This document shows, piece by piece, positions 1-64,000 of a stretch of DNA of 64,000 nucleotides. The position numbers were made by a program, and so were the translations under genes. A model generated the notes under the pieces. The model searched no databases. It had not been told where the DNA came from and worked only from the letters and a program-made list of their open reading frames with translations. How positions within the stretch are numbered: the stretch's first letter is position 1; every line of letters starts with the position of its first letter. The stretch spans positions 11,461-75,460 of the forward strand of contig DXGZ01000027.1 in assembly GCA_019113645.1 (NCBI GenBank). The letters run 5' to 3'. Origin of the DNA: Candidatus Mediterraneibacter vanvlietii (GTDB lineage: Bacteria; Bacillota; Clostridia; Lachnospirales; Lachnospiraceae).

Positions 1-84
1 AATGTCGAGCTGTTCGGAAAGTTCTTTGGCAATGACGCTTGCCCCGGTTCCGAAACGGCGGCTCATGGTGATTACTAACTTCAT
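1..84 (-). CDS. cytidylate kinase-like family protein, N-terminal 28 codons only (gene runs off the window edge)
   Basis: Minus-strand ATG at 84 reads MKLVITMSRRFGTGASVIAKELSEQLDI. This glycine-rich N-terminus is typical of the CMP-kinase-like family. The gene is truncated by the window. Confidence 0.4.
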   Translation of the reverse strand, partial: MKLVITMSRRFGTGASVIAKELSEQLDI

Positions 85-183
85 AAGAACTCCTCCTTTG
101 TAGACATGTTTGATGTATAGTTGTCAGTTGAATCTGACAGATCACCGGGAGAGAAGAGGCTTCTCTCCGGGAAATCCTTCTTA

Positions 184-1386
184 TTATAACACTTCTTCAG
201 CGATTTGTCTGCCAAGAGATTCTAATTCTTCTCTCTGGGCGTCCTTTACGGAAGACTTGATCGTTACTGCGCCTTCCATCAGCTTCATGTTTTTCATCTC
301 GCCGATCTTCGCGATGATCAGTTTGGTCGACTGAGGCGCCCAAGAGCCGTTTCCGAGAACAGCGACAGTGCGGTTCTGAAGAGCCAGCGCTTTCATATCT
401 TCCAGATAGTTGTCCATCAGCGGATAAATGCTGTTGTTGTATGTGGGCGCTGCAAGGACGATGTGGCTGTATTTGAAGCTGTCAGCGATCAGCTCGGATA
501 CGTGGGTTTTGGAAATGTTGTGCATCCGGATATCCTTTACGCCAGCCTCTGCAAGAACAGAAGCGAGGTATTCCGCCATGTTCTCTGTATTTCCGTACAT
601 GGAAGCGTAAGCGATCATGACGCCTTTTGTCTCCGGCTCGTATTTGCTCCATGTGTCATATTTTCCGATGATGTAGTCGAGATCTGTCCTCCAGATCGGT
701 CCGTGAAGCGGGCAGATGATGCTGATGTCAAGACCAGCGGCTTTTTTCAGGACGTTCTGCACCTGCATTCCGTATTTGCCGACAATGTTTGTATAATAGC
801 GGCGCGCCTCGTCCAGCCAGTCGCGGTCAAAGTCTACTTCATCATTGAAAATGTTTCCGTTCAGAGCCTTGAAGGTTCCGAAAGCGTCTGCCGAGAAGAG
901 AACCTTATCCGTCTCATCGTAAGTCATCATGGCTTCCGGCCAGTGAACCATGGGCGCCATGACAAAGTGCAGTGTATGCTTTCCGGAAGAGAAAGTATCT
1001 CCCTCTTTTACAACGATCTTCTTCCCTTCCAGATCAAAACCGAAGAACTGGTCGATCATGGGGAAAGTCTTCGCGTTGCCGATGATCTGTACATCCGGAT
1101 AGCGCAGGACGAGTTCTTCGATCATGGCACAGTGATCCGGTTCCATATGGTTGACAACAAGGTAGTCAAGGCTGCGTCCGTCAAGAACTGCCTGGACATT
1201 CTCAAGGAACTGGCGCCCGATTGCATAATCCGCCGCATCGAACAGAACCGTCTTCTCATCCATCAGAAGATAGGAGTTGTAGGATACTCCGTCTTTGAGC
1301 GGGAAGATGTTCTCAAACAGTTCGATTCTGCGGTCGCTGCCTCCGACCCAGTACAGATCTTCCGTTACTTTTCTGAAACAGTGCAT
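184..1386 (-). CDS. fprA: FprA-family A-type flavoprotein (flavodiiron protein: metallo-beta-lactamase fold plus flavodoxin domain)
   Basis: 400-aa ORF. N-terminal motif VVNHMEPDH (H-x-E-x-D-H di-iron site) and C-terminal flavodoxin-like VMIAYASMYGNTE. RBS aaggagg lies upstream of the ATG. Confidence 0.85.
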   Translation of the reverse strand: MHCFRKVTEDLYWVGGSDRRIELFENIFPLKDGVSYNSYLLMDEKTVLFDAADYAIGRQFLENVQAVLDGRSLDYLVVNHMEPDHCAMIEELVLRYPDVQIIGNAKTFPMIDQFFGFDLEGKKIVVKEGDTFSSGKHTLHFVMAPMVHWPEAMMTYDETDKVLFSADAFGTFKALNGNIFNDEVDFDRDWLDEARRYYTNIVGKYGMQVQNVLKKAAGLDISIICPLHGPIWRTDLDYIIGKYDTWSKYEPETKGVMIAYASMYGNTENMAEYLASVLAEAGVKDIRMHNISKTHVSELIADSFKYSHIVLAAPTYNNSIYPLMDNYLEDMKALALQNRTVAVLGNGSWAPQSTKLIIAKIGEMKNMKLMEGAVTIKSSVKDAQREELESLGRQIAEEVL

Positions 1387-1510
1387 TGATGATTCCTCCT
1401 TATATTGCGATCATGTAAATGTGAATGAACCTTTAAATATTCAACGACTCTATTCTATCATAAAAGATGGAATTCGCAAGATAAGTATTCATTTTTGTAC
1501 AGGGATTTCC

Positions 1511-2577
1511 GCTATTTTGTTCACTACCTTCATTGACTGAACGTACGAAAACAGAGAGGTTTTTTAAGACGTATTCTGCAGGGAGTGAGGATGTGGGCGA
1601 GGCTCCGCTCCGGGGAATAAGGGCAACTAAGAAGTTCCGGGCACGGACTAAATACAAGGACAGACGGTGAGCAACTCGCTTCGCTCAGACAATCTCACCG
1701 CCTGTCCTGACGTCCGCACACGGAACTCCAAGTTGCGCTAATTCCCCTTCGAAGTCACCCCGCCCACATCCTCACTCTCTGCAGAAAGGTACTTGCAATA
1801 GAGTTCTGTTTTCTGCTCTATTCATATGGGAAGATAGTAACAATATAGCTGCAGTAACAAAGGCGCGGCCAGAAGATTTTACAAATGGTGATACCTTCAA
1901 GCCGCGCCGTTTCGCGGTTTTCCGAGTTTGTTTACAGAATAATCAGAGGCAAAAACAACAAAAGCAGAAGTGCGTGAAAAGCCGGAAGGTATTGTTAATA
2001 GTCAGGGCGGCAGCAAAGTTATGCTGCCGCCGGCGCTCATTATACTCCACAAAAACGAGGAATCAAGGTCGGGTAGTATTTCCTTCGGAAATCTCCACCC
2101 TTCCCCTGACTCCTCATTTTTGTTCTGAGACGCTTTCAATAATGATCCGGGAATAAATACACGTTGCCCATGCAAAACGGCGCGGCTTGAAGACCTTATT
2201 ATTTGTAAAACCTTCCGGCCGCGCCTTTGGTTTTCTTCAGCCTGTTTATTCATTAACTTCCCCTCTGAAGCGACCAGAAAACAGCCCCATTTCAAAATAC
2301 TTTCTGCGGGGAGGGGGATTGTGGGCGGCTGACTTCGGATGGGGATTAGTGAAACTTGGAGTGCCGGGGAGGGATGTTGGGGCAGACGGTGAGATTGTTT
2401 GAGCGAATGCGAGTTGCTCACCGTCTGTCTCTGCTTTTAGTCCGTCCCCGGAACTCCTTAGTTTCCCTTATCCCCTGAAGCGGAAGTCGAACACAGTCCC
2501 CCTCCCCGCAGAATACGTCTTGTAAAGCCACTCTGTTTTCGTCTGATCTGAATCCGGCAGTTGATGAACTAAATAGC
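1511..2577. repeat. ~1.07-kb non-coding nested palindrome, copy 1 of a family also present at 39521-40409
   Basis: Hairpin A is at 1576-1784. Hairpin A' at 2304-2511 is the reverse complement of A by eye. Inner hairpins are at 1862-1908 and 2179-2225, and the central hairpin is at 2006-2031. Terminal inverted repeats are gctattttgttc (1511) and gaactaaatagc (2566-2577). No ORF is shared with copy 2. Confidence 0.85.
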
Positions 2578-2593
2578 TGGGGCTATTTTTATT

Positions 2594-2926
2594 TCAGCCG
2601 CAGTGACACTGGAATGTTGCGCACTCTGTGCCGCCTGCCTCTGTGGCATTTCCGCCCTCTACGCTGATTTTCCCAGCATGGCATGAACAGTTTTCGTTAT
2701 ACATACATTTTGTTGCCTTACAGTCTACGCTGGAACGATCCGAGGCCTGTCCCGCAGACATGGACATGGAATTGGAATATCCTCCCTCTTTCCGCTCCTG
2801 GAAACTGTCGCAGCAGGTCTCCTGGGGATTCTTTGCATTATCCCCGCCCACCTGGATCTTGTCCAGGTCACAGAGATACTGCTGATTGTGTACGCATGTC
2901 TGAACTGTACATTTTAATTCTGGCAT
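2594..2926 (-). CDS. DUF1540 domain-containing protein (two Cys-rich DUF1540 repeats)
   Basis: MPELKCTVQTCVHNQQYLC... and ...VDCKATKCMYNENCSCHAGKI match the DUF1540 Cys pattern. I chose the internal ATG at 2926 because aaggagg lies 7 nt upstream. The ORF track extends to 2983. Confidence 0.75.
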   Translation of the reverse strand: MPELKCTVQTCVHNQQYLCDLDKIQVGGDNAKNPQETCCDSFQERKEGGYSNSMSMSAGQASDRSSVDCKATKCMYNENCSCHAGKISVEGGNATEAGGTECATFQCHCG

Positions 2927-2990
2927 AATGATACCTCCTTCTTTTTGCTGATTCGTATTCATTATGCCCGGTATCCGCAGCAATTATTCG

Positions 2991-3710
2991 CTATTTTCCT
3001 TTCACCCACACATAAACCACCCCGAAAAATTCTCTCGCCAGATAGTTGATCTGAAACACAGGATTGGAATCCGCCGGAATCATATAAAGTTTCCGGTAGC
3101 CTTCCTGCCGGGCGATCACGGATGAACGGTAAATATGGAAATCATTCGTCACAATTCCCACCCTGTCCTGCTCTGCATCCGCAAACTTCCTGCTGAATCT
3201 GAGATTCTCCCGTGTGGATGTAGAACGGTCTTCGCGCCGGATCTGCTCTTCCGGAACGCCATTCTCAATCAGATATTCCGCCATGGCGTCCGCTTCCGTG
3301 ACCGCTTCTCCCGGACCCTGACCGCCGGAGACAATCACTTTCACGCCGGGATGTTTTTTCTGATATTCCAGCGCACGGTCCAGCCTCCTTCTCAGAGAGT
3401 TCGTTATGTGCGTTCCTCGCACCTGCGCCCCGAGCACGATCAGCCAGTCAAGCTCCTCATCACATTTTGCGAACATCGCCCGGATGATCCTGCTCTCTAC
3501 CAGAAGAATAGCTGCCCAGCAGAACAGGCAGAGCCATTTCAAAACCGAATATACAGATGCAGAAAACGGCGCACATCCGAAAACAAGATGTACGCCGCCT
3601 GTGATCACCCAGAATACTGCAAACGTTGATCTCAGCCTGCGCGAATAAAAGACAAGCACGAGATAGTACAGAATACACAGAATACCAGCGATCAGAAAAT
3701 AATATCTCAT
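2991..3710 (-). CDS. YdcF/ElyC/SanA (DUF218) family membrane protein
   Basis: 239 aa with N-terminal TM helices followed by a DUF218-like core (VSGGQGPGEAVTEADAMAEYL...STSTRENL). Confidence 0.75.
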   Translation of the reverse strand: MRYYFLIAGILCILYYLVLVFYSRRLRSTFAVFWVITGGVHLVFGCAPFSASVYSVLKWLCLFCWAAILLVESRIIRAMFAKCDEELDWLIVLGAQVRGTHITNSLRRRLDRALEYQKKHPGVKVIVSGGQGPGEAVTEADAMAEYLIENGVPEEQIRREDRSTSTRENLRFSRKFADAEQDRVGIVTNDFHIYRSSVIARQEGYRKLYMIPADSNPVFQINYLAREFFGVVYVWVKGK

Positions 3711-4226
3711 CTACGCGTTTCTTCCGCAGCAGAATTTGTATTTTTTGCCGCTGCCGCACGGACACGGATCATTTCTTCCGATCTTCTTGCCTTTGCGGAT
3801 CGTTCCGGAAGCTTTCTGCTCTCTGTACAGACGCTTTCTTGTCTCCTCATCAAAGATCTTCTCCCACTGCGGCAGGCCGTAGAGCCAGTCTGCTTTTGCG
3901 TCTACCATGTTTTTATAAAGATTTTCTTTATCAAATCCAAGGCTTACTTCCGTATCCTCTGTCATTGTCTCGATCGGGTTCGGAACTTTCAGGCTGTCAT
4001 TGATTCCATCCAGGAAACCAACCATGGTCATAACATCCTGTCCGTATTTCTCTGCAAGTTCCTTTACAGTTCCTCTTACTTCTGTATCCGGATCTTCGAG
4101 AAGCTGCTCATAGATGTTCTTCTCGATTGCGAAATAATTTGCCCAGAATTTCTCCAGCTGATCCTTGGACAGTGTTCTGTCGTATGCCATGTCCCTCCAC
4201 TGGTCTAATAAACATTTCTCGCTCAT
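3711..4226 (-). CDS. SEC-C motif-containing protein
   Basis: C-terminal [18 protein letters not shown] is the SEC-C metal-binding motif. The stop abuts the start of the downstream DUF218 gene. Confidence 0.7.
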
Positions 4227-4393
4227 TGTATATTGCTCCTTTATCTTAATCTAAAATCTGTCGCCACCTATTATATAACAATTTCCGTTTGCCGTAAACC
4301 ACTATTTTCGGTATACTATACTCATGAAACGCGGGGAAACCGCGTAAATTTTTCAGATGTCCTTCGGAAAACAAGGACAGGAAAGGTCCTGAC

Positions 4394-4621
4394 ATGAAAA
4401 AAGCAAAACGCATCCTCGCCCTTGCCGGCGCAGTTTTTCTTATCTGTATGTATGTGTGCACTCTCATATTTGCGCTGATCGACTCTCCCGCTGCCGGCGG
4501 TCTTTTCAAAGCGTCTGTCGCTGCCACAATTCTGATACCTGTTCTCCTGTATGCCTATCTTCTCGTCGCCCGTCTCCTGAAAAACAGAAGCGACGATGCG
4601 GAGGACACTTCAGACAAATAA
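4394..4621 (+). CDS. small hypothetical membrane protein (75 aa, two predicted TM helices)
   Basis: ATG start, hydrophobic composition, acidic tail. I recognise no family. Confidence 0.4.
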   Translation: MKKAKRILALAGAVFLICMYVCTLIFALIDSPAAGGLFKASVAATILIPVLLYAYLLVARLLKNRSDDAEDTSDK

Positions 4622-4768
4622 TATTTCCGCCATCTTCAGAGCCGAAGCTGCCGCCTGCTCCCGTTCACTGCGGGCGCTGATTTCGCTCTGTCTTATCGCT
4701 TGTCTCCTTTTCAGGTATTCTTCCATCGTTATCACATTACTGGCTGCTTCACTGTTGTCCTGATGCAT
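4610..4768 (-). CDS. small hypothetical protein (52 aa)
   Basis: Internal ATG at 4768 is preceded by ggaaggagg 8 nt upstream. The longer 95-aa ORF upstream has no RBS. I recognise no family. Confidence 0.3.
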   Translation of the reverse strand: MHQDNSEAASNVITMEEYLKRRQAIRQSEISARSEREQAAASALKMAEILFV

Positions 4769-4939
4769 ACAAATACCTCCTTCCCTTTTTATCCCAGCTT
4801 TATAATATATGCGGGAAGGCTGTCTTATATTCCAAAAAGTGCGGACCGAACTGTTGGCTTTTCCATAAACAAAAATCAGTTCCCCGCACACCGGCAATTC
4901 GCATCCGACATGCTGCAGGAACTGATTCTGTAAGTTATT

Positions 4940-6229
4940 TTATTTCAGCGCTGATTCTCTGAAAATGATATCGTCTCTTCCCGGACCATTGCTGATCATC
5001 GTGAACGGATATCCAACTTCTTTTTCAATAAATTCAATATATTTCCGGCAGTTTTCCGGGAGTTCCTCGTAGTTTCTGATTCCGCGGATATCTGTCTTCC
5101 AGCCCGGCAGTTTCTCGATCACCGGTTTTGCCTTTTCAAGAAGATGAGTTACCGGGAATTCCTTCGTGATCTCACCATCGATCTCATATCCGACGCAGAC
5201 CGGGATCTCGTCAAGGTATCCGAGAACATCGAGTACAGTGAACGCCACGTCCGTTGTTCCCTGCATACGGAGTCCGTACTTGGATGCCACGCAGTCAAAC
5301 CAGCCCACACGTCTCGGGCGTCCTGTCGTAGCGCCGTACTCGCCGCCGTCGCCGCCGCGTCTTCTCAGCTCCTCAGCCTCTTCGCCGAAGATCTCGCTTA
5401 CAAACGCGCCCGCTCCAACCGCGCTGGAGTATGCCTTGCAGACTGTGATCACCTGCTTGATCTCATACGGCGGGATTCCTGCGCCGATCGCACCGTATGC
5501 TGCCAGTGTGGAAGAAGACGTAACCATCGGATAGATTCCGTGATCCGGATCCTTCAGGGAACCGAGCTGTCCTTCCAGAAGGATGTTCTTTCCTTCCTTT
5601 ATCGCATTGTGGAGGAAGAGGGAAACATCGCATACATACGGCTCCACCATCTCACGGTAGCTTACAAGTTCTTTATATAATTCATCAGGATCGATCAGAG
5701 GTTTATGGTAAAGGTGCTCAAGCAGCACGTTCTTCTGCTCGGAAACGCGCACTACCTTTTCTTTCAGAAGCTCATCGTCAAAGAGCTCGCTTACCTGAAA
5801 ACCAATCTTTGCATATTTGTCTGAATAGAAAGGTGCAATACCTGATTTGGTTGATCCGAACGATTTTCCGCCCAGACGCTCCTCCTCGTATGCGTCAAAA
5901 TTCTTGTGATAGGACATCACCATCTGTGCTCTGTCAGATACAAGAATCTTCGGCATCGGAACACCGCGGTCCACAATGGACTGGATCTCCTTAAAAAGAA
6001 CCGGAACATCAAGCGCAACGCCGTTTCCGATTACGCTTGTCGTATGTCCGTAAAACACTCCGGAAGGCAGCGTATGCAGCGCAAATTTGCCGTAATCATT
6101 TACGATCGTGTGGCCTGCGTTCGCACCGCCCTGAAAACGGACGATGATATCTGCTTCTTTTGCAAGCATATCAGTAATCTTGCCTTTTCCCTCATCGCCC
6201 CAGTTTGCACCAACTACTGCTTTTACCAT
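4940..6229 (-). CDS. purA: adenylosuccinate synthase
   Basis: 429 aa. N-terminus VVGANWGDEGKGKITD and GGANAGHT are PurA signatures. RBS is aggagg. Confidence 0.95.
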   Translation of the reverse strand: MVKAVVGANWGDEGKGKITDMLAKEADIIVRFQGGANAGHTIVNDYGKFALHTLPSGVFYGHTTSVIGNGVALDVPVLFKEIQSIVDRGVPMPKILVSDRAQMVMSYHKNFDAYEEERLGGKSFGSTKSGIAPFYSDKYAKIGFQVSELFDDELLKEKVVRVSEQKNVLLEHLYHKPLIDPDELYKELVSYREMVEPYVCDVSLFLHNAIKEGKNILLEGQLGSLKDPDHGIYPMVTSSSTLAAYGAIGAGIPPYEIKQVITVCKAYSSAVGAGAFVSEIFGEEAEELRRRGGDGGEYGATTGRPRRVGWFDCVASKYGLRMQGTTDVAFTVLDVLGYLDEIPVCVGYEIDGEITKEFPVTHLLEKAKPVIEKLPGWKTDIRGIRNYEELPENCRKYIEFIEKEVGYPFTMISNGPGRDDIIFRESALK

Positions 6230-6486
6230 TTTAATTCCTCCTGCGTATCGTGCTTCAAAATATAATTATGCGTCTCTTTTCCGGCTCCGCCCTGCGGGGT
6301 TCCGTCTGTCTGTATAAAAGACGCCGTTAGAATTATACTATAATTTTCAACTTATGTAAAATATTATTTCCTGTTTTTTACGTTGCTATTGTAATTAAAT
6401 GCGAAAAGTATTAGAATAAATAGCAAATTCGGGATGTCCTCTTTTTCTTTGCAGAGTGCATCTTCTCACAGAAAGGAGAGTTTACA

Positions 6487-6765
6487 TTGAAAAAGCTGAT
6501 TAAATGGTTTGGCGTCTTCGCTGTAATCGGAACAGCAATCGGACTTGTTACCGCATATTTCTGCAAGAACAATTCCAAGAATGCGGATGCGGATGATTCT
6601 GACTTTACGGAAGATGAAGATTTTGATCTTGATGCTGATTTGCAGCCGGCTTCCGGAAGAGAATATGTATCTCTTAAGAAGACTTCTGAAGAATCTCAGG
6701 TAAAAGAATCCGAAGAACCTCAGGATGAGAAATCCGATCATACAGAAAATACAGAAGAAAAGTAA
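6487..6765 (+). CDS. hypothetical membrane-anchored acidic protein (92 aa)
   Basis: TTG start with aaaggagag 7 nt upstream, one N-terminal TM helix, and a D/E-rich tail. The overlapping minus-strand ORF 6466-6777 looks spurious. Confidence 0.4.
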   Translation: MKKLIKWFGVFAVIGTAIGLVTAYFCKNNSKNADADDSDFTEDEDFDLDADLQPASGREYVSLKKTSEESQVKESEEPQDEKSDHTENTEEK

Positions 6766-6852
6766 ATCATGAAACACTAAAATAAACCGGGTTTCCCTCA
6801 GATATCTGCTTTGATGTCTGTCAGGTTCCCGGTTTATTCTGTTTCCGATGAT

Positions 6853-8322
6853 TTATTCTGTTTTCAGCGGCTTATTCTGTTTCTGATCTGCCGTGATGCT
6901 CCACGCCCGGCCAAGCAGGCGGACAGCCTCGCGGATCTTCTCTTCATTCATGTTGGCGTATCCGAGCAGGATCACTGCATCATCATCCGCCGTATTCACG
7001 CCACCTTCTGCGGATCCGGCACTCTCCCCATTCACACAGTATTCGGACAGACCGTACACTTTGACTCCGCAGTCCGCCGCCAGCCGGATCAGTTCTTCCT
7101 CGCTTCTTCCGTCATGAAAATGAAGCAGAAGGTGAACACCGGCGTTTTCCCCGGATATCCGCACCGGTATCTTCAGTTCTTTCAGCGAGGCAAGCAGCGT
7201 ATCATGACGGCTCCTGTAGAGAGCCCTGGTCTTGTTCAGATGTCTCTCATAATACCCGCCTTCGATGAACTTCTGCAGGATCAGCTGATCCACTTTGGAC
7301 ACCGTGGAACTGATGAACCCGCAGCGCTCCCGGTACCTCTCAAGCACAGGCATCGGAAGCACAAGATAACTCATACGGATCGCAGGGGCGATTGATTTCG
7401 AAAATGTTCCGATATAGATTACTCTTCCGCTTCCGTCATACCCCTGCAGCGCCGGAATCGGCTTCCCCTTATAGCGGAACTCGCTGTCGTAATCATCCTC
7501 GACGATGTATCTTCCTTCTTCTTCATCCGCCCACCCGAGCAGTTCCATCCTTCTCCTGATCGGCATGACTGTCCCGAGCGGATAATGATGCGACGGCATG
7601 ACAAAGGCGATATCCGCCCCTGACTCTCTCAGCCGGTCCGTGCGCATGCCCTTTGCGTCCATATCCACCGTACATACCTCGTAGGACATATTTGCAAAGA
7701 GCCGGTACGCCTGACGGTAAGTCGGATTCTCAAGCGCCACCTTGTGCCCGCTGCCAAGAATCGTGCAGAGAAGCATCATCAGATAGTCATTCCCAGCGCC
7801 GACAATCACCTGTTCCGGCGTACAGTTCACTCCTCTTGCCTGATGGAGATAGCTGCTGATCGCATTCCGCAGTCCGTATTCCCCCTGCGGGCATCCCAGC
7901 CGGAACATCTCCGAACGGTCATCTGCAAGAGCCTCTCTGGACAGTTTTCGCCATGCATTATAGGGAAAGCTGTTCAGATCCACACCGCTTGGAGTAAAAT
8001 CATAGAGATATTTTTCCCGCTCATCCCCGGAGCCGGTCTGCGCCTCTCCCTGCGGAGCCGTGAGCTGATACAGCCCTTCGATCTGTGCTGCATAGTAGCC
8101 CTTATATGGAACTGATTCTATATATCCCTCTGACAGAAGCTGTTCATATGCCAGTTCAACGGTGCTTCGGCTGACGTCCAAATGACGGCAGAGCGAGCGG
8201 GTAGAAGGCAGCCTCTCCCCGCTCGCAATGCGTCCGTTTCTTATCTCGTCTCTGATGTATTCATAGATCTGTTCGTACATGGGAACCTTGTCCCCTGTTT
8301 TCAGATTAATGGTAATTTCCAT
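6853..8322 (-). CDS. MocR/PdxR-like regulator (GntR-type wHTH fused to a PLP-dependent aminotransferase fold)
   Basis: N-terminal PMYEQIYEYIRDEIRNGRIASGERLPSTRSLCRHLDVSRSTV is a GntR HTH. The remaining ~380 aa are aminotransferase-like (SFSKSIAP lysine motif). Confidence 0.9.
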   Translation of the reverse strand: MEITINLKTGDKVPMYEQIYEYIRDEIRNGRIASGERLPSTRSLCRHLDVSRSTVELAYEQLLSEGYIESVPYKGYYAAQIEGLYQLTAPQGEAQTGSGDEREKYLYDFTPSGVDLNSFPYNAWRKLSREALADDRSEMFRLGCPQGEYGLRNAISSYLHQARGVNCTPEQVIVGAGNDYLMMLLCTILGSGHKVALENPTYRQAYRLFANMSYEVCTVDMDAKGMRTDRLRESGADIAFVMPSHHYPLGTVMPIRRRMELLGWADEEEGRYIVEDDYDSEFRYKGKPIPALQGYDGSGRVIYIGTFSKSIAPAIRMSYLVLPMPVLERYRERCGFISSTVSKVDQLILQKFIEGGYYERHLNKTRALYRSRHDTLLASLKELKIPVRISGENAGVHLLLHFHDGRSEEELIRLAADCGVKVYGLSEYCVNGESAGSAEGGVNTADDDAVILLGYANMNEEKIREAVRLLGRAWSITADQKQNKPLKTE

Positions 8323-8331
8323 AATACTCCC

Positions 8332-10002
8332 TTATTTCGGCAGTCTGAATGAGCTCTTCAGCGACACAATCCGGTTGAACACAAGATGCTCCGGCGTTGA
8401 ATCGTGGGAATCAATACAGTAATATCCGTTTCTCACGAACTGATAACTGTCACGCGGCTGTGCATCGTCAAAACTCGGTTCCACAACCGCATCACGGATT
8501 ATGGTAAGTGAGTTCGGATTCAGGTTCAGGGAACCGTCTTCTTTATTGTAGACACCTTTCTCCTCATCAACCAGGTTCTCATACAGTCTGACTTCCGCTT
8601 TTTTCGCGTAATCCGCCGGAACCCAGTGGATCGTTCCTTTTACCTTTCTTCCGGTAAATCCGCTGCCTGCCTTTGTCTCAGGATCATAGGTGCAGTGAAC
8701 TACTGTCACATTGCCGTTCTCATCCTTCTCGAATCCAACACATTTCACAAAATAAGCATGCATCAGACGCACTTCGTTGCCCGGGAACAGACGGAAATAT
8801 TTCTTCGGAGGCTCTTCCATGAAGTCCTCGCGCTCAATGTAGAGTTCTCTTCCGAACGGAACTTTTCTGTATCCGAGCTCTTCGTTTTCGAGATTGTTCG
8901 CCACATCGAGATACTCAACCTCTCCTTCCGGATAGCTGTCGATCACCAGTTTGATCGGATCAAGTACAGCCATCATACGCGGACGCTTCATCTTGAGATC
9001 CTCGCGGATACAGTACTCAAGCATCGCGTAGTCCACGGAGCTCTGCGCCTTGGACACGCCGCACAGGTCGATAAACATCTTGATGGATTCCGGAGTAAAT
9101 CCACGTCTTCTGAGAGCCGCGATCGACACAAGGCGCGGATCATCCCAGCCGTCCACAATGCCGTCTTCCACCAGTTTCTTAATATATCTCTTTCCGGTCA
9201 CCACATTGGTCAGATACAGTTTCGCGAACTCGATCTGTCTCGGCGGATTCTCGAATTCACATTCATGCACTACCCAGTCATAGAGTGGTCTGTGATCCTC
9301 AAACTCCAGTGTGCAGATCGAATGTGTGATGCCTTCAATGGCATCCTCGATCGGATGAGCAAAATCGTACATCGGATAGATGCACCACTTATCCCCTGTA
9401 TTATGATGCGTCATATGCGCAACACGATAGATGATCGGGTCTCTCATATTAATGTTCGGCGAAGCCATATCGATCTTCGCACGGAGAACTTTCTCTCCGT
9501 CCGCGTATTTACCTTCTTTCATTTCCTCGAAAAGGCGAAGGTTCTCCTCTACGGAGCGGTTGCGGTAAGGACTTTCCTTCCCCGGCTCAGTCAGAGTACC
9601 GCGGTATTCTCTCATCTCTTCCGCCGTCAGATCACAGACGAATGCCTTGCCCTTTTTGATCAGTTTGACCGCGCACTCATACATCTGCTCAAAATAGTCT
9701 GACGCAAAATAAAGGTGCTCGCCCCAGTCCGCGCCAAGCCACTGAATATCTTCCTTGATAGAATCAACGAACTCCATCTTCTCCTTCGTCGGGTTCGTAT
9801 CATCAAACCTCATATGAAACGTACCGCCATATTTCTGAGCCAGCCCGTAATTTAAAAGGATTGACTTGGCATGTCCGATGTGGAGATACCCGTTCGGCTC
9901 AGGCGGGAAACGGGTACATACGTGATCGTATACGCCTTCTGCCAGATCCTTGTCTATTTCCTGCTCTATAAAATTCTTTGAAACAGCTGCTTCGTTTTCC
10001 AT
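8332..10002 (-). CDS. glnS: glutamine--tRNA ligase
   Basis: 556 aa with a class I HIGH motif ([14 protein letters not shown]). Length and overall pattern match GlnRS. RBS is gaggagg. Confidence 0.9.
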
Positions 10003-10090
10003 TGTCTCCTCCTCTTATAACCATAACGCTGACAGGAAATATCTTACCATAAAAAGCAGGCGATCACAAGATTATGTAAACAGTAACAGA

Positions 10091-10444
10091 CTAGTTTTTT
10101 ACAAATTCATTTTTCCCTCTCTCGAAATATTTCCCCACCTCGGCCAGAAGCCTGGCAAAGTACAGGCACATCATCGGATCAATATTCGGATGCTGTTCCC
10201 GCAGATCATAATCCTGGACACCGATAAACATCATGTGCGAGGCCTTCCAGTCTCTTTCCAGCACAATATAGAGATCCTCGATATCGGTGCTCCCAATGCA
10301 CAGAAATATCTCGATATTATTTTTCATTGCGTCAAAACACCGGTAAAAATACGGCAGTTCATCTGTTTCCATGATGCGGATAAAATCCGTGAGCCTGACC
10401 AGCTCATCACGCAGATCGCCCAGTTCTCCTTTTCCTATTCTCAT
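10091..10444 (-). CDS. hypothetical protein (117 aa)
   Basis: Clean ORF with plausible codon usage. I recognise no motif. Confidence 0.45.
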   Translation of the reverse strand: MRIGKGELGDLRDELVRLTDFIRIMETDELPYFYRCFDAMKNNIEIFLCIGSTDIEDLYIVLERDWKASHMMFIGVQDYDLREQHPNIDPMMCLYFARLLAEVGKYFERGKNEFVKN

Positions 10445-10547
10445 ACTTTTTCCTCCCTGCCGCTCCGGGATACACCACCATGTTCCAACAGTATACCACA
10501 GCGCTGCCGCAGAATGGGGAAATGCCAGAAATCATTGCATTTTTCTC

Positions 10548-10578
10548 TTGACAACAAACCGCGTACTGGTGTATATTA
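10548..10578 (+). promoter_or_regulatory. candidate sigma-A promoter for tRNA-Thr
   Basis: TTGACA at 10548-10553, then a 17-18-nt spacer with a TG extension, then gTATATT about 30 nt upstream of the tRNA. Confidence 0.5.
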
Positions 10579-10608
10579 TTGCTTGCGTATGAAAGCGCGT
10601 TTTTATAT

Positions 10609-10681
<73 letters not shown>

Positions 10682-10695
10682 TCCTTATTTAAAAG

Positions 10696-10720
10696 AGCCC
10701 CGAATATTCGGGGCTTTTTT
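10696..10720. terminator. bidirectional rho-independent terminator between tRNA-Thr and dtd
   Basis: agccccg-aatatt-cggggct is followed by a T6 run and preceded by an A4 run. Confidence 0.7.
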
Positions 10721-10735
10721 ATCATTTCTGATGAT

Positions 10736-11182
10736 CTATAATGTTTCCGAATCCAGGAGAATGGTAAACGGTCCGTCATTCACCAGGCTTACCTTCATCT
10801 CCGCGCCGAACCGGCCGGTCTGCACATCAGGCACAGACTTCCTGCATTCAGCGATAATATATTCATAAAGCGCTTCTGCCCTGTCCGGGCTGCCCGCTTC
10901 TATGAAGCTGGGTCTGTTCCCCTTCCTGCAGTTTGCGTACAGGGTAAACTGTGACACAAGCAAAAGGCTGCCTTCCACGTCCGCAAGAGAAAGGTTGGTC
11001 TTCCCGTTTTCGTCTTCGAAGATGCGAAGTCCGATCATCTTCTTCACCATCTTGTCCGCAACCGCTTCCGTATCACTGTCGGAAACACCGATCAGCACAA
11101 GATATCCTCTGTCGATCTTTCCAACCGTCTCCCCATCTATTACAACCGATGAATCGGTCACTCTCTGTATGACAAATCTCAT
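10736..11182 (-). CDS. dtd: D-aminoacyl-tRNA deacylase
   Basis: 148 aa. MRFVIQRV...GYLVLIGV...SQFTL...GNRPSF are Dtd signatures. Confidence 0.9.
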
Positions 11183-12144
11183 TGTTCTTCCTCCTGTATG
11201 GTTCCTGTATTGCTATTCGGGATCTCTGTAGTCATATTCGCCCCTTCTCCTCCGGAGCCTGCCGCTTTCTCTGCGCCCGCATGCTCTTCCGGCGGGCCGT
11301 ATCCAGCACCGGCAATTTTCTCCTCTGTCTCCCGGTAGATTTTCATAAGAAGAAAAACTGTTGCCGGAATGCTTACGAGAATCAGGAATCCGATCAAGAC
11401 TCCCGGCAGGAACCGATTCTCCAGTTCCACAACAACCGTGCCGCACAGATTAAACATGGAGTGCATTGCAATCGGGATCAGGATGCTGTCATAGCGATAT
11501 GCGAGATATCCGAGAAGGAATCCAAGGCATGCAGCATAGATTCCCTGCACAAGATTCATGTGGAACAGCCCGAAGAGCACTGCCTGCACCAGATTCGCCG
11601 CCAGAAAAGCCAGCCCGGCACGCCTCATGTACCGGTAGATCAGTCCTCGGAAAATAGTCTCTTCCACAATCGGCGGCAGTATAACTGTCCCAATCACCCA
11701 GAGCAGCGAATAATCCGATACTCCCGATGTCTCTATCATCTCCGTGTAATTTTCCATCGAAGACGGAAGAAGGATGCCGATCAATGTAAGAATCAGGGAT
11801 ACCGCATGCTGCACCGCAAGAGTAAGAAGAGCGATCCAGCCGAAATCAGCCCCCTTTAGTTTCCGCGTCTGTTCTGCCATATACATGGAGACACCTTTCT
11901 TCTCAATAAAAGCAAAATAGTACCACAGAACAAATACGCTGCCTGTTATCACATAGATCAGGCATGTATAAAAATTCAGGTTGCTCATCAGAAACTGCGC
12001 GGCATCATAGCCGCCCTGCGCTCCTTTGGCCCTCGTGCCCACAAGCACGGCAAAGGACGAGATGATGACCGCGCTCATGTTCATGATCACCATTGTCAGC
12101 ACAAAAACAAGCGCTGCCATCACATAGTTCGTTCGTCTTTTCAT
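11179..12144 (-). CDS. CPBP family intramembrane glutamic endopeptidase (CAAX protease/Abi-like)
   Basis: Motifs EETIFRG, FGLFH and HSMFN in a polytopic membrane protein. I chose the ATG at 12144 (aggaga RBS). The ORF track extends to 12165. Confidence 0.8.
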
Positions 12145-12183
12145 ATGTCTGTCTCCTGTTGTCACTCTGCCCGTTTCCGGCTG

Positions 12184-12819
12184 TCAGTCAGAACGCCGGA
12201 GCATTTTCTCTGCCTTCCCGCGGATTCTCTGAAGAGCATTGTCGATGGATTTCGGGCTCTTTCCGAGCAGATCCGCGATCTTCCGGTAATCTGTACCCAT
12301 AAGATGAAGATACAGAACATTTCTCTCCAGCTGGCTCAGATTATCATTGAGCTGTTCCACAAACGCCTCCGTATATTCCTTTCCGAAATACAAAGCCTCC
12401 GGGTCTGTCTCCTGCTCAGGCTCGATCGTGTCGATCAGCGCCATTTTCTTTCCATCCCCTCTCACTTCACTCTCTTCATAGAGAGAGATGTAGGAGTTAA
12501 GGGGCAGATGCTTCTTTCTTTTTGACGCTTCAATCGCACTGTACATCTGGCGGGATACGCAGAGTTCTGCAAAACTCGAAAACGAAGCCCCCTGCCCGGA
12601 ATCATAATCACGGACTGCCTTGATCAGCCCGATCATTCCCTCCTGAATCAGATCTTCCGTCTCCCCGCCCAGCAGATACATTGCGCGCGCTTTTTTTCGA
12701 ACCATGGACTTATACTTGTCCATGATATAATCCATAATCCTGCGATCTCCGTCTCTTAGTTTCGCTATGAGCTGTTCATCTGTCAATCGATCATATTTGT
12801 TCATAAGCTCACCTGTCAA
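12184..12819 (-). CDS. sigH: RNA polymerase sporulation/stationary-phase sigma factor SigH
   Basis: Sigma-70 regions 2 and 4 are present (EDLIQEGMIGLIKAVRDYD; YRKIADLLGKSPKSIDNALQRIR). It sits downstream of rlmB as in Bacillus. The start is either TTG at 12819 (gggagg RBS) or ATG at 12804. Confidence 0.85.
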   Translation of the reverse strand: MTGELMNKYDRLTDEQLIAKLRDGDRRIMDYIMDKYKSMVRKKARAMYLLGGETEDLIQEGMIGLIKAVRDYDSGQGASFSSFAELCVSRQMYSAIEASKRKKHLPLNSYISLYEESEVRGDGKKMALIDTIEPEQETDPEALYFGKEYTEAFVEQLNDNLSQLERNVLYLHLMGTDYRKIADLLGKSPKSIDNALQRIRGKAEKMLRRSD

Positions 12820-12869
12820 TATTTACCTCCCACCGGTGTCAGATCTGTTTGCGCTCTGCCGGTGCCGGA

Positions 12870-13661
12870 TCATTTTTTCTGAATTCTCTGACGGACAACT
12901 TCGTACGCAAGGATGCCGCACGCTACCGATGCATTCAGAGACGTAATCTCTCCTTTCATCGGGATTGCCGCCGTAAAGTCACAGTTTTCCTTCACAAGAC
13001 GGCTGACGCCCTCTCCTTCACTTCCGATAACCAGCCCGATCGGTCCGGTCAGATTCAATCCGTACATCGGCTCGCCGTCCATATCCGCGCAGGCGAACCA
13101 GAGTCCCTTTTCCTTCAGTTCTTCCATGGTCTTCACCAGATTCGTCACTTTCGCCACAGGAGTGTAGTTCAGCGCTCCTGCCGAAGTTTTCGCAACTGTC
13201 GCCGTGAGCGAAGCCGCACGCCGCTTCGGGATAATCACGCCGTGAGCTCCGGCAATATTCGCAGTCCGGATAATGGCGCCCAGGTTGTGGGGATCCTCGA
13301 TCCCGTCCAGCAGGATCAGAAACGGATCCTCGCCCCGCTCTTCCGCCAGTTTGAGCATATCGTCAATCTCCGAATACGCATAGGCGGCCGCATAGGCGAT
13401 TACCCCCTGATGCTTCCCTGTCTGTGTAAGCTGTGAGAGTCGCTCTTTCCCTACAAAATTAATAATGGTATCATGCTTCTTTGCCTCGCGCACAATAGTG
13501 CGCACCGGTCCGTCCTGGCATCCGTCGAGAACAAACAGTTTATCGATGGTTCTGCCGGAACGAAACGCCTCCAGCACAGCATTCCGCCCTTCAATGACGA
13601 GTGTGTGCTCCGTATTGCTGCTCATATTATTGTCCTGCATCTTCTGTTTCCTTTTCCTCAT
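12870..13661 (-). CDS. rlmB: 23S rRNA (guanosine-2'-O)-methyltransferase RlmB (SpoU/TrmH family)
   Basis: SpoU motifs (DPHNLGAIIRTA, LVIGSEGEGVS, IPMKGEITSLNASVA). The start is uncertain; alternatives are ATGs at 13640 and 13625. Confidence 0.85.
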   Translation of the reverse strand: MRKRKQKMQDNNMSSNTEHTLVIEGRNAVLEAFRSGRTIDKLFVLDGCQDGPVRTIVREAKKHDTIINFVGKERLSQLTQTGKHQGVIAYAAAYAYSEIDDMLKLAEERGEDPFLILLDGIEDPHNLGAIIRTANIAGAHGVIIPKRRAASLTATVAKTSAGALNYTPVAKVTNLVKTMEELKEKGLWFACADMDGEPMYGLNLTGPIGLVIGSEGEGVSRLVKENCDFTAAIPMKGEITSLNASVACGILAYEVVRQRIQKK

Positions 13662-14103
13662 TTTTATGATCCATGCTCTGAAGGCCGATCGTCACCAGTT
13701 CCGTTATCCTGGCATACTCTCCGTTCAGGTACAGATACCCGATCAGCGCTTCGAACCCTGTTGCCCTGCGGTAGTCAGTGATTGACTGATTCTTCGCGGG
13801 GGAGACGCTTCTCGCATTCCGCCCTCTCCGGTATACCGCATGTTCCTCCGCGGTCAGGTGTTCCTGCATGGAGCGCATCATATAGGACTGGGCGGAAGCC
13901 TGCACGTACTGACTCGTCTCCTCGTGGAGCTTATGCACCTGCCGGTTTCCCCGTCCCGCCACCATCAGCTTGATAATCAGATCAAACACACAGTCTCCGA
14001 TGTAGGCAAGCACAAGCGGAGAACTCGTCCGGGGATCGATCTTCTCCATCCCCGGAATCTGATTCATATAATGTTCAAATCCGTATTCTACGCCTTTTTC
14101 CAT
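13627..14103 (-). CDS. mrnC: mini-ribonuclease 3
   Basis: [11 protein letters not shown]... and ...[13 protein letters not shown] are RNase III-like Mini-III motifs. RBS is gaaggag. It follows cysS as in Bacillus. Confidence 0.85.
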
Positions 14104-15494
14104 TTTACTCCTTCCCGGGTGTCCTCCAGAATGATTCCTTTCTGGAGCAGCTCGTCTCTGATCTGGTCTGCCAGCGCGAAGTTTCTCTCTTTTCTGGCAG
14201 CCTGGCGCTTCTCAATCATTGCCTCGATCTCTTCATCCAGCATCTCTTCCTTGCGCTCAATGATAATTCCAAGCACATCCGTAAGCTTAAACAGGCGCTC
14301 GTACAGGCTGTCAAGATATTCTTTTGACCTGTTTCCATCTGCCGATGTATTGATATATTTAACAAGTTCAAACACTGAGGCAATCGCATCCGCGGTATTG
14401 AAATCATCATCCATCGCGCGTTCGAATCCTTCTGTGTAGACGTCCGCCTTAGCCAGCAGTTCTTTCTCTTCCTCTGTCAATGTCTCTGCTGAAGCGTTGT
14501 CGGATAAGAACTTCAGGTTTTCCGCTGCGGTCAGGATTCGCTCAAGACCGTTCTTCGCCGCTTCCATAAGCTCTGCGCTGAAGTTAAGCGGGCTTCTGTA
14601 ATGCGCGCTCAGCATGAAGAAACGCAGCACCTGAAGATCATATTTCTCGCTGATCTCTCTTACTGTGAAGAAGTTGCCCAGTGACTTTGACATCTTTCTG
14701 TTGTCAATGTTCAGGAATCCGTTGTGCATCCAGTATTTTGCGAATTCCTTTCCGTTCGCAGCCTCGCTCTGAGCGATTTCATTTTCATGGTGCGGGAAAA
14801 TCAGATCCTCGCCGCCGGCATGAATGTCGATCTGCTCACCGAGATATTTCTTAGACATCTCAGAGCACTCGATGTGCCAGCCCGGGCGTCCTTCACTCCA
14901 CGGAGACGTCCATGCAGGCTCGCCTTCCTTTTTCGGTTTCCAGAGAACGAAATCCAGCGGATCTTCCTTCTCATCCTCGCCGGTCACAAGCAGCGCTCTG
15001 CCGCCTGACTGAAGGTCATCCAGATTCTTGTGGGAGAGCTTGCCGTAATCCTCGAATTTTCTCGTGCGGTAGTAGACGGTTCCGTTTTTCTCATAGGCAT
15101 ACCCTTTGTCAATCAGCGTCTGGATCATGTCAACCATGCCGCAGATCTCTTCTGTTGCCAGCGGGTTCTTTGTCGCAGGCTTGATATTCATTGCGTCCAT
15201 GTCTTTCTTGCACTCAGCGATATACCGCTTGGATATCTCATCCGCTGTAACGCCCTCTTCAATGGCTTTCTTGATAATCTTGTCGTCTACATCTGTGAAA
15301 TTCGAGACAAAGTTCACATCATAGCCTCTGTATTCAAAATAACGTCTGACCGTGTCAAATACGATCATCGGACGCGCGTTCCCGATGTGAATAAAATTAT
15401 ATACGGTAGGTCCGCATACATACATTTTCACCTTACCCTCTTCCAGAGGTACAAATTCCTCTTTTCTTTTTGACATTGTGTTATAGATCTTCAT
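14088..15494 (-). CDS. cysS: cysteine--tRNA ligase
   Basis: 468 aa. [14 protein letters not shown]...[16 protein letters not shown] (HIGH) and KMSKSLGN (KMSKS). Confidence 0.95.
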
Positions 15495-16167
15495 CCTGAT
15501 CTCCTTTCCTGTTCAGACATCTCAGATCTTTCATAAGATTTTTCAGTTCTCTGTGAAGTCTGATATTTTCATCCTGTAATTTCTTGATATCATTTAAGAC
15601 AGGATCCGGCAGATGCACCTGATCCATGTCGAGCCTTGGAACTTTTTTGTTATCCATGCGGACGATACGGCCCGGCACGCCGACCACCGTACAGTTCGGG
15701 GGCACTTCCTCCAGTACAACGGAACCCGCGCCGATCTTGGAATTCTCTCCGATTGTAAATGAACCGAGAATCTTCGCGCCTGCACTCACCATCACGTTGT
15801 CTTCCAGTGTCGGATGGCGCTTGCCCTGCTCCTTTCCCGTACCGCCAAGCGTCACTCCCTGATAGAGCGTCACATTATCGCCGATTACCGTTGTCTCCCC
15901 GATGATCACACCGCTTCCATGATCGATGAATAGCCCTTTCCCGATCGTTGCGCCGGGATGAATCTCGATACCAGTCTTGCGCGCTGCTCTCTGTGAGATC
16001 CACCGTGCAAGGAAATAATGTTTCTTCAGATACAGCTTATGTGCAATTCTGTATTTTAAAATCACACGAAAGCTCGGATAGAGAAAGACTTCCAGATTCG
16101 ATTTAATCGCCGGGTCTCTCTCCTTAATCACCTGGATCTCTTCTTTTACATATGATATTATACCCAT
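15481..16167 (-). CDS. cysE: serine O-acetyltransferase
   Basis: Hexapeptide-repeat core [41 protein letters not shown]. It lies upstream of and overlaps cysS. Confidence 0.9.
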
Positions 16168-16235
16168 TCACATCACCCCATTCAAGTCCGCTGCAGTGCG
16201 ATCTTCGCGGAAAGACTTTTATCTCGCAGGAGGAC

Positions 16236-16525
16236 AGTTTCCATTGAAACAAAAAAACTCCGCCTCTGACAAGAGACGAAGTTTATCCGCGGTTCCACTC
16301 TAATTAAAAGAATTGTTTCTTTCACTCAAACTGCCTGTAACGCCGGCAAAACGTATTCCGCTACTTTCAGATGTATTGCACGGTTCGATATGCATCACCT
16401 GGTTCGCGGAATCAGCTCACGGAGGCACTTCGCAGAACGTCGGCACGGGGAGGCTTTCAGCCGGTGGCGTCCCCTCTCTGAGAGCTTCGTGATCTGTTAC
16501 TCTTTCCGTTCATCGCCTTTCTGAA
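16236..16525 (-). promoter_or_regulatory. T-box leader (Cys specifier UGC) controlling cysE-cysS
   Basis: All elements read on the minus strand: an AGAGAG box, a distal-loop-like ggcugaaa, cguucUGCgaag in the specifier position (plus 16432-16434), the T-box sequence agaGUGGaACCGCGg (plus 16286-16300), and then the terminator cuucgucucuugucagaggcggag plus U7. Confidence 0.7.
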
Positions 16526-16641
16526 TATATCCATATGGTTTCCGTATGATATTCTCGTGTGCGCGATATTTCCGGCACACTCCCTATATTATTCAATATT
16601 CCGCAATTTGTCAACAGCTATACTGATTCCTGTAAACTCAG

Positions 16642-17796
16642 TTATACCACTTCATTAAAACATACCCGGGACAGTTTTTCGATCTTTTCCAGTTCCTGCG
16701 CCAGATGTTCTGACATCAACACGCCTTCACGTCCGGCAAGTTCGCTGATATCTATTCTGCCAAACAGATATTCCGTGAGATCAGCCACAGGAATGACACC
16801 TTCGGAGTCTTCGTATTCCCGGATACGAATCTGAGTCTCCCCGGGCCTGCTCGTTATCTTCCAGACTCTGCTGTTCTGATGAATGATCGGATCGAGAACA
16901 GCAAAAGAGCATTCGAGAACGGTGTCCTCCGGAACTTTCATGGCGGACAAAAGCGCCGGGAAGCAGACAATCCTCGCCATGATCAGGGGGCGTTTTCCGG
17001 AAGCCAGTTCTTCCGGACACCCATAGACTTTCACGTCTTTTTCCGATTCTGTTTTCCGATTCGCCTTTAATTCCGCCACTGAATTCAGGATCTCCTTCTG
17101 AAAACCATCCAGACAGAGGAGCTCCCGCACTTCAAGTTCATCCTCAGCCGCGTAAGCGTACATTCCGACAATATCGCCGGATTGTCTCAGCAGCCGTACT
17201 CCGCCGTGTTCACTCTGCTGCTCCAGAATCATGGTCTGATAATATTCCCGGTCCTTTACCGCAGTAACCTGCCACTGCCCCTCAAAATTCTTCTTATAGA
17301 ACTCAGCCATTTCTTCCGCGTCCCAGATTCCTGCATCCGAACTTTCCAGATTCTCCGCCGATATAACTGCTTCCTGCTGCCGGTCGGCCTGCAGGCAGTA
17401 TGTCGGCTGATCATAAATATATCGAAAATCATAAGGCGTATAGATCGCTTCGGCTGCGGGCATGAGGAAGGTGAAAGGCATCTTTTTGCCATACATTGCC
17501 TGTAAGGAAGACCGCAGAAGGGTCCCCATATATCCCCTGCTCCTGTACGGTTTATCCGTCGCCACCGCAATGATGTAGGCGCTCGGAAAATACCGGTTCT
17601 CCACCTTGACCTGATAGGGATTCAGATGGATCATGGAACGGATGGCGCCGTCCTCTTCAATCACGAAGATCTGATTGTCGCGGGTTTTAATATAATAGTA
17701 ATAATCCAGGAATGCTTTTGTGTCTTCCTGAAACACTTCTTCCCATAGCGCCCTTGTCCTGGCATGTTCTTCCTGTTTCAGCCTGCGAATCACCAT
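16642..17796 (-). CDS. GNAT family N-acetyltransferase, Eis-like (GNAT plus SCP2-like C-terminus)
   Basis: 384 aa. The acetyl-CoA motif region VATDKPYRSRGYMGTLL and the length and architecture are typical of Eis-type enzymes. Confidence 0.7.
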   Translation of the reverse strand: MVIRRLKQEEHARTRALWEEVFQEDTKAFLDYYYYIKTRDNQIFVIEEDGAIRSMIHLNPYQVKVENRYFPSAYIIAVATDKPYRSRGYMGTLLRSSLQAMYGKKMPFTFLMPAAEAIYTPYDFRYIYDQPTYCLQADRQQEAVISAENLESSDAGIWDAEEMAEFYKKNFEGQWQVTAVKDREYYQTMILEQQSEHGGVRLLRQSGDIVGMYAYAAEDELEVRELLCLDGFQKEILNSVAELKANRKTESEKDVKVYGCPEELASGKRPLIMARIVCFPALLSAMKVPEDTVLECSFAVLDPIIHQNSRVWKITSRPGETQIRIREYEDSEGVIPVADLTEYLFGRIDISELAGREGVLMSEHLAQELEKIEKLSRVCFNEVV

Positions 17797-17802
17797 CTCT
17801 TC

Positions 17803-18351
17803 TCACACTTCCTGTCTCATGCCGCAGCATCCGCCGCATCCGGCGGTTTCCGCTTCCATGTCCACGCTTCTGTAGTTCGTATATTTCTCAATGGCGCAGA
17901 TCGCCTGGGAGGAAATTCCTTCCCCTGTTCCGGTAAATCCAAGTCCTTCCTCTGTTGTTGCCTTGACATTCACCTGATCCGCTTCGATGTTCAGCGCCCG
18001 GGCGATATTCTCCCTCATCTGGTCAATATGCGGTCTCATCTTTGGCTTCTGCGCGATAATTGTGGCGTCAATGTTCTCGATAATATAGCCGTTCTCGTCC
18101 AGAAGCTCTCCCACATGTTCAAGCAGGCGGATACTGGAAGCACCTTCGTACTTCGGATCCGTATCCGGAAAATGCTTTCCGATATCTCCAAGCGCAGCTG
18201 CTCCGAGCAGTGCGTCCATTATTGCATGGAGAAGCACATCCGCATCCGAATGTCCCAGGAGTCCTTTCTCGTAAGGAATTTCCACCCCGCCCATAATCAG
18301 TTTTCTGCCCACAGTCAGTCTGTGAACATCATAACCCATACCTACACGCAT
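17803..18351 (-). CDS. ispF: 2-C-methyl-D-erythritol 2,4-cyclodiphosphate synthase with a C-terminal Cys-rich extension
   Basis: [12 protein letters not shown]...[12 protein letters not shown]...FTGTGEGI are IspF signatures. I chose the ATG at 18351 (gaggag RBS). The ORF track extends to 18459. Confidence 0.9.
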
Positions 18352-18388
18352 AATTTTTCTCCTCTTACTGTTGTCAATCCCATCGGTT

Positions 18389-18958
18389 CTATTTTTCCTC
18401 GTAATCGTTTTCGATCTCTTCTTCCACAGCACTTTTCTCTGCTTCTGTATCATCTTCACTTTCGTCTAATTCTATAACTGCGGGACGTACAGAAGAAGTA
18501 TTTTCCTTATGGATCTCTTCAGAATTTTCTTTTTCAGCCTCTTTCTGCGTATCAGATTCTTCTGCTCCGCCATCTCCGTCTGCTTCCGGCTCCGACTGCA
18601 TTTCCGCCCCCCTGTTATCTGCGTTCTGATTCTCCTCTGACTCGTCAGCTGCTTCTAATTTCTGAAGAGAAACATTTTTTGCCGCAGCCGCCTCTCTTAC
18701 CGGGACTGTTTCTTCCTCAACCTCTTCCGGCTCCGCCTCTTCGCTTCCGCCTTTCTCTCCCCAGGTAAGTGTCCACATCTTCTTCAGGCTGTATATTGCG
18801 TACGGTGCACCCACTAAAACGAATATTCCGCCCATCACACACATAAACACCATATTGCTGGGTTGTTCATTCACCATCTGTATGATCATCCTGATCCCGA
18901 TCCATGCCAGATAACCTCCAAGAACGATTCGAAATGCGTATCCTGCTTTTTTATTCAT
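18389..18958 (-). CDS. hypothetical membrane protein with an acidic low-complexity C-terminus
   Basis: I chose the ATG at 18958 (ggagga RBS). There are two TM helices followed by an E/D/A-rich tail. Confidence 0.45.
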
Positions 18959-19100
18959 ATGTCTTATCCTCCGTGTCTGTTCTGTGCAATATTCTAACAT
19001 AAGTTTCAGGGTAATTCCAGTATCGTTATATTCCCGCAAGCATTCTGTCTATTAAGGATAATTCAGGAAAAAGTCTTTATTTTCAGAGAGACAAAATCAC

Positions 19101-19129
19101 TTGATTTTGTATTGATTTTAGTGTAGACT
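19101..19129 (+). promoter_or_regulatory. candidate sigma-A promoter for the plus-strand tRNA-Met
   Basis: TTGATT (19101-19106), 17-nt spacer, TAGACT (19124-19129). Confidence 0.45.
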
Positions 19130-19167
19130 GATCTAGGTTGATTTGAGGACCAAAACATTATTAACAT

Positions 19168-19241
19168 GGCGGAATAGCTCAGTTGGCTAGAGCACACGGT
19201 TCATACCCGTGGTGTCGCTGGTTCAAATCCAGTTTCCGCTA
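19168..19241 (+). tRNA. tRNA-Met (anticodon CAT, elongator-like)
   Basis: Hand-folded cloverleaf with anticodon arm CACGG-TTCATAC-CCGTG. It lacks the three consecutive G-C pairs in the anticodon stem that mark initiator tRNA. The anticodon arm resembles Bacillus elongator tRNA-Met. Confidence 0.85.
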
Positions 19242-19357
19242 CTGAATGAAGCTCCGTGCCTACGGGGCTTTTTCTATTTCACAATACTCTATAATTTTAT
19301 TTTAGCTGGTTTTTGTCGCCTGGTTTGAAAATGCCTCTCCGCCTTGCGAGAACGACC

Positions 19358-19386
19358 TTGTCTTTCAGGCATCTTATTGCTACAAT
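19358..19386 (+). promoter_or_regulatory. candidate promoter of the MNT-HEPN cassette
   Basis: TTGTCT (19358-19363), 17-nt spacer, TACAAT (19381-19386), 24 nt upstream of the TTG start. Confidence 0.5.
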
Positions 19387-19409
19387 ACTAAAAAAGGAGG
19401 AGTGCAAAT

Positions 19410-19778
19410 TTGGATCATTCTGTTAAGATACATCGCGAAAATTACTCTTTTCTTCCTGAACGATTTATCCGAAAGATTGAGTATGATCTTAATTATATAC
19501 AGGAGAGAAAGATTCCGGGACTCAGGCAGATTTATCTTTTCGGCAGCTGCGCAAGAGGAGAGGTACGCAGTACCAGCGACATCGATCTTCTGATCATTAC
19601 TGATAATAAAATCAAAGACCGCGCTCTGGCTGCTGATATTCGGTGGACTTTGGATGAAAAGATGGACGGGGTCCGTACAGATATCGTATATATGAATACA
19701 CAGACAGAGAAAGAAAACTCCGTATTTCAAAATGCGGTAAATCGGGATAAAAGGTTGATACTGGAGGTGATGGAATGA
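19410..19778 (+). CDS. nucleotidyltransferase (MNT) domain protein, putative antitoxin of an MNT/HEPN pair
   Basis: LFGSCARGEVRSTSDIDLLI matches the GSxxRG...SD[IV]D minimal nucleotidyltransferase motif. TTG start with aaaggaggag RBS. Confidence 0.8.
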   Translation: MDHSVKIHRENYSFLPERFIRKIEYDLNYIQERKIPGLRQIYLFGSCARGEVRSTSDIDLLIITDNKIKDRALAADIRWTLDEKMDGVRTDIVYMNTQTEKENSVFQNAVNRDKRLILEVME

Positions 19779-20170
19779 TAAAAAATTCATACATTGATAT
19801 TGCGCGAAATGATCTGGAATATCTTGAATCTGTTCTGAAAACCGGCAGCTGCTTTTATAATCAGCTCGCCGTACAGTGTCAGCAGGTGACAGAAAAATAT
19901 CTGAAAGGTTATCTGGATAAACTGCTGTCAGATGAGGATGTTTCAGACTTGTTAAGACGGCACAATATGAAAAGAATCGCTTCAAAACTGAATGAAATCT
20001 ATCCCGAATTAAAGCTGGACACAATCGGGCTCGCTTACCTTACAGATTTTTATTTTGATGCAAGGTATCCGGGAGATGATTTTATGACAGTATCTAAGGA
20101 GGAGTTTCAAAAATGTCTTTCCGTTATGTATGACACTGTAAACAAGTTAAAGTCTTTAGACGGCAAATGA
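19775..20170 (+). CDS. HEPN domain protein, putative toxin of an MNT/HEPN pair
   Basis: 131 aa. RRHNMKRIASKL (the R/H region) and DARYPGDD are HEPN (PF05168-type) hallmarks. It overlaps the MNT gene by 4 nt (ATGA). Confidence 0.8.
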   Translation: MIKNSYIDIARNDLEYLESVLKTGSCFYNQLAVQCQQVTEKYLKGYLDKLLSDEDVSDLLRRHNMKRIASKLNEIYPELKLDTIGLAYLTDFYFDARYPGDDFMTVSKEEFQKCLSVMYDTVNKLKSLDGK

Positions 20171-20212
20171 TAATGTCACAACAAGGACAGGACTCATATA
20201 TGGCGAAAAAAG

Positions 20213-20245
20213 GAGCTGTTGCATTAATGCAACGGCTCTTTTTTA
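20213..20245 (+). terminator. rho-independent terminator of the MNT-HEPN cassette
   Basis: gagctgttgcatt/aatgcaacggctc stem followed by T6. Confidence 0.65.
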
Positions 20246-20349
20246 ACTCCAACGTAATTATTATTGATTTTTATCCCTATTTAAGCAGACTGTTGAATTG
20301 CAGAGAATTATATAATCAAAAAGCTCCGTAAATACGGAGCTTCATTCAG

Positions 20350-20423
20350 TAGCGGAAACTGGATTTGAACCAGCGACACCACGGGTATGAACCGTGTGCT
20401 CTAGCCAACTGAGCTATTCCGCC
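20350..20423 (-). tRNA. tRNA-Met (anticodon CAT), identical to the copy at 19168-19241
   Basis: Its reverse complement matches the plus-strand copy at every one of the 74 positions when compared by eye. It shares the same 16-nt trailer and a similar terminator. Confidence 0.9.
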
Positions 20424-20437
20424 ATATCAGGTTTTTA

Positions 20438-20510
20438 TGGGGCCTATAGGGCTCGAACCTATGACCCTCTGCTTGTAAGGCAGATGCTCTCCCAGCTGAG
20501 CTAAGACCCC
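20438..20510 (-). tRNA. tRNA-Val (anticodon TAC)
   Basis: Hand-folded: acceptor GGGGTCT/AGGCCCC, anticodon arm TCTGC-CTTACAA-GCAGA, T loop TTCGAGC. Confidence 0.9.
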
Positions 20511-20553
20511 ATAATCTTGCGGGTCAAGGTTGTTTCCCTCAACCCGCTTTGCT

Positions 20554-20583
20554 ATTATACTATCAAGTTCCGCCAAATGTCAA
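20554..20583 (-). promoter_or_regulatory. candidate sigma-A promoter of the tRNA-Val/tRNA-Met operon
   Basis: The minus strand reads TTGACA, an 18-nt spacer, then TATAAT. Confidence 0.6.
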
Positions 20584-20643
20584 CACTTTTTTTTAGGAAA
20601 TTTTAAATTTTTTAAATTACATATATTATATCTAAAATTCCCT

Positions 20644-23600
20644 TTATTTAAAGTATTTCACACCGGACTCAAAGATCTTCATATCCTGTTCTCCGTAGAT
20701 ATTGATTGCAACGGAATCTCCGCGTCTCTCCGAGTGAGCCATCTTACCGAGCACTCTTCCATCCGGACTGGTAATACCCTCGATCGAACAGTAGGAACCA
20801 TTGATGTTCCACTCTTCATCCATTGTTATATTCCCCTCCGGATCACAGTACTGAGTTGCCACCTGTCCGTTCTCAAACAGACGGGCAATCCACTCTTCGC
20901 TCGCCACAAAACGTCCTTCGCCATGAGATGCCGGGTTTGTATACACTCCGCCGAGCTGTGCTCCCTGCAGCCATGGGGATTTGTTTGTCACCACTTTCGT
21001 ATACACCATCTTGGAGATATGGCGTCCGATTGTGTTGTAGGTCAGTGTCGGTGAATCTTCCTTCTGTCCCGCAATCTCTCCGTACGGCACCAGCCCCAGT
21101 TTAATCAGTGCCTGGAATCCGTTGCAGATACCAAGAGCAAGTCCGTCGCGCTCATTCAGCAGCTTCTCCACAGCTTCTTTAATCTTTGCGTTCTGGAACG
21201 CAGTTGCAAAGAACTTCGCAGAACCATCCGGCTCATCACCTGCACTGAATCCGCCCGGGAACATGATCATCTGCGCCTGGCCGATGGCCTTCTCAAATTC
21301 AGCCACAGAATCCCGGATATCCTCTGCATTCAGGTTGCGGAATACTTTCGTGATCACCTTCGCCCCTGCCCGCTCAAACGCGCGCGCGCTGTCATACTCA
21401 CAGTTTGTTCCCGGGAATACAGGGATAAACACTGTCGGCTGACCGATCTTATGGCTGCAGATATGGATATCTGACGTATCGTACAGCTTCTCCTCAACCA
21501 GTGTATCCGTGCTCTCCGCGGATTTTGTAGCAAAGACTCTCTCAAGAGTTCCTGTCCAGGCCTCCAGAGCTTCCTTCATGCTGATCTGTGTATTTCCATA
21601 CTCGAATCCGTCGCGGTCTGTCACTTCACCGATCACAGTATAGCTGATCTGAAGATTTCCAACCTGGCCGTCCTCGACTTCTGCGATAATATCGCCGAAT
21701 GCCGGTGCAAACAGATCCCTCGGATCCATATTGTGCTCGATCTTTACGCCTTTATGGTTTCCGAACGCCATCTTGCTCACTGCCGCAATCACGCCGTGGC
21801 GGTCAACCGCATATGCGGAAATGATTCGTCCTGCACGAATATCCTCTGTAAACTTCCCGTACTGATCCATCACCTGGCCGTAAACCGGGAGATCATATTC
21901 ATCTCTGTCAATCCTGAGCCAGATCAGCTTGCTGCCGGTCTTCTTCAGCTCCGGAGTGATAATGTCGCTTTCAACCGCCATATCCACTGCGAATGATACC
22001 AGTGTCGGCGGAACATCAATATCCTGGAACGTTCCGGACATACTGTCCTTTCCGCCGATAGACGGAAGCCCGAATCCGATCTGTGCCGCATAAGCGCCCA
22101 GAAGCGCTGCAAAGGGCTGGCTCCATCTCTTCGGATCCTCTGTCATACGTCTGAAATATTCCTGGAATGTGAAACGGATCTTTCTGTAATCACCGCCTGC
22201 TGCCACGATCTTTGCCACTGACTCAGTCACCGCGTAAACCGCGCCGTGGTACGGGCTCCAGCTGGACAGGTACGGGTCAAATCCGTAACTCATCATGGAT
22301 ACGCTGTCCGTCTTGCCTGTCTGAACCGGAACTTTCGCCACCATGGCCTGCGTCTCTGTCAGCTGATATTTTCCGCCGTGCGGCATGAATACGGATCCTG
22401 CGCCGATTGAACCGTCAAACATCTCTACAAGACCCTTCTGTGAGCATACGTTCAGGTCACTCAGAGTATTCAGCCATGCCTCTTTCACATCGCCGATCTC
22501 TTTTCTGACGAACAGGCTGCCGTCTTTCTCCGGCATCTCCACTTCTACTTTCGTCTCCTGATGAGCGCCGTTTGTATCAAGGAATGCACGGGAAATATTT
22601 ACAATCTCTTTTCCTCTCCATACAAGGACAAGACGCGGGTCTTCGGTAACCACTGCAACCTCTGTAGCTTCCAGGTTCTCTTCAGCCGCATATCCCATAA
22701 ACTCATTTACATCTTTCGGATCCACAACAACTGCCATTCTCTCCTGAGACTCAGATATTGCGATCTCTGTTCCGTCAAGGCCTGCATACTTCTTCGGAAC
22801 TTTATCAAGATCCACGCGAAGTCCGTCCGCAAGCTCTCCGATCGCAACGGACACACCGCCCGCACCGAAGTCATTGCATTTTTTGATCAGGCAGCTGACT
22901 TCTTCTCTGCGGAACAGTCTCTGGATCTTTCTCTCTGTAGGCGGATTTCCCTTCTGAACTTCCGCGCCGCAGGTCTCGATGGATTCCTCTGTATGCACTT
23001 TGGATGATCCGGTCGCTCCGCCGCAGCCGTCTCGTCCTGTCCGTCCGCCCAGAAGGATAATGATATCTCCCGGATCGGAATTCTCACGGATCACAGCACG
23101 TCTCGGAGCTGCGCCGAGCACTGCACCGATTTCCATACGTTTTGCAACATAGTCCGGATGATAGATCTCTTTTACAAGCCCTGTCGCCAGCCCGATCTGG
23201 TTTCCATAGGAGCTGTAGCCGTGAGCTGCTTCACGCACCAGCTTTTTCTGCGGAAGTTTGCCTTTCAGCGTATCTTTCACAGAGACAGTCGGGTCCGCTG
23301 CTCCCGTTACACGCATTGCCTGATATACATAGGTTCTTCCGGAAAGCGGATCGCGGATCGCGCCTCCCAGACAGGTTGCGGCGCCTCCGAACGGCTCGAT
23401 CTCTGTCGGGTGGTTATGTGTCTCATTCTTAAAGTTGATGAGCCACTCTTCCTCGATTCCATCCACTTTGATCGGAACAACAATACTGCACGCATTGATC
23501 TCATCGGACTCTTCCTGATCCTGGAGTTTGCCCTCACGTTTTAATCTGCGCATAGCCATGAGCGCAAGGTCCATAAGGCAGACGAACTTGTCCTCCCGTC

Positions 23601-24399
23601 CAGCGAAAATCTCGCTGTGATCTTTCAGGTACTGCTTATAAGTATCTTCAATCGGTTTTCTGTAGTCACCGTCATCGAACTTCACTTCGCTTAACTCGGT
23701 GGAAAAAGTCGTGTGGCGGCAGTGATCAGACCAGTAAGTATCCAGCACGCGGATTTCCGTCATAGTCGGATCTCTGTGCTCCTCACCGCTGTAATAATTC
23801 TGAATATGAAGGAAATCCTTAAATGTCATGGCAAGGCCGAGAGAGTCATAGAGTTCTTTCAGCTCAGCCTCCGGCATGTCCTTGAATCCTTCGAATACTT
23901 TGATATCATCCGGCTCGTCAAACTCTGTCACAAGTGTCTCCGGCTTCTCAGCAGACGCCTCTCTTGAATCCACCGGATTGATGCAGTGGTTCCGGATCGC
24001 TTCTTTTTCTTCTTCTGTAACAGCTCCCTCGATCACGTAAGTAACTGCCGTACGTACTACCGGAAGTTCATCCTCGCGGATAAAACGGATACACTGTTCT
24101 GCGGAATCCGCTCTCTGGTCAAACTGCCCCGGAAGGTACTCCACGGAAAAGCTGAAGTCCCCCTCTGATACAGGGCACTCTTCCCTGTAGAGGATATCTA
24201 CAGGAGGCTCCGCAAACACGCCGCTGCATGCGGACTCAAATGTTTCATCCGTGATGTTTTCCACATCATAACGGATCAGGACACGAACGCCGGTCACGTT
24301 CATAATACCGAGATAATGGCGTATCTCATGTCTCAATTCCTTTGCCTCCACGGCAAACTCCGGTTTCTTCTCCACAAATACACGTTTTACATTGCTCAT
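20644..24399 (-). CDS. purL: phosphoribosylformylglycinamidine synthase, single-chain large form
   Basis: ~1250 aa with FGAM synthase domains and a C-terminal glutamine amidotransferase (LGICNGFQAL, HSERR). I chose the ATG at 24399 (aaggag RBS). The ORF track extends to 24477. Confidence 0.95.
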   Translation of the reverse strand: MSNVKRVFVEKKPEFAVEAKELRHEIRHYLGIMNVTGVRVLIRYDVENITDETFESACSGVFAEPPVDILYREECPVSEGDFSFSVEYLPGQFDQRADSAEQCIRFIREDELPVVRTAVTYVIEGAVTEEEKEAIRNHCINPVDSREASAEKPETLVTEFDEPDDIKVFEGFKDMPEAELKELYDSLGLAMTFKDFLHIQNYYSGEEHRDPTMTEIRVLDTYWSDHCRHTTFSTELSEVKFDDGDYRKPIEDTYKQYLKDHSEIFAGREDKFVCLMDLALMAMRRLKREGKLQDQEESDEINACSIVVPIKVDGIEEEWLINFKNETHNHPTEIEPFGGAATCLGGAIRDPLSGRTYVYQAMRVTGAADPTVSVKDTLKGKLPQKKLVREAAHGYSSYGNQIGLATGLVKEIYHPDYVAKRMEIGAVLGAAPRRAVIRENSDPGDIIILLGGRTGRDGCGGATGSSKVHTEESIETCGAEVQKGNPPTERKIQRLFRREEVSCLIKKCNDFGAGGVSVAIGELADGLRVDLDKVPKKYAGLDGTEIAISESQERMAVVVDPKDVNEFMGYAAEENLEATEVAVVTEDPRLVLVWRGKEIVNISRAFLDTNGAHQETKVEVEMPEKDGSLFVRKEIGDVKEAWLNTLSDLNVCSQKGLVEMFDGSIGAGSVFMPHGGKYQLTETQAMVAKVPVQTGKTDSVSMMSYGFDPYLSSWSPYHGAVYAVTESVAKIVAAGGDYRKIRFTFQEYFRRMTEDPKRWSQPFAALLGAYAAQIGFGLPSIGGKDSMSGTFQDIDVPPTLVSFAVDMAVESDIITPELKKTGSKLIWLRIDRDEYDLPVYGQVMDQYGKFTEDIRAGRIISAYAVDRHGVIAAVSKMAFGNHKGVKIEHNMDPRDLFAPAFGDIIAEVEDGQVGNLQISYTVIGEVTDRDGFEYGNTQISMKEALEAWTGTLERVFATKSAESTDTLVEEKLYDTSDIHICSHKIGQPTVFIPVFPGTNCEYDSARAFERAGAKVITKVFRNLNAEDIRDSVAEFEKAIGQAQMIMFPGGFSAGDEPDGSAKFFATAFQNAKIKEAVEKLLNERDGLALGICNGFQALIKLGLVPYGEIAGQKEDSPTLTYNTIGRHISKMVYTKVVTNKSPWLQGAQLGGVYTNPASHGEGRFVASEEWIARLFENGQVATQYCDPEGNITMDEEWNINGSYCSIEGITSPDGRVLGKMAHSERRGDSVAINIYGEQDMKIFESGVKYFK

Positions 24400-24526
24400 A
24401 TATAATCTCCTTTGCATGATTTGTGCGTGCAGTGTGCACGATCTGCTGTCAGTATATCTGTCTGTATCGTACCACAATTCACATCATAAGTATAATTAAT
24501 ATAATTAAAGTTTGTTATAAGTCTTG

Positions 24527-25243
24527 CTAATTCGACCTGTTTTCTTCCTCTGTTTTTCTTTTCCTCTTCTCCAGGAAAGCCGGAACAAAGCTGAAAACCA
24601 GAAGTACTGCCAGTATTCCGATAAAAATTCCGCCGATTCTTATCACCATATCAAAGAAGAGCCCTTCCGGGAGCATCCGGATCATGTAATCCGTAGCCGG
24701 ATCGAATATCCACAGATCATTGTCAAAGAATATGTGATGAAACTGTACGAACACGGCATTGAAATCAACCGCACACGCAATTCCGAGTATGAGCACTGCC
24801 AGGGCGGATATTCCCAGGGCAGCCTGATAGGAACGCGGAATGACCCGTTTCAGATCCGCCTTTGTCACAATCAGGAACAGGATACATATAACCGCCGCGA
24901 TGCACGCGCCCAGACGGATGTTCAGCCCGCCGATAAAAAGATCCCTTACTTCCGCCATATGGAAGCGGTCCTGCTCATTGAAGAAATCCTGTTCCTCGCC
25001 CTCCACTGTGGTGATGACGGACAGTGTATCTCCCTCTCCTCGCAGGTACGCCATCATCTCATGCGTGACATGCATAACGTCATCCATTGTCATATCCAGG
25101 TCGGACAGTACATCGTATTTCTCGTATTCTCTCTGGTAGACTCCAAAATCCGAATACATGGCGATTTCAAAACTCGAGATCAGAGCCGCAGCTATGATGG
25201 AAAAAGCAAGTATGATTCCTGCAGCCCAGTGTAATTTTTTCAT
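24527..25243 (-). CDS. TIGR01906/DUF1461 family integral membrane protein (Lit-like)
   Basis: 238 aa with an N-terminal TM helix, a conserved-looking E..HM.EV..LF segment (DRFHMAEVRDLF) and C-terminal TM helices. This is recognition from memory of the family. Confidence 0.6.
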   Translation of the reverse strand: MKKLHWAAGIILAFSIIAAALISSFEIAMYSDFGVYQREYEKYDVLSDLDMTMDDVMHVTHEMMAYLRGEGDTLSVITTVEGEEQDFFNEQDRFHMAEVRDLFIGGLNIRLGACIAAVICILFLIVTKADLKRVIPRSYQAALGISALAVLILGIACAVDFNAVFVQFHHIFFDNDLWIFDPATDYMIRMLPEGLFFDMVIRIGGIFIGILAVLLVFSFVPAFLEKRKRKTEEENRSN

Positions 25244-25326
25244 AATAATCAGTCCTTTCAGCCTTGTATTGTATTTTTCTTTTATTTATCTTATAATAGC
25301 ATTAGTATTTATTAGGAGGTCTTATA

Positions 25327-26235
25327 ATGATCGATATTAATTATGAGCTTTACAAAGTATTCTATCACGTTGCTTCCACACTGAATTTTTCGGAGGCTTC
25401 CAAGCAGCTCTTCATCTCCCAGTCAGCGGTCAGCCAGTCGATCAAGACGCTGGAGCGCAAACTGGATCAGACACTGTTTATCCGAAGCACCAAGAAGGTT
25501 CAGCTGACGCCGGAAGGTGAAATCCTCATGCGGCACATCGAGCCGGCTATGAACCTTATCCAGAAAGGTGAGTCCCAGCTTCTGGATGCTGCCTCCACAG
25601 GCGGGCAGATCCGCATCGGGGCGAGCGATACGATATGCCGTTATTTCCTGATCCCTTATCTGGAGCGTTTTCATAAGGCGTTTCCCGGAGCCCACATCAA
25701 AGTAGTCAATCAGACTTCCATGAAATGTGCGGAGCTTCTCAGTAACGGCCAGGTGGATATTATTGTTGTCAATTATCCGAACAAGCACATCGCTTCGACA
25801 GCGTCTGTCATGAGGATCAAGAAATTCAGGGATGTTTTTATCGCGGGCAATACATTCCGTGACCTGAAAGATAAAACACTCTCTTTCGCCCAGCTCCTGC
25901 GTTATCCGATCCTTATGCTTGATAAAAACAGCACAACCAATGAATTCCTTCACGAGCTCTTTCAGCACCATCAGCTTGACCTGGTCCCTGAAATCGAGCT
26001 TACGAGCAATGACCTTCTTGTCGACCTCGCGCGGATCGGACTCGGTATCGCTTTTGTTCCGGATTACTGCATCTCCCGAATGGATGACAGTCCGGAAAAG
26101 GATGACAGCATATTCACGCTCAACATCCGCGAGGAACTTCCGGAACGCGAGCTCGCAGTCGCTTACAACGAACATCTCCCTCTTTCCCGGGCGGCAAGCG
26201 AATTCCTGAGCTATTTCCAGAATTCGTCCATGTGA
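25327..26235 (+). CDS. LysR family transcriptional regulator
   Basis: N-terminal HTH (FYHVASTLNFSEASKQLFISQSAVSQSIKTLE) plus a LysR substrate-binding domain. RBS is aggagg. Confidence 0.9.
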   Translation: MIDINYELYKVFYHVASTLNFSEASKQLFISQSAVSQSIKTLERKLDQTLFIRSTKKVQLTPEGEILMRHIEPAMNLIQKGESQLLDAASTGGQIRIGASDTICRYFLIPYLERFHKAFPGAHIKVVNQTSMKCAELLSNGQVDIIVVNYPNKHIASTASVMRIKKFRDVFIAGNTFRDLKDKTLSFAQLLRYPILMLDKNSTTNEFLHELFQHHQLDLVPEIELTSNDLLVDLARIGLGIAFVPDYCISRMDDSPEKDDSIFTLNIREELPERELAVAYNEHLPLSRAASEFLSYFQNSSM

Positions 26236-28571
26236 TTTTTCAGTGTGTTCACACTGCACATTTTGCAGTTCTGCCATTCTCTCGGGAAGATTTCACGGTA
26301 CTGACGCCTGGAGAACCGTTCATCCAGCAGAAGGATCATCCCCCGGTCCTTCTCGGTCCGGATGACTCTTCCCGCGGACTGGAGCACCTTATTCATCCCC
26401 GGATACAGATAGGCATATTCAAATCCTCTGCCGTCTTCGGCATCAAAATAATTCTTAATAATCTCCCGGTCATTGCACACCTGGGGCAGCCCGGTGCCGA
26501 CAATAACCGCGCCGATCAGCCTGTCTTCGGTAAGATCAATCCCCTCTGAAAAGACACCTCCCATAACGCAGAAACCGACAAAGCTCTTCTCTCTTTCATA
26601 CTCAAACTGCTCAAGGAATTCCTCTCTCTGCGTCTCGCTCATGCTCTGCATCTGCATGACCGACTCAATCCCGTCAGCCTGTTCCAGAAAAATGTCATAA
26701 ATGTCTTCCATCATGCGGTAAGACGGAAAGAATGCCATATAGTTTCCTTTCCTTCCGACTGCTGCCTCTGCAATATACCGGGCGATTCTCCGGTACATAA
26801 CCTCTCCGCGCATTGTATATCTGGTACTCACATCATTTCCCTGCAGCAGAAGCCTGTTCTCATCAGGAAAAGAAGTTTCGGCGTAAATCGCATAGTCATC
26901 TTTCTCTACCGAGAGCAGCTTCCGGTAATAGTGAATCGGAAGAAGCGTTGCAGAAAAGAACACAGTTCCGATCCCATAATCCAGATAGGTCTGCAGATTC
27001 TCCGCCGGATTGACACAGAACAGCTTCACCTTGAATCTTCCGTTTTCCTCCAGCTCACTGTAAATAACATAATTGTCATCGAGAATATCATGAACATTCA
27101 CAAATGACCGTACCTGGAAATACAGATCGAGCACCTGTTCTCTCTTTTCGTCATCGTTCTGTTCCTCCAGGTAATCCTCCATCACTGTCAGAAGATTCAT
27201 CAGCTTCAGGGCAATATGGGATACACTGTCCAGAACGCGGTAAGTTTCACACTCCCTTTTCAGAGCAAGAAACATTTTGTTTACTTCATCAAGTTTTCTG
27301 GCCAGCCGGGGTTCGGATAATTTTATATTTCTCTTCAATTCCAGGAAATCTTCTTTATATAAAGCAGCGCTGTACATCTCCCTGCCCCGCTCAACAAGAT
27401 TGTGAGCCTCATCAATGAGAAAGATATATTCTCCTCCGGCACCCTCTGAAAAAAAGCGTTTCAGATGTGCGGTAGGATCAAAAACATAATTATAATCACA
27501 AATCACAGAATCCACCCATGTCGCCGTATCAAGCGCCAGTTCAAAAGGACACACCCGGTGTTTCTGTGCCTGCTGCTCGATCACTCTTCGGCTGATCTCA
27601 TCGCATTCTGTAATCAACTCAAACACCGCGTCATTCACCCTGTCAAAATGACCGTCCGCATAAGGACAGACTTCCGGATTACATGCAGCTTCTTCACAGA
27701 AACAGATCTTCTCCCTGGCAGTAAGTGTGATCACTTTCATCCGAAGCCCCTGCTGCCGCAGAGTCTGAAAAGCCTGTTCCGCCACAGTTCGCGTAATCGT
27801 CTTGGCTGTCAGATAGAAGATCTTTTCTCCCAGCCCCTCGCCGACCGCCTTTACTGCGGGAAATATGGTTGAAATCGTTTTTCCCACACCTGTAGGCGCC
27901 TGGATAAACAGTTTCTTCTTTCTCTGAATAGTCCGGTAGACTGCCACCGCCACATCCCGCTGCCCTTTTCTGTAGGGAAAGGGAAACTCGACACCTGAGA
28001 TAGATTCGTTCCTCGTTTTCTCCCACGCAATCTGAAACCGCGCCCATTTTTCATAGCTGCGCACCAGATCTTCAAACCATTTCTGAAGTTCCTCCCTTGT
28101 ATATGAAGACAGGAATCGTCTGATTTCCTCTGTGTCAAGATTGCAGTAGGTCATCTGCACGCTGATTTCATCTATTTCATGCTGCAATGCATAAATATAC
28201 GCATAGCATTTTGCCTGCGCAAGATGCACATTCACCGGATTTTCGATAAAGGAAACGTCTCTGAGCACCCCTTTGATCTCGTCAACCGTCACCTCCGTTT
28301 TTCCATCCGATCCATTTTTTACAATGATTCCATCTGCCCTTCCCTCGATCTGAAGCAGGAAATCACCGCAAGGGATCTGGATCTTCAGGCTCACTTCCGC
28401 CTGATACTCCGCTCCCATCTTTCTCTGTATCTTTCGATGGATCCTGCCGCCCATAAGCATGGCGTCTTTGTCCGGACCCGCCCCTTTCCTGTTGTCAATG
28501 CTTCCCTCTCTCAGGATAAATTCCACAAGATTTCTAACAGAGATACGGACAACTTTTAATTCTTCTTTCAA
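26211..28571 (-). CDS. PD-(D/E)XK nuclease domain fused to an XPD/DinG-family Fe-S helicase
   Basis: N-terminal EGRADGI...VDEIKG...QAKCYAY (D/ExK/QxxxY). Walker A is APTGVGKT, the DEAH box is LIDEAHNL, and the Cys cluster is CFCEEAACNPEVCPY...RVCPFE. The TTG start has a weak RBS. Confidence 0.8.
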   Translation of the reverse strand: MKEELKVVRISVRNLVEFILREGSIDNRKGAGPDKDAMLMGGRIHRKIQRKMGAEYQAEVSLKIQIPCGDFLLQIEGRADGIIVKNGSDGKTEVTVDEIKGVLRDVSFIENPVNVHLAQAKCYAYIYALQHEIDEISVQMTYCNLDTEEIRRFLSSYTREELQKWFEDLVRSYEKWARFQIAWEKTRNESISGVEFPFPYRKGQRDVAVAVYRTIQRKKKLFIQAPTGVGKTISTIFPAVKAVGEGLGEKIFYLTAKTITRTVAEQAFQTLRQQGLRMKVITLTAREKICFCEEAACNPEVCPYADGHFDRVNDAVFELITECDEISRRVIEQQAQKHRVCPFELALDTATWVDSVICDYNYVFDPTAHLKRFFSEGAGGEYIFLIDEAHNLVERGREMYSAALYKEDFLELKRNIKLSEPRLARKLDEVNKMFLALKRECETYRVLDSVSHIALKLMNLLTVMEDYLEEQNDDEKREQVLDLYFQVRSFVNVHDILDDNYVIYSELEENGRFKVKLFCVNPAENLQTYLDYGIGTVFFSATLLPIHYYRKLLSVEKDDYAIYAETSFPDENRLLLQGNDVSTRYTMRGEVMYRRIARYIAEAAVGRKGNYMAFFPSYRMMEDIYDIFLEQADGIESVMQMQSMSETQREEFLEQFEYEREKSFVGFCVMGGVFSEGIDLTEDRLIGAVIVGTGLPQVCNDREIIKNYFDAEDGRGFEYAYLYPGMNKVLQSAGRVIRTEKDRGMILLLDERFSRRQYREIFPREWQNCKMCSVNTLKNHMDEFWK

Positions 28572-28707
28572 CTGTATAATTCTGCCTTTACATTACAATA
28601 AGCTCATATTTCACCGAAACATAAGCCGGCCTGCCTAAAATCGTACAGCCAGCTTACAATTCGATGATGTATCTATCATAATCCTATTTTCAGTTCAAGA
28701 CAACCTT

Positions 28708-29472
28708 TTAATCTGAAAATTCAGTCATATACGGGCGAAACCTCAACGGAAGATGATTTCTCTGGCACTTGGGATTCTCCCTCTCCCTGATAGAAATCGA
28801 ATTAAAAAAAACTGTCCAGAGCCTGGCATACTCTTTTTCTGACTCCGACACCATGTGCGTGTTTTCTTTGTCCGGCTTTTCTCCCCATACAAGAGCCCAC
28901 TGCGTTTGTTGTCTGTGAACGAGAAACACCTCATGTGTTTTATCATAGATCATCCAGTTTTCCAGCGGGAACCGGTCCGCGAAATGATCCGCGATGCAGG
29001 TGAGAACCTGTGACTTCGGTGCAATCTCGGAAAACAGCACTCCATTTTCCAGCTCACGAAACCGGATCACTTCTTCATACATATGCGCTTCGTTCGATAC
29101 CTGCCTGCTCATCGCAAACACGCGCGCCACATCGCTGTTCCCCAGATATTCCATAATCTTCCTGCTGTTGCTGATCCTTCTTGACTCCTGCATGGCGCGG
29201 AATACAGCAGTTCCCTTCTCCGGATCATCAGAAAGAAGTGCCAGATAAATATCCCAGTAAGCGTTATAGCCCAGGTACCGCTTGATCATCCGTTCCAGCC
29301 GCAACGCCTTATCCCGGCTTTCTTCTACCACTTTGTATTCACAGAACAGCTGCCTCTGTCCACTGTCTGTTATCTCGATCTCCGCCTCAGAATCCCGTTT
29401 TTCCTTCCATGCATCATGGATCGCGGAATAGAGGCCGGTGATCGTATCCGTACACATATAAACCTGTCTCAC
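28708..29472 (-). CDS. TIGR03915-family putative DNA metabolism protein (DUF4130; usual partner of the TIGR03916 radical SAM protein)
   Basis: 254 aa. The N-terminus (M)CTDTITGLYSAIHDAW resembles the family start. A GTG start overlaps the upstream stop by 4 nt. An alternative ATG is at 29457. Confidence 0.7.
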   Translation of the reverse strand: MRQVYMCTDTITGLYSAIHDAWKEKRDSEAEIEITDSGQRQLFCEYKVVEESRDKALRLERMIKRYLGYNAYWDIYLALLSDDPEKGTAVFRAMQESRRISNSRKIMEYLGNSDVARVFAMSRQVSNEAHMYEEVIRFRELENGVLFSEIAPKSQVLTCIADHFADRFPLENWMIYDKTHEVFLVHRQQTQWALVWGEKPDKENTHMVSESEKEYARLWTVFFNSISIRERENPKCQRNHLPLRFRPYMTEFSD

Positions 29473-30788
29473 GCCAGTTCACCTCCATTTAAATTCATAT
29501 CATCGAAAAGAGACATCTGACGAAAGTTCAGGTCCCTTACCGAATCCGGAAGGCGCTCTTTTGTGTTCAGAAGGTTCCTCATTATATAATCTTCATCCAT
29601 CCGGATCGGATACATCATCTTTTCTCCGCAGGTAATAAAATACAGGGCCCTCTTCAGAACCACACCTATCTTTTTCAGATCATCAAATGTAAGGCTGCCT
29701 ATTCTCCTTGCTTTCACGATCCGCCCTGCAGACTTGCATCCGATCCCAGGCACTCTGAGAAGCGTGTGGTAATCTGCCCTGTTGACTTCTACCGGAAATA
29801 ACTCCAGATGATTCAGCGCCCAGCAGCACTTCGGATCAAGGAAGGGATTAAAATTCGGATGCTCCTCGTCCAGAAGCTCCGCTGCCTCAAACTGGTAGAA
29901 TCGCAGCAGCCAGTCAGCCTGATAAAGCCTGTGTTCTCTCAGAAGCGGCGGTTTCTGATCCCTCAGAGAGGGAAGAGCCTTGTCAGTATTGACCGGAACA
30001 AACGCAGAATAGAACACTCTCTTAAGATCAAACTTTTTATAAAGGGACTCAGCCACGTGCAGGATCTGATAATCCGTCTCAGGGGTGGCTCCTATAATCA
30101 TCTGTGTGCTCTGTCCTGCCGGCACAAACCGCGGGGTATTCCGGTACACTGTGATTTCCTGGCGGTTCTGTTCGGACAGCTTCTGAACCTGACGCATGGG
30201 CGTCAGTATGTTCTTCCGTGATTTGTGAGGAGCCAGAAGCCTGAGACTCTCCGCCGTGGGCAGCTCTATATTCACACTCATTCTGTCTGCCAGATAGCCT
30301 GTCCGCTCGATCAGTCGCTGATCTGCTCCCGGAATCGCCTTCACATGAATATATCCCTGAAAATTACAGACATGGCGGAGCCTGTAGAGCGTTGCATAGA
30401 TCAGTTCCATCGTATAATCCGGACTTTTCAGTATGCCTGAACTCAGAAAAAGCCCTTCGATATAATTTCTCCTGTAGAACTCCATTGTCAGTGTACACAC
30501 TTCATCCGGGGTAAAAGACGTTCGGAGCACATCATTGGAGGAACGGTTGATACAGTATTTGCAGTCATAGATGCATTCGTTCGTAAACAGAATCTTCAGA
30601 AGCGAAATGCATCTCCCATCTGCAGAAAAACTGTGGCAGATTCCTGCCCTCCTGCAGTTTCCCATGCCTGTTCCATCTCCGTTCCGCTCAACACCGCTGG
30701 AAGTACAGGCCACATCGTACTTGGCAGCGTCGGACAGAACAGTCAATTTATCATACAGGGCCATTTTTTCCTGAATCGTACCAATCAT
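29469..30788 (-). CDS. putative DNA modification/repair radical SAM protein (TIGR03916-like) with a C-terminal helix-hairpin-helix
   Basis: CIYDCKYC (CxxxCxxC) radical SAM motif and LLRVPGIGCKSAGRIVKARR (HhH). RBS is aaaggagg. Confidence 0.8.
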   Translation of the reverse strand: MIGTIQEKMALYDKLTVLSDAAKYDVACTSSGVERNGDGTGMGNCRRAGICHSFSADGRCISLLKILFTNECIYDCKYCINRSSNDVLRTSFTPDEVCTLTMEFYRRNYIEGLFLSSGILKSPDYTMELIYATLYRLRHVCNFQGYIHVKAIPGADQRLIERTGYLADRMSVNIELPTAESLRLLAPHKSRKNILTPMRQVQKLSEQNRQEITVYRNTPRFVPAGQSTQMIIGATPETDYQILHVAESLYKKFDLKRVFYSAFVPVNTDKALPSLRDQKPPLLREHRLYQADWLLRFYQFEAAELLDEEHPNFNPFLDPKCCWALNHLELFPVEVNRADYHTLLRVPGIGCKSAGRIVKARRIGSLTFDDLKKIGVVLKRALYFITCGEKMMYPIRMDEDYIMRNLLNTKERLPDSVRDLNFRQMSLFDDMNLNGGELA

Positions 30789-30805
30789 AGCGCGCCTCCT
30801 TTATT

Positions 30806-30844
30806 CGAACATCTGTTCTGTTACAAGGATAGCACATATGTTCT
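30806..30844 (-). promoter_or_regulatory. two Cheo-box-like (Firmicute LexA) sites upstream of the radical SAM operon
   Basis: CGAACATCTGTTCT (30806-19) compares with the CGAACnnnnGTTCG consensus. AGAACATATGTGCT is read on the minus strand at 30831-44. The sites lie 18-56 nt upstream of the start codon. Confidence 0.55.
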
Positions 30845-30994
30845 CTTTTTACAAGAGTGTAATCCCCTGTTTCCTGTGAAATAGTAACAGGGCAGAAACG
30901 CTTTGGAAAAATCTATCAGGACTTTTTCCTTACGCCTCTGCCCCTGCAATTTTTTATAATGTATTTATGCCCTGACTTCTGTCAGTGCACCTGT

Positions 30995-32617
30995 TTACTC
31001 ACAGTCTCTGATACGTTTTCTCAGCGGAAGCACCATGGAAGGTGATACTGAGAGCTCGTCCAGTCCCATCTTAAGGAACTCTTCCGTAAGCTCCAGATCA
31101 GCTCCGAGCTCGCCGCAGATTCCGATCCATGCCCCCTCGGCGTGTGCATTGTCGGCAGCCATTTTAATCATGGCGAGCACAGCCGGGTGATGCGGATCAT
31201 AGAACGCATCCAGTTTCGCATTCTGACGGTCAATCGCCAGAGTATACTGTGTAAGGTCATTTGTTCCCACACTGAAGAAATCAACCTCTTTCGCGAGTTC
31301 GCGGCTTACCATAACAGATGCCGGAGTCTCGATCATGATACCGAGCTCTACATCTTCCTTATACGGAATACCCTCGTTCTTAAGTTCTTCTTTCACTTCA
31401 GCGATAATCTCTTTGATCCTGCGCACCTCAGCTACTGAGATGATCATCGGGAACATGATAGAGATGTTTCCGAAAACAGCCGCACGATAAAGAGCGCGGA
31501 GCTGGGTTTTGAAAATCTCCGGCCTTGTAAGACAGATACGGATCGCGCGGTAACCGAGCGCCGGGTTGTCTTCTTTGTCCAGTCCGAAATAGTCAACCTG
31601 TTTGTCTGCTCCGATGTCAAGTGTACGGATAATGACTTTTTTGCCGGCCATGCTCTCCGCCACCTGCTTATATACTGCGAACTGCTGTTCTTCTGTCGGG
31701 AAATCTGTGTTCTCGAGATAGAGGAACTCGCTTCTGAACAGGCCGATTCCGCCTGCGTCATTTTTGATCACCGCACCAAGATCGGATACATTTCCGATAT
31801 TGGCATATACGTTGATCTTCTGTCCGCTTTTTGTCACGTTTTCTTTGCCCTTAAGCTGCTCAAGAAGAGCTTTCTGCTCCAGATCTTTCGCACGCTTCTC
31901 CTGCATCGCCTTCATTGTCTCCTCATCCGGATCAATGTAAAGCGTGCCGGTAAATCCATCGATAGCCGCAATCTTTCCGTTGTATTCCGGAAGCAGTTCC
32001 GTACCAAGACCGATCACTGCCGGAATATTCATCGTACGGGCAAGAATTGCCGTATGTGAGTTGGATGATCCGTACATTGTGGCAAATCCAAGAACCTTGC
32101 TCTTGTCAAGCTGAACCGTCTCGCTCGGCGCAAGATCGTCAGCCGCAATGATGCACGGCTCTGTCATCTCTTTGAGACCGCTGTCAACGCCGCAGAGGAT
32201 GTCAAGCACACGCTCGGATACATCCTTTACATCCGCTGCCCTTCCCTGCATGTATGCGTCATCCATTGCCGCAAACATCTTTGAGAAGTTGTCAGCTGTG
32301 GTTGCAACAGCAAATTCGGCATTTACTTCCTGAGAGCGGATAATGTTCTCAATTGACTCAAGATAATCCAGATCTTCGAGCATCATCTGGTGAATCTCGA
32401 AAATCATGGCGTTAGCCTCACCTACATCTTCAAGGGCTTTGTCATACAGTTCTTTCAACTGGGATACTGCCGTATCCTTCGCTTCCTGGAATCTCTTCCA
32501 TTCAGCGTCTACATCATCGATGTGAGTTCTTTTTATCACCTTCTCGCTTCTCTTGTAAAAAAGAAGCTTTCCGATGGAAACTCCGCCAAATACACTTTTA
32601 CCGCTAATCGTAATCAT
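30995..32617 (-). CDS. ptsI: phosphoenolpyruvate-protein phosphotransferase (PTS enzyme I)
   Basis: 540 aa. GGSNSHTAILAR-like segment (GSSNSHTAILARTMNIP) and the C-terminal PEP-utilising motif (SVGTNDLTQY). Confidence 0.95.
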   Translation of the reverse strand: MITISGKSVFGGVSIGKLLFYKRSEKVIKRTHIDDVDAEWKRFQEAKDTAVSQLKELYDKALEDVGEANAMIFEIHQMMLEDLDYLESIENIIRSQEVNAEFAVATTADNFSKMFAAMDDAYMQGRAADVKDVSERVLDILCGVDSGLKEMTEPCIIAADDLAPSETVQLDKSKVLGFATMYGSSNSHTAILARTMNIPAVIGLGTELLPEYNGKIAAIDGFTGTLYIDPDEETMKAMQEKRAKDLEQKALLEQLKGKENVTKSGQKINVYANIGNVSDLGAVIKNDAGGIGLFRSEFLYLENTDFPTEEQQFAVYKQVAESMAGKKVIIRTLDIGADKQVDYFGLDKEDNPALGYRAIRICLTRPEIFKTQLRALYRAAVFGNISIMFPMIISVAEVRRIKEIIAEVKEELKNEGIPYKEDVELGIMIETPASVMVSRELAKEVDFFSVGTNDLTQYTLAIDRQNAKLDAFYDPHHPAVLAMIKMAADNAHAEGAWIGICGELGADLELTEEFLKMGLDELSVSPSMVLPLRKRIRDCE

Positions 32618-32642
32618 GATTTATAAATTCTCCTTACCTGAT

Positions 32643-32900
32643 TTATAAATTCTCCTTGAAAAATGCCTCTAATTCTGCTGCTGCGTTTTCCTCATCCGCG
32701 CCTTCAACAGTAATTGTAACTTCCTCACCAGTCTTTACTCCGAGACCCATAACGCCGAAAATTCTCTTCGCGTCCGCGCTTTTCTCTCCTTTAGTAATTT
32801 TTACAGCTGACTGATAACCTGCTGCCTGTTTTACAAGGATACCTGCCGGTCTTGCATGAATCCCCTCCGGATCTGTGATCACATATTTAAATTCTTTCAT
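32643..32900 (-). CDS. ptsH: phosphocarrier protein HPr (His15 present, Ser46 replaced by Arg)
   Basis: 85 aa with GIHARPA at residues 13-19. It aligns position-for-position with B. subtilis HPr, where residue 46 is R here (AKRIFGVMGLG). Confidence 0.9.
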   Translation of the reverse strand: MKEFKYVITDPEGIHARPAGILVKQAAGYQSAVKITKGEKSADAKRIFGVMGLGVKTGEEVTITVEGADEENAAAELEAFFKENL

Positions 32901-33042
32901 TTCTACATGTCCTCCTTTGACTTTGTGATTCTTTTATAAGTATATAACACGTTTCACGAATTTTCAATCGCTGTTTGGCAAAGATGGCGCTGTTTTGCAC
33001 AAAAATACATTTGTATAATTTAACAAATCCAGCAAGAAATCC

Positions 33043-33071
33043 GTTGACTTTTATTGTTAAACATGCTACAC
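33043..33071 (+). promoter_or_regulatory. candidate sigma-A promoter of the cold-shock gene
   Basis: TTGACT (33043-48), 17-nt spacer, TACACT (33066-71), leaving a ~70-nt 5' UTR. Confidence 0.55.
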
Positions 33072-33141
33072 TGAGCCCGTGTCTATTCTTACAGGATGCG
33101 GCACAGCAACTTATTTTTATTTTCTTATGGAGGGTAACACA

Positions 33142-33339
33142 ATGACAGGTACAGTAAAATGGTTTAACAACCAGAAGGGCTATGGATTCATCTCCGATGC
33201 TGAAGGAAATGACATCTTTGTTCACTATTCAGGACTTGTAATGGATGGATTCAAGACGCTCGAAGAAGGCCAGGCTGTCGAGTTTGAAGTGACAGAAGGC
33301 GCAAAAGGACCGCAGGCAACAAATGTAGTAAAGCTTTAA
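33142..33339 (+). CDS. cspA: cold-shock protein (CspA family)
   Basis: [17 protein letters not shown]...DIFVHYS contains the RNP1/RNP2 motifs. I chose the ATG at 33142 (ggaggg RBS). Confidence 0.95.
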
Positions 33340-33430
33340 TCAGATTTTTTAATGTACCTTTTAATATATAAATTGATCTGAAAACAACCTTGATTTATTA
33401 TTAAAATTACAGAGAAATGCGATTAAAACG

Positions 33431-33465
33431 AGACCGGATGGCACTGACGCCATCCGGTCTTTTTC
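33431..33465. terminator. rho-independent terminator (serves csp; possibly bidirectional)
   Basis: agaccggatgg/ccatccggtct 11-bp stem followed by T5. Confidence 0.7.
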
Positions 33466-33485
33466 CTTATCATATATAGTTTTTG

Positions 33486-33929
33486 TTAAAGGTTTATGTT
33501 GGAGACGTAAGCCTGCGGTGCTTCCCAGATATCAAATCCGCTTCCCCTTAATATGTCGACAACCCTTGCAGGATCATCGCACTTGAGCACAGCCGATGCG
33601 TCTGTTCCGTTCGCAAAGGCATACATATATTCGATATTGACATCTCCTTCCACGATCTGGTGCATCGCGCGGCTGAGAGAACCTGTCTCGTGAGGTACAC
33701 GCAGCGCCACAACATCTGTGAGCATTGCAGTAATTCCATTGTCTTTAAGAACTGCTTTTCCTTTATTCGGATCAGAGACAATCATTCTCAACATTCCATA
33801 TTCGGTAGTATCTGCCAGGCTTAATGCAACGATGTTCACATCGTTTCCCGCCAGAACGGAGAGGACCTCATCAAGACGCCCTTCGCGGTTTTCAAGAAAA
33901 ACCGATAACTGCTGAATTGTGATTCCCAT
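33486..33929 (-). CDS. ACT domain-containing protein
   Basis: 147 aa with two ACT-like halves (ISVFLENREGRL...). It lies downstream of a paaK-like ligase. Confidence 0.7.
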   Translation of the reverse strand: MGITIQQLSVFLENREGRLDEVLSVLAGNDVNIVALSLADTTEYGMLRMIVSDPNKGKAVLKDNGITAMLTDVVALRVPHETGSLSRAMHQIVEGDVNIEYMYAFANGTDASAVLKCDDPARVVDILRGSGFDIWEAPQAYVSNINL

Positions 33930-33946
33930 ATTTCTTCCCTCTCTTT

Positions 33947-35278
33947 CTACAGATTCCTGTTGTCAATTACACGGACTGCTTTTCCTTCGCTTCTCTGAAT
34001 AGATTTCGGCTCAACCAGTTTCACTCTTACGGAAATACCAAGAGCAGTTTTTAATACGCCTGCAATCTTGTTCCTGAGTGCATCCAGTTTTCTGATCTCG
34101 TCAGAGAATACGGATTCATCTACTTCTACCATAACAGTAAGCACATCCATGTTATCCTCTCTGTCAACGATCATCATGTAGTGCGGAGCTACCACGCCTC
34201 CCATGGAAAGCAGTGCTGTTTCCACCTGAGTCGGGAATACATTCACGCCGCGGATTACTTTCATATCATCAGTTCTTCCTGTGAATTTCGAAATTCTCGG
34301 AAGCGTTCTTCCACATTCACACGTCTGGTAATTGATGCTTGTAAGGTCTTTTGTGCGATAGCGGATCAGAGGCATTGCCTCTTTCGCAAGAGTGGTAAAT
34401 ACCAGCTCGCCGGTCTCGCCCTCAGCACATCTCTCGTGCGTTGCCGGATGCAGCACTTCCGGATAGAAATAATCCCAGTGCACGTGAAGCCCTGATTTGT
34501 GGATACAATCCTGCGCAACGCCCGGGCCTGTGATCTCGCAAAGTCCGTAGATATCAAAGCAGTTAATGTGGAGGATACTCTCAATCTTCTTTCGCATCTC
34601 CTCTGTCCACGGTTCCGCTCCGTGAATACCTGCTTTTAACTTCATTTTATCTACCAGTCCGGCTTCCTGGATGGATTCGGCAAGATAAAGTGCGTAAGAC
34701 GGAGTACATGCGAATGCTGTAGCACCAAGATCCTCCATGCACATCATCTGGCGTTTCGTGTTGCCTGCCGACATCGGGATCGCCGTAGCGCCCAGTGCCT
34801 TTGCGCCGAAATCAAGGCCCAGACCTCCTGTGAAGAGTCCGTATCCGTAGCAGACATGGATGATATCTTCGTTCGTAAGTCCTGCCATCGTGAGTCCTCT
34901 CGCCACACACTCACCCCATACTTCCACATCTTTCTGGGAATATGGCGCGATGGTAAGCTTTCCTGTTGTGCCCGATGTTCCCTGAACACGAACAACATCT
35001 TTCATCGGAATCGCGAGAAGCCCGAACGGATAATTATTCTTCAGGTCTTCTTTCGTTGTGAACGGAAGCTTCTCGATATCTTCGATCGTCTTGATATCTC
35101 CTGGCTCCACGCCGCGCTCCTGCATTTTTTTACGGTAAAAATCCACATTGTTGTACACTCTGTTTACAACATCTACAAGCCTTTTGCTCTGCAGATCCGC
35201 CATCTCATCCCTGCTCATGCACTCTATTTTAGGATCGCGGATCCGCTCCACCCAGTTTTCTAATGATACTCCTGCCAT
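33947..35278 (-). CDS. paaK: phenylacetate--CoA ligase family protein (copy 1)
   Basis: 443 aa. The adenylate-forming motif TSGTTGK (GTSGTTGKLT) and the length and pattern match PaaK. Confidence 0.85.
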   Translation of the reverse strand: MAGVSLENWVERIRDPKIECMSRDEMADLQSKRLVDVVNRVYNNVDFYRKKMQERGVEPGDIKTIEDIEKLPFTTKEDLKNNYPFGLLAIPMKDVVRVQGTSGTTGKLTIAPYSQKDVEVWGECVARGLTMAGLTNEDIIHVCYGYGLFTGGLGLDFGAKALGATAIPMSAGNTKRQMMCMEDLGATAFACTPSYALYLAESIQEAGLVDKMKLKAGIHGAEPWTEEMRKKIESILHINCFDIYGLCEITGPGVAQDCIHKSGLHVHWDYFYPEVLHPATHERCAEGETGELVFTTLAKEAMPLIRYRTKDLTSINYQTCECGRTLPRISKFTGRTDDMKVIRGVNVFPTQVETALLSMGGVVAPHYMMIVDREDNMDVLTVMVEVDESVFSDEIRKLDALRNKIAGVLKTALGISVRVKLVEPKSIQRSEGKAVRVIDNRNL

Positions 35279-35305
35279 CTCTTTTCTCCTTTAATCAATG
35301 TGTTT

Positions 35306-35725
35306 TTATAATTCTTCTTCCTCCACGAGCTTTACATTTGACGCCCGCAGAACTTTCTGCGCTTTATCGAAATCATCCGTGCTAAATACCATGACCGGAG
35401 CCTTCTCTTCGCGGATAACAAAAGAATAGATATAATTCACATTAATCTGTCCGTCAGCGAGAATCTTGAGCATCTGATTCAGATTGCCTTTTTCGTCTTT
35501 GAGTTCCGCGCCGATCACTTCGCTGATCCTTGTCACGAACCCCTTTCTTGTCAGGCTCTCTTTTGCACGGACCGGATCGTCCACAACAAGTCTCATAATT
35601 CCGAATTCCGGCGTATCGAAAGTCGAAATTGCACGGATATTCACATGCTCCTCTGACAGAGCCGAAGTCACATTCATCATGCTCCCCGGCTGATTCTCCA
35701 CGAATACCGATATCTGCCTGATCAT
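35306..35725 (-). CDS. ACT domain-containing protein
   Basis: MIRQISVFVENQPGSMMNV... is paralogous to 33486-33929. I chose the ATG at 35725. The ORF track starts at a GTG at 35734. Confidence 0.7.
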   Translation of the reverse strand: MIRQISVFVENQPGSMMNVTSALSEEHVNIRAISTFDTPEFGIMRLVVDDPVRAKESLTRKGFVTRISEVIGAELKDEKGNLNQMLKILADGQINVNYIYSFVIREEKAPVMVFSTDDFDKAQKVLRASNVKLVEEEEL

Positions 35726-35785
35726 TATTATCACCGCCCTTCACTGTCTGTATATTCCTGCATATTTATTCAATATATGTTTATT

Positions 35786-36358
35786 TTATTTCAATTCAAA
35801 ACCTACGTCAAATGCTTTCTTGTTGATCTCCACTGTTTTCGGCGGAACCGTCTTCTCAATCACACTGTACCACTGGTCTTTCGTGAAATCCATGTGCTGT
35901 GCCGCCACTCCGAGAACAATCATATTGAAAACCTTCGGATTTCCCAGCTTGCGGGCCTCCTCTGTCGCGTCCACAGTGTATACCTGATATTCCTTTGCCA
36001 GGTTCTCGAGAATATTTTCCGGATACTGCGCATTTCCGATCACCACCGGCATGGGGTCGATTCTCCAGTCATTGACTACAAGAGCTCCATCCTTTTTCAG
36101 GAAATGTGCGTAGCGGAGCGCTTCCAGACGCTCAAACGCAATGATAACATCCGCCTGTCCTTCCTCAACGATCGGCTCAGCCACCTTGTCGCCGTAGCGG
36201 ACAAAAGTAACAACACTTCCGCCTCTCTGCGCCATTCCGTGAACTTCTGATAATTTTACATCGTATCCTCCCGCTATGGTGAGTCCGCCCAGAACACGGC
36301 TCGTAAGAAGGGTTCCCTGTCCGCCGACACCGACGATCATTATATTCTTAACTGCCAT
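35786..36358 (-). CDS. iorB: indolepyruvate ferredoxin oxidoreductase subunit beta
   Basis: 190 aa. MIVGVGGQGTLL is the N-terminus typical of the IOR beta / PFOR gamma-like domain. It sits immediately downstream of iorA. Confidence 0.85.
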   Translation of the reverse strand: MAVKNIMIVGVGGQGTLLTSRVLGGLTIAGGYDVKLSEVHGMAQRGGSVVTFVRYGDKVAEPIVEEGQADVIIAFERLEALRYAHFLKKDGALVVNDWRIDPMPVVIGNAQYPENILENLAKEYQVYTVDATEEARKLGNPKVFNMIVLGVAAQHMDFTKDQWYSVIEKTVPPKTVEINKKAFDVGFELK

Positions 36359-36362
36359 AATT

Positions 36363-38108
36363 CTATTCCCCCTCCTTTACAAGTTCAATCGCGTCGAATT
36401 TACATAAGTCTTTACACAATCCGCAGCCGGTGCACATCGTATCATCAATACGGATCGTGCCGTCCGGGTTCTTTGTCATTGCCGGACATCCCGGTTTCAT
36501 ACATGCTCCGCACTTTTTACATTTATCAGGCAGAGCTCTGTAGAGCGGTTTTTTCCTCTTATCAAGAAGAACGCATGGAGTCTTTGTAATGATAACGGAA
36601 ATCTCATCCTTCGCCGTCTCCTCTTTTATCGTCTTCTCCAGAAGCGGAAGATCAAAAGCATTGATCTCGTACACATTTTTAATTCCCATGGCGCGGCAGA
36701 TTCCCGGGATACTGATCGCATATGTAGGATCGCCCTGCAGGGTTTTTCCGGTAGCTGCGTGATCCTGGTGTCCCGTCATTCCGGTTGTGGAATTATCGAG
36801 AATCATCACTGTACCGGTCGCTTTGTTATAAACCATATTCATCAGGGAATTCACGCCAGTATGCATGAACGTGGAATCTCCGATCACTGCTACCCAGTTT
36901 TTAATGTAGTCTTTTCCTTTTGCCTTCTCCATGCCATGAAGTGTGGAAATACTTGATCCCATACACATCGTTGTATCGATCACGCTCAAAGGTGCAACCG
37001 CACCGAGGGTATAGCATCCGATATCACCGGCAGCATGCATTTTCAGCTTGTTCAGCACATAGAACACGCTTCTGTGCGGACATCCCGGACAGAGGATCGG
37101 CGGTCTTCCCGGAGCCGCTGCCGGTTCTTTGATATCCAGCTTCTCTTTTAAGATTGCTTCTCTTAACATATTCGCGCTGTACTCACCCTGAACGGTCAGA
37201 ATCTCTTTTCCGACTGCTTTGATTCCCCAGGATTTCACCTGTTCTTCAATCACGGGATCCAGCTCTTCTACAATATATAACGTCTCAACTTTGGCAGCAA
37301 AGTCTTCAATCAGTTTTCTCGGAAGCGGATTCACCATTCCCAGCTTCAGAACAGAAGCATTCGGGAGCGCTTCCTTTACATACTGATACGGAATACCGCT
37401 TGTGATGACTCCGATCTTTGTATCATTCATTTCAACGCGGTTGATCGGAAGTGTATTGGCCTCTTCTGCCAGTTCGTTATTCCGTTTCTCGATCTCAACA
37501 TGACGGATCTTTGCATTGCCAGGCATCATAACATTTTTCTGAATGTTTTTCTCATAAGGTCTGTCTTCCGGCTCCACTCTCTCCTGAAGTTCCACAAGCC
37601 CCTGTGAGTGTGCAAGCCTCGTTGTTGTCCGGAAGATAAACGGACGGTCGAACTTCTCGCTCAGTTCAAACGCCGCCTTGAAGAAATCCTTTGCCTCCGC
37701 ACTGTCAGAAGGTTCGATAACAGGGATCTGCGCTGCTCTCGCCACCATTCTCGTGTCCTGTTCATTCTGGGAGCTGTAAAGTCCCGGGTCGTCTGCCACC
37801 ACGATGACAAGTCCGCCGTTTACGCCCATGTAAGAAACTGAATAGAGCGGGTCTGCTGCAACATTCAGCCCCACGTGCTTCATACAGGCCATGGATCTCA
37901 CACCTGCAAGGCTTGCGCCTACTGCAACCTCCGTTGCCACCTTCTCGTTCGGCGCCCACTCTTCATATACATCATCGCGGTACTGTACAAGGTATTCGCT
38001 GATTTCTGTACTCGGTGTTCCCGGATAAGCCGAAGACACCTTGACTCCCGCCTCATAAGCTCCCCGGGCAATCGCCTCATTGCCCAGCATAATCACTTTC
38101 TCTGCCAT
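36363..38108 (-). CDS. iorA: indolepyruvate ferredoxin oxidoreductase subunit alpha
   Basis: ~580 aa with a TPP-binding region (GDSTFMHTG) and a C-terminal 2x[4Fe-4S] ferredoxin motif (CKKCGACMKPGCP... CTGCGLCKDLC). I chose the ATG at 38108. Confidence 0.9.
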   Translation of the reverse strand: MAEKVIMLGNEAIARGAYEAGVKVSSAYPGTPSTEISEYLVQYRDDVYEEWAPNEKVATEVAVGASLAGVRSMACMKHVGLNVAADPLYSVSYMGVNGGLVIVVADDPGLYSSQNEQDTRMVARAAQIPVIEPSDSAEAKDFFKAAFELSEKFDRPFIFRTTTRLAHSQGLVELQERVEPEDRPYEKNIQKNVMMPGNAKIRHVEIEKRNNELAEEANTLPINRVEMNDTKIGVITSGIPYQYVKEALPNASVLKLGMVNPLPRKLIEDFAAKVETLYIVEELDPVIEEQVKSWGIKAVGKEILTVQGEYSANMLREAILKEKLDIKEPAAAPGRPPILCPGCPHRSVFYVLNKLKMHAAGDIGCYTLGAVAPLSVIDTTMCMGSSISTLHGMEKAKGKDYIKNWVAVIGDSTFMHTGVNSLMNMVYNKATGTVMILDNSTTGMTGHQDHAATGKTLQGDPTYAISIPGICRAMGIKNVYEINAFDLPLLEKTIKEETAKDEISVIITKTPCVLLDKRKKPLYRALPDKCKKCGACMKPGCPAMTKNPDGTIRIDDTMCTGCGLCKDLCKFDAIELVKEGE

Positions 38109-38109
38109 A

Positions 38110-39420
38110 TCATAAACCATCCTTTCGTAAATCAGTCACTCTTCTTGCCTTGCCCTCAAATCTCTGCAGTGTGTTCGGAGCCACCAGACGGATCTGCGTT
38201 GCAAGGCCGAGCTGTGATTTCAATGCGCGTTTAATCCGTGATTCCAGTTCGCTCAGTTTTGTATAACTGTCCAGAAGCCTGTCGTCAACCAGCTCCACAG
38301 TGATTGTCATAACGTCAAGCCGGTTCTTTCTCTCGACAAGGATCTCATAATGAGGTCCGATTTCTTCGATTTTCAGAAGCACTTCCTCTATCTGTGTCGG
38401 GAATACATTCACGCCTCTGATCACAAGCATGTCATCCGCACGGCCGGAAATATTCTCCATACGTACCGTTGTTCTGCCGCATTTACAAGGTTCATACATC
38501 AGGCGTGTCAGGTCTCCGGTACGATATCTGACAAGCGGAAGGGCTTCTTTGCCAAGGCAGGTTACAACCAGTTCCCCCAGTTCTCCCGGAGGAAGCACTT
38601 CCTCTGTCTCCGGATTGATGATCTCCGGTATAAACCAGTCTTCATTCACATGCATTCCACACAGCTCAGGACATTCTCCTGCAACCCCTGGTCCGCACAG
38701 TTCGCTCATTCCGTAATTCTGCGTACAGAGGAAATTCTCGCCCCAGACTTTGTGCATCTCGTCCCTCATAGCTTCTGTCATCCCTTCGCCTCCGAAGAGA
38801 CCGATATGAAGTTTAAGATCTTTTTCCGGGTCAAGTCCTCTCCTTCTGATCTCCTCGCCAAGATGAAGTGCATATGACGGTGTCGCGACAAGCAGCGTCA
38901 CTCCCATATCCTGCAGAAACATGATCTGTTTGTTCGTATTCCCCGAGGACATGGGAATCACAGACGCTCCGATTTTCTCCAGTCCTCCGTGGAGTCCCAG
39001 CGCTCCGGTAAATGTACCGTATCCGAACGAAATCTGAGCCACATCGTCCGCTGTCGCGCCGCCCATGCACGCAAGCCTTGCCACGTTGTTGAGCCACATA
39101 TCAAGATCATTTCTCGTATAGCCGACAACTGTTGGTTTTCCTGTCGTACCGGAGCTCGCATGATAGCGGACAATCTCTTTTTTGTCTACCGCAAACAGAC
39201 CGTCCGGATAATTGTCCCTGAAATCTGTTTTATATGTAAAGGGCAGTTTCTTCAGATCCTCCAGTGTATTTATATCTTGCGGCTTCACGCCCGCCGCATC
39301 CATCTTGGCACGGTATGGCTGCACTCTGTCATAAATATAGCGAACCGTATCCTTTAATTTCGATAGCTGGATCGCCTCAATCTCTTCTCTTGGCAGAGTT
39401 TCTTCCTTTGCCCATATCAT
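38110..39420 (-). CDS. paaK: phenylacetate--CoA ligase family protein (copy 2)
   Basis: SSGTTGKPT motif; paralogue of 33947-35278. I chose the ATG at 39420 (gaaggagg RBS). The ORF track extends to 39468. Confidence 0.85.
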   Translation of the reverse strand: MIWAKEETLPREEIEAIQLSKLKDTVRYIYDRVQPYRAKMDAAGVKPQDINTLEDLKKLPFTYKTDFRDNYPDGLFAVDKKEIVRYHASSGTTGKPTVVGYTRNDLDMWLNNVARLACMGGATADDVAQISFGYGTFTGALGLHGGLEKIGASVIPMSSGNTNKQIMFLQDMGVTLLVATPSYALHLGEEIRRRGLDPEKDLKLHIGLFGGEGMTEAMRDEMHKVWGENFLCTQNYGMSELCGPGVAGECPELCGMHVNEDWFIPEIINPETEEVLPPGELGELVVTCLGKEALPLVRYRTGDLTRLMYEPCKCGRTTVRMENISGRADDMLVIRGVNVFPTQIEEVLLKIEEIGPHYEILVERKNRLDVMTITVELVDDRLLDSYTKLSELESRIKRALKSQLGLATQIRLVAPNTLQRFEGKARRVTDLRKDGL

Positions 39421-39520
39421 TGTACATAACCTCCTTCGGTAAAAGTTCGCCTTTTGATAGTATAACACATTACTTTCTCAATTTAAAGCGTTAATTTCAG
39501 AAAAGCTAAAGTTTATGACC

Positions 39521-40409
39521 AGCTATTTAGTTAATCAGGTTCGCTGACTTTTGGAGACGATATTTTCGAAAACAGGGAAGCATTCTAAAACGTATTCTGC
39601 AGAGGCTGAGGGTATGTTCAGGGCTCCGCTCCAGGGTCTAAGTGAATCTAAGAAGTTCCGGGCATGGACTAAATGCAAGGACAGCCGGCGAGCAACTCGC
39701 TTTGCTCAAACAATCTCGCCGTCTGCCCTAACGTCCATGTCCGGAACTTCAAGATTCACTAAGTCCCTTTCGAAGTCACCCTGCCCACACCCTCAACCTC
39801 AGCAGAAAGTTTCTTGAAATGGGGGCTGTTTTCTGCTTTATCGGCTGGGAAAGTCATCGAATAATCAACTGAGAAAAACAGAGGCGCGGCAGGAAAGCCT
39901 TACAATGTGTAAGTCCTTCAAGCCGCGCTGTATTGCGGTTTTCTAAGTCTATTTATAGAATGATCAGAGGGAAAAATGACAAAGGCGGAAGTGTACTGGA
40001 AATCAGAAGGTGTTGTTAATAATTAAGCCGGCAGCAAAACTATGCTGCCGGCCGCACTTTTGTTTTCTTCAGCCTGTTAGGCAGTAATTACCGATCTGGA
40101 TGGAACAGAAAACAGACCCTATTGCAAAAACTTTTCTGCCGGGAGGGAGACTGTGGGCGGCTGACTTCGGAGGGGGATTAGGCAAACTTGGAGTTCCGGG
40201 GAGGGACGTTGAGGCAGGCGGTGAGATTGTCTGAGCGTAGCGAGTTGCTCACCGTCTGTCTCTGCTTTTAGTCCGTCCCCGGAACTCCTTAGTTTCCCTT
40301 ATCCCCCGGAGCGGAAGCCGCCCACAATCCCCCTCCCGGCAGAATACGTCTTGTAAATCCACTCTGTTTTCGTCCGATTTGAAACCGGTAATTATTGAAC
40401 TAAATAGCT
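39521..40409. repeat. ~0.89-kb non-coding nested palindrome, copy 2 of the family at 1511-2577
   Basis: Alignable by eye to copy 1 end to end. Hairpin A is at 39597-39805 and hairpin A' at 40136-40342. The inner hairpin is at 39881-39928 and the central hairpin at 40027-40052. TIRs are agctatttagtt and aactaaatagct. It lacks the right-hand inner hairpin present in copy 1. Confidence 0.85.
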
Positions 40410-40539
40410 CCCCCCTTGACAAGGGTGCTATAGTATAGGTGTAACAGGAAACAAACACTTAACAACACCTGCTTTTAAGTACAAAGTGAATGGCTGCTAA
40501 GCGTAATTTCAATGATTCAGTGATTGGAGGAAAAGATAA

Positions 40540-41130
40540 ATGAATACTTTAAAAGCTGAAAAAAGAGACATGACAATTAAAGCCAAGAAACTTAGACGTG
40601 AAGGATTTGTTACCGGATGCATCTTCGGCCGGGAAATGGCAGAGTCCATCCCGCTGAAAATGGATAAGGGCGATGTAGACCGGCTCCTCAAAACAGAGGG
40701 CAAAGGCGGAAGGATCCGTCTGGAAGTAGACGGCCAGGCATACGATGCCCTGATCAAAGAAGTTGATTATAACGCAATGAAAGGCTGGGTCGATGAGATT
40801 GATTTCCAGGCGCTTGTCAGCACGGAGAAAGTTCACTCATCTGCTGAGATTCACCTGATCAACACCGATAAACTTGCTGCCGGTGTTCCGCAGCAGATGC
40901 TCCATGAAGTAGACTTCAAGGCATTGCCGTCAGCACTGGTTGAAAAGATCGAGCTTGATATCGGCGAACTGAAAGTCGGCGATACCATCCGTGTCAAAGA
41001 TCTTGACATTGCAAATGATAAAGATGTGGATCTTTCTACTGATCTTGACGCTACCGTTGTTACCATCACAGAGGTACACGCGTCATCGGCTGAGACCGCA
41101 GAGGAAACAGAGGACTCTGCTGCAGAGTAA
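40540..41130 (+). CDS. rplY: 50S ribosomal protein L25 / general stress protein Ctc
   Basis: MNTLKAEKRDMTIKAKKLRREGFV... is an L25/Ctc N-domain followed by an acidic C-terminal extension. RBS is ggagga. Confidence 0.9.
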   Translation: MNTLKAEKRDMTIKAKKLRREGFVTGCIFGREMAESIPLKMDKGDVDRLLKTEGKGGRIRLEVDGQAYDALIKEVDYNAMKGWVDEIDFQALVSTEKVHSSAEIHLINTDKLAAGVPQQMLHEVDFKALPSALVEKIELDIGELKVGDTIRVKDLDIANDKDVDLSTDLDATVVTITEVHASSAETAEETEDSAAE

Positions 41131-41191
41131 CTCTGATCCGGGAAATCGTTTTCCCGTTCGCTGCGCATAGCTGTAAAGAAAAGTTAAATTT

Positions 41192-41278
41192 AATATGCCG
41201 GCTTTCGTTTCTCCTTTGGCCCTGTTTTTATTCAGGTCTCAACAGAGCTGAACAGAGGAAGAAAGCCGGCATATTTTT
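41192..41278. terminator. long hairpin, probable bidirectional terminator between rplY and the convergent operon
   Basis: aatatgccggctttc (41192-206) pairs with gaaagccggcatatt (41261-75), followed by T5. The loop is large and partly self-complementary. Confidence 0.5.
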
Positions 41279-41295
41279 GTCAAATCTTTCTTATT

Positions 41296-43839
41296 TTATA
41301 TTCCCGTCTCAATGATAAACTTCACGTTTCCATCCATACCTTCCGCTTTTCCGCTGAATGTATCATATTTCGCATCATCCGATGTCAGCGCCTCCAGACG
41401 TTCCACGATATCGCCGAATTCCTCTTCCAATGTATATTTCAGTTTCCCGGTTCCTTCCTGTTCAAACTGATCCAGTCCGTTCGCCAGAGTCTGCGTGCCT
41501 GCCTGAAGTTCTGCGGCTCCTGCCCGCAGCGCTTCACTGTTTCCCATCAGGACCGACGCACCTTCCGACAGCTGTCCTCCCAGCATTCCCAGACCGCCGG
41601 AAAGTCTGCCGGTGCCTTCTGCCAGGACTGACGCGCCTTCTGATACGGCCGGGCTGCTGTCCTTTAATCTGGCCGCGCCTGCAAGCAGTGTATCATTAAA
41701 AGACCCCAGTCTGTCAAATCCTGTATTCAGTTCCTCCAATCCCTGTATCGCCATCGGGAAAGAATCGTCTGCAGACTGCCGCAGCACCGCCACGCTCTCC
41801 GACAGACCGCCCTGTCCTCCAATTGCAGCGTTCAGCTGCCCCATTCCGCTATTCAGAGCTTCCACCTGTCCGGACAATGTCTCCAGACTGTCTGCCGGAA
41901 GCCCTTCCACGGAATTCTGAAGTCCTTCCAGCTTCGCCTCAAGTTCCGGGATCTGTTCCTGCAGTTCTGCTGCCGATGCTGCAAATGACGCAAGGTTCTC
42001 ACGTATGGTGCCGGCAGCCTGGTTCAGAGCATCAACATCAATGCCGCTTCCGGCCTGTTCCTCTGATATTCCTTCCAGCGCTTCCATTCCCTCCAGCCCG
42101 CTGACCGCATTCTGCGCCTCTGCCAGAGCGTCAATTGATTTCTGCAGTTCTGCCGCCATATCCGGGTCTGCCGCTTCCACTTCACTTTTCCGCGCTGTCA
42201 GCGTGTCAATAGAATACCGGATCTTTGCACTGCTCTCTGCAGCAGTGCTCTTTGCCGCTGCAATCTTTTCGTTGTCCGCATTTACCGCGTGATTCAGTTC
42301 GCTGCACGATGCGAGCAGACTTGCCTGAGCGTCTGTGATTTTTTCCAGTTCTCCGGATATGCCCTCCAGCGTTCCTGCGATCTCCTGCACCGGCCGGGCA
42401 ATTCCCTGTTCAAGTCCCTGCCCCATATCCGCCGCCTCAGCCGCAAGCGTCTTTCCTGTCTGTGTCATATCCTCTATCTGAGACAGCAGCGATGCCACAG
42501 CATCCGATCCAAGCGCATTCTCCATATCCTGTGTTCCCTTTGCAAGCGCCTGCGCGGCCGCTTTTATATCTGCTCCGCCGCCCGCATCCGGTTCGCCATC
42601 CACGGCTTCATACAGCTGATCCAGCGCGCCCTGCACCTGAACCAGTCCGCTGCTCAGCGCATTCAGCCGGGATGCGCCTTCCGCCAGCTGCTCTTCTCCT
42701 GCCACATAGGACGCTACGCCATCTGAAAGTGCTTCTGCCCCTGCCGTATAGTCCTCGATTCCAAGCACAAGTGTATTTACGCCATCCACGTACTCTGTCA
42801 CCTGTCCGGACAATTCCCCGTCTGTCCCAAGATACTGGCATACAGCACTGCTCAGCTGATCCGCGCCGGCCGTATAACTGTCCACCCCCTCCGCAAACGA
42901 TTTTGCTCCGGCAAACAGTTCCGAACCACCATCTGCAAGTTCAAGCGCCGCATCCTCCAGGGCATCCAGGGCATTTTGAAGGCTGCTGATATCCGTAATC
43001 TCTTCCGGATCCAGGTCAGAAAACAGGTCGGACACCGCTGCCGTATAAGTATCCGGCACCCCAAAATCCGTCACATCTGCCGAAACTGTAAGGCTTTCCG
43101 GAATTGTCAGCCGGGCAGAATCCACAGCGAAATCCGAGAGTCCCAGACTTTCCTGCAGCCCCGGCATGGCAATCCCCACTACAAAGTTCCTGTTCCCATC
43201 TGAAATCACGCGTCCATTATCAATCTTCACATTCGTGCAGTTCTCTCCCGGCAGAATCAGACCGGTTACCATCAGAAACGGGCTGAAAACTTTCTGCTCC
43301 TTTCCTTCATTCTCCACAGTTCTGGCCGCACGGTTCGTATAGTCAAAACGAACTTCCAGATGTCCGCTCCTGCCTTCGAGTTCCTCCGGCTTCACTTCTT
43401 TTCCGTCAAGATACCACGTCAGATTCACTTCAACCGGGAGTTCTTCTTCCGTCTCCCCCTGATAATAGATATCCGCGCCTTCTGTCTCCCATACCAGACT
43501 GTCTCCATTCCTGGAAAACTTCTCATTTCCTTTTACATTTCTGATCTCCTGCAAGGAGCTTTCATCCTTTACAGATGAAATACTTCCCGCATTTTTCAGC
43601 CAGTCGGATACCGTCACTTTCTCCGTCTTTCCCGATGCATCCGCACTGACATATACGGTTTCCTCCTTGGTTATGCCTGTCTGATTCTCTGCGCTTTCTT
43701 CTGCATACACAACCAGAGCTCCGGGCGCCGCAGACTGTGCAACCGCAGCCGCTGCGGTCATGCCTGCAGCGGCTGCTGCCGCCGCGCGTTTCGTCCAGTT
43801 CCTTCTCCCTGTTCTGTTCCATTTCCGATTCTGATTCAT
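41296..43839 (-). CDS. secreted repeat protein with Leu/Gly heptad repeats (YhgE/Pip-ectodomain-like), no C-terminal TM region
   Basis: 847 aa. N-terminal GRRNWTKRAAAAAAAGMTAAAAVA is signal-like and possibly Tat-type. The central ~550 aa are A/G/E/L-rich repeats of the type LADGGSELFAGAKSFAEGVDSYTAG and LSDGVASYVAGEEQLAEGASRL. Confidence 0.55.
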   Translation of the reverse strand: MNQNRKWNRTGRRNWTKRAAAAAAAGMTAAAAVAQSAAPGALVVYAEESAENQTGITKEETVYVSADASGKTEKVTVSDWLKNAGSISSVKDESSLQEIRNVKGNEKFSRNGDSLVWETEGADIYYQGETEEELPVEVNLTWYLDGKEVKPEELEGRSGHLEVRFDYTNRAARTVENEGKEQKVFSPFLMVTGLILPGENCTNVKIDNGRVISDGNRNFVVGIAMPGLQESLGLSDFAVDSARLTIPESLTVSADVTDFGVPDTYTAAVSDLFSDLDPEEITDISSLQNALDALEDAALELADGGSELFAGAKSFAEGVDSYTAGADQLSSAVCQYLGTDGELSGQVTEYVDGVNTLVLGIEDYTAGAEALSDGVASYVAGEEQLAEGASRLNALSSGLVQVQGALDQLYEAVDGEPDAGGGADIKAAAQALAKGTQDMENALGSDAVASLLSQIEDMTQTGKTLAAEAADMGQGLEQGIARPVQEIAGTLEGISGELEKITDAQASLLASCSELNHAVNADNEKIAAAKSTAAESSAKIRYSIDTLTARKSEVEAADPDMAAELQKSIDALAEAQNAVSGLEGMEALEGISEEQAGSGIDVDALNQAAGTIRENLASFAASAAELQEQIPELEAKLEGLQNSVEGLPADSLETLSGQVEALNSGMGQLNAAIGGQGGLSESVAVLRQSADDSFPMAIQGLEELNTGFDRLGSFNDTLLAGAARLKDSSPAVSEGASVLAEGTGRLSGGLGMLGGQLSEGASVLMGNSEALRAGAAELQAGTQTLANGLDQFEQEGTGKLKYTLEEEFGDIVERLEALTSDDAKYDTFSGKAEGMDGNVKFIIETGI

Positions 43840-43856
43840 ATTCTGTCATATCCTTT

Positions 43857-45956
43857 CTAACTTTGTCTCGCTGTTTCAGCCGCACTTTGGGATTCTCCCG
43901 CAAACCCAAAAGAAGTACGGCAGATCAATGCATCAAATATCATAAACATTGCCGGCAGCACAAGAATTACAACGCACATGCTGATCAGCGCTCCGCGTGC
44001 AAGCAGAGTACATATCGAACCGATCATATCCACGTTGGAATAGCATGCCACTCCAAAGGTGGCAGCGAAAAAGCTCAGTCCGCTGCTGATGATAGAAGGC
44101 ATACTCGTCCGATGGGCGATAGCTACCGCTTCCTCCTTACTTTTCCCCCGTTTGCGCTCTTTCTGATAACGGCTGGTCATCAAAATTGCGTAATCCACCG
44201 TTGCTCCAAGCTGAATCGTCCCGATAACGATGCCTGCCACAAACGGAAGCTCCACGCCCATATAATATGGAGCCGCCATATTCACTGCAATGGCAAACTC
44301 AATCACCGCCACCAGGATAATCGGGAGCGATATGGATTTGAATACAATCAAAATGATTACAAATATCGCCGCAATAGAAATCAGATTGACCGTCTTCAGA
44401 TCCCGGTCTGTCACATCCTGCAGATCCTTCATCAGCGGTGCCTCACCGATCACCATTGTGTCGCTGTCATAAGACTTTACGATCCGGTCTATCTGCGCAA
44501 TCTGGTCATTCACCGCATCGGTGGCCGACTCATACTCTGAGCAGATAAACGCCAGCTCATAGTTGTCGCTCTGAAGCATCTCCCTGATATCTTCAGGAAT
44601 CATATCCTCCGGCACTGCCGGCCCGATCAGGGAATTCATATTTAAGCTCCACTTCACCCCGTCCACCTGCTCGATTTCTTCCATCATCTGCTGTTTTTCC
44701 AGGGGGTCCATATCTTTCCGCATCAGAACCATATGAACATTGCTCATCCCAAAATCCTCTTCCAGCTTTTCATTCGCCGTATTGCCCGGAAGAGAGTCCG
44801 GCAGCGACTGCGCGATATTATAATAAACTCCGGTCCTGCTGTTTCCGTAAATTGCAGGAATCAGAAGGACCAGAAACAGTACAAGCCAGATAAACCGGTG
44901 TTTTGTGATAAATTCCGATGCCCTGTCCATGTTGGGCAGAAACAGCCTGTGGCTCGTCCGTTCAATAGCCCGGTCACAGGTCAGCACCAGCGCAGGAAGA
45001 ATGGTCACACAGCAGAGCACACCGATTACAACACCTTTCGCCATAACGATCCCCATATCCCGCCCGAGAGCGAATGTCATGAAACAGAGCGCGATAAATC
45101 CGGCAACCGTAGTTACTGAACTTCCCACAACTGATTTAAATGTGTTGGAAACAGCATGCCCCATGGCACGCTCCTTCTCCCCCGGGAATCTTCGCTTGTT
45201 TTCCTCAAAACTGTCCAGCAGAAAAATGGAATAATCCATCGTCACACCAAGCTGCAGAATCGCGGTCAGCGCCTTTGTAATATACGAAATCTCTCCCAGG
45301 AACACATTGCTTCCCAGATTATATATAATCGCCAGGCCAATACCCAAAAGAAACAGAACCGGTACCAGAAACGATGTCGAAGTCACTTCCAGGACCAGCA
45401 GACAGCACAACACGGCGATCAGCACATATACCGGCAGTTCCTGAATACAAAGATTCTTAATATCCGTCACAATCGCTGTCATCCCGCTGATAAAGCACTG
45501 CTCGTCCGCAATCTGTCTCATCTCTTCCACCGCTCCCATAGCTTCATCCGAAGAAGTTGTATTATCAAACAGCGCAAGCATCATCGTCGCGTCGCCTCGA
45601 AAAAATGCTTCCCGCAGGTCCTTCGGAATCATTTCCACCGGAAGCGTAATATCCGCCACATCGTCATACCACAGGACATCTTTCACATGCGGAACCTGGC
45701 TGAACTTTTCTTCCAGCTTCTGTACATCCTTCAATTCCATGTCCTCCACAACAACCATGGAAAAGCCGCCCATACCGTACTCATCCACAAGAATATCCTG
45801 TCCTTCCACTGTCTCCAGCTCTTCCGGAAGATAACTGAGCAGATCATAATTAATCCTTGTCTTCGCAATGCCGATCACCGAAGGAATCACAAGCAGAGCA
45901 CCAAGGATCAGGATCAGCCTCCTGTGCCGGGCGATCCATTTTCCCACTTTAACCAA
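43857..45956 (-). CDS. MMPL family (RND superfamily) transporter
   Basis: 699 aa with two 6-TM bundles and large loops in an MMPL-like pattern. TTG start with aaggag RBS. Confidence 0.8.
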   Translation of the reverse strand: MVKVGKWIARHRRLILILGALLVIPSVIGIAKTRINYDLLSYLPEELETVEGQDILVDEYGMGGFSMVVVEDMELKDVQKLEEKFSQVPHVKDVLWYDDVADITLPVEMIPKDLREAFFRGDATMMLALFDNTTSSDEAMGAVEEMRQIADEQCFISGMTAIVTDIKNLCIQELPVYVLIAVLCCLLVLEVTSTSFLVPVLFLLGIGLAIIYNLGSNVFLGEISYITKALTAILQLGVTMDYSIFLLDSFEENKRRFPGEKERAMGHAVSNTFKSVVGSSVTTVAGFIALCFMTFALGRDMGIVMAKGVVIGVLCCVTILPALVLTCDRAIERTSHRLFLPNMDRASEFITKHRFIWLVLFLVLLIPAIYGNSRTGVYYNIAQSLPDSLPGNTANEKLEEDFGMSNVHMVLMRKDMDPLEKQQMMEEIEQVDGVKWSLNMNSLIGPAVPEDMIPEDIREMLQSDNYELAFICSEYESATDAVNDQIAQIDRIVKSYDSDTMVIGEAPLMKDLQDVTDRDLKTVNLISIAAIFVIILIVFKSISLPIILVAVIEFAIAVNMAAPYYMGVELPFVAGIVIGTIQLGATVDYAILMTSRYQKERKRGKSKEEAVAIAHRTSMPSIISSGLSFFAATFGVACYSNVDMIGSICTLLARGALISMCVVILVLPAMFMIFDALICRTSFGFAGESQSAAETARQS

Positions 45957-46003
45957 AAAATCATCTCCTTATCCTTTTATCTGCTCACAATATATCTAAA
46001 AAA

Positions 46004-46016
46004 TGACTAATAGTCA
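46004..46016. promoter_or_regulatory. perfect 13-bp palindrome TGACTAATAGTCA, candidate TetR operator in the divergent intergenic region
   Basis: It lies between the MMPL start (45956) and the TetR start (46134). A second gtca-N6-tgac inverted repeat lies ~40 bp downstream. Confidence 0.35.
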
Positions 46017-46133
46017 ATAATTTAGTGCGCAAAAATGAACTTTGGTCATTTTGTTGACTTTTTTCCGGAAAAACGGCATAATAATTATAAAAATAGCATC
46101 GTAATTAAATTCATACAGGCGGGAGAATCATAT

Positions 46134-46739
46134 ATGGGAAAAGTAGAAGAAAATAAAAAGCAGAAAAAAAACACGCTCTTTCAGACCGCGTTCAAACTGT
46201 TTACGGAAAAAGGCTTCGCCAGAACAACCATCTCGGATATCGTAAATGAAGCAGGTCTGGCAAAAGGAACTTTTTACCTGTATTTTAAAGATAAATATGA
46301 TCTGAGAGACAAACTGATCACCGATAAGGCCGAACAGCTTTTCAGTGACGCCTACCTTGCTCTCGAAGAAAAAGACGGCGAAGTAAAAAATTTTGAGGAA
46401 GAAATGATTTTCATCACAGATTATATTATACAGCGTTTTCAGAATGACCACACACTGATGCAGTTTGTTGCGAAGAACCTGTCCTGGGGCATATTTAAGG
46501 ACGCCGTCTCCAACACGGATCTCCTGTCAGCCACTCAGTTCTACAAACATTACCTTCAATCGCTGGAACAGTATCATATACAGTGCCGTTCCCCCGAACT
46601 TCTGCTCTTTACAATTATTGAACTGACCGGATCAACCAGTTACAACTGCATCCTTCTTGGTCAGCCTGTCAGCATGGAAGAATATCTCCCCTACCTTCAC
46701 GCATCAATGCGGCAGATATTAAAGGTGTTTATTGAATAG
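46134..46739 (+). CDS. TetR/AcrR family transcriptional regulator
   Basis: TLFQTAFKLFTEKGFARTTISDIVNEAGLAKGTFYLYFKDKYDL is a TetR HTH. I chose the ATG at 46134. It is divergent from the MMPL gene. Confidence 0.85.
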   Translation: MGKVEENKKQKKNTLFQTAFKLFTEKGFARTTISDIVNEAGLAKGTFYLYFKDKYDLRDKLITDKAEQLFSDAYLALEEKDGEVKNFEEEMIFITDYIIQRFQNDHTLMQFVAKNLSWGIFKDAVSNTDLLSATQFYKHYLQSLEQYHIQCRSPELLLFTIIELTGSTSYNCILLGQPVSMEEYLPYLHASMRQILKVFIE

Positions 46740-46750
46740 GGAATAACAGA

Positions 46751-46990
46751 TGTTAAGAAAATCTACGGTTTTCTTTCATCTCCAGTTTATAAATTTCCCG
46801 TTTCTTTTATTCTTTCATCATACTTTGTCCACAATTACCGTCTATACTTAACATCAGATAGTTGATAAACAACTATCTTCCCCCTCATAAAGTTCAGACG
46901 CCAGAAGGCGTCGCACTTTACTCTCATTCCTTTAGATAACTATAAAACAACGAAACCCGTCAGACTTGCGGCTGACGGGTTTTCGCTGTT
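46751..46990 (+). repeat. ~240-bp direct repeat R1 (left flank of the HipA-like cassette)
   Basis: Alignable by eye over its whole length to 48576-48818. It contains three hairpins, including the terminator-like acccgtcag/ctgacgggt. Confidence 0.85.
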
Positions 46991-47022
46991 TATGGCCGTG
47001 TAATGAAATCTGCCATTGTATA

Positions 47023-47856
47023 TTACACAGTCTCAGTTTTTCGAAATAAATAGGAATATGTCCGCCGCTGCTGAAGAAGAACTTCTTTTATCCGAACTTT
47101 TATATCATCCGGGTAATACTCTTCTTTCGCCAGCAATTCGTTTATGATTCCTTCATCGTAGGTAAAATAAAGATTCTGACCATACAGATCCTCTGCCACA
47201 TCAAGTTGTTCCATAAAATCTGAACTCAATGTTTTCGCCTTCACCTGAGGAATCAGGCTGATAATATCCTCCCCCATTGGATAATCTGCTGTCGTATCCG
47301 AAAGGAGTGCGCTTCCATTATCAAACACCGGGCAATAATGATACCTGCCGGCATCATCATACAGGACAGCGATGTTATGCATATGTCTGTCCTCGTTGAG
47401 AAACAGCGCATCAATTGTCAGAAGTCTGCTTAAATAAGGTCCAAATTCTTTCAGCCCCGTCATCAGTTCAACCTGTTCAACCAGAAAACGGGCGCGTTCT
47501 TCAACTCCCTCTATTCGATAAAGACTTTGATAAAGGCTCTGTCCATAGAGATTCTTAAACAAACGTTCCAACGTAATAAGCTGCCATCCGTCCGGCAGGA
47601 AATTCAGGCTTTTACACCCGCGGTACAATGCTTTTTTATATCCGATTTCTTCTGTCTGATATTGAATAAATTCCATATTCTTCAGATTAGAATACGATAA
47701 AAGCCCGGATACCATATATTCCGCCAGCCCCTCATAGCCTGTATAATCAGCTTTATACCAGATGCCATTCCGTTCCCACTTAAACTGATTTCCTTTTGAT
47801 GATTGCATCGGTGAATTTTTCATATACGTATCATCCAGCCGGATCATTCCTGTCAC
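47023..47856 (-). CDS. short HipA-like serine/threonine kinase (HipA C-terminal domain only), putative toxin
   Basis: 277 aa. LNEDRHMHN matches the HipA catalytic-loop pattern N-x-D-[DR]-H-x-x-N, and PVFDNGSAL is the Mg-binding-type motif. It overlaps the upstream HTH gene by 4 nt. Confidence 0.75.
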   Translation of the reverse strand: MTGMIRLDDTYMKNSPMQSSKGNQFKWERNGIWYKADYTGYEGLAEYMVSGLLSYSNLKNMEFIQYQTEEIGYKKALYRGCKSLNFLPDGWQLITLERLFKNLYGQSLYQSLYRIEGVEERARFLVEQVELMTGLKEFGPYLSRLLTIDALFLNEDRHMHNIAVLYDDAGRYHYCPVFDNGSALLSDTTADYPMGEDIISLIPQVKAKTLSSDFMEQLDVAEDLYGQNLYFTYDEGIINELLAKEEYYPDDIKVRIKEVLLQQRRTYSYLFRKTETV

Positions 47857-48392
47857 CTCTCAATCTTAAGCCAGAAACTGTCCTCCGCCATTCGCCCTTC
47901 CGTTTTCTGGACAATCAGAAACGGATCGTAAAACGGAAGATTCAATTCGTTCAATATAATTTTCATTTTATCGCGGCTTCTTGGAAAACAGCGAGATTCC
48001 AGAAATTCCTCATAATCCTTATAGGACGGATGCTCATTTCTTCCAAAAGCACGAAAAGCAGGATCCATTGTAAAATTCTTGATCTTCACCCGCTGTTCGC
48101 GATCATCCACATCCATAACGGTACACAGCCGCTCCTCATACATGTACCTGATTCGAAGCGGAAACGTGCGCTCAGGAATTTCCAGTTCCTCCACCAGCCA
48201 GCTGCGCTCTCTGAGAATATCGAGCATCACCGCCGCAGTCCCCTTCGCGCACCCGCCGCTCCCTTCCCAATGAGCTATGGTTTTCACGGATACATTCATT
48301 AATTCTGCCAGTTCTTTCTGTTTTAATTTTAACATCTTCCGAATCCGTTTTACCTCGGCTGCAGATAATGTTTTTTGCAGAGCAAACTCCAT
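47853..48392 (-). CDS. XRE-family HTH protein with a ~110-aa C-terminal extension, putative antitoxin partner
   Basis: IRKMLKLKQKELAELMNVSVKTIAHWE is an XRE-type HTH. I do not recognise the C-terminal half. Confidence 0.75.
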   Translation of the reverse strand: MEFALQKTLSAAEVKRIRKMLKLKQKELAELMNVSVKTIAHWEGSGGCAKGTAAVMLDILRERSWLVEELEIPERTFPLRIRYMYEERLCTVMDVDDREQRVKIKNFTMDPAFRAFGRNEHPSYKDYEEFLESRCFPRSRDKMKIILNELNLPFYDPFLIVQKTEGRMAEDSFWLKIER

Positions 48393-48419
48393 ATTTTCAC
48401 CATCCGTTCTGTAATTTTA

Positions 48420-48455
48420 GTAACAGTTCAACCATGACGCGAGCTGAACTGTTAC
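48420..48455 (-). promoter_or_regulatory. perfect 11-bp inverted repeat GTAACAGTTCA-N14-TGAACTGTTAC in the leader of the HTH/kinase operon (candidate operator)
   Basis: It lies between the candidate promoter and the start codon at 48392. On the plus strand it would also fold as a hairpin followed by T6. Confidence 0.45.
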
Positions 48456-48484
48456 GTTTTTTATATTGCAGAAACTTTTTTATT

Positions 48485-48512
48485 AGTATATCATGCAAAC
48501 CACTAAAATCAA
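48485..48512 (-). promoter_or_regulatory. candidate sigma-A promoter of the HTH/HipA-like operon
   Basis: The minus strand reads TTGATT, a 16-nt spacer ending in TG, then TATACT. Confidence 0.5.
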
Positions 48513-48575
48513 GTAATTTTTTATTATTTTACTACTAATTTTTAGTATTTTTCAGTTATTTATCGCTTATCTCAT

Positions 48576-48818
48576 TGTTCTTAAGACAATCTATCATTTT
48601 CTTTCATCCCCAGTTTATAATTTTCCCATTTCTTTTATTCTTTCATCATACTTTGTCCACATTTTCCGTTTATACTTTACGTCAGATAGTTGATAAACAA
48701 CTATCTTCCCCCTCATAAAGTTCAGGCGCAATGAAGCGCCGCACTTTACTCTCATTCCTTTTAGATAACTATAAACAACGAAACCCGTCAGACTTGCGGC
48801 TGACGGGTTTTCGCTGTT
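48576..48818 (+). repeat. ~240-bp direct repeat R2 (right flank of the HipA-like cassette)
   Basis: Same orientation as R1, starting 1825 bp downstream of the R1 start. It has the same three hairpins, with a compensatory change in the middle one. Confidence 0.85.
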
Positions 48819-48825
48819 AAAAATT

Positions 48826-49535
48826 CTGATTTTTCTACTGGAAACAAAATCAGAGAGTGGAGGTTTTCGACAGGCTGACGTTCAAAAACAGGAGACTGCA
48901 TCACCATGCTTCGCCCACTTACTTCAAAGCTTTGAATGGATGTAACGACGGAACCAGATGTTCGTGCAAAGGCACTCCATCTGTCCCCGCCTAACATCCA
49001 GAACAAAGGCTTTTCAGACGTTCCTGCTCAAATGCATGGTTCACGCAGTCTCCTGTTTTTGAACTGATTCATCCGATCGGAAAATAGCAGCCGCAGCTTT
49101 TGTTTCCGCTAAAAACAGAATTTGAGACAAGAGGAAGTGGTCGGAAGGAGATCAACGAAGATTTCAAAATCAATACCGGAACATTAAAAATGTCACCTTC
49201 GTCAGTTGCCTTCCGACCGCTTTTTCCCATTTGAAATCCTGCATTTTTCTGCCGGGAACTGTCTGCCTGGAACGACATCTGCCGACCGGATGAAGCCGGA
49301 AAAGAAGGAAATGTATAAGCCATACAATCTGGAGCAGGAGTGTATGAAAAGCCTTCGTTCCAGATGTTAAAAAGCGACAGATGAAGTGCCTTTGCACGCA
49401 CATCTGTCGCTTTTGTTACATCTGTTCGAAGCTTTGAAGGAACGGGCTCCGTATGGCGTTACATTTCCTTCTTTCCCGGCGCCTTCCGTTTAGCCGTTAT
49501 CGCTCCTGCTCGAATGTTCCCGATCAGAAAAATTC
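48826..49535. repeat. ~0.7-kb non-coding nested palindrome (third element; same architecture as 1511-2577 but different sequence)
   Basis: Hairpin H1 is at 48880-49064 and central hairpin H2 at 49139-49218. Hairpin H3 at 49298-49476 is the reverse complement of H1 by eye (tip cgtgcaaaggcac versus gtgcctttgcacg). The outer arms also pair (gatttttct / agaaaaat). Confidence 0.75.
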
Positions 49536-49540
49536 AAAAT

Positions 49541-51214
49541 TTATTTGTAATATACTACCGCTTCATAAGGTTTCATCTTCATCGCCCCTTCAGCAGTTAC
49601 CTCCGTCTCCGCATAGTTTCCGAGAATCTTCTCGAATCCTTCCAGTTCCGGAGCGTTCTTCCACTCATAATCCCTGCCGTAGAAGTTTGCCGCCACGATC
49701 ATCTCATGGCCTTCATAAGTTCTGCGGTAAGCGAATACGGACGGATTCTTCTGATCCAGCGGTTCGATATCGCCGTATGCGATCACATCCAGATCTTTTC
49801 TCATGGCGATCAGCTTCTGATAATAATGGAAGATGGAATCCTCATCTTTCAGCTGGTCCGCGGCATTTACTTTTGTGTGGTTTGAATTGACTGCGATCCA
49901 CGGTTCGGCAGCGCTGTCCTCAGCTGTGAATCCTGCGTATCTGGATGCATCCCACTGCATCGGCGTACGTCCATTGTCACGGGAGTGAACCTGGATGATG
50001 CGCAGCGCGTCAGACGGGGACATTCCCTTATCCTGAAGGATCTGATAATTGTTCAGGCTCTCCACATCACGGAACTGTGAGATATCGGTAAAGTCCGTGT
50101 TTGTCATACCGATCTCCTCGCCCTGGTACACATACGGTGTACCTCTCAGGCAGTGTACGATCGTTCCCAGCATTTTTGCAGATTCTTTCCAGTACTTTCC
50201 TTCATCGCCAAAACGTGACACGACTCTCGGCTGATCGTGGTTGCACCAGAACACTGCGTTCCATGCGTCGTGCTCCTCCATGTTTACCTGCCAGTCGAAC
50301 ATGATATCTTTTAATTTCTGGAAATCAGCCGGCACAAGCACCCATTTCTCATTACCCATGAAATCCACTTTCAGGTGATGGAAGCTGAATACCATAGTCA
50401 GCTCGCCCGTATCAGCGCCTGCGTACTGGAAGCAGTTCTCCATCGTTGTACTGGACATCTCGCCCACGGTCACGATCTGCGGATCCTGTCCGAAAGAATT
50501 TGCGTTAAGTCCTTTCAGATACTGATGGATCTTCGGACCGTCCGTATAGAATTTTCTTCCGTCGCCGTCCGGATCATCCTCGAATCCCGCCTTGCTGATC
50601 AGGTTGATTACATCGAAGCGGAATCCTTTTACACCCTTTTCCATCCAGAATTTCACGATATTCTGAACTTCTCTTCTGACATTCTCATTCTCCCAGTTCA
50701 GGTCAGCCTGTGTTACATCGAAGAGGTGAAGGTAATACTCGTCAAACTTCTCCACGTATTCCCAGGCGCTTCCGCCGAATTTGCTCACCCAGTTCGTCGG
50801 CGCGCTTCCGTCCGGTTTGCCTTTCCTGAAGTAGAAGAAATCTTTGTAGTACGGATCTCCCTGCATGGCTTTCTTAAACCATTCATGGTCGGTGGAAACA
50901 TGGTTGAATACCATGTCAAACATCAGTCCCATGCCGCGTTTATCGGCCTCGGCGATCAGTTCGTCCACATCCTCCATGGTTCCGTAGCGGGGGTCGATGT
51001 TATAGTAATCCGCCACATCATAACCGTTATCGTTCTGAGGAGATACGAAAAACGGAGTAAGCCAGATATAGTCAACGCCAAGTTCCTTAATATAGTCAAG
51101 TTTCTCAATTACGCCTCTTAAGTCTCCCAGTCCGTCTTTATTTGTATCACAGAAGGACTTCGGATAGATCTGATAAACCGTGCTCTTTCTGAAATCTTTA
51201 TTCATAGCTTTCAC
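49541..51214 (-). CDS. treC: alpha,alpha-phosphotrehalase (GH13 trehalose-6-phosphate hydrolase)
   Basis: 557 aa. VYQIYPKSF...GDL.G...KLDY...LTP...DNGYD and NHVS/GFRFD/EM.. GH13 motifs. It resembles B. subtilis TreA and lies downstream of the trehalose-type PTS gene. Confidence 0.85.
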   Translation of the reverse strand: MKAMNKDFRKSTVYQIYPKSFCDTNKDGLGDLRGVIEKLDYIKELGVDYIWLTPFFVSPQNDNGYDVADYYNIDPRYGTMEDVDELIAEADKRGMGLMFDMVFNHVSTDHEWFKKAMQGDPYYKDFFYFRKGKPDGSAPTNWVSKFGGSAWEYVEKFDEYYLHLFDVTQADLNWENENVRREVQNIVKFWMEKGVKGFRFDVINLISKAGFEDDPDGDGRKFYTDGPKIHQYLKGLNANSFGQDPQIVTVGEMSSTTMENCFQYAGADTGELTMVFSFHHLKVDFMGNEKWVLVPADFQKLKDIMFDWQVNMEEHDAWNAVFWCNHDQPRVVSRFGDEGKYWKESAKMLGTIVHCLRGTPYVYQGEEIGMTNTDFTDISQFRDVESLNNYQILQDKGMSPSDALRIIQVHSRDNGRTPMQWDASRYAGFTAEDSAAEPWIAVNSNHTKVNAADQLKDEDSIFHYYQKLIAMRKDLDVIAYGDIEPLDQKNPSVFAYRRTYEGHEMIVAANFYGRDYEWKNAPELEGFEKILGNYAETEVTAEGAMKMKPYEAVVYYK

Positions 51215-51294
51215 TCCTCCAGCTGCTTCATATTACTTTCAAACTATTTCTGTCTGCCGGCAGAAAGTTCCCGCTGCTGCCGGCAGATACTTTT

Positions 51295-53274
51295 TTACTG
51301 CCAGGATATTACGGTCGTCTCTCCTGCTTTCGCGTCGATTCCCGTATGCATTGTGATTCCGGATGCGTTTCCTTCACCTGTAACGATCAGCATTGTCGTA
51401 CACGGATGACCTGCCGCTTTGATCTTCTCCGGGTCAAACTCGATCAGTTTCTGGCCTTTCTTCACATGGTCGCCTTCTTTTACCAGAAGCTTAAATCCGT
51501 CGCCGTTCATATCTACCGTATCCACGCCGACATGGATCAGGAGTTCCAGACCGTTTGTAAGAGTAAGTCCGCATGCATGGCCTGTATCAGCCATTACCAC
51601 TGTTACATCCGCATCCGCAGGTGCTGTTACAACCGTATTTGACGGCTCGATTGCCACACCATCTCCCATGATTTTCTGAGAGAATACTTCATCCTGTACT
51701 TCCTCAATCGGAATCACCTTACCGTCAAGGATTGATTTCAATTCTTTTACATCTTCCGCCGGTGCCGCTTTTTCTGCTGCCGCATCCGCCTGTACTGCTG
51801 AATCAGATGTGGAATCTGCTGCTGCCGGAGCTGCTGTCTCTTTTCCAAAACGATCCTCTTTGGAAAGCTTGATTCTTCCTACGATAAATGTCAGTGTAAA
51901 CGGTACTACAATCGCAACTGCCATCGCAAGGAGGAAGATCAGGTAATACTGCGGTTTGATGGAAAGAATTCCCGGAAGTCCGCCGACGCCGATACTGAGC
52001 GCTTCCACTCCGAATCCTACGGAGATCATAGCCGCACAGCAGGAACCGATCATACCGCACACAAGCGGGAATACATATTTTAAGTTGACACCGAAGAGCG
52101 CCGGTTCAGTTACACCGAGGTAACATGAGATGCATGCCGGTACATTGACCTGCTGCGCGCGCTCATTCTTCTTCTGGAGAACAGACATAGCCAGTACGCT
52201 GGATCCCTGCGCGATATTTGACAGAGCAATCGTCGGCCACAGGATCGTGCTCTTTGACGGTGAAGCAAGGAGCTGTGAGTCGATTGCATTTGTCATGTGG
52301 TGCAGACCTGTCATAACGAGCGGTGCGTACAGGAGACCGAACACTGCCGCGAACAGGAATCTGACATTAGATGTAAGACCTGCGTAAACAACATTTCCGA
52401 TTGCATCACCGATTGCCCAGCCAATCGGACCTACGATTGTATGCGCGATAATCACTGCCGGAACGAGGGAGCAGAACGGCACAACGATCATGCTGATCAC
52501 TTCCGGGCAGATCTTCTTGAAGAACTTCTCAAGGTATACAAGAACAAAGCCTGCCATCATGGCTGCTATTACCTGTCCCTGATAACCGATCATCTCAACC
52601 TGCGCGAATCCGAAATCCCATACCGGAATCTCATCAGCAGGCGTTGAGGACACACTGAAACCATTAAGAAGCTGTGAAGATACCAGAGTCAGACCAAGGA
52701 TGATACCAAGGATCTGCGTGGTTCCCATCTTCTTCGTGATGGACCAGACAATACCTACCGGCAGCAAATGGAATACCGCTTCGCCGATCAGCCACAGGAA
52801 GTTGTATGTTCCTGCCCAGAACTGGGATATATCCGCCAGACTCTGTGTTCCGTTGTTGAAGAAATTAATTTCGCCGATTACATTTCTAAAACCGAGTACA
52901 AGACCGCCGCAGATGAGGGCCGGGATCAGCGGGGCGAAAATCTCACCCAGGGTTCCCATGATCTTCTGAAGCGGGTTCTGATTCGTCTTTGCCGCTGCTT
53001 TTACAGCATCTTTGCTCACACCTTCGATTCCAGCGTATGCTGTAAATTCATTATAGAATATGGAAACATCATTTCCGATGATAACCTGATACTGACCTGC
53101 CTGTGTAAATGTGCCTTTTACACTCGGCAGATCTTCGATCTCTTTTTCATTCGCTTTCTTTGGATCAACAAGAACAAAACGCATCCTTGTCATACAGTGG
53201 GAGACAGCCTGGATATTTTCCTTTCCCCCAACGAGTTCGAGCAGACGTTTTACGTCATTATCATACTTTCCCAT
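51295..53274 (-). CDS. treP: PTS trehalose-type transporter, EIIB-EIIC-EIIA fused
   Basis: EIIB is VSHCMTRMRF, followed by a polytopic EIIC. The C-terminal EIIA-Glc-type domain is GDGVAIEP...HVGVDTV. I chose the ATG at 53274. Confidence 0.85.
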   Translation of the reverse strand: MGKYDNDVKRLLELVGGKENIQAVSHCMTRMRFVLVDPKKANEKEIEDLPSVKGTFTQAGQYQVIIGNDVSIFYNEFTAYAGIEGVSKDAVKAAAKTNQNPLQKIMGTLGEIFAPLIPALICGGLVLGFRNVIGEINFFNNGTQSLADISQFWAGTYNFLWLIGEAVFHLLPVGIVWSITKKMGTTQILGIILGLTLVSSQLLNGFSVSSTPADEIPVWDFGFAQVEMIGYQGQVIAAMMAGFVLVYLEKFFKKICPEVISMIVVPFCSLVPAVIIAHTIVGPIGWAIGDAIGNVVYAGLTSNVRFLFAAVFGLLYAPLVMTGLHHMTNAIDSQLLASPSKSTILWPTIALSNIAQGSSVLAMSVLQKKNERAQQVNVPACISCYLGVTEPALFGVNLKYVFPLVCGMIGSCCAAMISVGFGVEALSIGVGGLPGILSIKPQYYLIFLLAMAVAIVVPFTLTFIVGRIKLSKEDRFGKETAAPAAADSTSDSAVQADAAAEKAAPAEDVKELKSILDGKVIPIEEVQDEVFSQKIMGDGVAIEPSNTVVTAPADADVTVVMADTGHACGLTLTNGLELLIHVGVDTVDMNGDGFKLLVKEGDHVKKGQKLIEFDPEKIKAAGHPCTTMLIVTGEGNASGITMHTGIDAKAGETTVISWQ

Positions 53275-53341
53275 CGCTTTACTTCCTTTCTTTTTACTCG
53301 GTCTAAAGTGTTCCCCCTGATTCAACACCTCAACCCTTCAA

Positions 53342-53387
53342 CTTGTTTGAACAACTTTACTATAGCACACTTGTTTAAACATGTCAA
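53342..53387 (-). promoter_or_regulatory. treP promoter with two overlapping TreR-type palindromic operators
   Basis: The minus strand reads TTGACA, a 17-nt spacer, then TATAGT. The palindrome cATGTTTAAACAAG fills the spacer (53370-83), and a second site TTGTTCAAACAAG lies just downstream of the -10 (53342-54). Confidence 0.6.
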
Positions 53388-53520
53388 TTCGCTTTTACAA
53401 AAAATTCAGATACCGGCATTTTAGACAATCCGACATAACTTTTTTTGTATAAATATCCTGAAACACTTTTTCTGGAGAATTTTATCTTGATTTCACGGCA
53501 TAAGATTTCTATAATTATAG

Positions 53521-53533
53521 ATGTTTAAACAAG
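53521..53533 (+). promoter_or_regulatory. third ATGTTTAAACAAG site immediately upstream of the treR RBS
   Basis: Same 13-mer as the operator in the treP promoter, in inverted orientation. Confidence 0.5.
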
Positions 53534-53554
53534 ACATCAAAGGAAGTGAACGGT

Positions 53555-54322
53555 ATGCCCAAAGCAAAATACGATTACATATACAGGGATTTAAAAGAAA
53601 AGATAGAGAACGAATATTATACTTATCAGGAAATGCTTCCGTCCGAGCATACGCTCATTCAGGAATATGACTGTTCCCGCAACACCGTCCGCCGCGCGAT
53701 TTCTGAGCTGACTTCCGAGGGATATGTCCAGCCAATGCACGGAAAAGGTGTGCGCAACATCTACCAGCCGGTCGAACAGACCGCATTTACTGTCGGGGGA
53801 ATCGAATCTTTCAAAGAATCAGCGATCAGAAACAGGCGCAAACCTTTTACGCAGATTCTTCAGTTCGCAGAACTGACAGCAGATGAGAAGATAGAGAAAA
53901 AAACCGGATTTAAAAAAGGAAGCGAACTGTACTATATTCAGCGGCTCCGCTCACTGAACGGGAAGCCGCTGATTCTGGACCACAACTATTTTCTCAGGGA
54001 ACTGACGCCGGGACTCACTCCGGAAATCGCAGCGCAGTCTGTATACGAATACCTGGAGGGAACTCTCGGGCTTACGATCTCCACCAGCAAGCGCACTCTG
54101 ACCGTGGAGCGCGTAACGCAGGTGGATGAAAAATATATTGACCTGAAGGATTATAACTGTATGGCGGTAATCACAAGCCAGACCTTTGATGACAATGGGA
54201 TTCAGTTTGAATACACGCAGTCCCGCCACCGCCCGGATTATTTCCTGTTCCAAGACGTTGCTACAAGACGCGATCCCCGGAAGACACTGACACTTTCTCA
54301 GTCCGCGCTTCAATATCAGTGA
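53555..54322 (+). CDS. treR: trehalose operon repressor (GntR/HutC family with UTRA domain)
   Basis: YIYRDLKEKIENEYYTYQEMLPSEHTLIQEYDCSRNTVRRAISELTSEGYV is a GntR HTH. It is divergent from the tre operon. I chose the ATG at 53555. Confidence 0.85.
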   Translation: MPKAKYDYIYRDLKEKIENEYYTYQEMLPSEHTLIQEYDCSRNTVRRAISELTSEGYVQPMHGKGVRNIYQPVEQTAFTVGGIESFKESAIRNRRKPFTQILQFAELTADEKIEKKTGFKKGSELYYIQRLRSLNGKPLILDHNYFLRELTPGLTPEIAAQSVYEYLEGTLGLTISTSKRTLTVERVTQVDEKYIDLKDYNCMAVITSQTFDDNGIQFEYTQSRHRPDYFLFQDVATRRDPRKTLTLSQSALQYQ

Positions 54323-56123
54323 TTCCCTTTCCCGCATTCGGATGAATGCGGGAATATGCCGCGTCCGCAACAAAAAGCGTCAGCAGCACAATGCACGCTG
54401 CCTTCACCTTCTTCTCATCGATCCGCTCAAGCAGGTTGTCTATCATAGGCGCTATGACATAGACGATCGCAAGACCGCCCACGCCGAAGACGAGCAGCCC
54501 TTCCGCGCAGATTCTTCCGTTCAGGTTCAGGAAATATCCGCTGTAATCCCACCATTTCATACCGCCGGTTGCAATCTCCATCACAAGTGATGTCATGTAT
54601 TCAAGAAATCCGCACACAACCACTGTCGCAAGGAATTCCAGTGCCGGGTTATGGCGCAGCCGGTTCAGGAGCGTCAGAATCAGGACAGAGCCCGATCCAT
54701 AAATCGGAAGCCATGGTCCGTACAGTGCGCCCCTGTTTACAAACTCTCCATAAGCCACAAGGTGCATTCCCACCTCCCAGAGCCATCCGAAGAACGAAAG
54801 ACTGAAAAATATGACGATCAAAGTCCAGATAGAGTAGTGCTGCATATAATTTAATGACTGCACCAGTTTCCGCCGGTCTTCTTCCGGGATCGGATAGAGC
54901 CGCACCGGATATGCTTCTCCCTGAACGTCATCGATCATCGCCTGTATGCGCACCAGTTCAGCCTGTTTCTTCTCGTATTTCTTATCTTCTTCCCTTCGCA
55001 TGAGAAGAACACCGAAGTTTCTCGCAATGAATCCTCTCCATCCTGCGAGCGTCTCCGTCTCTCCGGCAGGCATCTCCATCACCGCTATCACATCCGCGTA
55101 TTTTGCCGCGATTGTCCAGTCATCCGGCTTCTCATACAGCCAGTTATCATAGAGCAGTTCCGCTTCCGGCAGCTTCTTCTCAATCGCCTCTCTTCGCAGA
55201 TGTGCATAGTACTGCGTAAATGACGCCACCTTGTAAGGATTGGTATAGAAAATGTTAAATACTCCAAGCGTCAGCACTCCGAGTATCTCCCATCCGATAA
55301 ATGAAAGCTCAAACACAAAGCACTGCCACTTATGCCCCTTCATCATTTTCCTCGACAGCGTAATCGCCTGTCTCGCCGTCATATCCGGATTCTCCGCCGC
55401 AATATACGGCACCATGTAATAAGAATACCGTTTCACAAAAGCTCCCACCAGTGTCAGGGACCAGAGCAGATAATAGATATATTTGACAAACATGATCCAG
55501 GACGCTTTCATCCACTTCCGGATTCGCAGCAGAAACACAAAACGCTGAGGTGTCACTCTGTCATAGGTAAGTCCTTCCAGAAACACGCGCCGGATCACAA
55601 CTGGAAATGTATTCTGAACGAGAAACCAGAACGCGAACATCAGCAGTGCGCCGAGCACGATCAGCACCAGAACTCCCGCGTTATCTGAGCCTGTAATCGA
55701 ACCGATCGCCGCAGCAGCAGTCACAAGAATCGAACCTGAGCTCACCTCGTTCACCACACCGGAGAGCACTCCCCTGGTCCGTCCGAACATCGAATTTCCG
55801 TTCTCTGACCGGGCGATGGCATCCTCTTCAATCTGTTCCGCCATCTCGCGTCCGGCTTCCGTATCATCCTCTGCCATGATCCTGAGCACGTCATCCCAGC
55901 CAATACCTCCGACACTCGTCTTAACGGCTCCCTGTCCGTTCCCGCTGAAATCGCTCCTGATCTGTTCACTGACCCCCTCAGGATTCTGGGCAGATGAGAA
56001 TTCCAGCGAACCGCTGAACTCTGCTGACAGAAACGCCGCGATCAGACACGCTGCCACAAATATCACATAATGTCTCTTCAGTGAACTCCTCCCCTGATGT
56101 TTCATACGTTTTCTCAGATTCAT
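54261..56123 (-). CDS. polytopic membrane protein: DUF975-like N-terminal region fused to a CmpB/PF06541-like C-terminal region
   Basis: 620 aa. The N-terminus RSSLKRHYVIFVAACLIA... and mid-protein repeats resemble DUF975. The C-terminal WLWEVGMHLV...GEFVNRGALYGPWLPIYGSG resembles the putative ABC-transporter type IV (CmpB) family. Confidence 0.6.
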   Translation of the reverse strand: MNLRKRMKHQGRSSLKRHYVIFVAACLIAAFLSAEFSGSLEFSSAQNPEGVSEQIRSDFSGNGQGAVKTSVGGIGWDDVLRIMAEDDTEAGREMAEQIEEDAIARSENGNSMFGRTRGVLSGVVNEVSSGSILVTAAAAIGSITGSDNAGVLVLIVLGALLMFAFWFLVQNTFPVVIRRVFLEGLTYDRVTPQRFVFLLRIRKWMKASWIMFVKYIYYLLWSLTLVGAFVKRYSYYMVPYIAAENPDMTARQAITLSRKMMKGHKWQCFVFELSFIGWEILGVLTLGVFNIFYTNPYKVASFTQYYAHLRREAIEKKLPEAELLYDNWLYEKPDDWTIAAKYADVIAVMEMPAGETETLAGWRGFIARNFGVLLMRREEDKKYEKKQAELVRIQAMIDDVQGEAYPVRLYPIPEEDRRKLVQSLNYMQHYSIWTLIVIFFSLSFFGWLWEVGMHLVAYGEFVNRGALYGPWLPIYGSGSVLILTLLNRLRHNPALEFLATVVVCGFLEYMTSLVMEIATGGMKWWDYSGYFLNLNGRICAEGLLVFGVGGLAIVYVIAPMIDNLLERIDEKKVKAACIVLLTLFVADAAYSRIHPNAGKGITDIEARTEKVSVSSGDRVL

Positions 56124-56344
56124 AATTCAAGCCTTGCGGATGCCGCAGTCTGCACCGGCTCCGCATCCCCCTTTCTCTTTTGTACGCATACAGTAAGTAT
56201 AATTGTATGCTCCTTAAAAAACAAGAAAAAAAGCCTGCATGGCAAAATGCTGATCCGGGAAATGGTATTTGAAAATCCTTTTCTCCATATTCATATCATT
56301 CTGCCCTGCAGGCTGTTTTATTTTACTTTTTCTTTTGTTCTTCC

Positions 56345-58225
56345 CTACTGCTCTTCTACTGCAGTTTCTGTTTCTTCAATCCCGGCGGTTTCAGACTCTT
56401 CCGTCTCATCGTCATCTGAGAAGAGATACGGTGCCGGATCTACTGCTGCCCCATTGATCTCCAGCTGGAAATGCAGATGGTTGCCTGTGGAGTCTCCAGT
56501 CGTTCCGCTCAGACCGATCTGCTGGCCTTTCTCCACTTCATCTCCTACTTCCACATAGATCTCTTTGTGATGCATGTATTTCGTTATCATACCATCGCCA
56601 TGGTCGATCACAACCCAGTTGCCTGCCGAATCGCTCCAGCCTGCAACGATAACAGTTCCTGCTGCCGCCGCATAGGTCGGTATGTTCTCAGTTCCTGTTC
56701 CAAGGTCAATGCCCTTGTGGTAAGAATTCCTGAACTCTCTCCACCCAAACTCACTTGTCACCTGCGCTCCCGGACACGGGTCTGCAAAATCGCCCAGCAT
56801 CTCGCTGAATTCACCCAGTGTCATTTTGTCCAGACGGTACAGGTCATATGTTTCCATCTGCCGGATCAGACTTCTGGAATAATTAATATCCGTCGCCCAT
56901 CTGCTTCCGATGCGCATTGCAAATGTATTGGCATCTGTAACGCCCTCGATCAGATCGCTGTACACCTCTGTCAGAAGTTCCGCGCGGTCCTCAATCGCCT
57001 CCGTGTACGTATGGTAAACACGGAATCCTGCGTTAATCGTATACCGCTCGCCGGAAGCCGTCTGCTCGCCGGTCGCCATATTAACCGACCCTGCCGGCCC
57101 TGTGCCTTTCACTCCAAACAGATTGTTATACTGGTAAGCCAGATAGGAAAGCCCCTGCCCCTCGTCTCCGTATGGACCATACTCGCCGAATCCTGATTCC
57201 TGTATAATCTGAGCGATCGTCACCGATGCCGGATAACCATATACATCCTGAACTTTCAGCGCCCCGATAATCATCTCCGGTGTGATGAATGCCGGGATAT
57301 TCTCAAGCGGCATATCCGTGCTGTATTTAATCTTTTCCCCATCCTCAACAAACTTCTCTGACGGATTGTAGTCTCTCTCTTCATAATATGCGTCCGCGCT
57401 GTTGTCCCAGTAGAACTGAGGAACAACTGTCTCTTCCGCATCCGGTTCCACAGCCTGTGAATTCTGACCTGACTGCTCTGTCCCGCCCGGTGTAACAATC
57501 GTCACCGGTGCTGAATCGCCATTCCCCGGACCTTCAACAGCCCCGGCATTATCCGAATCGGAAACTGCGCCCGGATCTGTCGGTCCGACATCCGGCTGCT
57601 GTTCTTCGTCATCAGACGAATCCATATCCGGCTCATTTCCGGTTGAAATATCCTGGTCCTGATCTTCCTCATCCTCTGCCGGCGGTACTTCTGTATCAGA
57701 TCCATCCTCTGCCGGCGGCACTTCCGTATCAGATCCGTCTCCTGCAGATGTATCATCTTCTCCTTCTTCATCTGAAGGGGTATCAGCATCGTCCCCATTA
57801 TCCGGGGCTGTAGTTCCGTCATCCCCGGAAGGGAGCTCTGCATCCGGCGTATCCTCCGATGGAGTATCCTCTGCCGGCTGCTCTGCTGCCGATGAATCAC
57901 TTTCCCCGGCATCCACGTCCGGCACGTCTGTCACCGGCATCTCTGCCGGCGGCGTCTCCACCGGTGTCTGAACTTGAGAGCCTGCGTCTGTTCCTGTCTG
58001 CTCTGTTCCGGATACAGGCGCTTCCTGCTGTGCTCCCGCAGCTTCCTGCGACTCCTGTACCACTGTCACTTCAGGCAGTTCCTCCTGTGCTGCCGCTGCC
58101 TGTGCCGGATCTGTCACAACATCCAGAGCGGATACCGTATGTACGCTGGATATTGCCACGCCGCCTACCAGAGCTGCTGTAACATATGCTGTATATCTTC
58201 TTCTCCTCGCATCTCTCTTTTTCAT
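56345..58225 (-). CDS. secreted bifunctional peptidoglycan hydrolase (glucosaminidase/FlgJ-like domain plus M23 peptidase) with a long acidic linker
   Basis: Signal peptide followed by a ~250-aa D/E/P/T-rich region. The glucosaminidase domain is TIAQIIQESGFG...NNLFGVKG. The M23 domain is HKGIDLG...GDSTGNHLHFQL. Confidence 0.85.
   Translation of the reverse strand: MKKRDARRRRYTAYVTAALVGGVAISSVHTVSALDVVTDPAQAAAAQEELPEVTVVQESQEAAGAQQEAPVSGTEQTGTDAGSQVQTPVETPPAEMPVTDVPDVDAGESDSSAAEQPAEDTPSEDTPDAELPSGDDGTTAPDNGDDADTPSDEEGEDDTSAGDGSDTEVPPAEDGSDTEVPPAEDEEDQDQDISTGNEPDMDSSDDEEQQPDVGPTDPGAVSDSDNAGAVEGPGNGDSAPVTIVTPGGTEQSGQNSQAVEPDAEETVVPQFYWDNSADAYYEERDYNPSEKFVEDGEKIKYSTDMPLENIPAFITPEMIIGALKVQDVYGYPASVTIAQIIQESGFGEYGPYGDEGQGLSYLAYQYNNLFGVKGTGPAGSVNMATGEQTASGERYTINAGFRVYHTYTEAIEDRAELLTEVYSDLIEGVTDANTFAMRIGSRWATDINYSRSLIRQMETYDLYRLDKMTLGEFSEMLGDFADPCPGAQVTSEFGWREFRNSYHKGIDLGTGTENIPTYAAAAGTVIVAGWSDSAGNWVVIDHGDGMITKYMHHKEIYVEVGDEVEKGQQIGLSGTTGDSTGNHLHFQLEINGAAVDPAPYLFSDDDETEESETAGIEETETAVEEQ
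57672..57737 (-). repeat. in-frame 2 x 33-bp tandem repeat inside the hydrolase linker
   Basis: The units 57672-57704 and 57705-57737 differ at a few positions and encode GSDTEVPPAED twice. Confidence 0.8.
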
Positions 58226-58242
58226 TCACAAACCCTCTTTCC

Positions 58243-58821
58243 CTAATTATTTCTCCGGAAAGTAATCAGTACTTTCCCCATAATCTGTTCCGATGTTACC
58301 GGACCGTATTCCCTCGAATCGAGCGAATGATCTCTGTTGTCACCTAAAACAAAATATTCATTTTCCTGCAGTCTGACCGGATAGTCAACGCTGTCCTCCC
58401 TGTCAGTCCGCCCCTGCGTGTAATTCTCCTGCAGTTCTTTTCCATTTACAAACACGCTGCCCGTGCGTGTATCAATGTAAAGCGTTTCTTCCGGAACCGC
58501 GATGATCCGTTTAATCACTTCCTGCCCGTCTTCCGTTCTCACCAGCACTACATCGCCACACTCGAATTCATCGGCAGTCCTGGAGAAAATGACGAAATCA
58601 CCTTCCGCATAAGTCGGCTGCATGGAGTCACCTGCCACAACCGCAATTCCAAAGAACACATATACCAGAAGAAAGACCACCACAACCGCTGCAATAATAA
58701 TCAGGACACTTCTTTTCCATCCTTTGGAAGAAGCTCTTCCTTCCTCCAGACGATTCCGGATCGCCTGCTGTACAGGTCCCTGCACCGCCGCTTCCTGTGC
58801 TCTTTCATTCTTCTGTTCCAT
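58243..58821 (-). CDS. lepB: signal peptidase I
   Basis: GDSMQPTY (catalytic Ser), the KR region and GDNRDHSLDSR motif. Confidence 0.9.
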   Translation of the reverse strand: MEQKNERAQEAAVQGPVQQAIRNRLEEGRASSKGWKRSVLIIIAAVVVVFLLVYVFFGIAVVAGDSMQPTYAEGDFVIFSRTADEFECGDVVLVRTEDGQEVIKRIIAVPEETLYIDTRTGSVFVNGKELQENYTQGRTDREDSVDYPVRLQENEYFVLGDNRDHSLDSREYGPVTSEQIMGKVLITFRRNN

Positions 58822-59308
58822 TGTTCAGATTTTCTATCTGCGTCAGAATCTCCCTCACATCTGCGCAGAACTCTGCCCCCTCTTTCTTCAGTTCTTCTGT
58901 TTTTTTCTTATATTCCTGTTCCTTCTTCAGATATTCGTTCTGAAGCTGTTCGATCTGCTTTTCAATCTCCGCAGCCCTCGCCCGCGCTTCTTCTACGATG
59001 CCGGTCGCTTCCTCTTCCGCTTTCTTCAGCACATGCTCTCTGTACTCGTTGATCTGAGACATGCTGTCGATAATCTCTTCACTCTTCTTCTGGTATTCGT
59101 TCTGAATCTCCCGGGCATTGTCATTCATGTGTTCTTTCTCTTCGGTAAGGCTCCTGATGATCTGCTCGTATTTATTACTGATGATACTGATATGCTCCAT
59201 CGCACTCTCTTCATCAATTCCTCCCAGAGCCTTTTTCCGAAATTCCATATTCTCAATATAACGGGCTATTTCCGTCATCTCCGGTATCTGTTCTAAATCC
59301 ATACTCAC
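58805..59308 (-). CDS. coiled-coil protein, DivIVA-domain-like N-terminus
   Basis: 167 aa. FRKKALGGIDEESAMEHI resembles the DivIVA N-terminal motif. The rest is E/K-rich coiled coil. Confidence 0.4.
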   Translation of the reverse strand: MSMDLEQIPEMTEIARYIENMEFRKKALGGIDEESAMEHISIISNKYEQIIRSLTEEKEHMNDNAREIQNEYQKKSEEIIDSMSQINEYREHVLKKAEEEATGIVEEARARAAEIEKQIEQLQNEYLKKEQEYKKKTEELKKEGAEFCADVREILTQIENLNNGTEE

Positions 59309-59523
59309 TCCTGTAATGCTGCTGTATTCTGTCAGAAGGATCCCCTTCGCCTATAACTATATCACATTACAGTAGATTTTAACATATTTTTATGAAAATT
59401 TGACTCATTTTACATACACATTACACAATCCATTACACTTAGACGGCAAATTATATGTCTGTTCAGTGATTTGTAAACTCCTCCTGAACTTGGTTTTTGT
59501 TAGTCTGTTCCGCTTTGTGAGCT

Positions 59524-59852
59524 TTGCAAAGACAGCGTCCATGCAGGGCTGCGCGGCCGGCAGATTTCTCCTTTCCCTCCGGGCATACGGCAGTATCTTT
59601 CACTGCTGTCTCCGCACTTTTCTGTACCTGTGAAAGGAAGGCCCGCAGGCTGCTTCCCCTGCTGCCGGAACATCAAAGAACCGGAAAGCTATGGCTTCCG
59701 GCTCTGATCCTCGCAATATTGATTTCTCTCTCAAGACTTTATTTCTCTATGTACATTACCCTACCGATATAGCAGGCGGTATTGTTGTTGGGATTTTTTC
59801 AGGTTATGCAGCGTATTGGCTCGCCGGCCGGCTGGGACAGGCAGTCTCCTGA
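59524..59852 (+). pseudogene. PAP2-family phosphatase remnant (5'-truncated and frameshifted)
   Basis: One frame gives RP......SFPSGHTAVSF and ...LSRLYFSM, then stops at 59770-72. The next frame (from 59751) continues VHYPTDIAGGIVVGIFSGYAAYWLAG to the stop at 59850-52. The SR-x5-H-x3-D motif is therefore split by a frameshift, and there is no room for the N-terminal TM helices. Confidence 0.55.
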
Positions 59853-59912
59853 CATTTTACAATTTCAGGAGACAAAAAGAACCCGAGAACCATCAATTTC
59901 CCGGGCTGTAAG

Positions 59913-59984
59913 AGGCGCAGACCGGATTTGAACCGGTGCATCAGGGTGTTGCAGACCCACGCCTTACCGCTTGGCTACTGCGCC
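59913..59984 (-). tRNA. tRNA-Cys (anticodon GCA)
   Basis: Hand-folded: acceptor GGCGCAG/CTGCGCC, 3-bp D stem, anticodon loop CTGCAAC, T arm ACCGG-TTCAAAT-CCGGT. It is followed on the minus strand by a terminator (cccgggaaattgatggttctcggg plus a T run). Confidence 0.85.
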
Positions 59985-60031
59985 ATATTATATTTTAAAC
60001 ACGCAGTGCATGAATCAGCACATGCGTGTAA

Positions 60032-60103
60032 TGACCCCGACGGGAATCGAACCCGTGTTACCGCCGTGAAAGGGCGATGTCTTAACCGCTTGACCACGGG
60101 GCC
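60032..60103 (-). tRNA. tRNA-Glu (anticodon TTC)
   Basis: Hand-folded: acceptor GGCCCCG/CGGGGTC, anticodon arm TCGCC-CTTTCAC-GGCGG, T arm ACGGG-TTCGATT-CCCGT. Confidence 0.85.
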
Positions 60104-60247
60104 ATAATACGGTCACCGCCTCCGCAGTGACCGTCCTATATGTTAGCATACAGTAAAAATAAATGCAAGCACTTTTTTCATTTTATTAATATTTTTTCAT
60201 TTTCATACGCTGAGCGCCTATATATAAGGAAAACAGCGACTCAGCAC

Positions 60248-61210
60248 TCAGACTTCATAGTCCTCTTTTGTGAACGGAATGTCAAATGTCTTCATCACTT
60301 CCTCTATCTGCTCCACATTTTTCGGACCGTAAAGAGGTGCGCAGTCAAAATCCTGCTGCCCGAAAAATCCAAGAACAACCTGTGAGACCGTTGCGCCGTA
60401 TCTCTCACAGAGTTCCTTCACGCGCCCCGCCACTCTCCGGTTTCCTTCCGTATAATACGGGCTGCTCTTCACCGTATCTTCTCCTCTGGTTATATATTTA
60501 TGGAAGAAACCGCTGCATACGCCCATATATGGCATCAGAAGATTTCCTGGATTTTCCTTATGATATTCCTGCATCTCTTTATCCGCATAGGCAAGTGTAT
60601 CATCCTCCAGTGGATTCATGTATTTATATCCCAGGTTATACAGACTCTGATTCGCGGCAAATCCACGGTATCCATGTGCCCGGCAATACGCGTCCGCCTC
60701 CTTCATCCTGGAAGTTGACCAGTTCGAACATGCATAATAACGTATCTTTCCCTGACGTCTGAACTCCTCCATAATCTCTACCAGCTCTTCAACCGGCTGT
60801 TCCGTATTATCCCTGTGATAGAAATAAAGGTCAATATAATCTGTCCCCAGCTTTTCCAGTGAAGAGTTCAGATCAGACTGCATATCCGCTTTTGTCATGC
60901 GGCTCAGATGAAGATCCGGATTCTCCACTGTCATATCCGGATGCCCGCCTTTTGTCGCGATTACTATCTGCTGCCTCTTTCCGCTTCTTCGCAGCCAGTC
61001 TCCGATCGTCCTCTCGCTTCTCGCGCGCTCCGGCTTAACCCAGTCTGAGTACACATGTGCTGTATCGATCAGATTTCCGCCATAATATAAAAATGCGTCA
61101 AAAATCCGGTCAGCATCCGCGCCGTCCCACGCAAGCCCTGCATTCACAGCGCCCAAACCGATCGGAAACAGCTCAATATCCGTATCCTGTATCATGATTC
61201 TTTTCTCCAT
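60248..61210 (-). CDS. aldo/keto reductase
   Basis: ~320 aa with an AKR pattern (IDTAHVYSD..., DLYFYHRDN, GKIRYYACSNW). I chose the ATG at 61210 (ggagg RBS). Confidence 0.85.
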   Translation of the reverse strand: MEKRIMIQDTDIELFPIGLGAVNAGLAWDGADADRIFDAFLYYGGNLIDTAHVYSDWVKPERARSERTIGDWLRRSGKRQQIVIATKGGHPDMTVENPDLHLSRMTKADMQSDLNSSLEKLGTDYIDLYFYHRDNTEQPVEELVEIMEEFRRQGKIRYYACSNWSTSRMKEADAYCRAHGYRGFAANQSLYNLGYKYMNPLEDDTLAYADKEMQEYHKENPGNLLMPYMGVCSGFFHKYITRGEDTVKSSPYYTEGNRRVAGRVKELCERYGATVSQVVLGFFGQQDFDCAPLYGPKNVEQIEEVMKTFDIPFTKEDYEV

Positions 61211-61356
61211 GTGCAATTCCTCCGTATCCCCGTCTTCTTCTGTCTCTTCGATGCCTCCGTCCGCAGCTCACTTCTTTGTCACTGCTCCTTCACTACTGCG
61301 TCGCTGCTTCGCCCGCAGACTTCCATAATCCTTCGGCATCAGTCTTTTCTTCCTTA

Positions 61357-61980
61357 TTATATCGCACTACGCCTGCCTCTGTCCATCAGCTTGCAGAATA
61401 TCACCGCCACCCCCGTGCTTACCGCCGTCGCCGCAATCCCGGCTCCGACGATTGCCGCCGGATTCGGACTCCCGTATTGACTCCGGTACGCAATCACATT
61501 GACCGGTATCAGCTGCAGTGACGAGATATTAATAATAAGAAATGTGCACATCTCATTGCTGGCAATTCCTTTTCGGCGCTCAATTCCGCTCACTTTTCCA
61601 TTTCTTCTGTCATCTTCCAGTTTTCCAAGTTCTTCCATAGCCTTTAATCCTGCCGGCGTTGCCGCCCAGCCAAGCCCCAGGAAATTCGCAATAAAGTTCG
61701 CAGCTATATACGCTTCTGCCTTGTGCCCCCTCGGCAGTCCCGGAAACAGGAAACGGAGCAGCGGACGCATTCTGGCCGAAGCCATCTCGATAATTTCAGC
61801 TTTCGAAGCAATCTCCATAATCCCCATCCAGAACGCCATCACCCCGATCATGGTAATGCACAGTGTCACCGCCTCTTTCGAAGAATCCAGCGCTGCATTT
61901 GTAATGTCCTGCATTTTTCCATTGAAAGCGCCAAATACAATTCCTACCAGAATCATCCCCGCCCACAGATAATTCAGCAT
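61357..61980 (-). CDS. nucleoside recognition domain protein, SpmA-like (spore maturation protein A family)
   Basis: MLNYLWAGMILVGIVFGAFNGKM...VTLCITMIGVMAFWMGIMEIA is typical of SpmA. Confidence 0.7.
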   Translation of the reverse strand: MLNYLWAGMILVGIVFGAFNGKMQDITNAALDSSKEAVTLCITMIGVMAFWMGIMEIASKAEIIEMASARMRPLLRFLFPGLPRGHKAEAYIAANFIANFLGLGWAATPAGLKAMEELGKLEDDRRNGKVSGIERRKGIASNEMCTFLIINISSLQLIPVNVIAYRSQYGSPNPAAIVGAGIAATAVSTGVAVIFCKLMDRGRRSAI

Positions 61981-61986
61981 ATAATC

Positions 61987-63765
61987 TCACCTCTGCTCTT
62001 CGCCTGTCATTTTCCACATATAATCCTCCACAATATCAAACGGCGCCGGACCTACTTTCAATACCGCCTCGTGGAATTCTTTCTGGGAGAAATCATCCCC
62101 CATCTCCCTGACCCAGTCTTTCTTCAGTTTCAGGAATTCTACATATCCGATATAGTATTTCAGATAATTTGCCGGAGAACCGATGATCAGGTCGTAAATC
62201 CGTTCCACCGCCTCGGCATCGGTAATTCCATATGCACTGAAAAAAGCAGCCGTATCCATCCGGCTCCAGCCATCATAATGAATACCGATATCTGCGAGTG
62301 CATAGAGCCCCAATATAATAGAACTGTTTTTCTGAAGGAGAGTCGCCTGCTCTTTTGAGAGTGGTGCAAGATAATAACTTCCCATTTCCGCATAAGTTGC
62401 CCACCCTTCCACATACCCTCCGAAATCAAGCACGCTTCGAATCGGCTCCGGATCCGTACTCTCATAATAAACCGTCTGATACAAATGTCCCGGATATCCT
62501 TCATGGGCAAGCGTTGTAAACAGCGTCAGATCATCTCCCATCTGCGCCTGGTTGATATAGATAACATTTTCTTCCGTATTGTCGATTGCCGGGATCATAT
62601 AGAACGCCGGACTGAGATGTTCCTCCATCTCTTCCGGTACAAATTTAACCTCCAGCGACACTTCCGGCGCTTCCGGAAACGCATTTTTCAGCTCTTCTCT
62701 CAGATGGCTCAGGATCAGTTCCGCTGACTCCTGCTCCATGGAAGCCGCAGCCTCCTGCGCCTCATCCGCAGTGATTCCCAGCACCTCCTCCATCGCTTCC
62801 AGATCATCCGTTATCTGCCTTCTGGTCAGATCCCTCATCTCCTCAACAGACCGGTCAGATCCCGTAGCCATCTGAACCGCCAGTTCATAATATTCCTCTC
62901 CTCCGGGCAAATAAACCAGTCCCTTTTCATTTTTCCCACTCCCCTTGAGGTTTTGGATCTCAGAAATCAGTTTCTCATAAGCAGGAATCACATAATCATT
63001 TACCATAAGCGCATTATCCTGTATATAGTCACTTTTTTCTTTCTCATCGAGTTCATCCACATCTTCAATCCTGTCCGCAAAAGTAGAATAAAGATAATTG
63101 CTGTTCCCCATATCAATAAATGCCTGACATTGCTCTGCCACCTGGTCTGCGGCATAATCCGGCATAAATAATCCTGCCTCTGACTTCTCGCGTTCAAACC
63201 GGATCAAACTGTCGAAATATTCACCTGTAGTCTTAAGCAGAGCAAGATAAGTGTCCACATCTTCCCGGTCATAAAACTGATACTCGGACAGTACAACCGG
63301 CAGCTGTGTCTGTACACCGCTCACAAGCCCCAGCGGCTCCTCATAAAGCAGATAATCCGCGCACCGGTTCATCATCCTGAGCTGATAGATCAGGATGTCA
63401 TATGTAAGTTTATTCTGCGTATCCAATTCATCATACGCAATCTCCAGCAGCGCCTGACGCATATTTTCCGCAGCAGCCTTCACAGCATCTGAATTACTCT
63501 CATAACTCCCAAAAGTAACATCTGATTCCAGGATGCCGTATTTCTCCGGCTCCTTCAGCGTATAGTGGAGGTTAACTGTATTGGACGCTGCCTGACTTCG
63601 GAACAGCTCTTCCGCGTATTCCTCAAATTCCGCATCAGCATCGCCCTGATCTTTCATACTGCAGCCTGCTGTAAACAGCGACTCGAAAACCACAAAAGCA
63701 GTTACAATAACACATATATATTTCTTTCTATGTTTTTTTCTTTCTCTCAATCCACTTGGCAGCAT
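61987..63765 (-). CDS. DUF885 family lipoprotein
   Basis: Lipobox FTAGC near the N-terminus and HEGYPGHLYQ, the conserved DUF885 motif. Confidence 0.75.
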   Translation of the reverse strand: MLPSGLRERKKHRKKYICVIVTAFVVFESLFTAGCSMKDQGDADAEFEEYAEELFRSQAASNTVNLHYTLKEPEKYGILESDVTFGSYESNSDAVKAAAENMRQALLEIAYDELDTQNKLTYDILIYQLRMMNRCADYLLYEEPLGLVSGVQTQLPVVLSEYQFYDREDVDTYLALLKTTGEYFDSLIRFEREKSEAGLFMPDYAADQVAEQCQAFIDMGNSNYLYSTFADRIEDVDELDEKEKSDYIQDNALMVNDYVIPAYEKLISEIQNLKGSGKNEKGLVYLPGGEEYYELAVQMATGSDRSVEEMRDLTRRQITDDLEAMEEVLGITADEAQEAAASMEQESAELILSHLREELKNAFPEAPEVSLEVKFVPEEMEEHLSPAFYMIPAIDNTEENVIYINQAQMGDDLTLFTTLAHEGYPGHLYQTVYYESTDPEPIRSVLDFGGYVEGWATYAEMGSYYLAPLSKEQATLLQKNSSIILGLYALADIGIHYDGWSRMDTAAFFSAYGITDAEAVERIYDLIIGSPANYLKYYIGYVEFLKLKKDWVREMGDDFSQKEFHEAVLKVGPAPFDIVEDYMWKMTGEEQR

Positions 63766-63915
63766 ACAATCTCCAGATTACTTTTTACTGCATTTTATGA
63801 GCGCCATCAACTCTATATGCCCTGACATACATTTATAAGTCACTGCAGGCATCCATAAATCTCCCCTGTCATGCATATAAATAAATCATTACCACCCGTA
63901 TACAGGAGGCACCTA

Positions 63916-64000
63916 ATGAACATACTGGTATATATCTCAGATTACATCGTTCCTTTTCTCATTCTCAGCATAGTAATCTATGGGCTGCTGTCACGCATTA
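63916..64000 (+). CDS. N-terminus of a membrane protein (possibly nucleoside-recognition/SpmB-like), truncated by the window edge
   Basis: aggagg RBS 6 nt upstream of the ATG. MNILVYISDYIVPFLILSIVIYGLLSRI is hydrophobic. Only 28 codons are visible. Confidence 0.3.
   Translation, partial: MNILVYISDYIVPFLILSIVIYGLLSRI

Follow-up and report, generated by a model that had tools for sequence, protein, structure and literature searches.

Large hairpin repeats with invariant loops, apparently undescribed, in Mediterraneibacter and in genomes labelled as other phyla

Background

REP, BIME and REPIN sequences are extragenic imperfect palindromes found in tens to hundreds of copies, either single or as inverted doublets that combine two sequence types (Y and Z) and a short linker motif. 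They are located at the 3' ends of genes and between convergent genes, leave no target duplication, are hot spots of recombination and IS insertion and have their enzyme encoded elsewhere. The repeat described here resembles them in these respects, an enzyme encoded elsewhere being an inference, with the types v1 and v2 in the place of Y and Z. REP hairpins measure 21-65 nt and carry GTAG or GTGG 0-2 nt 5' of their foot, and the families, many of them distinct in sequence, come mostly from Proteobacteria (PMC6006769). In contrast, the units considered here have 290-470 nt, read W W C A at positions -1 to -4 with no GTAG/GTGG, have no RAYT in the loci searched and conserve their loops across phylum labels with termini that are lineage-specific. 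The definition of a REP/REPIN is therefore failed on hairpin size and on the GTAG guide.

The MITEs (Correia, ERIC, RUP, BOX, bcr1) are likewise non-coding, dispersed and intergenic, with terminal inverted repeats and long single-strand hairpins, and they also cause assembly breaks. Our units differ in lacking target-site duplications and, in the searched loci, a parent IS with matching ends, and in being 2-8 times larger. Furthermore, compensatory change keeps the pairing of these units over deep divergence, which would not be expected of MITEs that derive from IS ends. Hence, the MITE definition is met for the terminal inverted repeats and not for the target duplication, and no parent IS was found in the searched loci. 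The IS200/IS605 elements and the PATEs share with the repeat the hairpin ends, the absence of target duplication, the lack of anything conserved past the end and a strand-specific folding, and IS200 copies are present in genomes that contain the repeat. However, their known hairpins have only 20-25 nt and are both on one strand in direct orientation. Identity with PATEs was discarded since our units are mutually inverted and far longer, the ends of the resident IS200 are unrelated (a CAGC/GCTG stem is all that their hairpins have in common with the unit foot) and there is only an A/T preference at -3/-4, with no target tetranucleotide.

Integron attC sites are also imperfect palindromes in which structure is conserved over stem sequence, one folded strand is active and the flanking DNA is exchanged. 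They measure 57-141 nt, have a RYYYAAC/GTTRRRY core and a non-conserved apical part, and form same-orientation arrays beside an integrase. Neither the size nor the arrangement fits, and the junction of our units falls between CA and GCTAT, not within a GTT triplet. With viroids, Obelisks and parvovirus ITRs the likeness is formal only (a 300-450-nt rod with conserved loops; a palindrome of palindromes); unlike them, the repeat is multi-copy chromosomal DNA without evidence of an RNA or of a linear replicon. Other resemblances of the unit (tRNA-like, K-turn, T-loop, ssoA CS-6, IS91 GTTC/CTTG) we take to be weak.

Here we describe a locus in a 64,000-nt stretch of the genome of Candidatus Mediterraneibacter vanvlietii, hereafter the window, where an initial annotation had reported a 1.07-kb palindrome built from palindromes. 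No description was found in the literature, even of the loop sequence itself, and the family is apparently undescribed, with the reservation that ISfinder or subscription literature cannot be excluded.

Results and discussion

Architecture of the element

The element (1511-2577) lies between the flavodiiron-protein gene fprA (184-1386, minus strand, with Lactamase_B, ODP and Flavodoxin domains) and a DUF1540 gene (2594-2926, minus strand, PF07561). The repeat search recovered the hierarchy of inverted repeats that had been proposed for it, with nested arm pairs (I1-I4, 76-87% complementary), the inner hairpins B and B' (84% complementary to each other) and terminal inverted repeats that turned out to be of 13 nt (1511-1523 and 2565-2577, pair I15, 92% complementary). 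The comparison of 1545-1915 with 2172-2542 gave arms 77.6% identical in inverted orientation, in agreement with the claim that the right hairpin (A') is the reverse complement of the left one (A). Hairpin A is real, but its extent had been underestimated, since repeat search and folding show that 1511-1851 is one imperfect palindrome of ~340 nt whose ends, GCTATTTTGTT and AACAATATAGC, pair together. The central hairpin at 2006-2031, GGCGGCAGCA-aagtta-TGCTGCCGCC, is also seen in the sequence. Folding of 1511-1935 on both strands, a check suggested with the first description, gave z-scores against dinucleotide shuffles of -12.4 (plus strand) and -13.6 (minus strand), and none of the 100 shuffles was equally stable.

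The region 1511-2577 is a head-to-head dimer of a rod-like hairpin unit of ~340 nt (1511-1851 and, inverted, 2240-2577), each unit having a GC-rich hairpin (B or B') on its inner side, with a 256-nt centre between them. The 1.07-kb object is not the functional unit. It joins two copies of a ~340-nt hairpin unit that is independent, and it folds at three scales because the units are arranged head to head. The bases just outside are CC (1509-1510) and TG (2578-2579), the usual ones in the family being CA...TG.

A second, diverged copy had been noticed in the window, and it was located at 39522-40408, between a gene similar to phenylacetate-CoA ligase and the gene of ribosomal protein L25, with 76-86% identity to the first (Table 1). 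It has no counterpart of 2038-2211, and the equivalent of B' is absent. Its right outer end is 131 nt upstream of the L25 gene. The four units of the window are 85% identical column by column, with apical loops that are identical in an orientation-specific manner. A unit thus has polarity, and the units of both elements face outward with their outer ends. The covariance model of the apical domain found no units in the 64 kb beyond these four, i.e. two inverted pairs. Hairpin B is the regular inner-side partner of v1 units, and B-like hairpins follow v1 units in 28 loci. The centre segment was found by BLAST only in the window and in three loci of other strains (L010, L012, L014), and partly in the second copy and in L128-L134.

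Table 1 Features of the two elements found in the window
Feature	Position	Strand	Details
Unit c1L, v1 type	1511-1851	+	Outer end towards fprA; loop motif on +, better fold on -; nhmmer 1511-1849; z -12.4 / -13.6
Covariance-model match of c1L	1629-1736	-	100 bits
Invariant apical loop of c1L, GCAACTCGC-TTC-GCTCAGACAATC	1671-1694	+	Exact pattern match, 0 expected by chance
Hairpin B (GGCGCGGC...GCCGCGCC), GC-rich	1859-1911		Inverted repeat I8; 84% complementary to B'
Centre segment including central hairpin 2006-2031	1916-2171		Specific to elements of the window species
Hairpin B', GC-rich, inverted copy of B	2176-2228		I3, I13
Unit c1R, v1 type, inverted	2240-2577	-	Better fold on +; nhmmer 2577-2242; loop 2393-2417 (-); model 2351-2459 (+)
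Unit c2L, second element	39522-39865	+	nhmmer; loop 39692-39715; model 39650-39757 (-); outer end towards phenylacetate-CoA ligase-like gene
B hairpin (about 39881-39930) and shortened centre, second element	39881-40058		Central hairpin 40027-40052; copy alignment, BLAST
Unit c2R, second element	40072-40408	-	nhmmer; loop 40225-40248 (-); model 40183-40290 (+)

The description of the region as non-coding was upheld. The longest ORF inside 1511-2577 has 139 aa (GTG start, 2002-2421, minus strand), and neither this nor the other four has a Pfam match. The region of the 139-aa ORF is deleted in the second copy and the spurious ORFs within the units are not conserved. A coding region was discarded on these grounds, the ORFs being short or GTG-started, without Pfam match and without conservation. 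The scan of 1300-3000 for promoters and terminators found no promoter-like site at the units and no terminator-like site (0 versus 2.0 expected). An intrinsic terminator, already dismissed in the initial annotation, can be ruled out for the same reason, and hairpin B is not followed by a run of T in most genomes. A TATATT without matching -35 can be seen by eye in the inner end. CRISPR had been dismissed too, and only inverted symmetry was found, with no periodic family of direct repeats.

Conserved loops, compensatory changes and strand

An alignment of 45 non-redundant units belonging to two subfamilies about 65% alike was folded with RNAalifold. The structure obtained has 68 pairs, with compensatory double changes in 58 of them. 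Paired cells amounted to 94%, versus 71% in column shuffles and 45-50% when the partners were slid, and the covariation score was 0.625, versus 0.23 in the shuffles and no more than 0.14 in the slid controls. A large part of this signal goes back to a single deep split that many sequences have inherited. Nevertheless, other lineages rebuild the same rod from stem sequences that are unrelated. Judging from these alignments, the pairing along ~170 bp of stem is kept by compensatory changes.

The apical loop (24 nt) and three internal loops are constant in sequence although their sides are non-complementary. Internal loop 1 has GCTCCG(C/T)TCC opposite (T/C)C(G/A)AAGTC(A/G)C, internal loop 2 has (C/T)TAAAT.CAA opposite TAAC and internal loop 3 has ACGTATTCTG opposite CAGAAAG. 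These loops are conserved on unrelated stems and termini in Lacrimispora, in Clostridium sp. Marseille-P3244, in the MAGs labelled Mucispirillum and in Gastranaerophilales. As far as comparison of sequences can tell, loops that remain constant while the stems turn over are the reverse of a decaying inverted repeat, from which we argue that the folded single strand is the form that is recognised.

The two strands are not equivalent. The reverse complement of the strand that carries the loop motif folds better in all of the 45 units and in 38 of 39 units from other lineages, by a mean of 10-26 kcal/mol. Mismatches on the motif strand are mainly A.C (304, versus 174 G.U) and pyrimidine-pyrimidine, which become G.U and purine-purine on the opposite strand. 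The better-folding strand runs from the inner end to its 3' end at the outer tip, and its loop is GAUUGUYUGAGC-N3-5-GCGAGUUGC, with a small GC...GC stem that is longer where the variable part permits. Since this strand ends 3' at the outer tip, an inverted pair has one strong hairpin at the 3' side of each DNA strand.

Members and distribution of the family

The loop pattern GCAACTCGC-N3-5-GCTCARACAATC, for which we estimate ~1.6 chance matches in 596 Gb, was found in at least 98 blocks of 8 kb in the reference genomes. Among the matches listed, at least 31 blocks were in one Mediterraneibacter MAG, at least 14 in a Lacrimispora isolate, at least 12 in a Clostridiales MAG, at least 4 in Clostridium sp. 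Marseille-P3244 and at least about 17 in three AT-rich MAGs labelled Mucispirillum (at least 13 of these in a single one), with single matches in MAGs labelled Gastranaerophilales and Desulfobacula. A match in a MAG labelled Bordetella is likely due to chance, as there is no hairpin there. The view that the element belongs to a dispersed family is thus borne out, with hundreds of related units in other genomes. To judge from these matches, the family is found mostly in gut-associated bacteria, and identical loop sequences are present in genomes labelled as several phyla (Bacillota, Deferribacterota, Melainabacteria and Desulfobacterota).

The census of units showed that they occur singly, as inverted pairs, as heterodimers of ~755 bp and as internally deleted minis. 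The usual element of Mediterraneibacter is the ~755-bp one, formed by a v2 unit, a linker of ~90 nt with hairpin B and an inverted v1 unit. The minis of this genus keep only the model positions 1-82 and 244-339, and solo units are occasional. The Lacrimispora unit is a single palindrome of ~290 nt with ends TTGAGTTTCCGC..., that of Clostridium sp. Marseille-P3244 a single one of ~470 nt with ends AAATCTGAGTTTG..., and the MAGs labelled Mucispirillum have an AT-rich palindrome of ~450 nt with ends CTGCTTCACCCCCATTTTTTT. The termini, being different in these four groups, are lineage-specific.

No match to the family was found in the plasmid, phage and viral collections (2.9 million viral contigs among them), and in this sense the family is only chromosomal. 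At Rfam 15 gathering scores the full window gave only a T-box leader and six tRNAs, all outside the element, consistent with the statement that this is not a named RNA family. Permissive E-value scans retrieved generic hairpins of the type of plant and animal miRNA precursors, all far below the thresholds of their families (at most 47 bits versus thresholds of 35 to 208), and the scan of 12 other loci retrieved one tRNA only. Taken together, the Rfam scans covered the window and 13 other loci.

Ends and insertion context

In the logo of 54 outer ends the conserved block begins abruptly, with CA outside and GCTATWWAG inside the junction, and the only other preference is for A/T at -3 and -4. 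The terminal inverted repeats of the family, from the same logo, are CAGCTATWWAG... and ...CTWWATAGCTG, and the terminal CA pairs with the TG found after the inner end. No direct repeat that could represent a target-site duplication was found in the flanks of 23 elements. An apparent 10-nt extension (TAATAGTTCA) is limited to some ends. The terminal 8-14 nt are tandemly duplicated in several copies.

The elements are intergenic, and 33 of 74 outer ends (45%) abut the stop of an open frame on the same strand, counting open frames of at least 100 codons that end from -22 to +27 nt from the outer end. The stop codon is within the terminal motif itself in 9 of these 33, and in Marseille-P3244 all four copies begin at the TAA of a co-oriented gene. 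In the window such a placement was found only at the DUF1540 side, with the outer end of c1R 17 nt past the stop codon, and the other three outer ends face gene starts. The commonest arrangement of the genes around the elements is the (same, opposite) class.

Rearrangement among strains and search for an enzyme

Other strains of the window species were retrieved by exact-protein look-ups. Most of the short-read contigs obtained via fprA, DUF1540 and L25 stop inside the element or at its edge. Another strain has the whole element of 1068 bp, with 93.5% identity and identical ends, inverted and at the L25 locus. In long-read contigs the same left unit and hairpin B are found beside fprA, joined to a diverged v2 unit in an element of 766 bp. 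Within the species, the junction at the L25 side is at the same nucleotide and three different unit types abut there. The outer parts of the units are mosaic, with the outer 45 nt shared and the remainder different. At this site upstream of L25, species with 90-91% identical L25 have a spacer of 194-245 nt, with a metallophosphatase gene adjoining and no element, and a 92% species and the window species hold 0.8-1.0 kb of element. This comparison of empty and filled sites is old and not clean because there are 15 extra bases on one side. Actually, empty, single-unit and paired states were all found in the comparisons with sister species, without any exact before/after pair.

The 37 kb between the two elements of the window appear in other samples as one element-bounded contig, which there neighbours SHMT on one side, and fprA is joined to an ArsC-like gene. 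These different neighbours indicate that a rearrangement with both breakpoints at the elements separates the window strain from others. In a 93% sister species one diverged unit is found between SHMT and the ligase gene.

The absence of a transposase claimed for the element extends to its surroundings. Pfam searches on 147 neighbouring ORFs found only ordinary housekeeping families, with no transposase enriched. The all-against-all clustering of 1160 ORFs from the loci revealed no recurrent neighbouring gene, and motif screens of the loci no recurrent transposase or recombinase. No parent IS with the same ends was seen in about 0.9 Mb of loci, a search that did not include whole genomes. One element (locus L091) holds a 142-aa Y1_Tnp protein (E = 9e-40), the only one found in the searched loci. 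It was rejected as a RAYT-style gene since it belongs to a complete IS200 that is also present in L093 with a different flank and without the repeat, and has its own, unrelated ends; its presence elsewhere without the repeat indicates a secondary, independent insertion into the linker. It had been anticipated that the first description would be refuted if all copies proved to be ends of an IS with a transposase; this is not so, the ends of the lone IS200 being unrelated.

Nature of the element

The explanation that we favour, with slightly better than even confidence, is a non-autonomous mobile hairpin repeat, REPIN- or MITE-like, that acts via its folded single strand and whose mobilising enzyme has not been identified. 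Action through the folded single strand is strongly suggested, and the closest analogy would be a REP/REPIN or MITE enlarged tenfold. The conserved loops could be the contact points for a conserved trans-acting factor, the lineage-specific termini could be the sites of cleavage or joining, and paired units would make the element strand-symmetric. The most likely mechanism would be a single-strand DNA 'peel-and-paste' or a structure-specific recombination by an unlinked enzyme, perhaps a RAYT/IS200-type HUH/Y1 transposase or a comparable recombinase that recognises hairpins. Single-stranded DNA and an enzyme of HUH/Y1 type are inferred because of the lack of target duplication, the hairpin ends, the strand-specific folding and the absence of promoters, and without an identified enzyme the mechanism remains an inference. 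As side effects, the units would create hot spots of recombination, break assemblies and place large hairpins in the 3' ends of transcripts from neighbouring genes.

Several facts count against a mobile repeat. None of the insertions seen is fresh and accompanied by a clean empty site. The known hairpins of Y1 enzymes are 5-20 times shorter than these units and have a GTAG-type guide tetranucleotide at their foot (PMC6006769). Both the hairpin length and the absence of such a tetranucleotide at the unit foot are therefore unfavourable. The better-folding strand, being antisense to the abutting gene, would usually be on the leading-strand template, unlike the lagging-strand template of IS200/IS605. 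Termini that differ completely among lineages together with the same loops require a two-part recognition model, which is hypothetical, and gene conversion, instead of transposition, could account for whole units being replaced at a fixed junction.

The main rival, possible although we would not bet on it, is that the unit is primarily a functional structured RNA whose multiplication and pairing are secondary, either a cis-acting 3'-end element (stabiliser, read-through barrier or insulator of convergent genes) or a protein-bound RNA. Covariation and conserved non-complementary internal loops are typical of structured RNAs, and the strand asymmetry arises from G.U and purine-purine mismatches on one strand. 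Many units are placed directly past stop codons and between convergent genes, in keeping with the commonest (same, opposite) class, and REP elements at no more than 15 nt from stop codons have been reported to influence translation and mRNA decay (cited in PMC6006769). In a pair, read-through from the flanking gene on either side would meet the weak strand of the near unit and then the strong strand of the far one, resulting in a symmetric two-way barrier. However, the mRNA of the abutting gene does not contain the better-folding strand in most solo copies, where this strand is antisense, and internally deleted minis persist with only their termini. Besides, the one element scanned (window 1300-3000) has no promoter- or terminator-like site, no common promoter is seen in the flanks of solo copies, Rfam has no matching family and there are no expression data behind such a role. 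The mobile-repeat and RNA explanations are not mutually exclusive. Held just as tentatively is an unrecognised class, selfish or domesticated, consisting of a DNA-encoded rod of viroid size (290-470 nt) with constant loops and with stems and termini that turn over, whose folded single strand would be bound by a conserved, unidentified partner. Such an element would spread in its own way and favour stop codons. The chance that the rod with its conserved loops represents a new class of element is substantial.

The rearrangements could also be read in another way, with the units as sites for a structure-specific site-specific recombinase (integron attC-like or Xer-like), which would swap, invert or relocate the DNA lying between elements, and the 37-kb segment as a movable block. 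Three unit types that, in different strains, reach the L25 promoter at one and the same nucleotide, flanks that change exactly at the element ends, the element-bounded 37-kb segment with other neighbours in other strains and the occasional tandem duplication of the terminal 8-14 nt would all fit, as would the folded-strand specificity that attC sites also show. We nevertheless consider it unlikely, given that no recombinase gene is associated with the elements in the searched loci, that there are no one-orientation cassette arrays, that the units have 3-8 times the length of attC and lack a GTTRRRY core at the junction, and that mosaic units are compatible with ordinary homologous recombination or with gene conversion among copies. 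Even a larger transposon or island, deprived here of its cargo, might be thought of, with the two arms as its long terminal inverted repeats, since in one locus (L013) an element end is followed by 3.7 kb of genes (HSP20, DUF6198, MatE) and a further element. That contig, however, is a short-read assembly through repeats, no cargo gene recurs, and the units are single in Marseille-P3244 and Lacrimispora and form tight pairs of ~755 bp in most loci, which makes this last possibility very improbable.

Conclusions

If the reading as a mobile hairpin repeat is right, a large structured repeat without a name in present annotation occurs in dozens of copies in common gut Clostridia (Mediterraneibacter, Lacrimispora and relatives) and also in bacteria labelled as other phyla. 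The repeat breaks short-read assemblies and marks the breakpoints of strain-level genome rearrangements, and it is placed on stop codons and beside the promoters of housekeeping genes (L25, SHMT, flavodiiron protein). For a census of the family, both the loop pattern and the covariance model can be used directly. The invariant loops on co-varying stems of 170 bp hint at a conserved binding partner, and such a partner would be a handle on a mechanism of hairpin-based mobility or regulation not yet described.

Genomic context of the repeat elements

The two elements of the window, each a head-to-head dimer of a ~340-nt non-coding hairpin unit, flank a 37-kb block (2578-39521) that runs from the DUF1540 gene to the one for phenylacetate-CoA ligase. 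In other samples this block was found as one contig with different neighbours (SHMT/PolC on one side), indicating a strain-level rearrangement. The window also contains a T-box leader and six tRNA genes (table). In one strain only, an IS256-type transposase (Transposase_mut) was inserted 3' of a GntR gene. A Gastranaerophilales contig carried two adjoining ORFs with identical first 30 residues (MRVFSFRAVLTLAHSVQPFGLHIRATEIRW), one with phage head-morphogenesis-like sequence, which suggests either that a further repeat has been read as protein or that the surroundings are those of a prophage.

Coordinates of features in the window and in loci (L) fetched from other strains, species or MAGs
Feature	Sequence	Positions	Strand	Bits
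DarT-Macro (DarTG-like) gene pair	L144	3732-5998		
DarT-Macro (DarTG-like) gene pair	L145	2315-4035		
IS256-type transposase	L138	4713-5960		
Adjoining ORF pair	L090	5122-6696	-	
IS200 (Y1_Tnp)	L091	1204-1880		
IS200 (Y1_Tnp)	L093	5415-5676		
T-box leader	window	16269-16522	-	113.9
Six tRNA genes	window	10609, 19168, 20350, 20438, 59913, 60032		
Duplicated terminal 8-14 nt	L033	5722-5745		
Duplicated terminal 8-14 nt	L032, L097, L053	flanks		
Duplicated terminal 8-14 nt	window	39522-39545		
C tract	window	40409-40416		
C tract	L010	5868-5876		
C tract position	L012	5875		

Insertions and unit ends

The IS200 sits within the inner terminal motif of a unit of type v2, one of the two unit types, and the string CAGCTAT is common to its left-end hairpin (CCCCAGC-TAT-GCTGGGG) and to the foot of the repeat. 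The same ~65-nt insertion was present within one arm in the alignment of three copies from the Mucispirillum-labelled MAG, L036, L059 and L077 (the last with an additional insertion of ~170 nt), and the insertions in these copies are a second small element nested in the repeat.

Several outer ends carry a tandem duplication of the repeat's terminal 8-14 nt, e.g. GCTATAAA GCTATAAAGTTCAC. Immediately beyond the right end of the first element (2578-2592), GGGGCTATTTTTATTT holds an incomplete, oppositely oriented copy of the terminal motif (AAAATAGC-CCCA-GCTATTT) that may be a relic end.

The L25 flank

In a sister species the DarT-Macro pair lies directly 3' of the ribosomal protein L25 gene, where the species of the window has other genes. 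A tract of C between the end of the element and the promoter region of L25 differs in length across strains (6, 7 or 8 C, with none in L012). Located next to an extended -10 (TGCTATAGT), this run may be a slippage-prone tract.

Follow-up and report, generated by a model that had tools for sequence, protein, structure and literature searches.

Integron attC sites are imperfect palindromes that are recognised as folded single strands, through one particular strand; conservation is stronger for their structure and extrahelical bases than for their sequence, and they allow a seamless, cassette-like exchange at a fixed point. Eukaryotic foldback transposons (FB, Galileo) have long structured inverted arms, are mostly represented by non-coding copies and are associated with rearrangement breakpoints. 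REPs are short, at about 20-40 nt, and have a conserved tetranucleotide of the GTAG type at the 5' end. In the REPIN, two inverted hairpin-forming repeats make up the replicating unit, which folds as a long hairpin or a 'clover' and for which a single-stranded working form has been proposed (PMC3116915). Hairpins are maintained by compensatory changes in REPINs (PMC3116915) and also in bcr1 repeats (PMC3184786).

Here we analysed two copies of a nested palindrome in a window of 64,000 nucleotides from Candidatus Mediterraneibacter vanvlietii (contig DXGZ01000027.1). A preliminary description had called their paired stem changes unexplained biology. This was an overstatement, as the structure belongs to a dispersed, TIR-bounded repeat family and hairpin compensation has precedent in bacterial repeats. 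The bcr1 repeats of the Bacillus cereus group, ERIC and Correia/NEMIS are likewise non-coding, dispersed, intergenic and TIR-bounded. However, bcr1 is about 155 bp long and flanked by 5-bp direct repeats, whereas complete elements of the family described here span 597-1069 bp and no target-site duplication (TSD) was seen. MITEs are generally below 200-400 bp, whereas each arm alone is a hairpin of about 265 nt here. Compared with classical DDE-mobilised MITEs, the element has the TIRs but no TSD (at 11 complete copies and the L25 site); it is without an ORF with coding signal, and only its single unit of about 340 bp falls in the usual size range (generally <200 bp, up to about 400 bp). Unlike bcr1 and MITEs, this family has a conserved terminator-like hairpin between its arms.

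The likeness to REPINs lies in the inverted hairpin doublet, the palindromes nested within a palindrome and the two alternative folds, but the hairpins are 264-269 nt long (about 10 times longer than the short REPs) and bounded by true TIRs. The lack of a TSD would fit the palindrome elements derived from IS200/IS605, whereas the TIRs, and hairpins that favour opposite strands, do not. Compared with attC (57-141 nt), the present structures are larger (265-340 nt), the R and L core boxes (RYYYAAC / GTTRRRY) are absent by reading, and no cassette ORFs, array or integrase lie nearby. FB and Galileo differ in being eukaryotic, of kilobase scale and TSD-creating, and no homology is implied.

A family of TIR-bounded foldback repeats

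Copy 2 occupies 39521-40409 of the window (889 bp) and copy 1 occupies 1510-2578 (1069 bp). They match from TIR to TIR as originally proposed, in a whole-length alignment with 82% column identity. No such repeats appeared in shuffled sequence, the copies have fold z-scores of -14 to -29, and nhmmer found exactly four hairpins in the window, with E-values of 1e-79 to 1e-81.

Copy 2 begins with AGCTATTTAGTT (39521-39532) and ends with AACTAAATAGCT (40398-40409). Its left TIR (39521-39534, AGCTATTTAGTTAA; in the family consensus a C stands before AGCTATWWAGTTCA) is followed by the left arm, hairpin A, of 266 nt (39568-39833, minus strand, ends GAAAACAG...CTGTTTTC). The minus strand, pointing outward towards paaK, is the one that folds best, and in reverse-complement orientation this hairpin has 8 G·T and 1 A·C. 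Next comes hairpin B (39883-39929, minus strand, GGCGCGGC...GCCGCGC[CT]), which is intrinsic-terminator-like and has a minus-strand U-tract at about 39870-39882. The centre (39937-40100) is related to the first 122 nt or so of the copy 1 centre; it contains the central hairpin (40027-40052) and a deletion junction at about 40056-40060, and lacks hairpin B'. The right arm, hairpin A', of 264 nt (40108-40371, apex GCGTAGC) folds best on the plus strand, outward towards the L25 gene, and is followed by the right TIR (40396-40409, TGAACTAAATAGCT).

The left end of copy 1 is degenerate (CGCTATTTTGTT, 1510/1511-1522; left TIR at 1510-1523, CGCTATTTTGTTCA). Its left arm, a hairpin A of 267 nt (1547-1813), folds best on the minus strand, and an internal TIR-like sequence (1837-1851, reverse complement CAGCTATATTGTTAC) closes the left foldback unit of about 340 bp (1510-1851). 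Hairpin B (1858-1915, minus strand) and the 263-bp centre (1916-2178, including the central hairpin at 2006-2031) are followed by hairpin B' (2172-2229, plus strand) with its U-tract TTTGGTTTTCTTC, by a second, degenerate internal TIR-like sequence (2241-2260, CAGCCTGTTTATTCATTAAC), by a right arm of 264 nt, hairpin A' (2277-2540), that folds best on the plus strand, and by the right TIR (2565-2578, TGAACTAAATAGCT). At locus L024 an IS110-family element sits at the point equivalent to 2241-2260.

The compensatory stem changes listed beforehand are indeed present in copy 2. In the central hairpin, GGCGGCAGC/GCTGCCGCC of copy 1 (2006-2014 / 2023-2031) corresponds to GCCGGCAGC/GCTGCCGGC of copy 2 (40027-40035 / 40044-40052), one G:C pair having become C:G. 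In the mid-stem of hairpin A, where GCAACT (1623-28) pairs with AGTTGC (1731-36) in copy 1 and GTGAATCT with AGATTCAC in copy 2, there are substitutions on both arms as claimed; the additional 1-nt insertion is not needed, three paired substitutions being sufficient in the alignment. The sequence also bears out the correspondence of CACGGAC/GTCCG in copy 1 with CATGGAC/GTCCATG in copy 2, and the plus-strand A·C mismatch at this copy 1 site is a G·U on the minus strand. Missing from copy 2 are 189 alignment columns, approximately copy 1 positions 2036-2224, with B' among them.

The window copies are members of one non-coding, multi-copy, TIR-bounded foldback repeat family. Its hosts are gut Lachnospiraceae (Blautia and Mediterraneibacter from chicken and human gut), and a genome scan and BLAST placed copies in Lachnospiraceae genomes only; human-gut contigs hold further members. 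In one Mediterraneibacter genome the hairpins occur at 11 places, spread over 10 contigs, and represent at least 10 separate copies, and contig ends coincide with many family copies. The building block, of about 340 bp, consists of a TIR, a spacer of about 22 nt, an imperfect hairpin of about 265 nt, a further spacer and an inverted TIR-like sequence, and an element comprises two such units, inverted, around the conserved terminator-like hairpin B. Type I elements measure 756-771 bp; type II, represented by copy 1, has B, the 263-bp centre and B', and copy 2 is a type II element minus about 189 bp. This centre is restricted to the two-A-arm variant of the family. At the fprA locus, types I and II switch just after B, and between locus L026 and copy 2 the base of A' is identical while blocks near the apex differ.

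The 11 complete copies end in AGCTATWWAGTTCA...TGAACTWWATAGCT, preceded by C and followed by G, with TIRs of 14-19 bp (consensus CAGCTATWWAGTTCA), and none of them is flanked by a direct repeat indicative of a TSD. The first base outside the element is G at 25 of 27 ends and some flanks contain TIR-like sequences; beyond these two features nothing recurs, and a common target motif in the flanks was rejected. No ORF with coding signal was found in the element, and consensus scans for an internal promoter found nothing common to both copies. Rfam returned no family at gathering score, either when the window was scanned at the gathering thresholds or when both copies were scanned permissively. 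The best matches were generic long-hairpin ones to the plant families MIR1437 and MIR1858 (39-55 bits against thresholds of 137-168), all sub-threshold, and membership of a known RNA family was rejected. A phage or plasmid origin was likewise rejected, as blastn of copy 2 against phage and plasmid collections gave no match; in viral contigs the hairpin pattern had no match, and BLAST found no family element at the loci that fit the hairpin B pattern. A literature search found no published description of the family, which is apparently undescribed.

Hairpin B folds at -29 to -32 kcal/mol and, with a GC-rich stem-loop followed by a U-tract (CCUUUGGUUUUCUUC, CCUCUGUUUUUCUC or CUUCUUUUG), has the sequence features of an intrinsic (rho-independent) terminator; in copy 1 an upstream A-tract makes it two-way.

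Conservation of the hairpins on one strand

The preliminary description had proposed selection on structure, to be given up if covariation proved to be at background once more copies were aligned. Our alignment combined hairpins of the window with others from related gut genomes, 16 in all, and has 88 stem pairs. Compensatory changes on both sides were found in 31 of the 88 pairs, against 17.1±2.3 in shuffles and 3-7 with slid partners, and the covariation score of 0.301 (against 0.148) was reached by 0 of 500 shuffles. Covariation among these 16 hairpins is thus well above background, which supports selection on structure. Paired cells make up 97.6% of the hairpin alignment, and the bulges are conserved across hairpins, as is an apical loop of the GNA type.

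The pairing is also biased by strand. The alignment contains 111 G·T cells against 12 A·C, and counting symmetric internal loops as well still leaves a ratio of about 4:1. In each arm one strand has this excess, at about 4-10:1, and its 5'→3' direction is always towards the terminus. For the left hairpin the minus strand folds at -131 kcal/mol compared with -108 on the other strand (G·T 65, A·C 10), whereas the plus strand folds better for the right hairpin and for B. Apex loops on the favoured strand read GCGAAGC, GCGTAGC, GCGCAGC or GCGAAAGC, and an orientation-specific hairpin profile scored 261-269 bits, compared with 65-82 bits in reverse orientation. Pairing that is kept by compensation on one particular strand points to a single-stranded working form, although the bias could partly stem from an element-linked mutation bias instead of selection.

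Arm-to-arm gene conversion had been offered as the alternative source of the preserved pairing. The identity matrix rejects such homogenisation: arms within one element share only 74-76% identity, which is no more than arms from different elements share, yet each is about 97% paired internally. A single long left-right palindrome as the conserved structure was also rejected. In copy 2 the two arms do pair with each other in the minimum-energy fold, but type I arms are too diverged for this and fold locally, and in the window complementarity is 73-87% between arms against 94% in the local stems.

It is very improbable, in our judgement, that the hairpins are neutral DNA palindromes, shaped by quasipalindrome template switching or by gene conversion between copies with no selection on a single strand. 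Apical hairpin deletions at loci L012 and L025, typical of palindrome instability, would be expected on this account, as would the internal deletion in copy 2, the mosaic make-up of copies (L026 compared with copy 2) and the type I/II switch at fprA. However, templated correction would erase imperfections, and these persist: a T·T mismatch at columns 108/163 and an A·G at 24/250 are each kept in 15 of 16 instances, and arms with only about 74% identity still share a 5-nt bulge (166-170) and two 4x4 internal loops. Neutral palindromes should moreover have equal G·T and A·C, whereas recent variants, present in at most three sequences, comprise, by table count, about 29 G·T and 7 A·C pair positions. 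Nor are the arms homogenised within an element.

Empty sites, arm types across strains and the search for an enzyme

In sister species the element is missing from both the ArsC-fprA intergenic region and the Metallophos-L25 region. Alleles with and without it could be compared cleanly at one site only, and across species. At Metallophos-L25 no TSD is visible in the empty versus occupied comparison, in which the insertion point is blurred because the intergenic sequences have diverged and one side has an extra segment of 14 nt. Neither an excision product nor a circle junction was observed, and no single species was seen to vary in the presence or absence of a copy.

Different strains have different arm types at one and the same chromosomal junction, and the outermost base goes with the flank, not with the arm. 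At the L25 flank at least four arm types occur across strains; at the Metallophos flank there are three, each with the ending AGCG, whereas at other places these types end in AGCT. Synteny with conspecific contigs is broken exactly at 40409 of the window, the end of the right TIR of copy 2. These cross-strain differences come partly from short-read metagenome assemblies, and long-read contigs agree with them.

Such junctions raise the question of a site-specific recombination module, inverton- or shufflon-like, in which the TIRs would be core sites for a recombinase encoded elsewhere; TIR x TIR recombination would invert a copy from within and, between copies, shuffle arms and chromosome segments. 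An exchange boundary in or at the TIR with the last base left in the flank, the synteny breaks at the termini, the missing TSD, the internal TIR-like copies and a type I element that faces the L25 gene by either end (L108 versus L036 and L037) all agree with it. We nevertheless regard this as improbable. In-place inversion was not seen: conspecific contigs spanning the element show a single orientation each at paaK (n=7), fprA (n=5) and Metallophos-L25, with no adjacent invertase gene, although minor orientations may occur within populations. Single units do not flip, since every hairpin keeps a constant strand polarity. No recombinase gene adjoins any copy, and the many unrelated contexts and empty orthologous sites call for an insertion step in addition to recombination.

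The proximity of the element to two start codons had suggested a regulatory link to fprA and paaK. The distances hold (124 bp from 1510 to the fprA start at 1386, and 101 bp from 39521 to the paaK start at 39420), but the link is unsupported: promoter-like sites of both genes lie outside the element, the gene on its other side varies between strains, and sister species keep the same genes without it.

A search of the window, 113 fetched loci and the viral, plasmid and phage collections found no autonomous copy or candidate transposase. A TIR scan of metagenomes yielded 46 loci, 10 of them true non-coding members (these mostly from human gut), none with a transposase between its TIRs. No RAYT or IS200-like gene was found next to any copy; the only signal, from tblastn with an IS200 TnpA query, was one weak match (E = 1e-4, 41 aa) at L004, 5.3 kb from an element fragment. 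Three candidate partners were rejected: an IS256-type element at L109, with unrelated ends; the IS110-family gene at L024, inserted into the element and also with unrelated ends; and an AAA-ATPase/PDDEXK_9 gene at L013, adjoining a lone terminal remnant with no second TIR.

Working form of the element and its significance

On balance, we favour a foldback element that is non-autonomous, is mobile or recombines, and has hairpins that are probably selected as single strands. An enzyme acting in trans would move or exchange it, presumably recognising the hairpins in folded, single-stranded form and cutting at the element terminus (...ATAGC/N). Hairpin B, and possibly the large hairpins, may serve secondarily as terminators or insulators for tightly abutting neighbour genes.

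A function at the RNA level would make mobility incidental or past: the arms, with B, would be transcribed on the favoured outward strand or co-transcribed with neighbours, and might act as terminator or insulator, mRNA-end stabiliser, RNase III substrate or RNA-OUT-like antisense regulator of a putative transposase. Every hairpin has its G·U excess on one strand, GNA/GNRA-like apical loops lie on that G·U-rich strand, and B is a GC-rich hairpin with its U-tract on the same strand as A'. Convergent genes end 1-15 nt away from the terminus, so their terminator has to come from the element. There is also precedent, as bcr1 is transcribed and its two-hairpin RNA structure is kept by compensatory changes (PMC3184786). 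However, no conserved internal promoter was found for the favoured strands, B would stop plus-strand transcripts ahead of A', and transcripts of neighbour genes enter the nearest arm in the disfavoured orientation. The promoters of flanking genes lie outside the element, Rfam has no match, and orthologous sites in sister species do without it. We therefore consider this account unlikely as a whole. The G·U pairs, the GNA loops and the U-tract after B are equally consistent with RNA, and folded single-stranded DNA during mobilisation is, in our view, slightly more likely than RNA to be the working form.

A more specific version of the favoured foldback element, which we put forward tentatively and hold to be doubtful, takes the unit of about 340 bp as a giant folded-ssDNA recombination site in the manner of attC or REPIN but about 10 times larger. 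A strand-specific enzyme, an HUH or tyrosine-type recombinase, would cut at the same ...ATAGC/N position, and whole arms would be inserted and swapped seamlessly, without a TSD, at fixed junctions between genes, immediately upstream of a promoter or directly after a stop codon, thereby rewiring gene neighbourhoods between strains of gut Lachnospiraceae.

To conclude, the appropriate annotation for these copies is that of a repeat element, not of a regulator of fprA or paaK. If our reading is true, abundant gut Firmicutes carry a large uncatalogued repeat family, one that breaks short-read assemblies, with many contigs ending inside the element, and that marks points of gene-order difference between close strains. 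Its behaviour would be unlike that of MITEs, with no target duplication, precise junction exchange and strand-specific hairpins of about 265 nt. If the hairpins act as RNA instead, they would be among the longest conserved bacterial intergenic hairpin modules, serving as a portable terminator or insulator. The identity of the enzyme could in turn reveal a new mode of seamless DNA insertion or exchange.

The two copies and the build of the element

The window carries two copies of the repeat, as found by pattern searches that returned nothing in shuffled sequence, and a profile search located exactly four hairpins. Copy 2 (39521-40409, 889 bp) and copy 1 (1510-2578, 1069 bp) are colinear over their full length, terminal inverted repeats (TIRs) included. 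Their pairwise alignment shows 82% column identity and a single 189-column gap, by which copy 2 has lost B', one of the terminator-like hairpins between the arms; the right-arm hairpins are 88% identical and the left-arm hairpins 78%. The window sequence and the alignment thus confirm the second, divergent copy with an internal deletion that was reported in the preliminary description, and all of its compensatory pairs were found. In the central hairpin a G:C pair of copy 1 is C:G in copy 2, and a CACGGAC stem segment of copy 1 is CATGGAC in copy 2. The mid-stem of the left-arm hairpin A pairs GCAACT with AGTTGC in copy 1 and GTGAATCT with AGATTCAC in copy 2, a difference of three paired substitutions, so that the 1-nt insertion proposed for both arms is unneeded. 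No credible open reading frame was found within the copies. The Rfam scan of the window also gave a T-box leader and six tRNA genes (16269-16522 on the minus strand, 10609-10681, 19168-19241, 20350-20510 and 59913-60103), which are ordinary features with no relation to the repeat.

Both arms are foldback units, each about 340 bp long and running from the outer TIR through a spacer of about 22-24 nt, an imperfect hairpin of 262-269 nt bounded by GAAAACAG...CTGTTTTC and a further spacer to an internal TIR-like sequence, with which the outer TIR pairs. The common form, type I (756-771 bp), consists of unit HP-L, hairpin B and unit A' (the right arm), and occurs in another Mediterraneibacter genome and in the window's own species. 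HP-L, in left-hand orientation, is distantly homologous to A, and the apical 38 nt of the type I arms are still 92% complementary to each other. Type II (about 1040-1070 bp) is made of unit A, B, a 263-bp centre, B' and unit A'; copy 1 and loci L034, L035, L038 and L024 have this form, and copy 2 and L026-L032 have it with the deletion described above. Hairpin B, the most conserved sequence within the element, resembles an intrinsic terminator, with a GC-rich stem and a U-tract on the A' strand. Among shortened members, L012 4611-5207 and L025 6957-7587 have a symmetric deletion of the left-hairpin apex, L079 1888-2092 keeps half a hairpin, and L008 3888-4300 fuses an A hairpin to a short HP-L-like hairpin. 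The type II copy on a Candidatus Blautia pullicola contig is interrupted by an IS110-family element (L024 330-1913; equivalent window position about 2244-2248) encoding a 411-aa transposase with Pfam domains DEDD_Tnp_IS110 and Transposase_20. It lies in the internal TIR-like motif CAGCCTGTTTA/.../TTTAGACAG (here and below, slashes mark junctions) with TTTA on both sides, which suggests that this IS110-type element targets the repeat's own TIR-like sequence.

When a conserved 21-mer of the hairpin apex was searched in one genome per species, real copies were confined to Lachnospiraceae; the genomes were two uncultured Mediterraneibacter, two chicken Candidatus Blautia species and one Clostridiales genome. 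In one genome, hairpin copies were found at 11 sites spread over 10 contigs, and many copies lay at contig ends. Ten further family members, mostly on human-gut contigs, came from scanning metagenomes for the TIR. Eleven complete copies of 597-1069 bp, in unrelated contexts, end C/AGCTATWWAGTTCA ... TGAACTWWATAGCT/G. A lone terminal remnant of about 45 nt (CAGCTATAAAGTTCAATGAC...), with no second TIR, was seen at L013 5612-5660, 90 bp upstream of an AAA-ATPase_like + PDDEXK_9 gene (5752-7422, 556 aa).

Covariation and strand polarity of the hairpins

We aligned 16 hairpins in a common orientation and folded them as an alignment, with 500 shuffles and slid pairing partners as controls. Of 88 stem pairs, 31 were changed on both sides (17.1 ± 2.3 when shuffled, 3-7 when slid), 97.6% of cells were in standard pairs (89.8% and 37-50%) and the covariation score was 0.301 (0.148 and 0.043-0.074); none of the 500 shuffles matched the observed values. 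One pair, columns 120/151, shows all four Watson-Crick types. The preliminary description had left a choice between selection on structure and arm-to-arm conversion. Covariation above the controls favours the former, and homogenisation between arms is excluded since the arms of one element are no closer in identity than arms across elements; they are 73-78% identical to one another, yet each is about 97% paired. A purely neutral maintenance of palindromes is less likely, because the imperfections are themselves conserved: a T·T and an A·G mismatch are each kept in 15 of 16 hairpins, and two 4x4 internal loops and one 5-nt bulge are likewise conserved. Such conservation speaks for a specific shape and against a blind correction of palindromes. 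Compensatory maintenance of hairpins is already known from bacterial repeats (PMC3184786, PMC3116915); the pairing first flagged here is real and not new in kind.

The hairpins are also polar. In right-arm orientation, 111 cells are G·T against 12 A·C, the ratio stays about 4:1 when symmetric loops count as pairs, and a manual count from the pair table gave about 29 G·T against 7 A·C pair positions for variants in three or fewer sequences. With each strand of the type I alignment folded separately, HP-L was better on the minus strand (-131 vs -108 kcal/mol; G·T 65 vs A·C 10), and A' (-150 vs -121 kcal/mol; 95 vs 5) and B (36 vs 4) on the plus strand. The favoured strand has a GNA-type apical loop, GCGAAGC, GCGTAGC, GCGCAGC or GCGAAAGC; d(GCGAAGC) is a DNA mini-hairpin of unusual stability. 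Because each hairpin has a preferred strand, which in every element runs 5'→3' to the nearer terminus, the polarity shows that the single-stranded form of the hairpins matters, and RNA and DNA alike fit it. RNA as the working form is a serious rival to DNA, given the G·U pairs, the U-tract of hairpin B and the bcr1 precedent.

Junctions, exchange and neighbouring genes

In sister species whose FprA or L25 is 88-91% identical, the ArsC-fprA and Metallophos-L25 intergenic regions are about 180-220 bp long and element-free. The empty allele of the L25 site is ...GTAAATC/ACCCCTTGACA and the occupied allele ...AAATGTTC/CGCTATTT...AAATAGCT/CCCCCCTTGACA, with no target duplication visible between them. 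At the Metallophos-L25 site of a third species, L110 2618-3390 is a further subfamily member with a diverged A-type arm and B, a second hairpin of unrelated sequence and slightly different junctions. The C-run between the terminus and the -35 box of L25 (TTGACA) has 5 to 9 C among occupied contigs and 4 C in the empty sister allele (window 40410-40415, L034-L041, L108-L112), which reflects either true variation of the homopolymer or noise in the assemblies. An IS256-family (Transposase_mut) insertion at L109 5213-6460, absent from the otherwise colinear L108, was rejected as the element's partner, its ends (CAAAGTTTGTGTAAAC) bearing no relation to the TIR of the element.

Contigs of the window's own species, long-read ones included, differ in the gene on the far side of the element: paaK-element-SHMT, L25-element-Metallophos, MerR or MatE, and fprA-element-ArsC. 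Homology of conspecific contigs to the window ends exactly at 40409. The L25 junction carries at least four arm types and the Metallophos junction three, all of the latter ending AGCG/GAAC, whereas the same types elsewhere end AGCT. The outermost base is thus retained by the flank, which puts the boundary of exchange at or just inside ...ATAGC/N. Arm types share only 7 nt past this boundary, in our judgement too short for ordinary homologous recombination, which points to an enzyme acting at the terminus. Mosaics show that recombination between copies takes place at conserved internal blocks as well: L026 and copy 2 differ in blocks near the A' apex, and the fprA locus switches between types I and II just after B. 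Gene order differs between the window and conspecific metagenome contigs at the elements (40409/40410, 1922/1923 and 1510; loci L026-L046). Elsewhere paaK lies with SHMT/PolC, L25 with Metallophos/NYN/NadA (an order also seen in the element-free sister species) and fprA lies with ArsC. At both copies, the window's genome thus looks rearranged.

Outside the terminus, at a distance of 8-35 nt, genes pointing away from the element carry -35/-10-like sites of their own; genes pointing at it end 1-15 nt short of the terminus, so that the element fills the entire intergenic space and probably supplies termination for the latter. The distance of 100-125 bp to fprA and paaK given in the preliminary description stands, and is explained as promoter plus leader only. 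No conserved internal promoter was found in the element; this, with junction-exact exchange free of target-site duplication (TSD), leans slightly away from RNA and towards DNA. At 33956-35230 and 36363-38120 (both minus strand), downstream of paaK, another PaaK-like ligase, which shares 46% identity with PaaK at 38110-39420, and pyruvate/indolepyruvate-ferredoxin-oxidoreductase-type genes look like an aryl-acid CoA-ligase and oxidoreductase cluster.

Relation to known systems

In the way it works the element resembles a MITE or a REPIN, yet it fails defining tests of both. It lacks the TSD of a classical MITE and as a whole is too large, with only the single unit of about 340 bp in the usual size range; compared with a REPIN, its hairpins are about ten times longer, it has TIRs, and no RAYT gene was found next to any copy. 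An IS200/IS605 derivative is set apart by the TIRs and by hairpins favouring opposite strands, an attC site by its core boxes, which are missing here, and Rfam families by the absence of a match at threshold. A stretch of 41 aa at L004 5528-5650 weakly matches IS200-type TnpA in tblastn with an approximate query sequence (41% identity, E = 1e-4). The match is found at the end of a contig whose start is an element fragment; 5.3 kb separate the two, and their association is probably coincidence.

No transposase or recombinase was identified for the element among 113 loci and the viral, plasmid and phage collections searched. An inverton-like system is a less likely explanation of it, and we consider it rather doubtful that the element is a giant recombination module folded as a single strand. 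The best-supported reading of these sequences is a non-autonomous compound foldback element, which would be mobilised or swapped by an enzyme supplied in trans, with its hairpins under strand-specific structural selection. Their recognised form would be folded single-stranded DNA, to which we lean slightly because no TSD and no promoter are seen, exchange is exact to the junction, and the bulges and the mini-hairpin apex are conserved. The family, its size, compound build, strand polarity and junction-exact exchange without a TSD seem to be new to the literature searched.

Follow-up and report, generated by a model that had tools for sequence, protein, structure and literature searches.

What occupies the non-coding stretch immediately downstream of the treC-like gene of Candidatus Mediterraneibacter vanvlietii? 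The gene (49541..51205, minus strand) encodes a GH13 alpha-glucosidase of the trehalose-6-phosphate hydrolase type; upstream of it are a PTS EIIBCA gene, also on the minus strand, and then a divergent GntR/UTRA regulator. At its stop codon (49541-49543) the gene adjoins an element that extends to repeat R2 (about 240 bp, 48581-48818), and further to the left lie an HTH_3 gene, a gene for a 277-aa protein, the repeat copy R1, and a TetR gene. A sequence-only reading of the window, by which we mean the whole 64,000-nt stretch of DNA analysed here, had described the region between R2 and treC as a nested palindrome composed of a hairpin, a central hairpin and an inverted hairpin. This plan is correct, and it matches that of the elements at approximately 1510-2579 and 39520-40410, whose hairpins form family 1; those at the treC locus form family 2.

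The whole tripartite element, denoted type W, spans 48819..49542 (about 724 bp, no strand assigned) and is non-coding. Its limits are those of homology with other copies: in L104 (1323-2046) and L138 the homology with the window element begins and ends at 48819 and 49542. The left terminal inverted repeat (TIR), AAAAATTCTGATTTTTCTACTGGAAAC, occupies 48819..48845 on the plus strand and pairs with the right end; the same terminus is found in L104, L089, L098 and L122. The right TIR occupies 49516..49542 on the minus strand, which reads AAATTTTGAATTTTTCTGATCGGGAAC, and its first two A's are the overlap with the TAA stop of the treC-like gene. Inside these limits are the hairpin module H1 (48841..49109, 269 nt, with the family-2 core at 48872-49071 and the tip at 48957-48985), the central hairpin H2 (49118..49242, stem 49139-49148/49209-49218), and the hairpin module H3 (49253..49522, 270 nt, core 49290-49487), none of the three being assigned to a strand. 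The minus strand of H1 folds better than the plus strand (-111.9 vs -99.2 kcal/mol). On the plus strand H2 is followed by GCTTTTTCCC, giving it a terminator-like look, and H2 is kept in other copies of the type W unit. The cores of H3 and H1 are reverse complements of each other, whereas their outer stems are unlike.

The pairings proposed from the letters alone were recovered. The outer stem of H1 (48880-48899/49045-49064) is 100% complementary over 20 nt; the claimed inversion between H1 and H3 is seen as reverse complementarity of 48919-49029 and 49332-49442 (79% over 111 nt); the tips CAGATGTTCGTGCAAAGGCACTCCATCTG and GACAGATGAAGTGCCTTTGCACGCACATCTGTC are exact reverse-complement relatives; and the H2 stem ggtcggaagg/ccttccgacc is present in the minimum-free-energy fold of both strands. 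H3 has stems of its own at 49370-49383/49401-49414 (100%) and 49253-49315/49460-49522 (73% over 63 nt). What had to be corrected is the extent of the two modules, both being larger than drawn. The pairing of the outermost flanks is present but weak, 17 nt at 76%; judged from the relatives, these flanks are a true 26-27-nt TIR.

One explanation of such a structure would be palindromes formed by chance, or a gene duplicated in inverted orientation and since decayed; nothing beyond the presence of short spurious ORFs speaks for it: the longest is 110 aa, and eight ORFs have no Pfam match at E<=1, as expected from the earlier claim that no credible ORF exists here. The whole element, however, folds at -290.9 kcal/mol on the plus strand (z -12.8) and at -321.6 kcal/mol on the minus strand (z -17.4), energies reached by 0 of 20 shuffles on each strand. 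Substitutions among relatives have no 3-base periodicity, and the lack of both Pfam matches and codon periodicity argues against the decayed duplication. Given that hundreds of homologous copies with compensatory changes exist, the family alignment refutes this explanation, and we leave it practically no weight.

Neither element family has a match among 4227 Rfam models at the gathering threshold, and E-value scans of both produced only sub-threshold matches, mostly to microRNA-precursor models, that is, to generic hairpins. At the gathering threshold, the Rfam scan of the whole 64-kb window yielded tRNAs and a T-box. BLAST searches of plasmid and phage collections gave no match to the element, nor did a scan of viral contigs with the tip pattern. 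Full-text literature searches on Lachnospiraceae and Mediterraneibacter repeats, MITEs, Clostridia REPIN/RAYT, BIMEs and single-strand origins found no description of this repeat; their coverage is incomplete, and an earlier description elsewhere is possible.

Relatives of the element are numerous in a narrow group of bacteria. The core pattern, applied to one genome per species, yielded at least 118 matching stretches in about 25 Mediterraneibacter/Lachnospiraceae genomes. The matches listed are all intergenic and almost all come from MAGs of Mediterraneibacter and allied Lachnospiraceae; among the carriers there is also an isolate, [Ruminococcus] faecis JCM 15917. Mediterraneibacter sp. E0_RP0 bin151, which is most closely related to the window (90-94% identity), has at least 25 stretches, Ca. 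M. faecavium at least 20, and Ca. M. surreyensis at least 11. A profile search confirmed 171 module copies in the matched loci, and a scan of metagenome contigs with the tip pattern produced 21 matches, three of them true relatives. The presence of three such structures in 64 kb had been considered unexpected. The three elements are indeed there, and the surprise is removed, since the repeat is dispersed and has dozens of copies per genome.

The building block of this repeat is an imperfect hairpin module of 270-330 nt, about 200 nt of which form a conserved core. RNAalifold applied to 103 distinct family-2 cores predicts 52 consensus pairs, 46 of them with double compensatory changes; the aligned copies share descent, and hence their counts overstate the number of independent events. 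The outer stems are nearly wholly different between subfamilies, their complementarity being always kept, and the inner stems change in concert, from GGATGT/ACATCC to CCATGT/ACATGG and from GTGC/GCAC to GTTC/GAAC. The unpaired parts are asymmetric and conserved as well: GAAT is opposite AGAAC, AAC is opposite CTA, and two CTCT(A)CCT-like bulges are situated on either side of the GTTCCG/CGGAAC helix. Thus each module combines covarying stems with a pseudo-symmetric pair of conserved internal loops. Snap-back copying between the arms would wipe out the asymmetric loops; hence, as far as can be judged from the covariation and the conserved internal loops, the hairpins must be under selection as structures.

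The structure is also specific to one strand. In 102 of the 103 family-2 cores the better-folding strand is the reverse complement of the alignment orientation, by 12.6 kcal/mol on average; the family-1 modules have the same asymmetry in 13 cases out of 13, with 18.4 kcal/mol, and the asymmetry persists under DNA energy parameters. In the alignment orientation there are 166 A.C and C.A pairs vs 62 G.U pairs, and 24 pair columns lean in one direction vs eight in the other. The relative orientation of modules obeys a single polarity in all 38 family-2 pairs, and at least 14 mixed elements, composed of a family-2 and a family-1 module, have the same polarity. In two-module elements the better-folding strands point outward, the minus strand for the left module and the plus strand for the right one, and this also holds for the family-1 pairs of the window. 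The only exception, L081, is a tandem arrangement; it is situated where a contig begins, and an assembly fold-back is its probable cause. Mutation bias was considered as a source of the asymmetry and rejected: both arms of one element share the direction of replication and of transcription, yet their better-folding strands are opposite. From this polarity we infer a process that acts on single-stranded modules and reads only one given strand of each.

Strand-specific signals in single-stranded DNA are known from rolling-circle plasmids and conjugative elements, as single-strand origins or primosome sites. The ssoA, ssoU and ssoT origins and the ssi/Frpo sites are imperfect hairpins of 150-330 nt that function on one strand and have conserved unpaired motifs; the modules resemble them in size (200-300 nt) and in strict strand specificity, and the outward polarity would, by inference, be that of lagging-strand templates at replication forks moving apart from the centre. 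The sso and ssi hairpins, however, occur once per plasmid or ICE, beside replication or transfer genes, whereas the family considered here has dozens of copies in chromosomal context with ordinary neighbours; no replication or relaxase gene is found nearby, the plasmid and phage searches were negative, and the CS-6 motif (TAGCGT) was not noted. We therefore consider it very improbable that the modules are strand-specific single-stranded DNA signals similar to sso or primosome sites.

The elements at 1510-2579 and 39520-40410 had been described as sharing the architecture of the treC element and not its sequence. At the sequence level this stands: nhmmer profiles of each family miss the window elements of the other at E<=1e-4. 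With a covariance model built from 13 family-1 cores, H3 reaches a score of 18.5 bits (rough E 0.014) and H1 one of 8.9 bits. Although H3 is the best match of this model outside family 1 in the 64-kb window, the score is marginal, as a hairpin model favours any long hairpin. The independence of the two families does not stand, because at least 14 loci pair a family-2 hairpin with a family-1 hairpin. When placed in the same polarity, both families seem, by eye, to have GAYGTTAGG in the 5' arm and TTA(G/C)-TCC and CGGAAC in the 3' arm; that these are shared motifs is an inference from visual comparison. The strongest link is architectural: the families form joint TIR-bounded elements, replace each other at loci, and obey one polarity rule.

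Full elements range from 550 to 1000 bp and consist of two inverted modules around a short central hairpin, bounded by 20-27-nt TIRs. The ends of type W (the window, L104 and L138) read AAAT(T/C)(C/T)TGA(T/A)TTTTTCTGAT(C/T)GGGAAC on both sides, forming a 26-27-nt TIR. L104, another locus, situated beside a GH3 gene, matches the window at 89.5% identity over 631 nt, H2 included; hence it is the tripartite unit itself that is repeated, and whole units are found at several loci within one genome. Elements of type A have a 20-nt TIR, CAGCTATTTAGTTCATTAAC; the six copies from bin151 are about 750 bp long, with a TIR spacing of 730-738 nt and flanks unrelated to one another. Type A ends are also those of the two family-1 elements in the window (1510-2579 and 39520-40410), which are longer than the bin151 copies. 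Other end types occur, as do true single modules of about 330 nt with ends AAAATCCATCTTTG. No direct repeat that could be a target-site duplication surrounds the six type A or the three type W copies, and the left flanks vary, no conserved target tetranucleotide being seen at the left junction. A scan of viral contigs with the type A TIR produced 40 matches, all at one unrelated phage gene junction and without modules; as the 18-mer is A+T-rich and the modules are absent, we consider these matches a coincidence.

The centre is variable, being absent in some composites and reaching about 260 nt in others. In most composites it appears, by eye, as an A-tract, a G+C-rich stem and a T-tract, for example AAACGGGAAGA...TCTTCCCGTTTTTAT, and thus looks like a bidirectional terminator. 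H2 was missed by a simple terminator scanner, possibly on account of a 3-8-nt loop limit that shuts out hairpins of this kind; scans for sigma-70 promoters and for terminators showed no enrichment inside the elements.

How the elements behave over time can be seen from the same loci in other strains and species. Same-species contigs encoding an identical TreC-like protein all carry the same element at 99-100% identity. Whether treC is directly followed by the TetR gene in related strains had been proposed as a check, and the outcome is clear. In L004 the order is treC, element, a single R, TetR, the HTH/277-aa cassette being absent. In L147 (GCA_017889505.1, 97% TreC identity) only an 80-nt mini-hairpin with related termini lies between the stop codon and R. 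In L149-L154 (98% TreC identity) a family-1-type module is found within the same outer stem (CTGATC...TTCGAGCAGGAG). Hence three alleles are seen at the treC locus: one with family-2/H2/family-2, one with a family-1-type module enclosed by that same outer stem, and the 80-nt mini form. Similarly, where the window has a family-1 module at 39520-40410, the orthologous locus of L102, a species at 81% identity, carries a family-2 one. L130 shares only one flank with the window.

Elements are kept at orthologous sites across species, which fits host function and old selfish DNA equally well. We searched for empty sites by exact-protein look-ups with the treC-like protein and three homologues, the L25 protein and the flavoprotein; no clean empty site was recovered, as all relatives with the same synteny at these three loci carry some form of the element. 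Hence fresh insertion is not demonstrated, and turnover could proceed by gene conversion between resident copies.

One orthologous locus, beside a conserved gene for a 1431-aa BadF/BcrA-type protein, shows a different change. Here the element, about 640 nt, differs in orientation as a whole between species, L054 and L056 having it inverted compared to L041 and L120, with collinear flanks and overlaps of about 23 nt at both junctions; moreover, L053 retains one arm, and L027 has 959 nt between the arms. This inversion, together with the frequent breaks of contigs inside elements, could mean that the TIRs serve as recombination sites and that flipping alters the expression of the neighbours. We find this very improbable. 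Any repeat is expected to break contigs, the element is nearly two-fold symmetric and flipping would change little, no promoter enrichment is seen within it, and the same-species treC contigs all have the orientation of the window; no invertase was noticed adjoining the elements, although the clustering screen detects recurrent ORFs only. Another observation is that synteny upstream of the L25 gene and of the flavoprotein gene changes between samples exactly at the element, as recombination hotspots shaping chromosome rearrangement might produce. In metagenome contigs built from short reads, however, such breaks may be chimeras of the assembly, and to this suggestion we attach the same very low probability as to the single-stranded DNA signals.

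The elements favour gene 3' ends: 144 genes face them by the 3' end vs 63 by the 5' end, and of the flanking gene pairs 38 are convergent, 30 tandem and eight divergent. At 102 junctions the stop codon is 20-90 nt from the edge of the hairpin core, and in most junctions listed the terminus of the element lies between a 2-nt overlap with the stop and about 10 nt past it. The stop codons at these 102 junctions are TAA (54), TGA (33) and TAG (15); the placement rule is positional and independent of the identity of the stop codon. It is possible that an insertion is tolerated only if it falls between the stop codon and the terminator. Alternatively, closeness to the terminating ribosome might matter, by analogy with REP: Liang, Rudd and Deutscher reportedly described in 2015 REP elements near stop codons with an effect tied to the terminating ribosome.

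At the treC locus the canonical intrinsic terminator lies at the end of R2 (48781..48810, minus strand, that is, the strand of treC). As this sole canonical treC terminator is situated beyond the element, the treC transcript should traverse the whole of it; in L147 the same terminator is found only about 80 nt after treC.

One account of host function is that the element is a cis-acting 3'-UTR RNA, a portable bidirectional insulator whose centre terminates transcription from both sides and whose giant hairpins stabilise the mRNA 3' end, tune translation termination at the stop codon beside them and block antisense read-through into the gene next to it. It draws on the strong covariation and the conserved internal loops, on the start of elements at stop codons and their enrichment between convergent genes, on the terminator-like centre of most composites, on the probable transcription of the element and on its retention at orthologous loci across species; moreover, an antisense read-through transcript would carry each arm as its more stable strand. 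On the other hand, the centre ranges from absent to about 260 nt, modules of different families interchange at one locus, a strain with an 80-nt remnant exists, and copy numbers are very unequal between genomes. Elements also occur in divergent promoter regions, such as that at 39520-40410, and no Rfam family matches. Such a function, for which transcript data are lacking, is compatible with a selfish origin and is not an alternative to it. Taken as the explanation of the family, we consider it doubtful, while not dismissing it.

If the elements are mobile, a protein that moves them might be encoded beside them. Clustering of ORFs from 121 loci for a recurrent neighbour protein yielded nothing except spurious ORFs lying within the repeats and housekeeping neighbours that are orthologous, and no transposase, recombinase or RAYT-like gene was found in the loci examined, which are not whole genomes. 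Two widely spaced module pairs (959 and 1786 nt) were considered as carriers of a partner gene and rejected: the genes between their modules are ordinary ones, coding for a small membrane protein, a DUF2000 protein and a CPBP-like protein, and not for transposases. Inverted TIR pairs more than about 740 nt apart were not seen in the loci examined, the genomes not being fully covered.

Long non-coding repeats are few in bacterial genomes, and REP/BIME, MITEs, BOX and Correia elements are short. The REP/BIME/REPIN elements of Proteobacteria consist of 20-40-nt units and are mobilised by RAYT, a Y1 HUH transposase. These are the closest known counterparts of the new family. Both are intergenic, lineage-restricted and present in high copy number; both have imperfect palindromic units whose asymmetry defines an orientation, strictly alternating as inverted units around linkers and forming mosaic elements (here, the 38 family-2 pairs and the at least 14 mixed ones); both are situated at gene 3' ends near stop codons, lack target duplications, persist vertically for a long time and expand within lineages. 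By size, however, the new family does not qualify as REP, as its units are 269-330 nt and its elements 550-1000 bp, and, unlike REP, it has 20-27-nt TIRs, a terminator-like centre and a Firmicutes host, with no GTAG-type 5' motif noted and no RAYT-like gene in the loci examined.

With MITEs and with other structured repeats of Gram-positive bacteria or Neisseria (Correia, BOX, RUP, ERIC) the new elements share non-coding, TIR-bounded, modular (compare BOX A-Bn-C) and intergenic organization, the formation of hairpins when transcribed, and the possibility that neighbouring genes are affected. The new elements are much longer, and the loci examined contained no cognate IS sharing their ends; unlike DDE-type MITEs, they lack target-site duplications (in the six type A and three type W copies), and each half is a long covarying hairpin, a feature that MITEs need not have. 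The PATEs of IS200/IS605 are similar in the absence of target duplication, in strand specificity and in having subterminal hairpins that are likely to be read single-stranded. In IS200/IS605, however, both end hairpins act on one strand and TIRs are absent, whereas in the new family the modules are on opposite strands and TIRs are present; its hairpins are about ten times longer than those of PATEs, and it has no fixed target tetranucleotide at the left junction.

What is established by the above is a lineage-specific, non-coding, high-copy TIR-bounded repeat built of palindromic modules that are structurally selected and strand-specific, its placement at stop codons, and the exchange of arms, deletion and inversion. 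The interpretation that we favour, as on balance probable and with substantial reservations, is a lineage-specific non-coding modular palindromic repeat, REP/BIME- or MITE-like and about ten times larger, its copying and its action in the 3' UTR being inferred. An enzyme supplied in trans, which remains unidentified, would copy or convert the unit between loci and would recognise the folded module on one specific strand; since it would read one folded strand, the module would be maintained as a single-stranded structure, either ssDNA or RNA, and not as a duplex sequence. Once placed, the element would be transcribed within the 3' untranslated region of the neighbouring gene, where its long hairpins and central terminator would probably impede read-through and 3' exonucleases, and this role would render insertions tolerable or mildly useful to the host. 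One observation does not fit this interpretation well: the better-folding strand is antisense to the adjacent gene, and a simple hairpin role in the 3' UTR does not predict that.

We also suggest, only tentatively and as something we would not expect to hold, that the module is a new strand-specific structured nucleic acid of about 200-270 nt, read by a dedicated undiscovered protein that sets both the stop-codon placement and the polarity. If so, the dedicated reader would imply either a new hairpin-guided transposition or conversion, or a portable bidirectional 3'-end insulator in gut Firmicutes.

For a bacterial repeat, the combination of 270-nt units, very strong compensatory evolution, strict polarity, arm exchange and placement a few bases from stop codons is unusual. 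If the elements are mobile, they point to an unrecognised mechanism reading long hairpins; if they have been adopted by the host, to a new type of gene 3'-end device. The carriers are abundant human and poultry gut Lachnospiraceae with dozens of copies each. As short-read assemblies break at the elements and apparent synteny shifts coincide with them, they matter for the quality of Mediterraneibacter MAGs and for the comparison of strains.

The two family 1 elements of the window, large non-coding palindromic repeats situated at 1510-2579 and 39520-40410, have a common 20-nt terminal inverted repeat, CAGCTATTTAGTTCATTAAC, and each consists of two modules of 270 nt with outward polarity. The central hairpin of the element at 1510-2579 is 380 nt long, and the centre of this element contains a sigma-70-like match (10/12) on the minus strand, at 2066-2039. 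The distal half of the central hairpin is absent from the element at 39520-40410.

Comparison of the fetched loci L195-L198 with window 38110-40540, and of L205 and L206 with window 184-2983, shows that, at both the L25 and the flavoprotein loci, the genes beyond the element vary from sample to sample. Dependent on the sample, the upstream neighbours of L25 are NYN/metallophosphatase, MerR/ABC, HSP20/MatE or AMP-binding enzyme genes, and those of the flavoprotein gene are ArsC-like or DUF1540 genes. The differences reflect either rearrangement with breakpoints at the elements or chimeric assembly at the repeat. The ends of many short-read contigs fall within elements.

Apparently, genes may also be placed between the arms of an element. 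At 721-2843 of locus L103, ordinary genes encoding DUF2000 and a CPBP-like protease lie between two modules that face inward as usual and are 1.8 kb apart. The same arrangement, with the modules 1.0 kb apart, is seen in locus L027 (1655-2967), the enclosed ordinary gene encoding a 178-aa membrane-anchored protein.

Repeat R, a direct repeat of 240 bp with a terminator at its end, brackets gene cassettes whose content varies by strain. The window contains two copies, R1 (46753-46990) and R2 (48581-48818), flanking an HTH_3 gene and a gene for a 277-aa protein. At the treC locus of other strains, R is present three times in L147 (7748-7973, 8462-8687, 10150-10377), in the order R, DUF4180, R, HTH_3 and a 264-aa gene, R, and only once in L004. 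Contig L081 (copies at 638-880, 5033-5271 and 6819-7056) holds about 4 kb extra between R copies. The arrangement resembles a cassette array that has formed by recombination at R.

The window cassette occupies 47023-48392 on the minus strand, the gene for the 179-aa HTH_3 protein preceding that for the 277-aa protein. The latter has a weak, sub-threshold match to HipA_C (E 0.0038), and the two proteins may form a HipBA-like toxin-antitoxin pair.

Elsewhere in the window, a T-box leader (16269-16522, minus strand, 113.9 bits) is followed downstream by an ORF at 15481-16167. The two tRNA-Met genes lie within a 108-nt inverted duplication with 96% identity (19166-19273 and 20318-20425), one on each strand and separated by about 1 kb.

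The 18-mer GCTATTTAATTCATTAAC, recurrent in one family of phage contigs (L156-L194, IMG/VR), is unrelated to the hairpin elements. Its site is a junction between variable sequence upstream and a conserved gene segment (tgccccgatcaaagtc...) downstream, and it may represent the border of a module within a phage gene.
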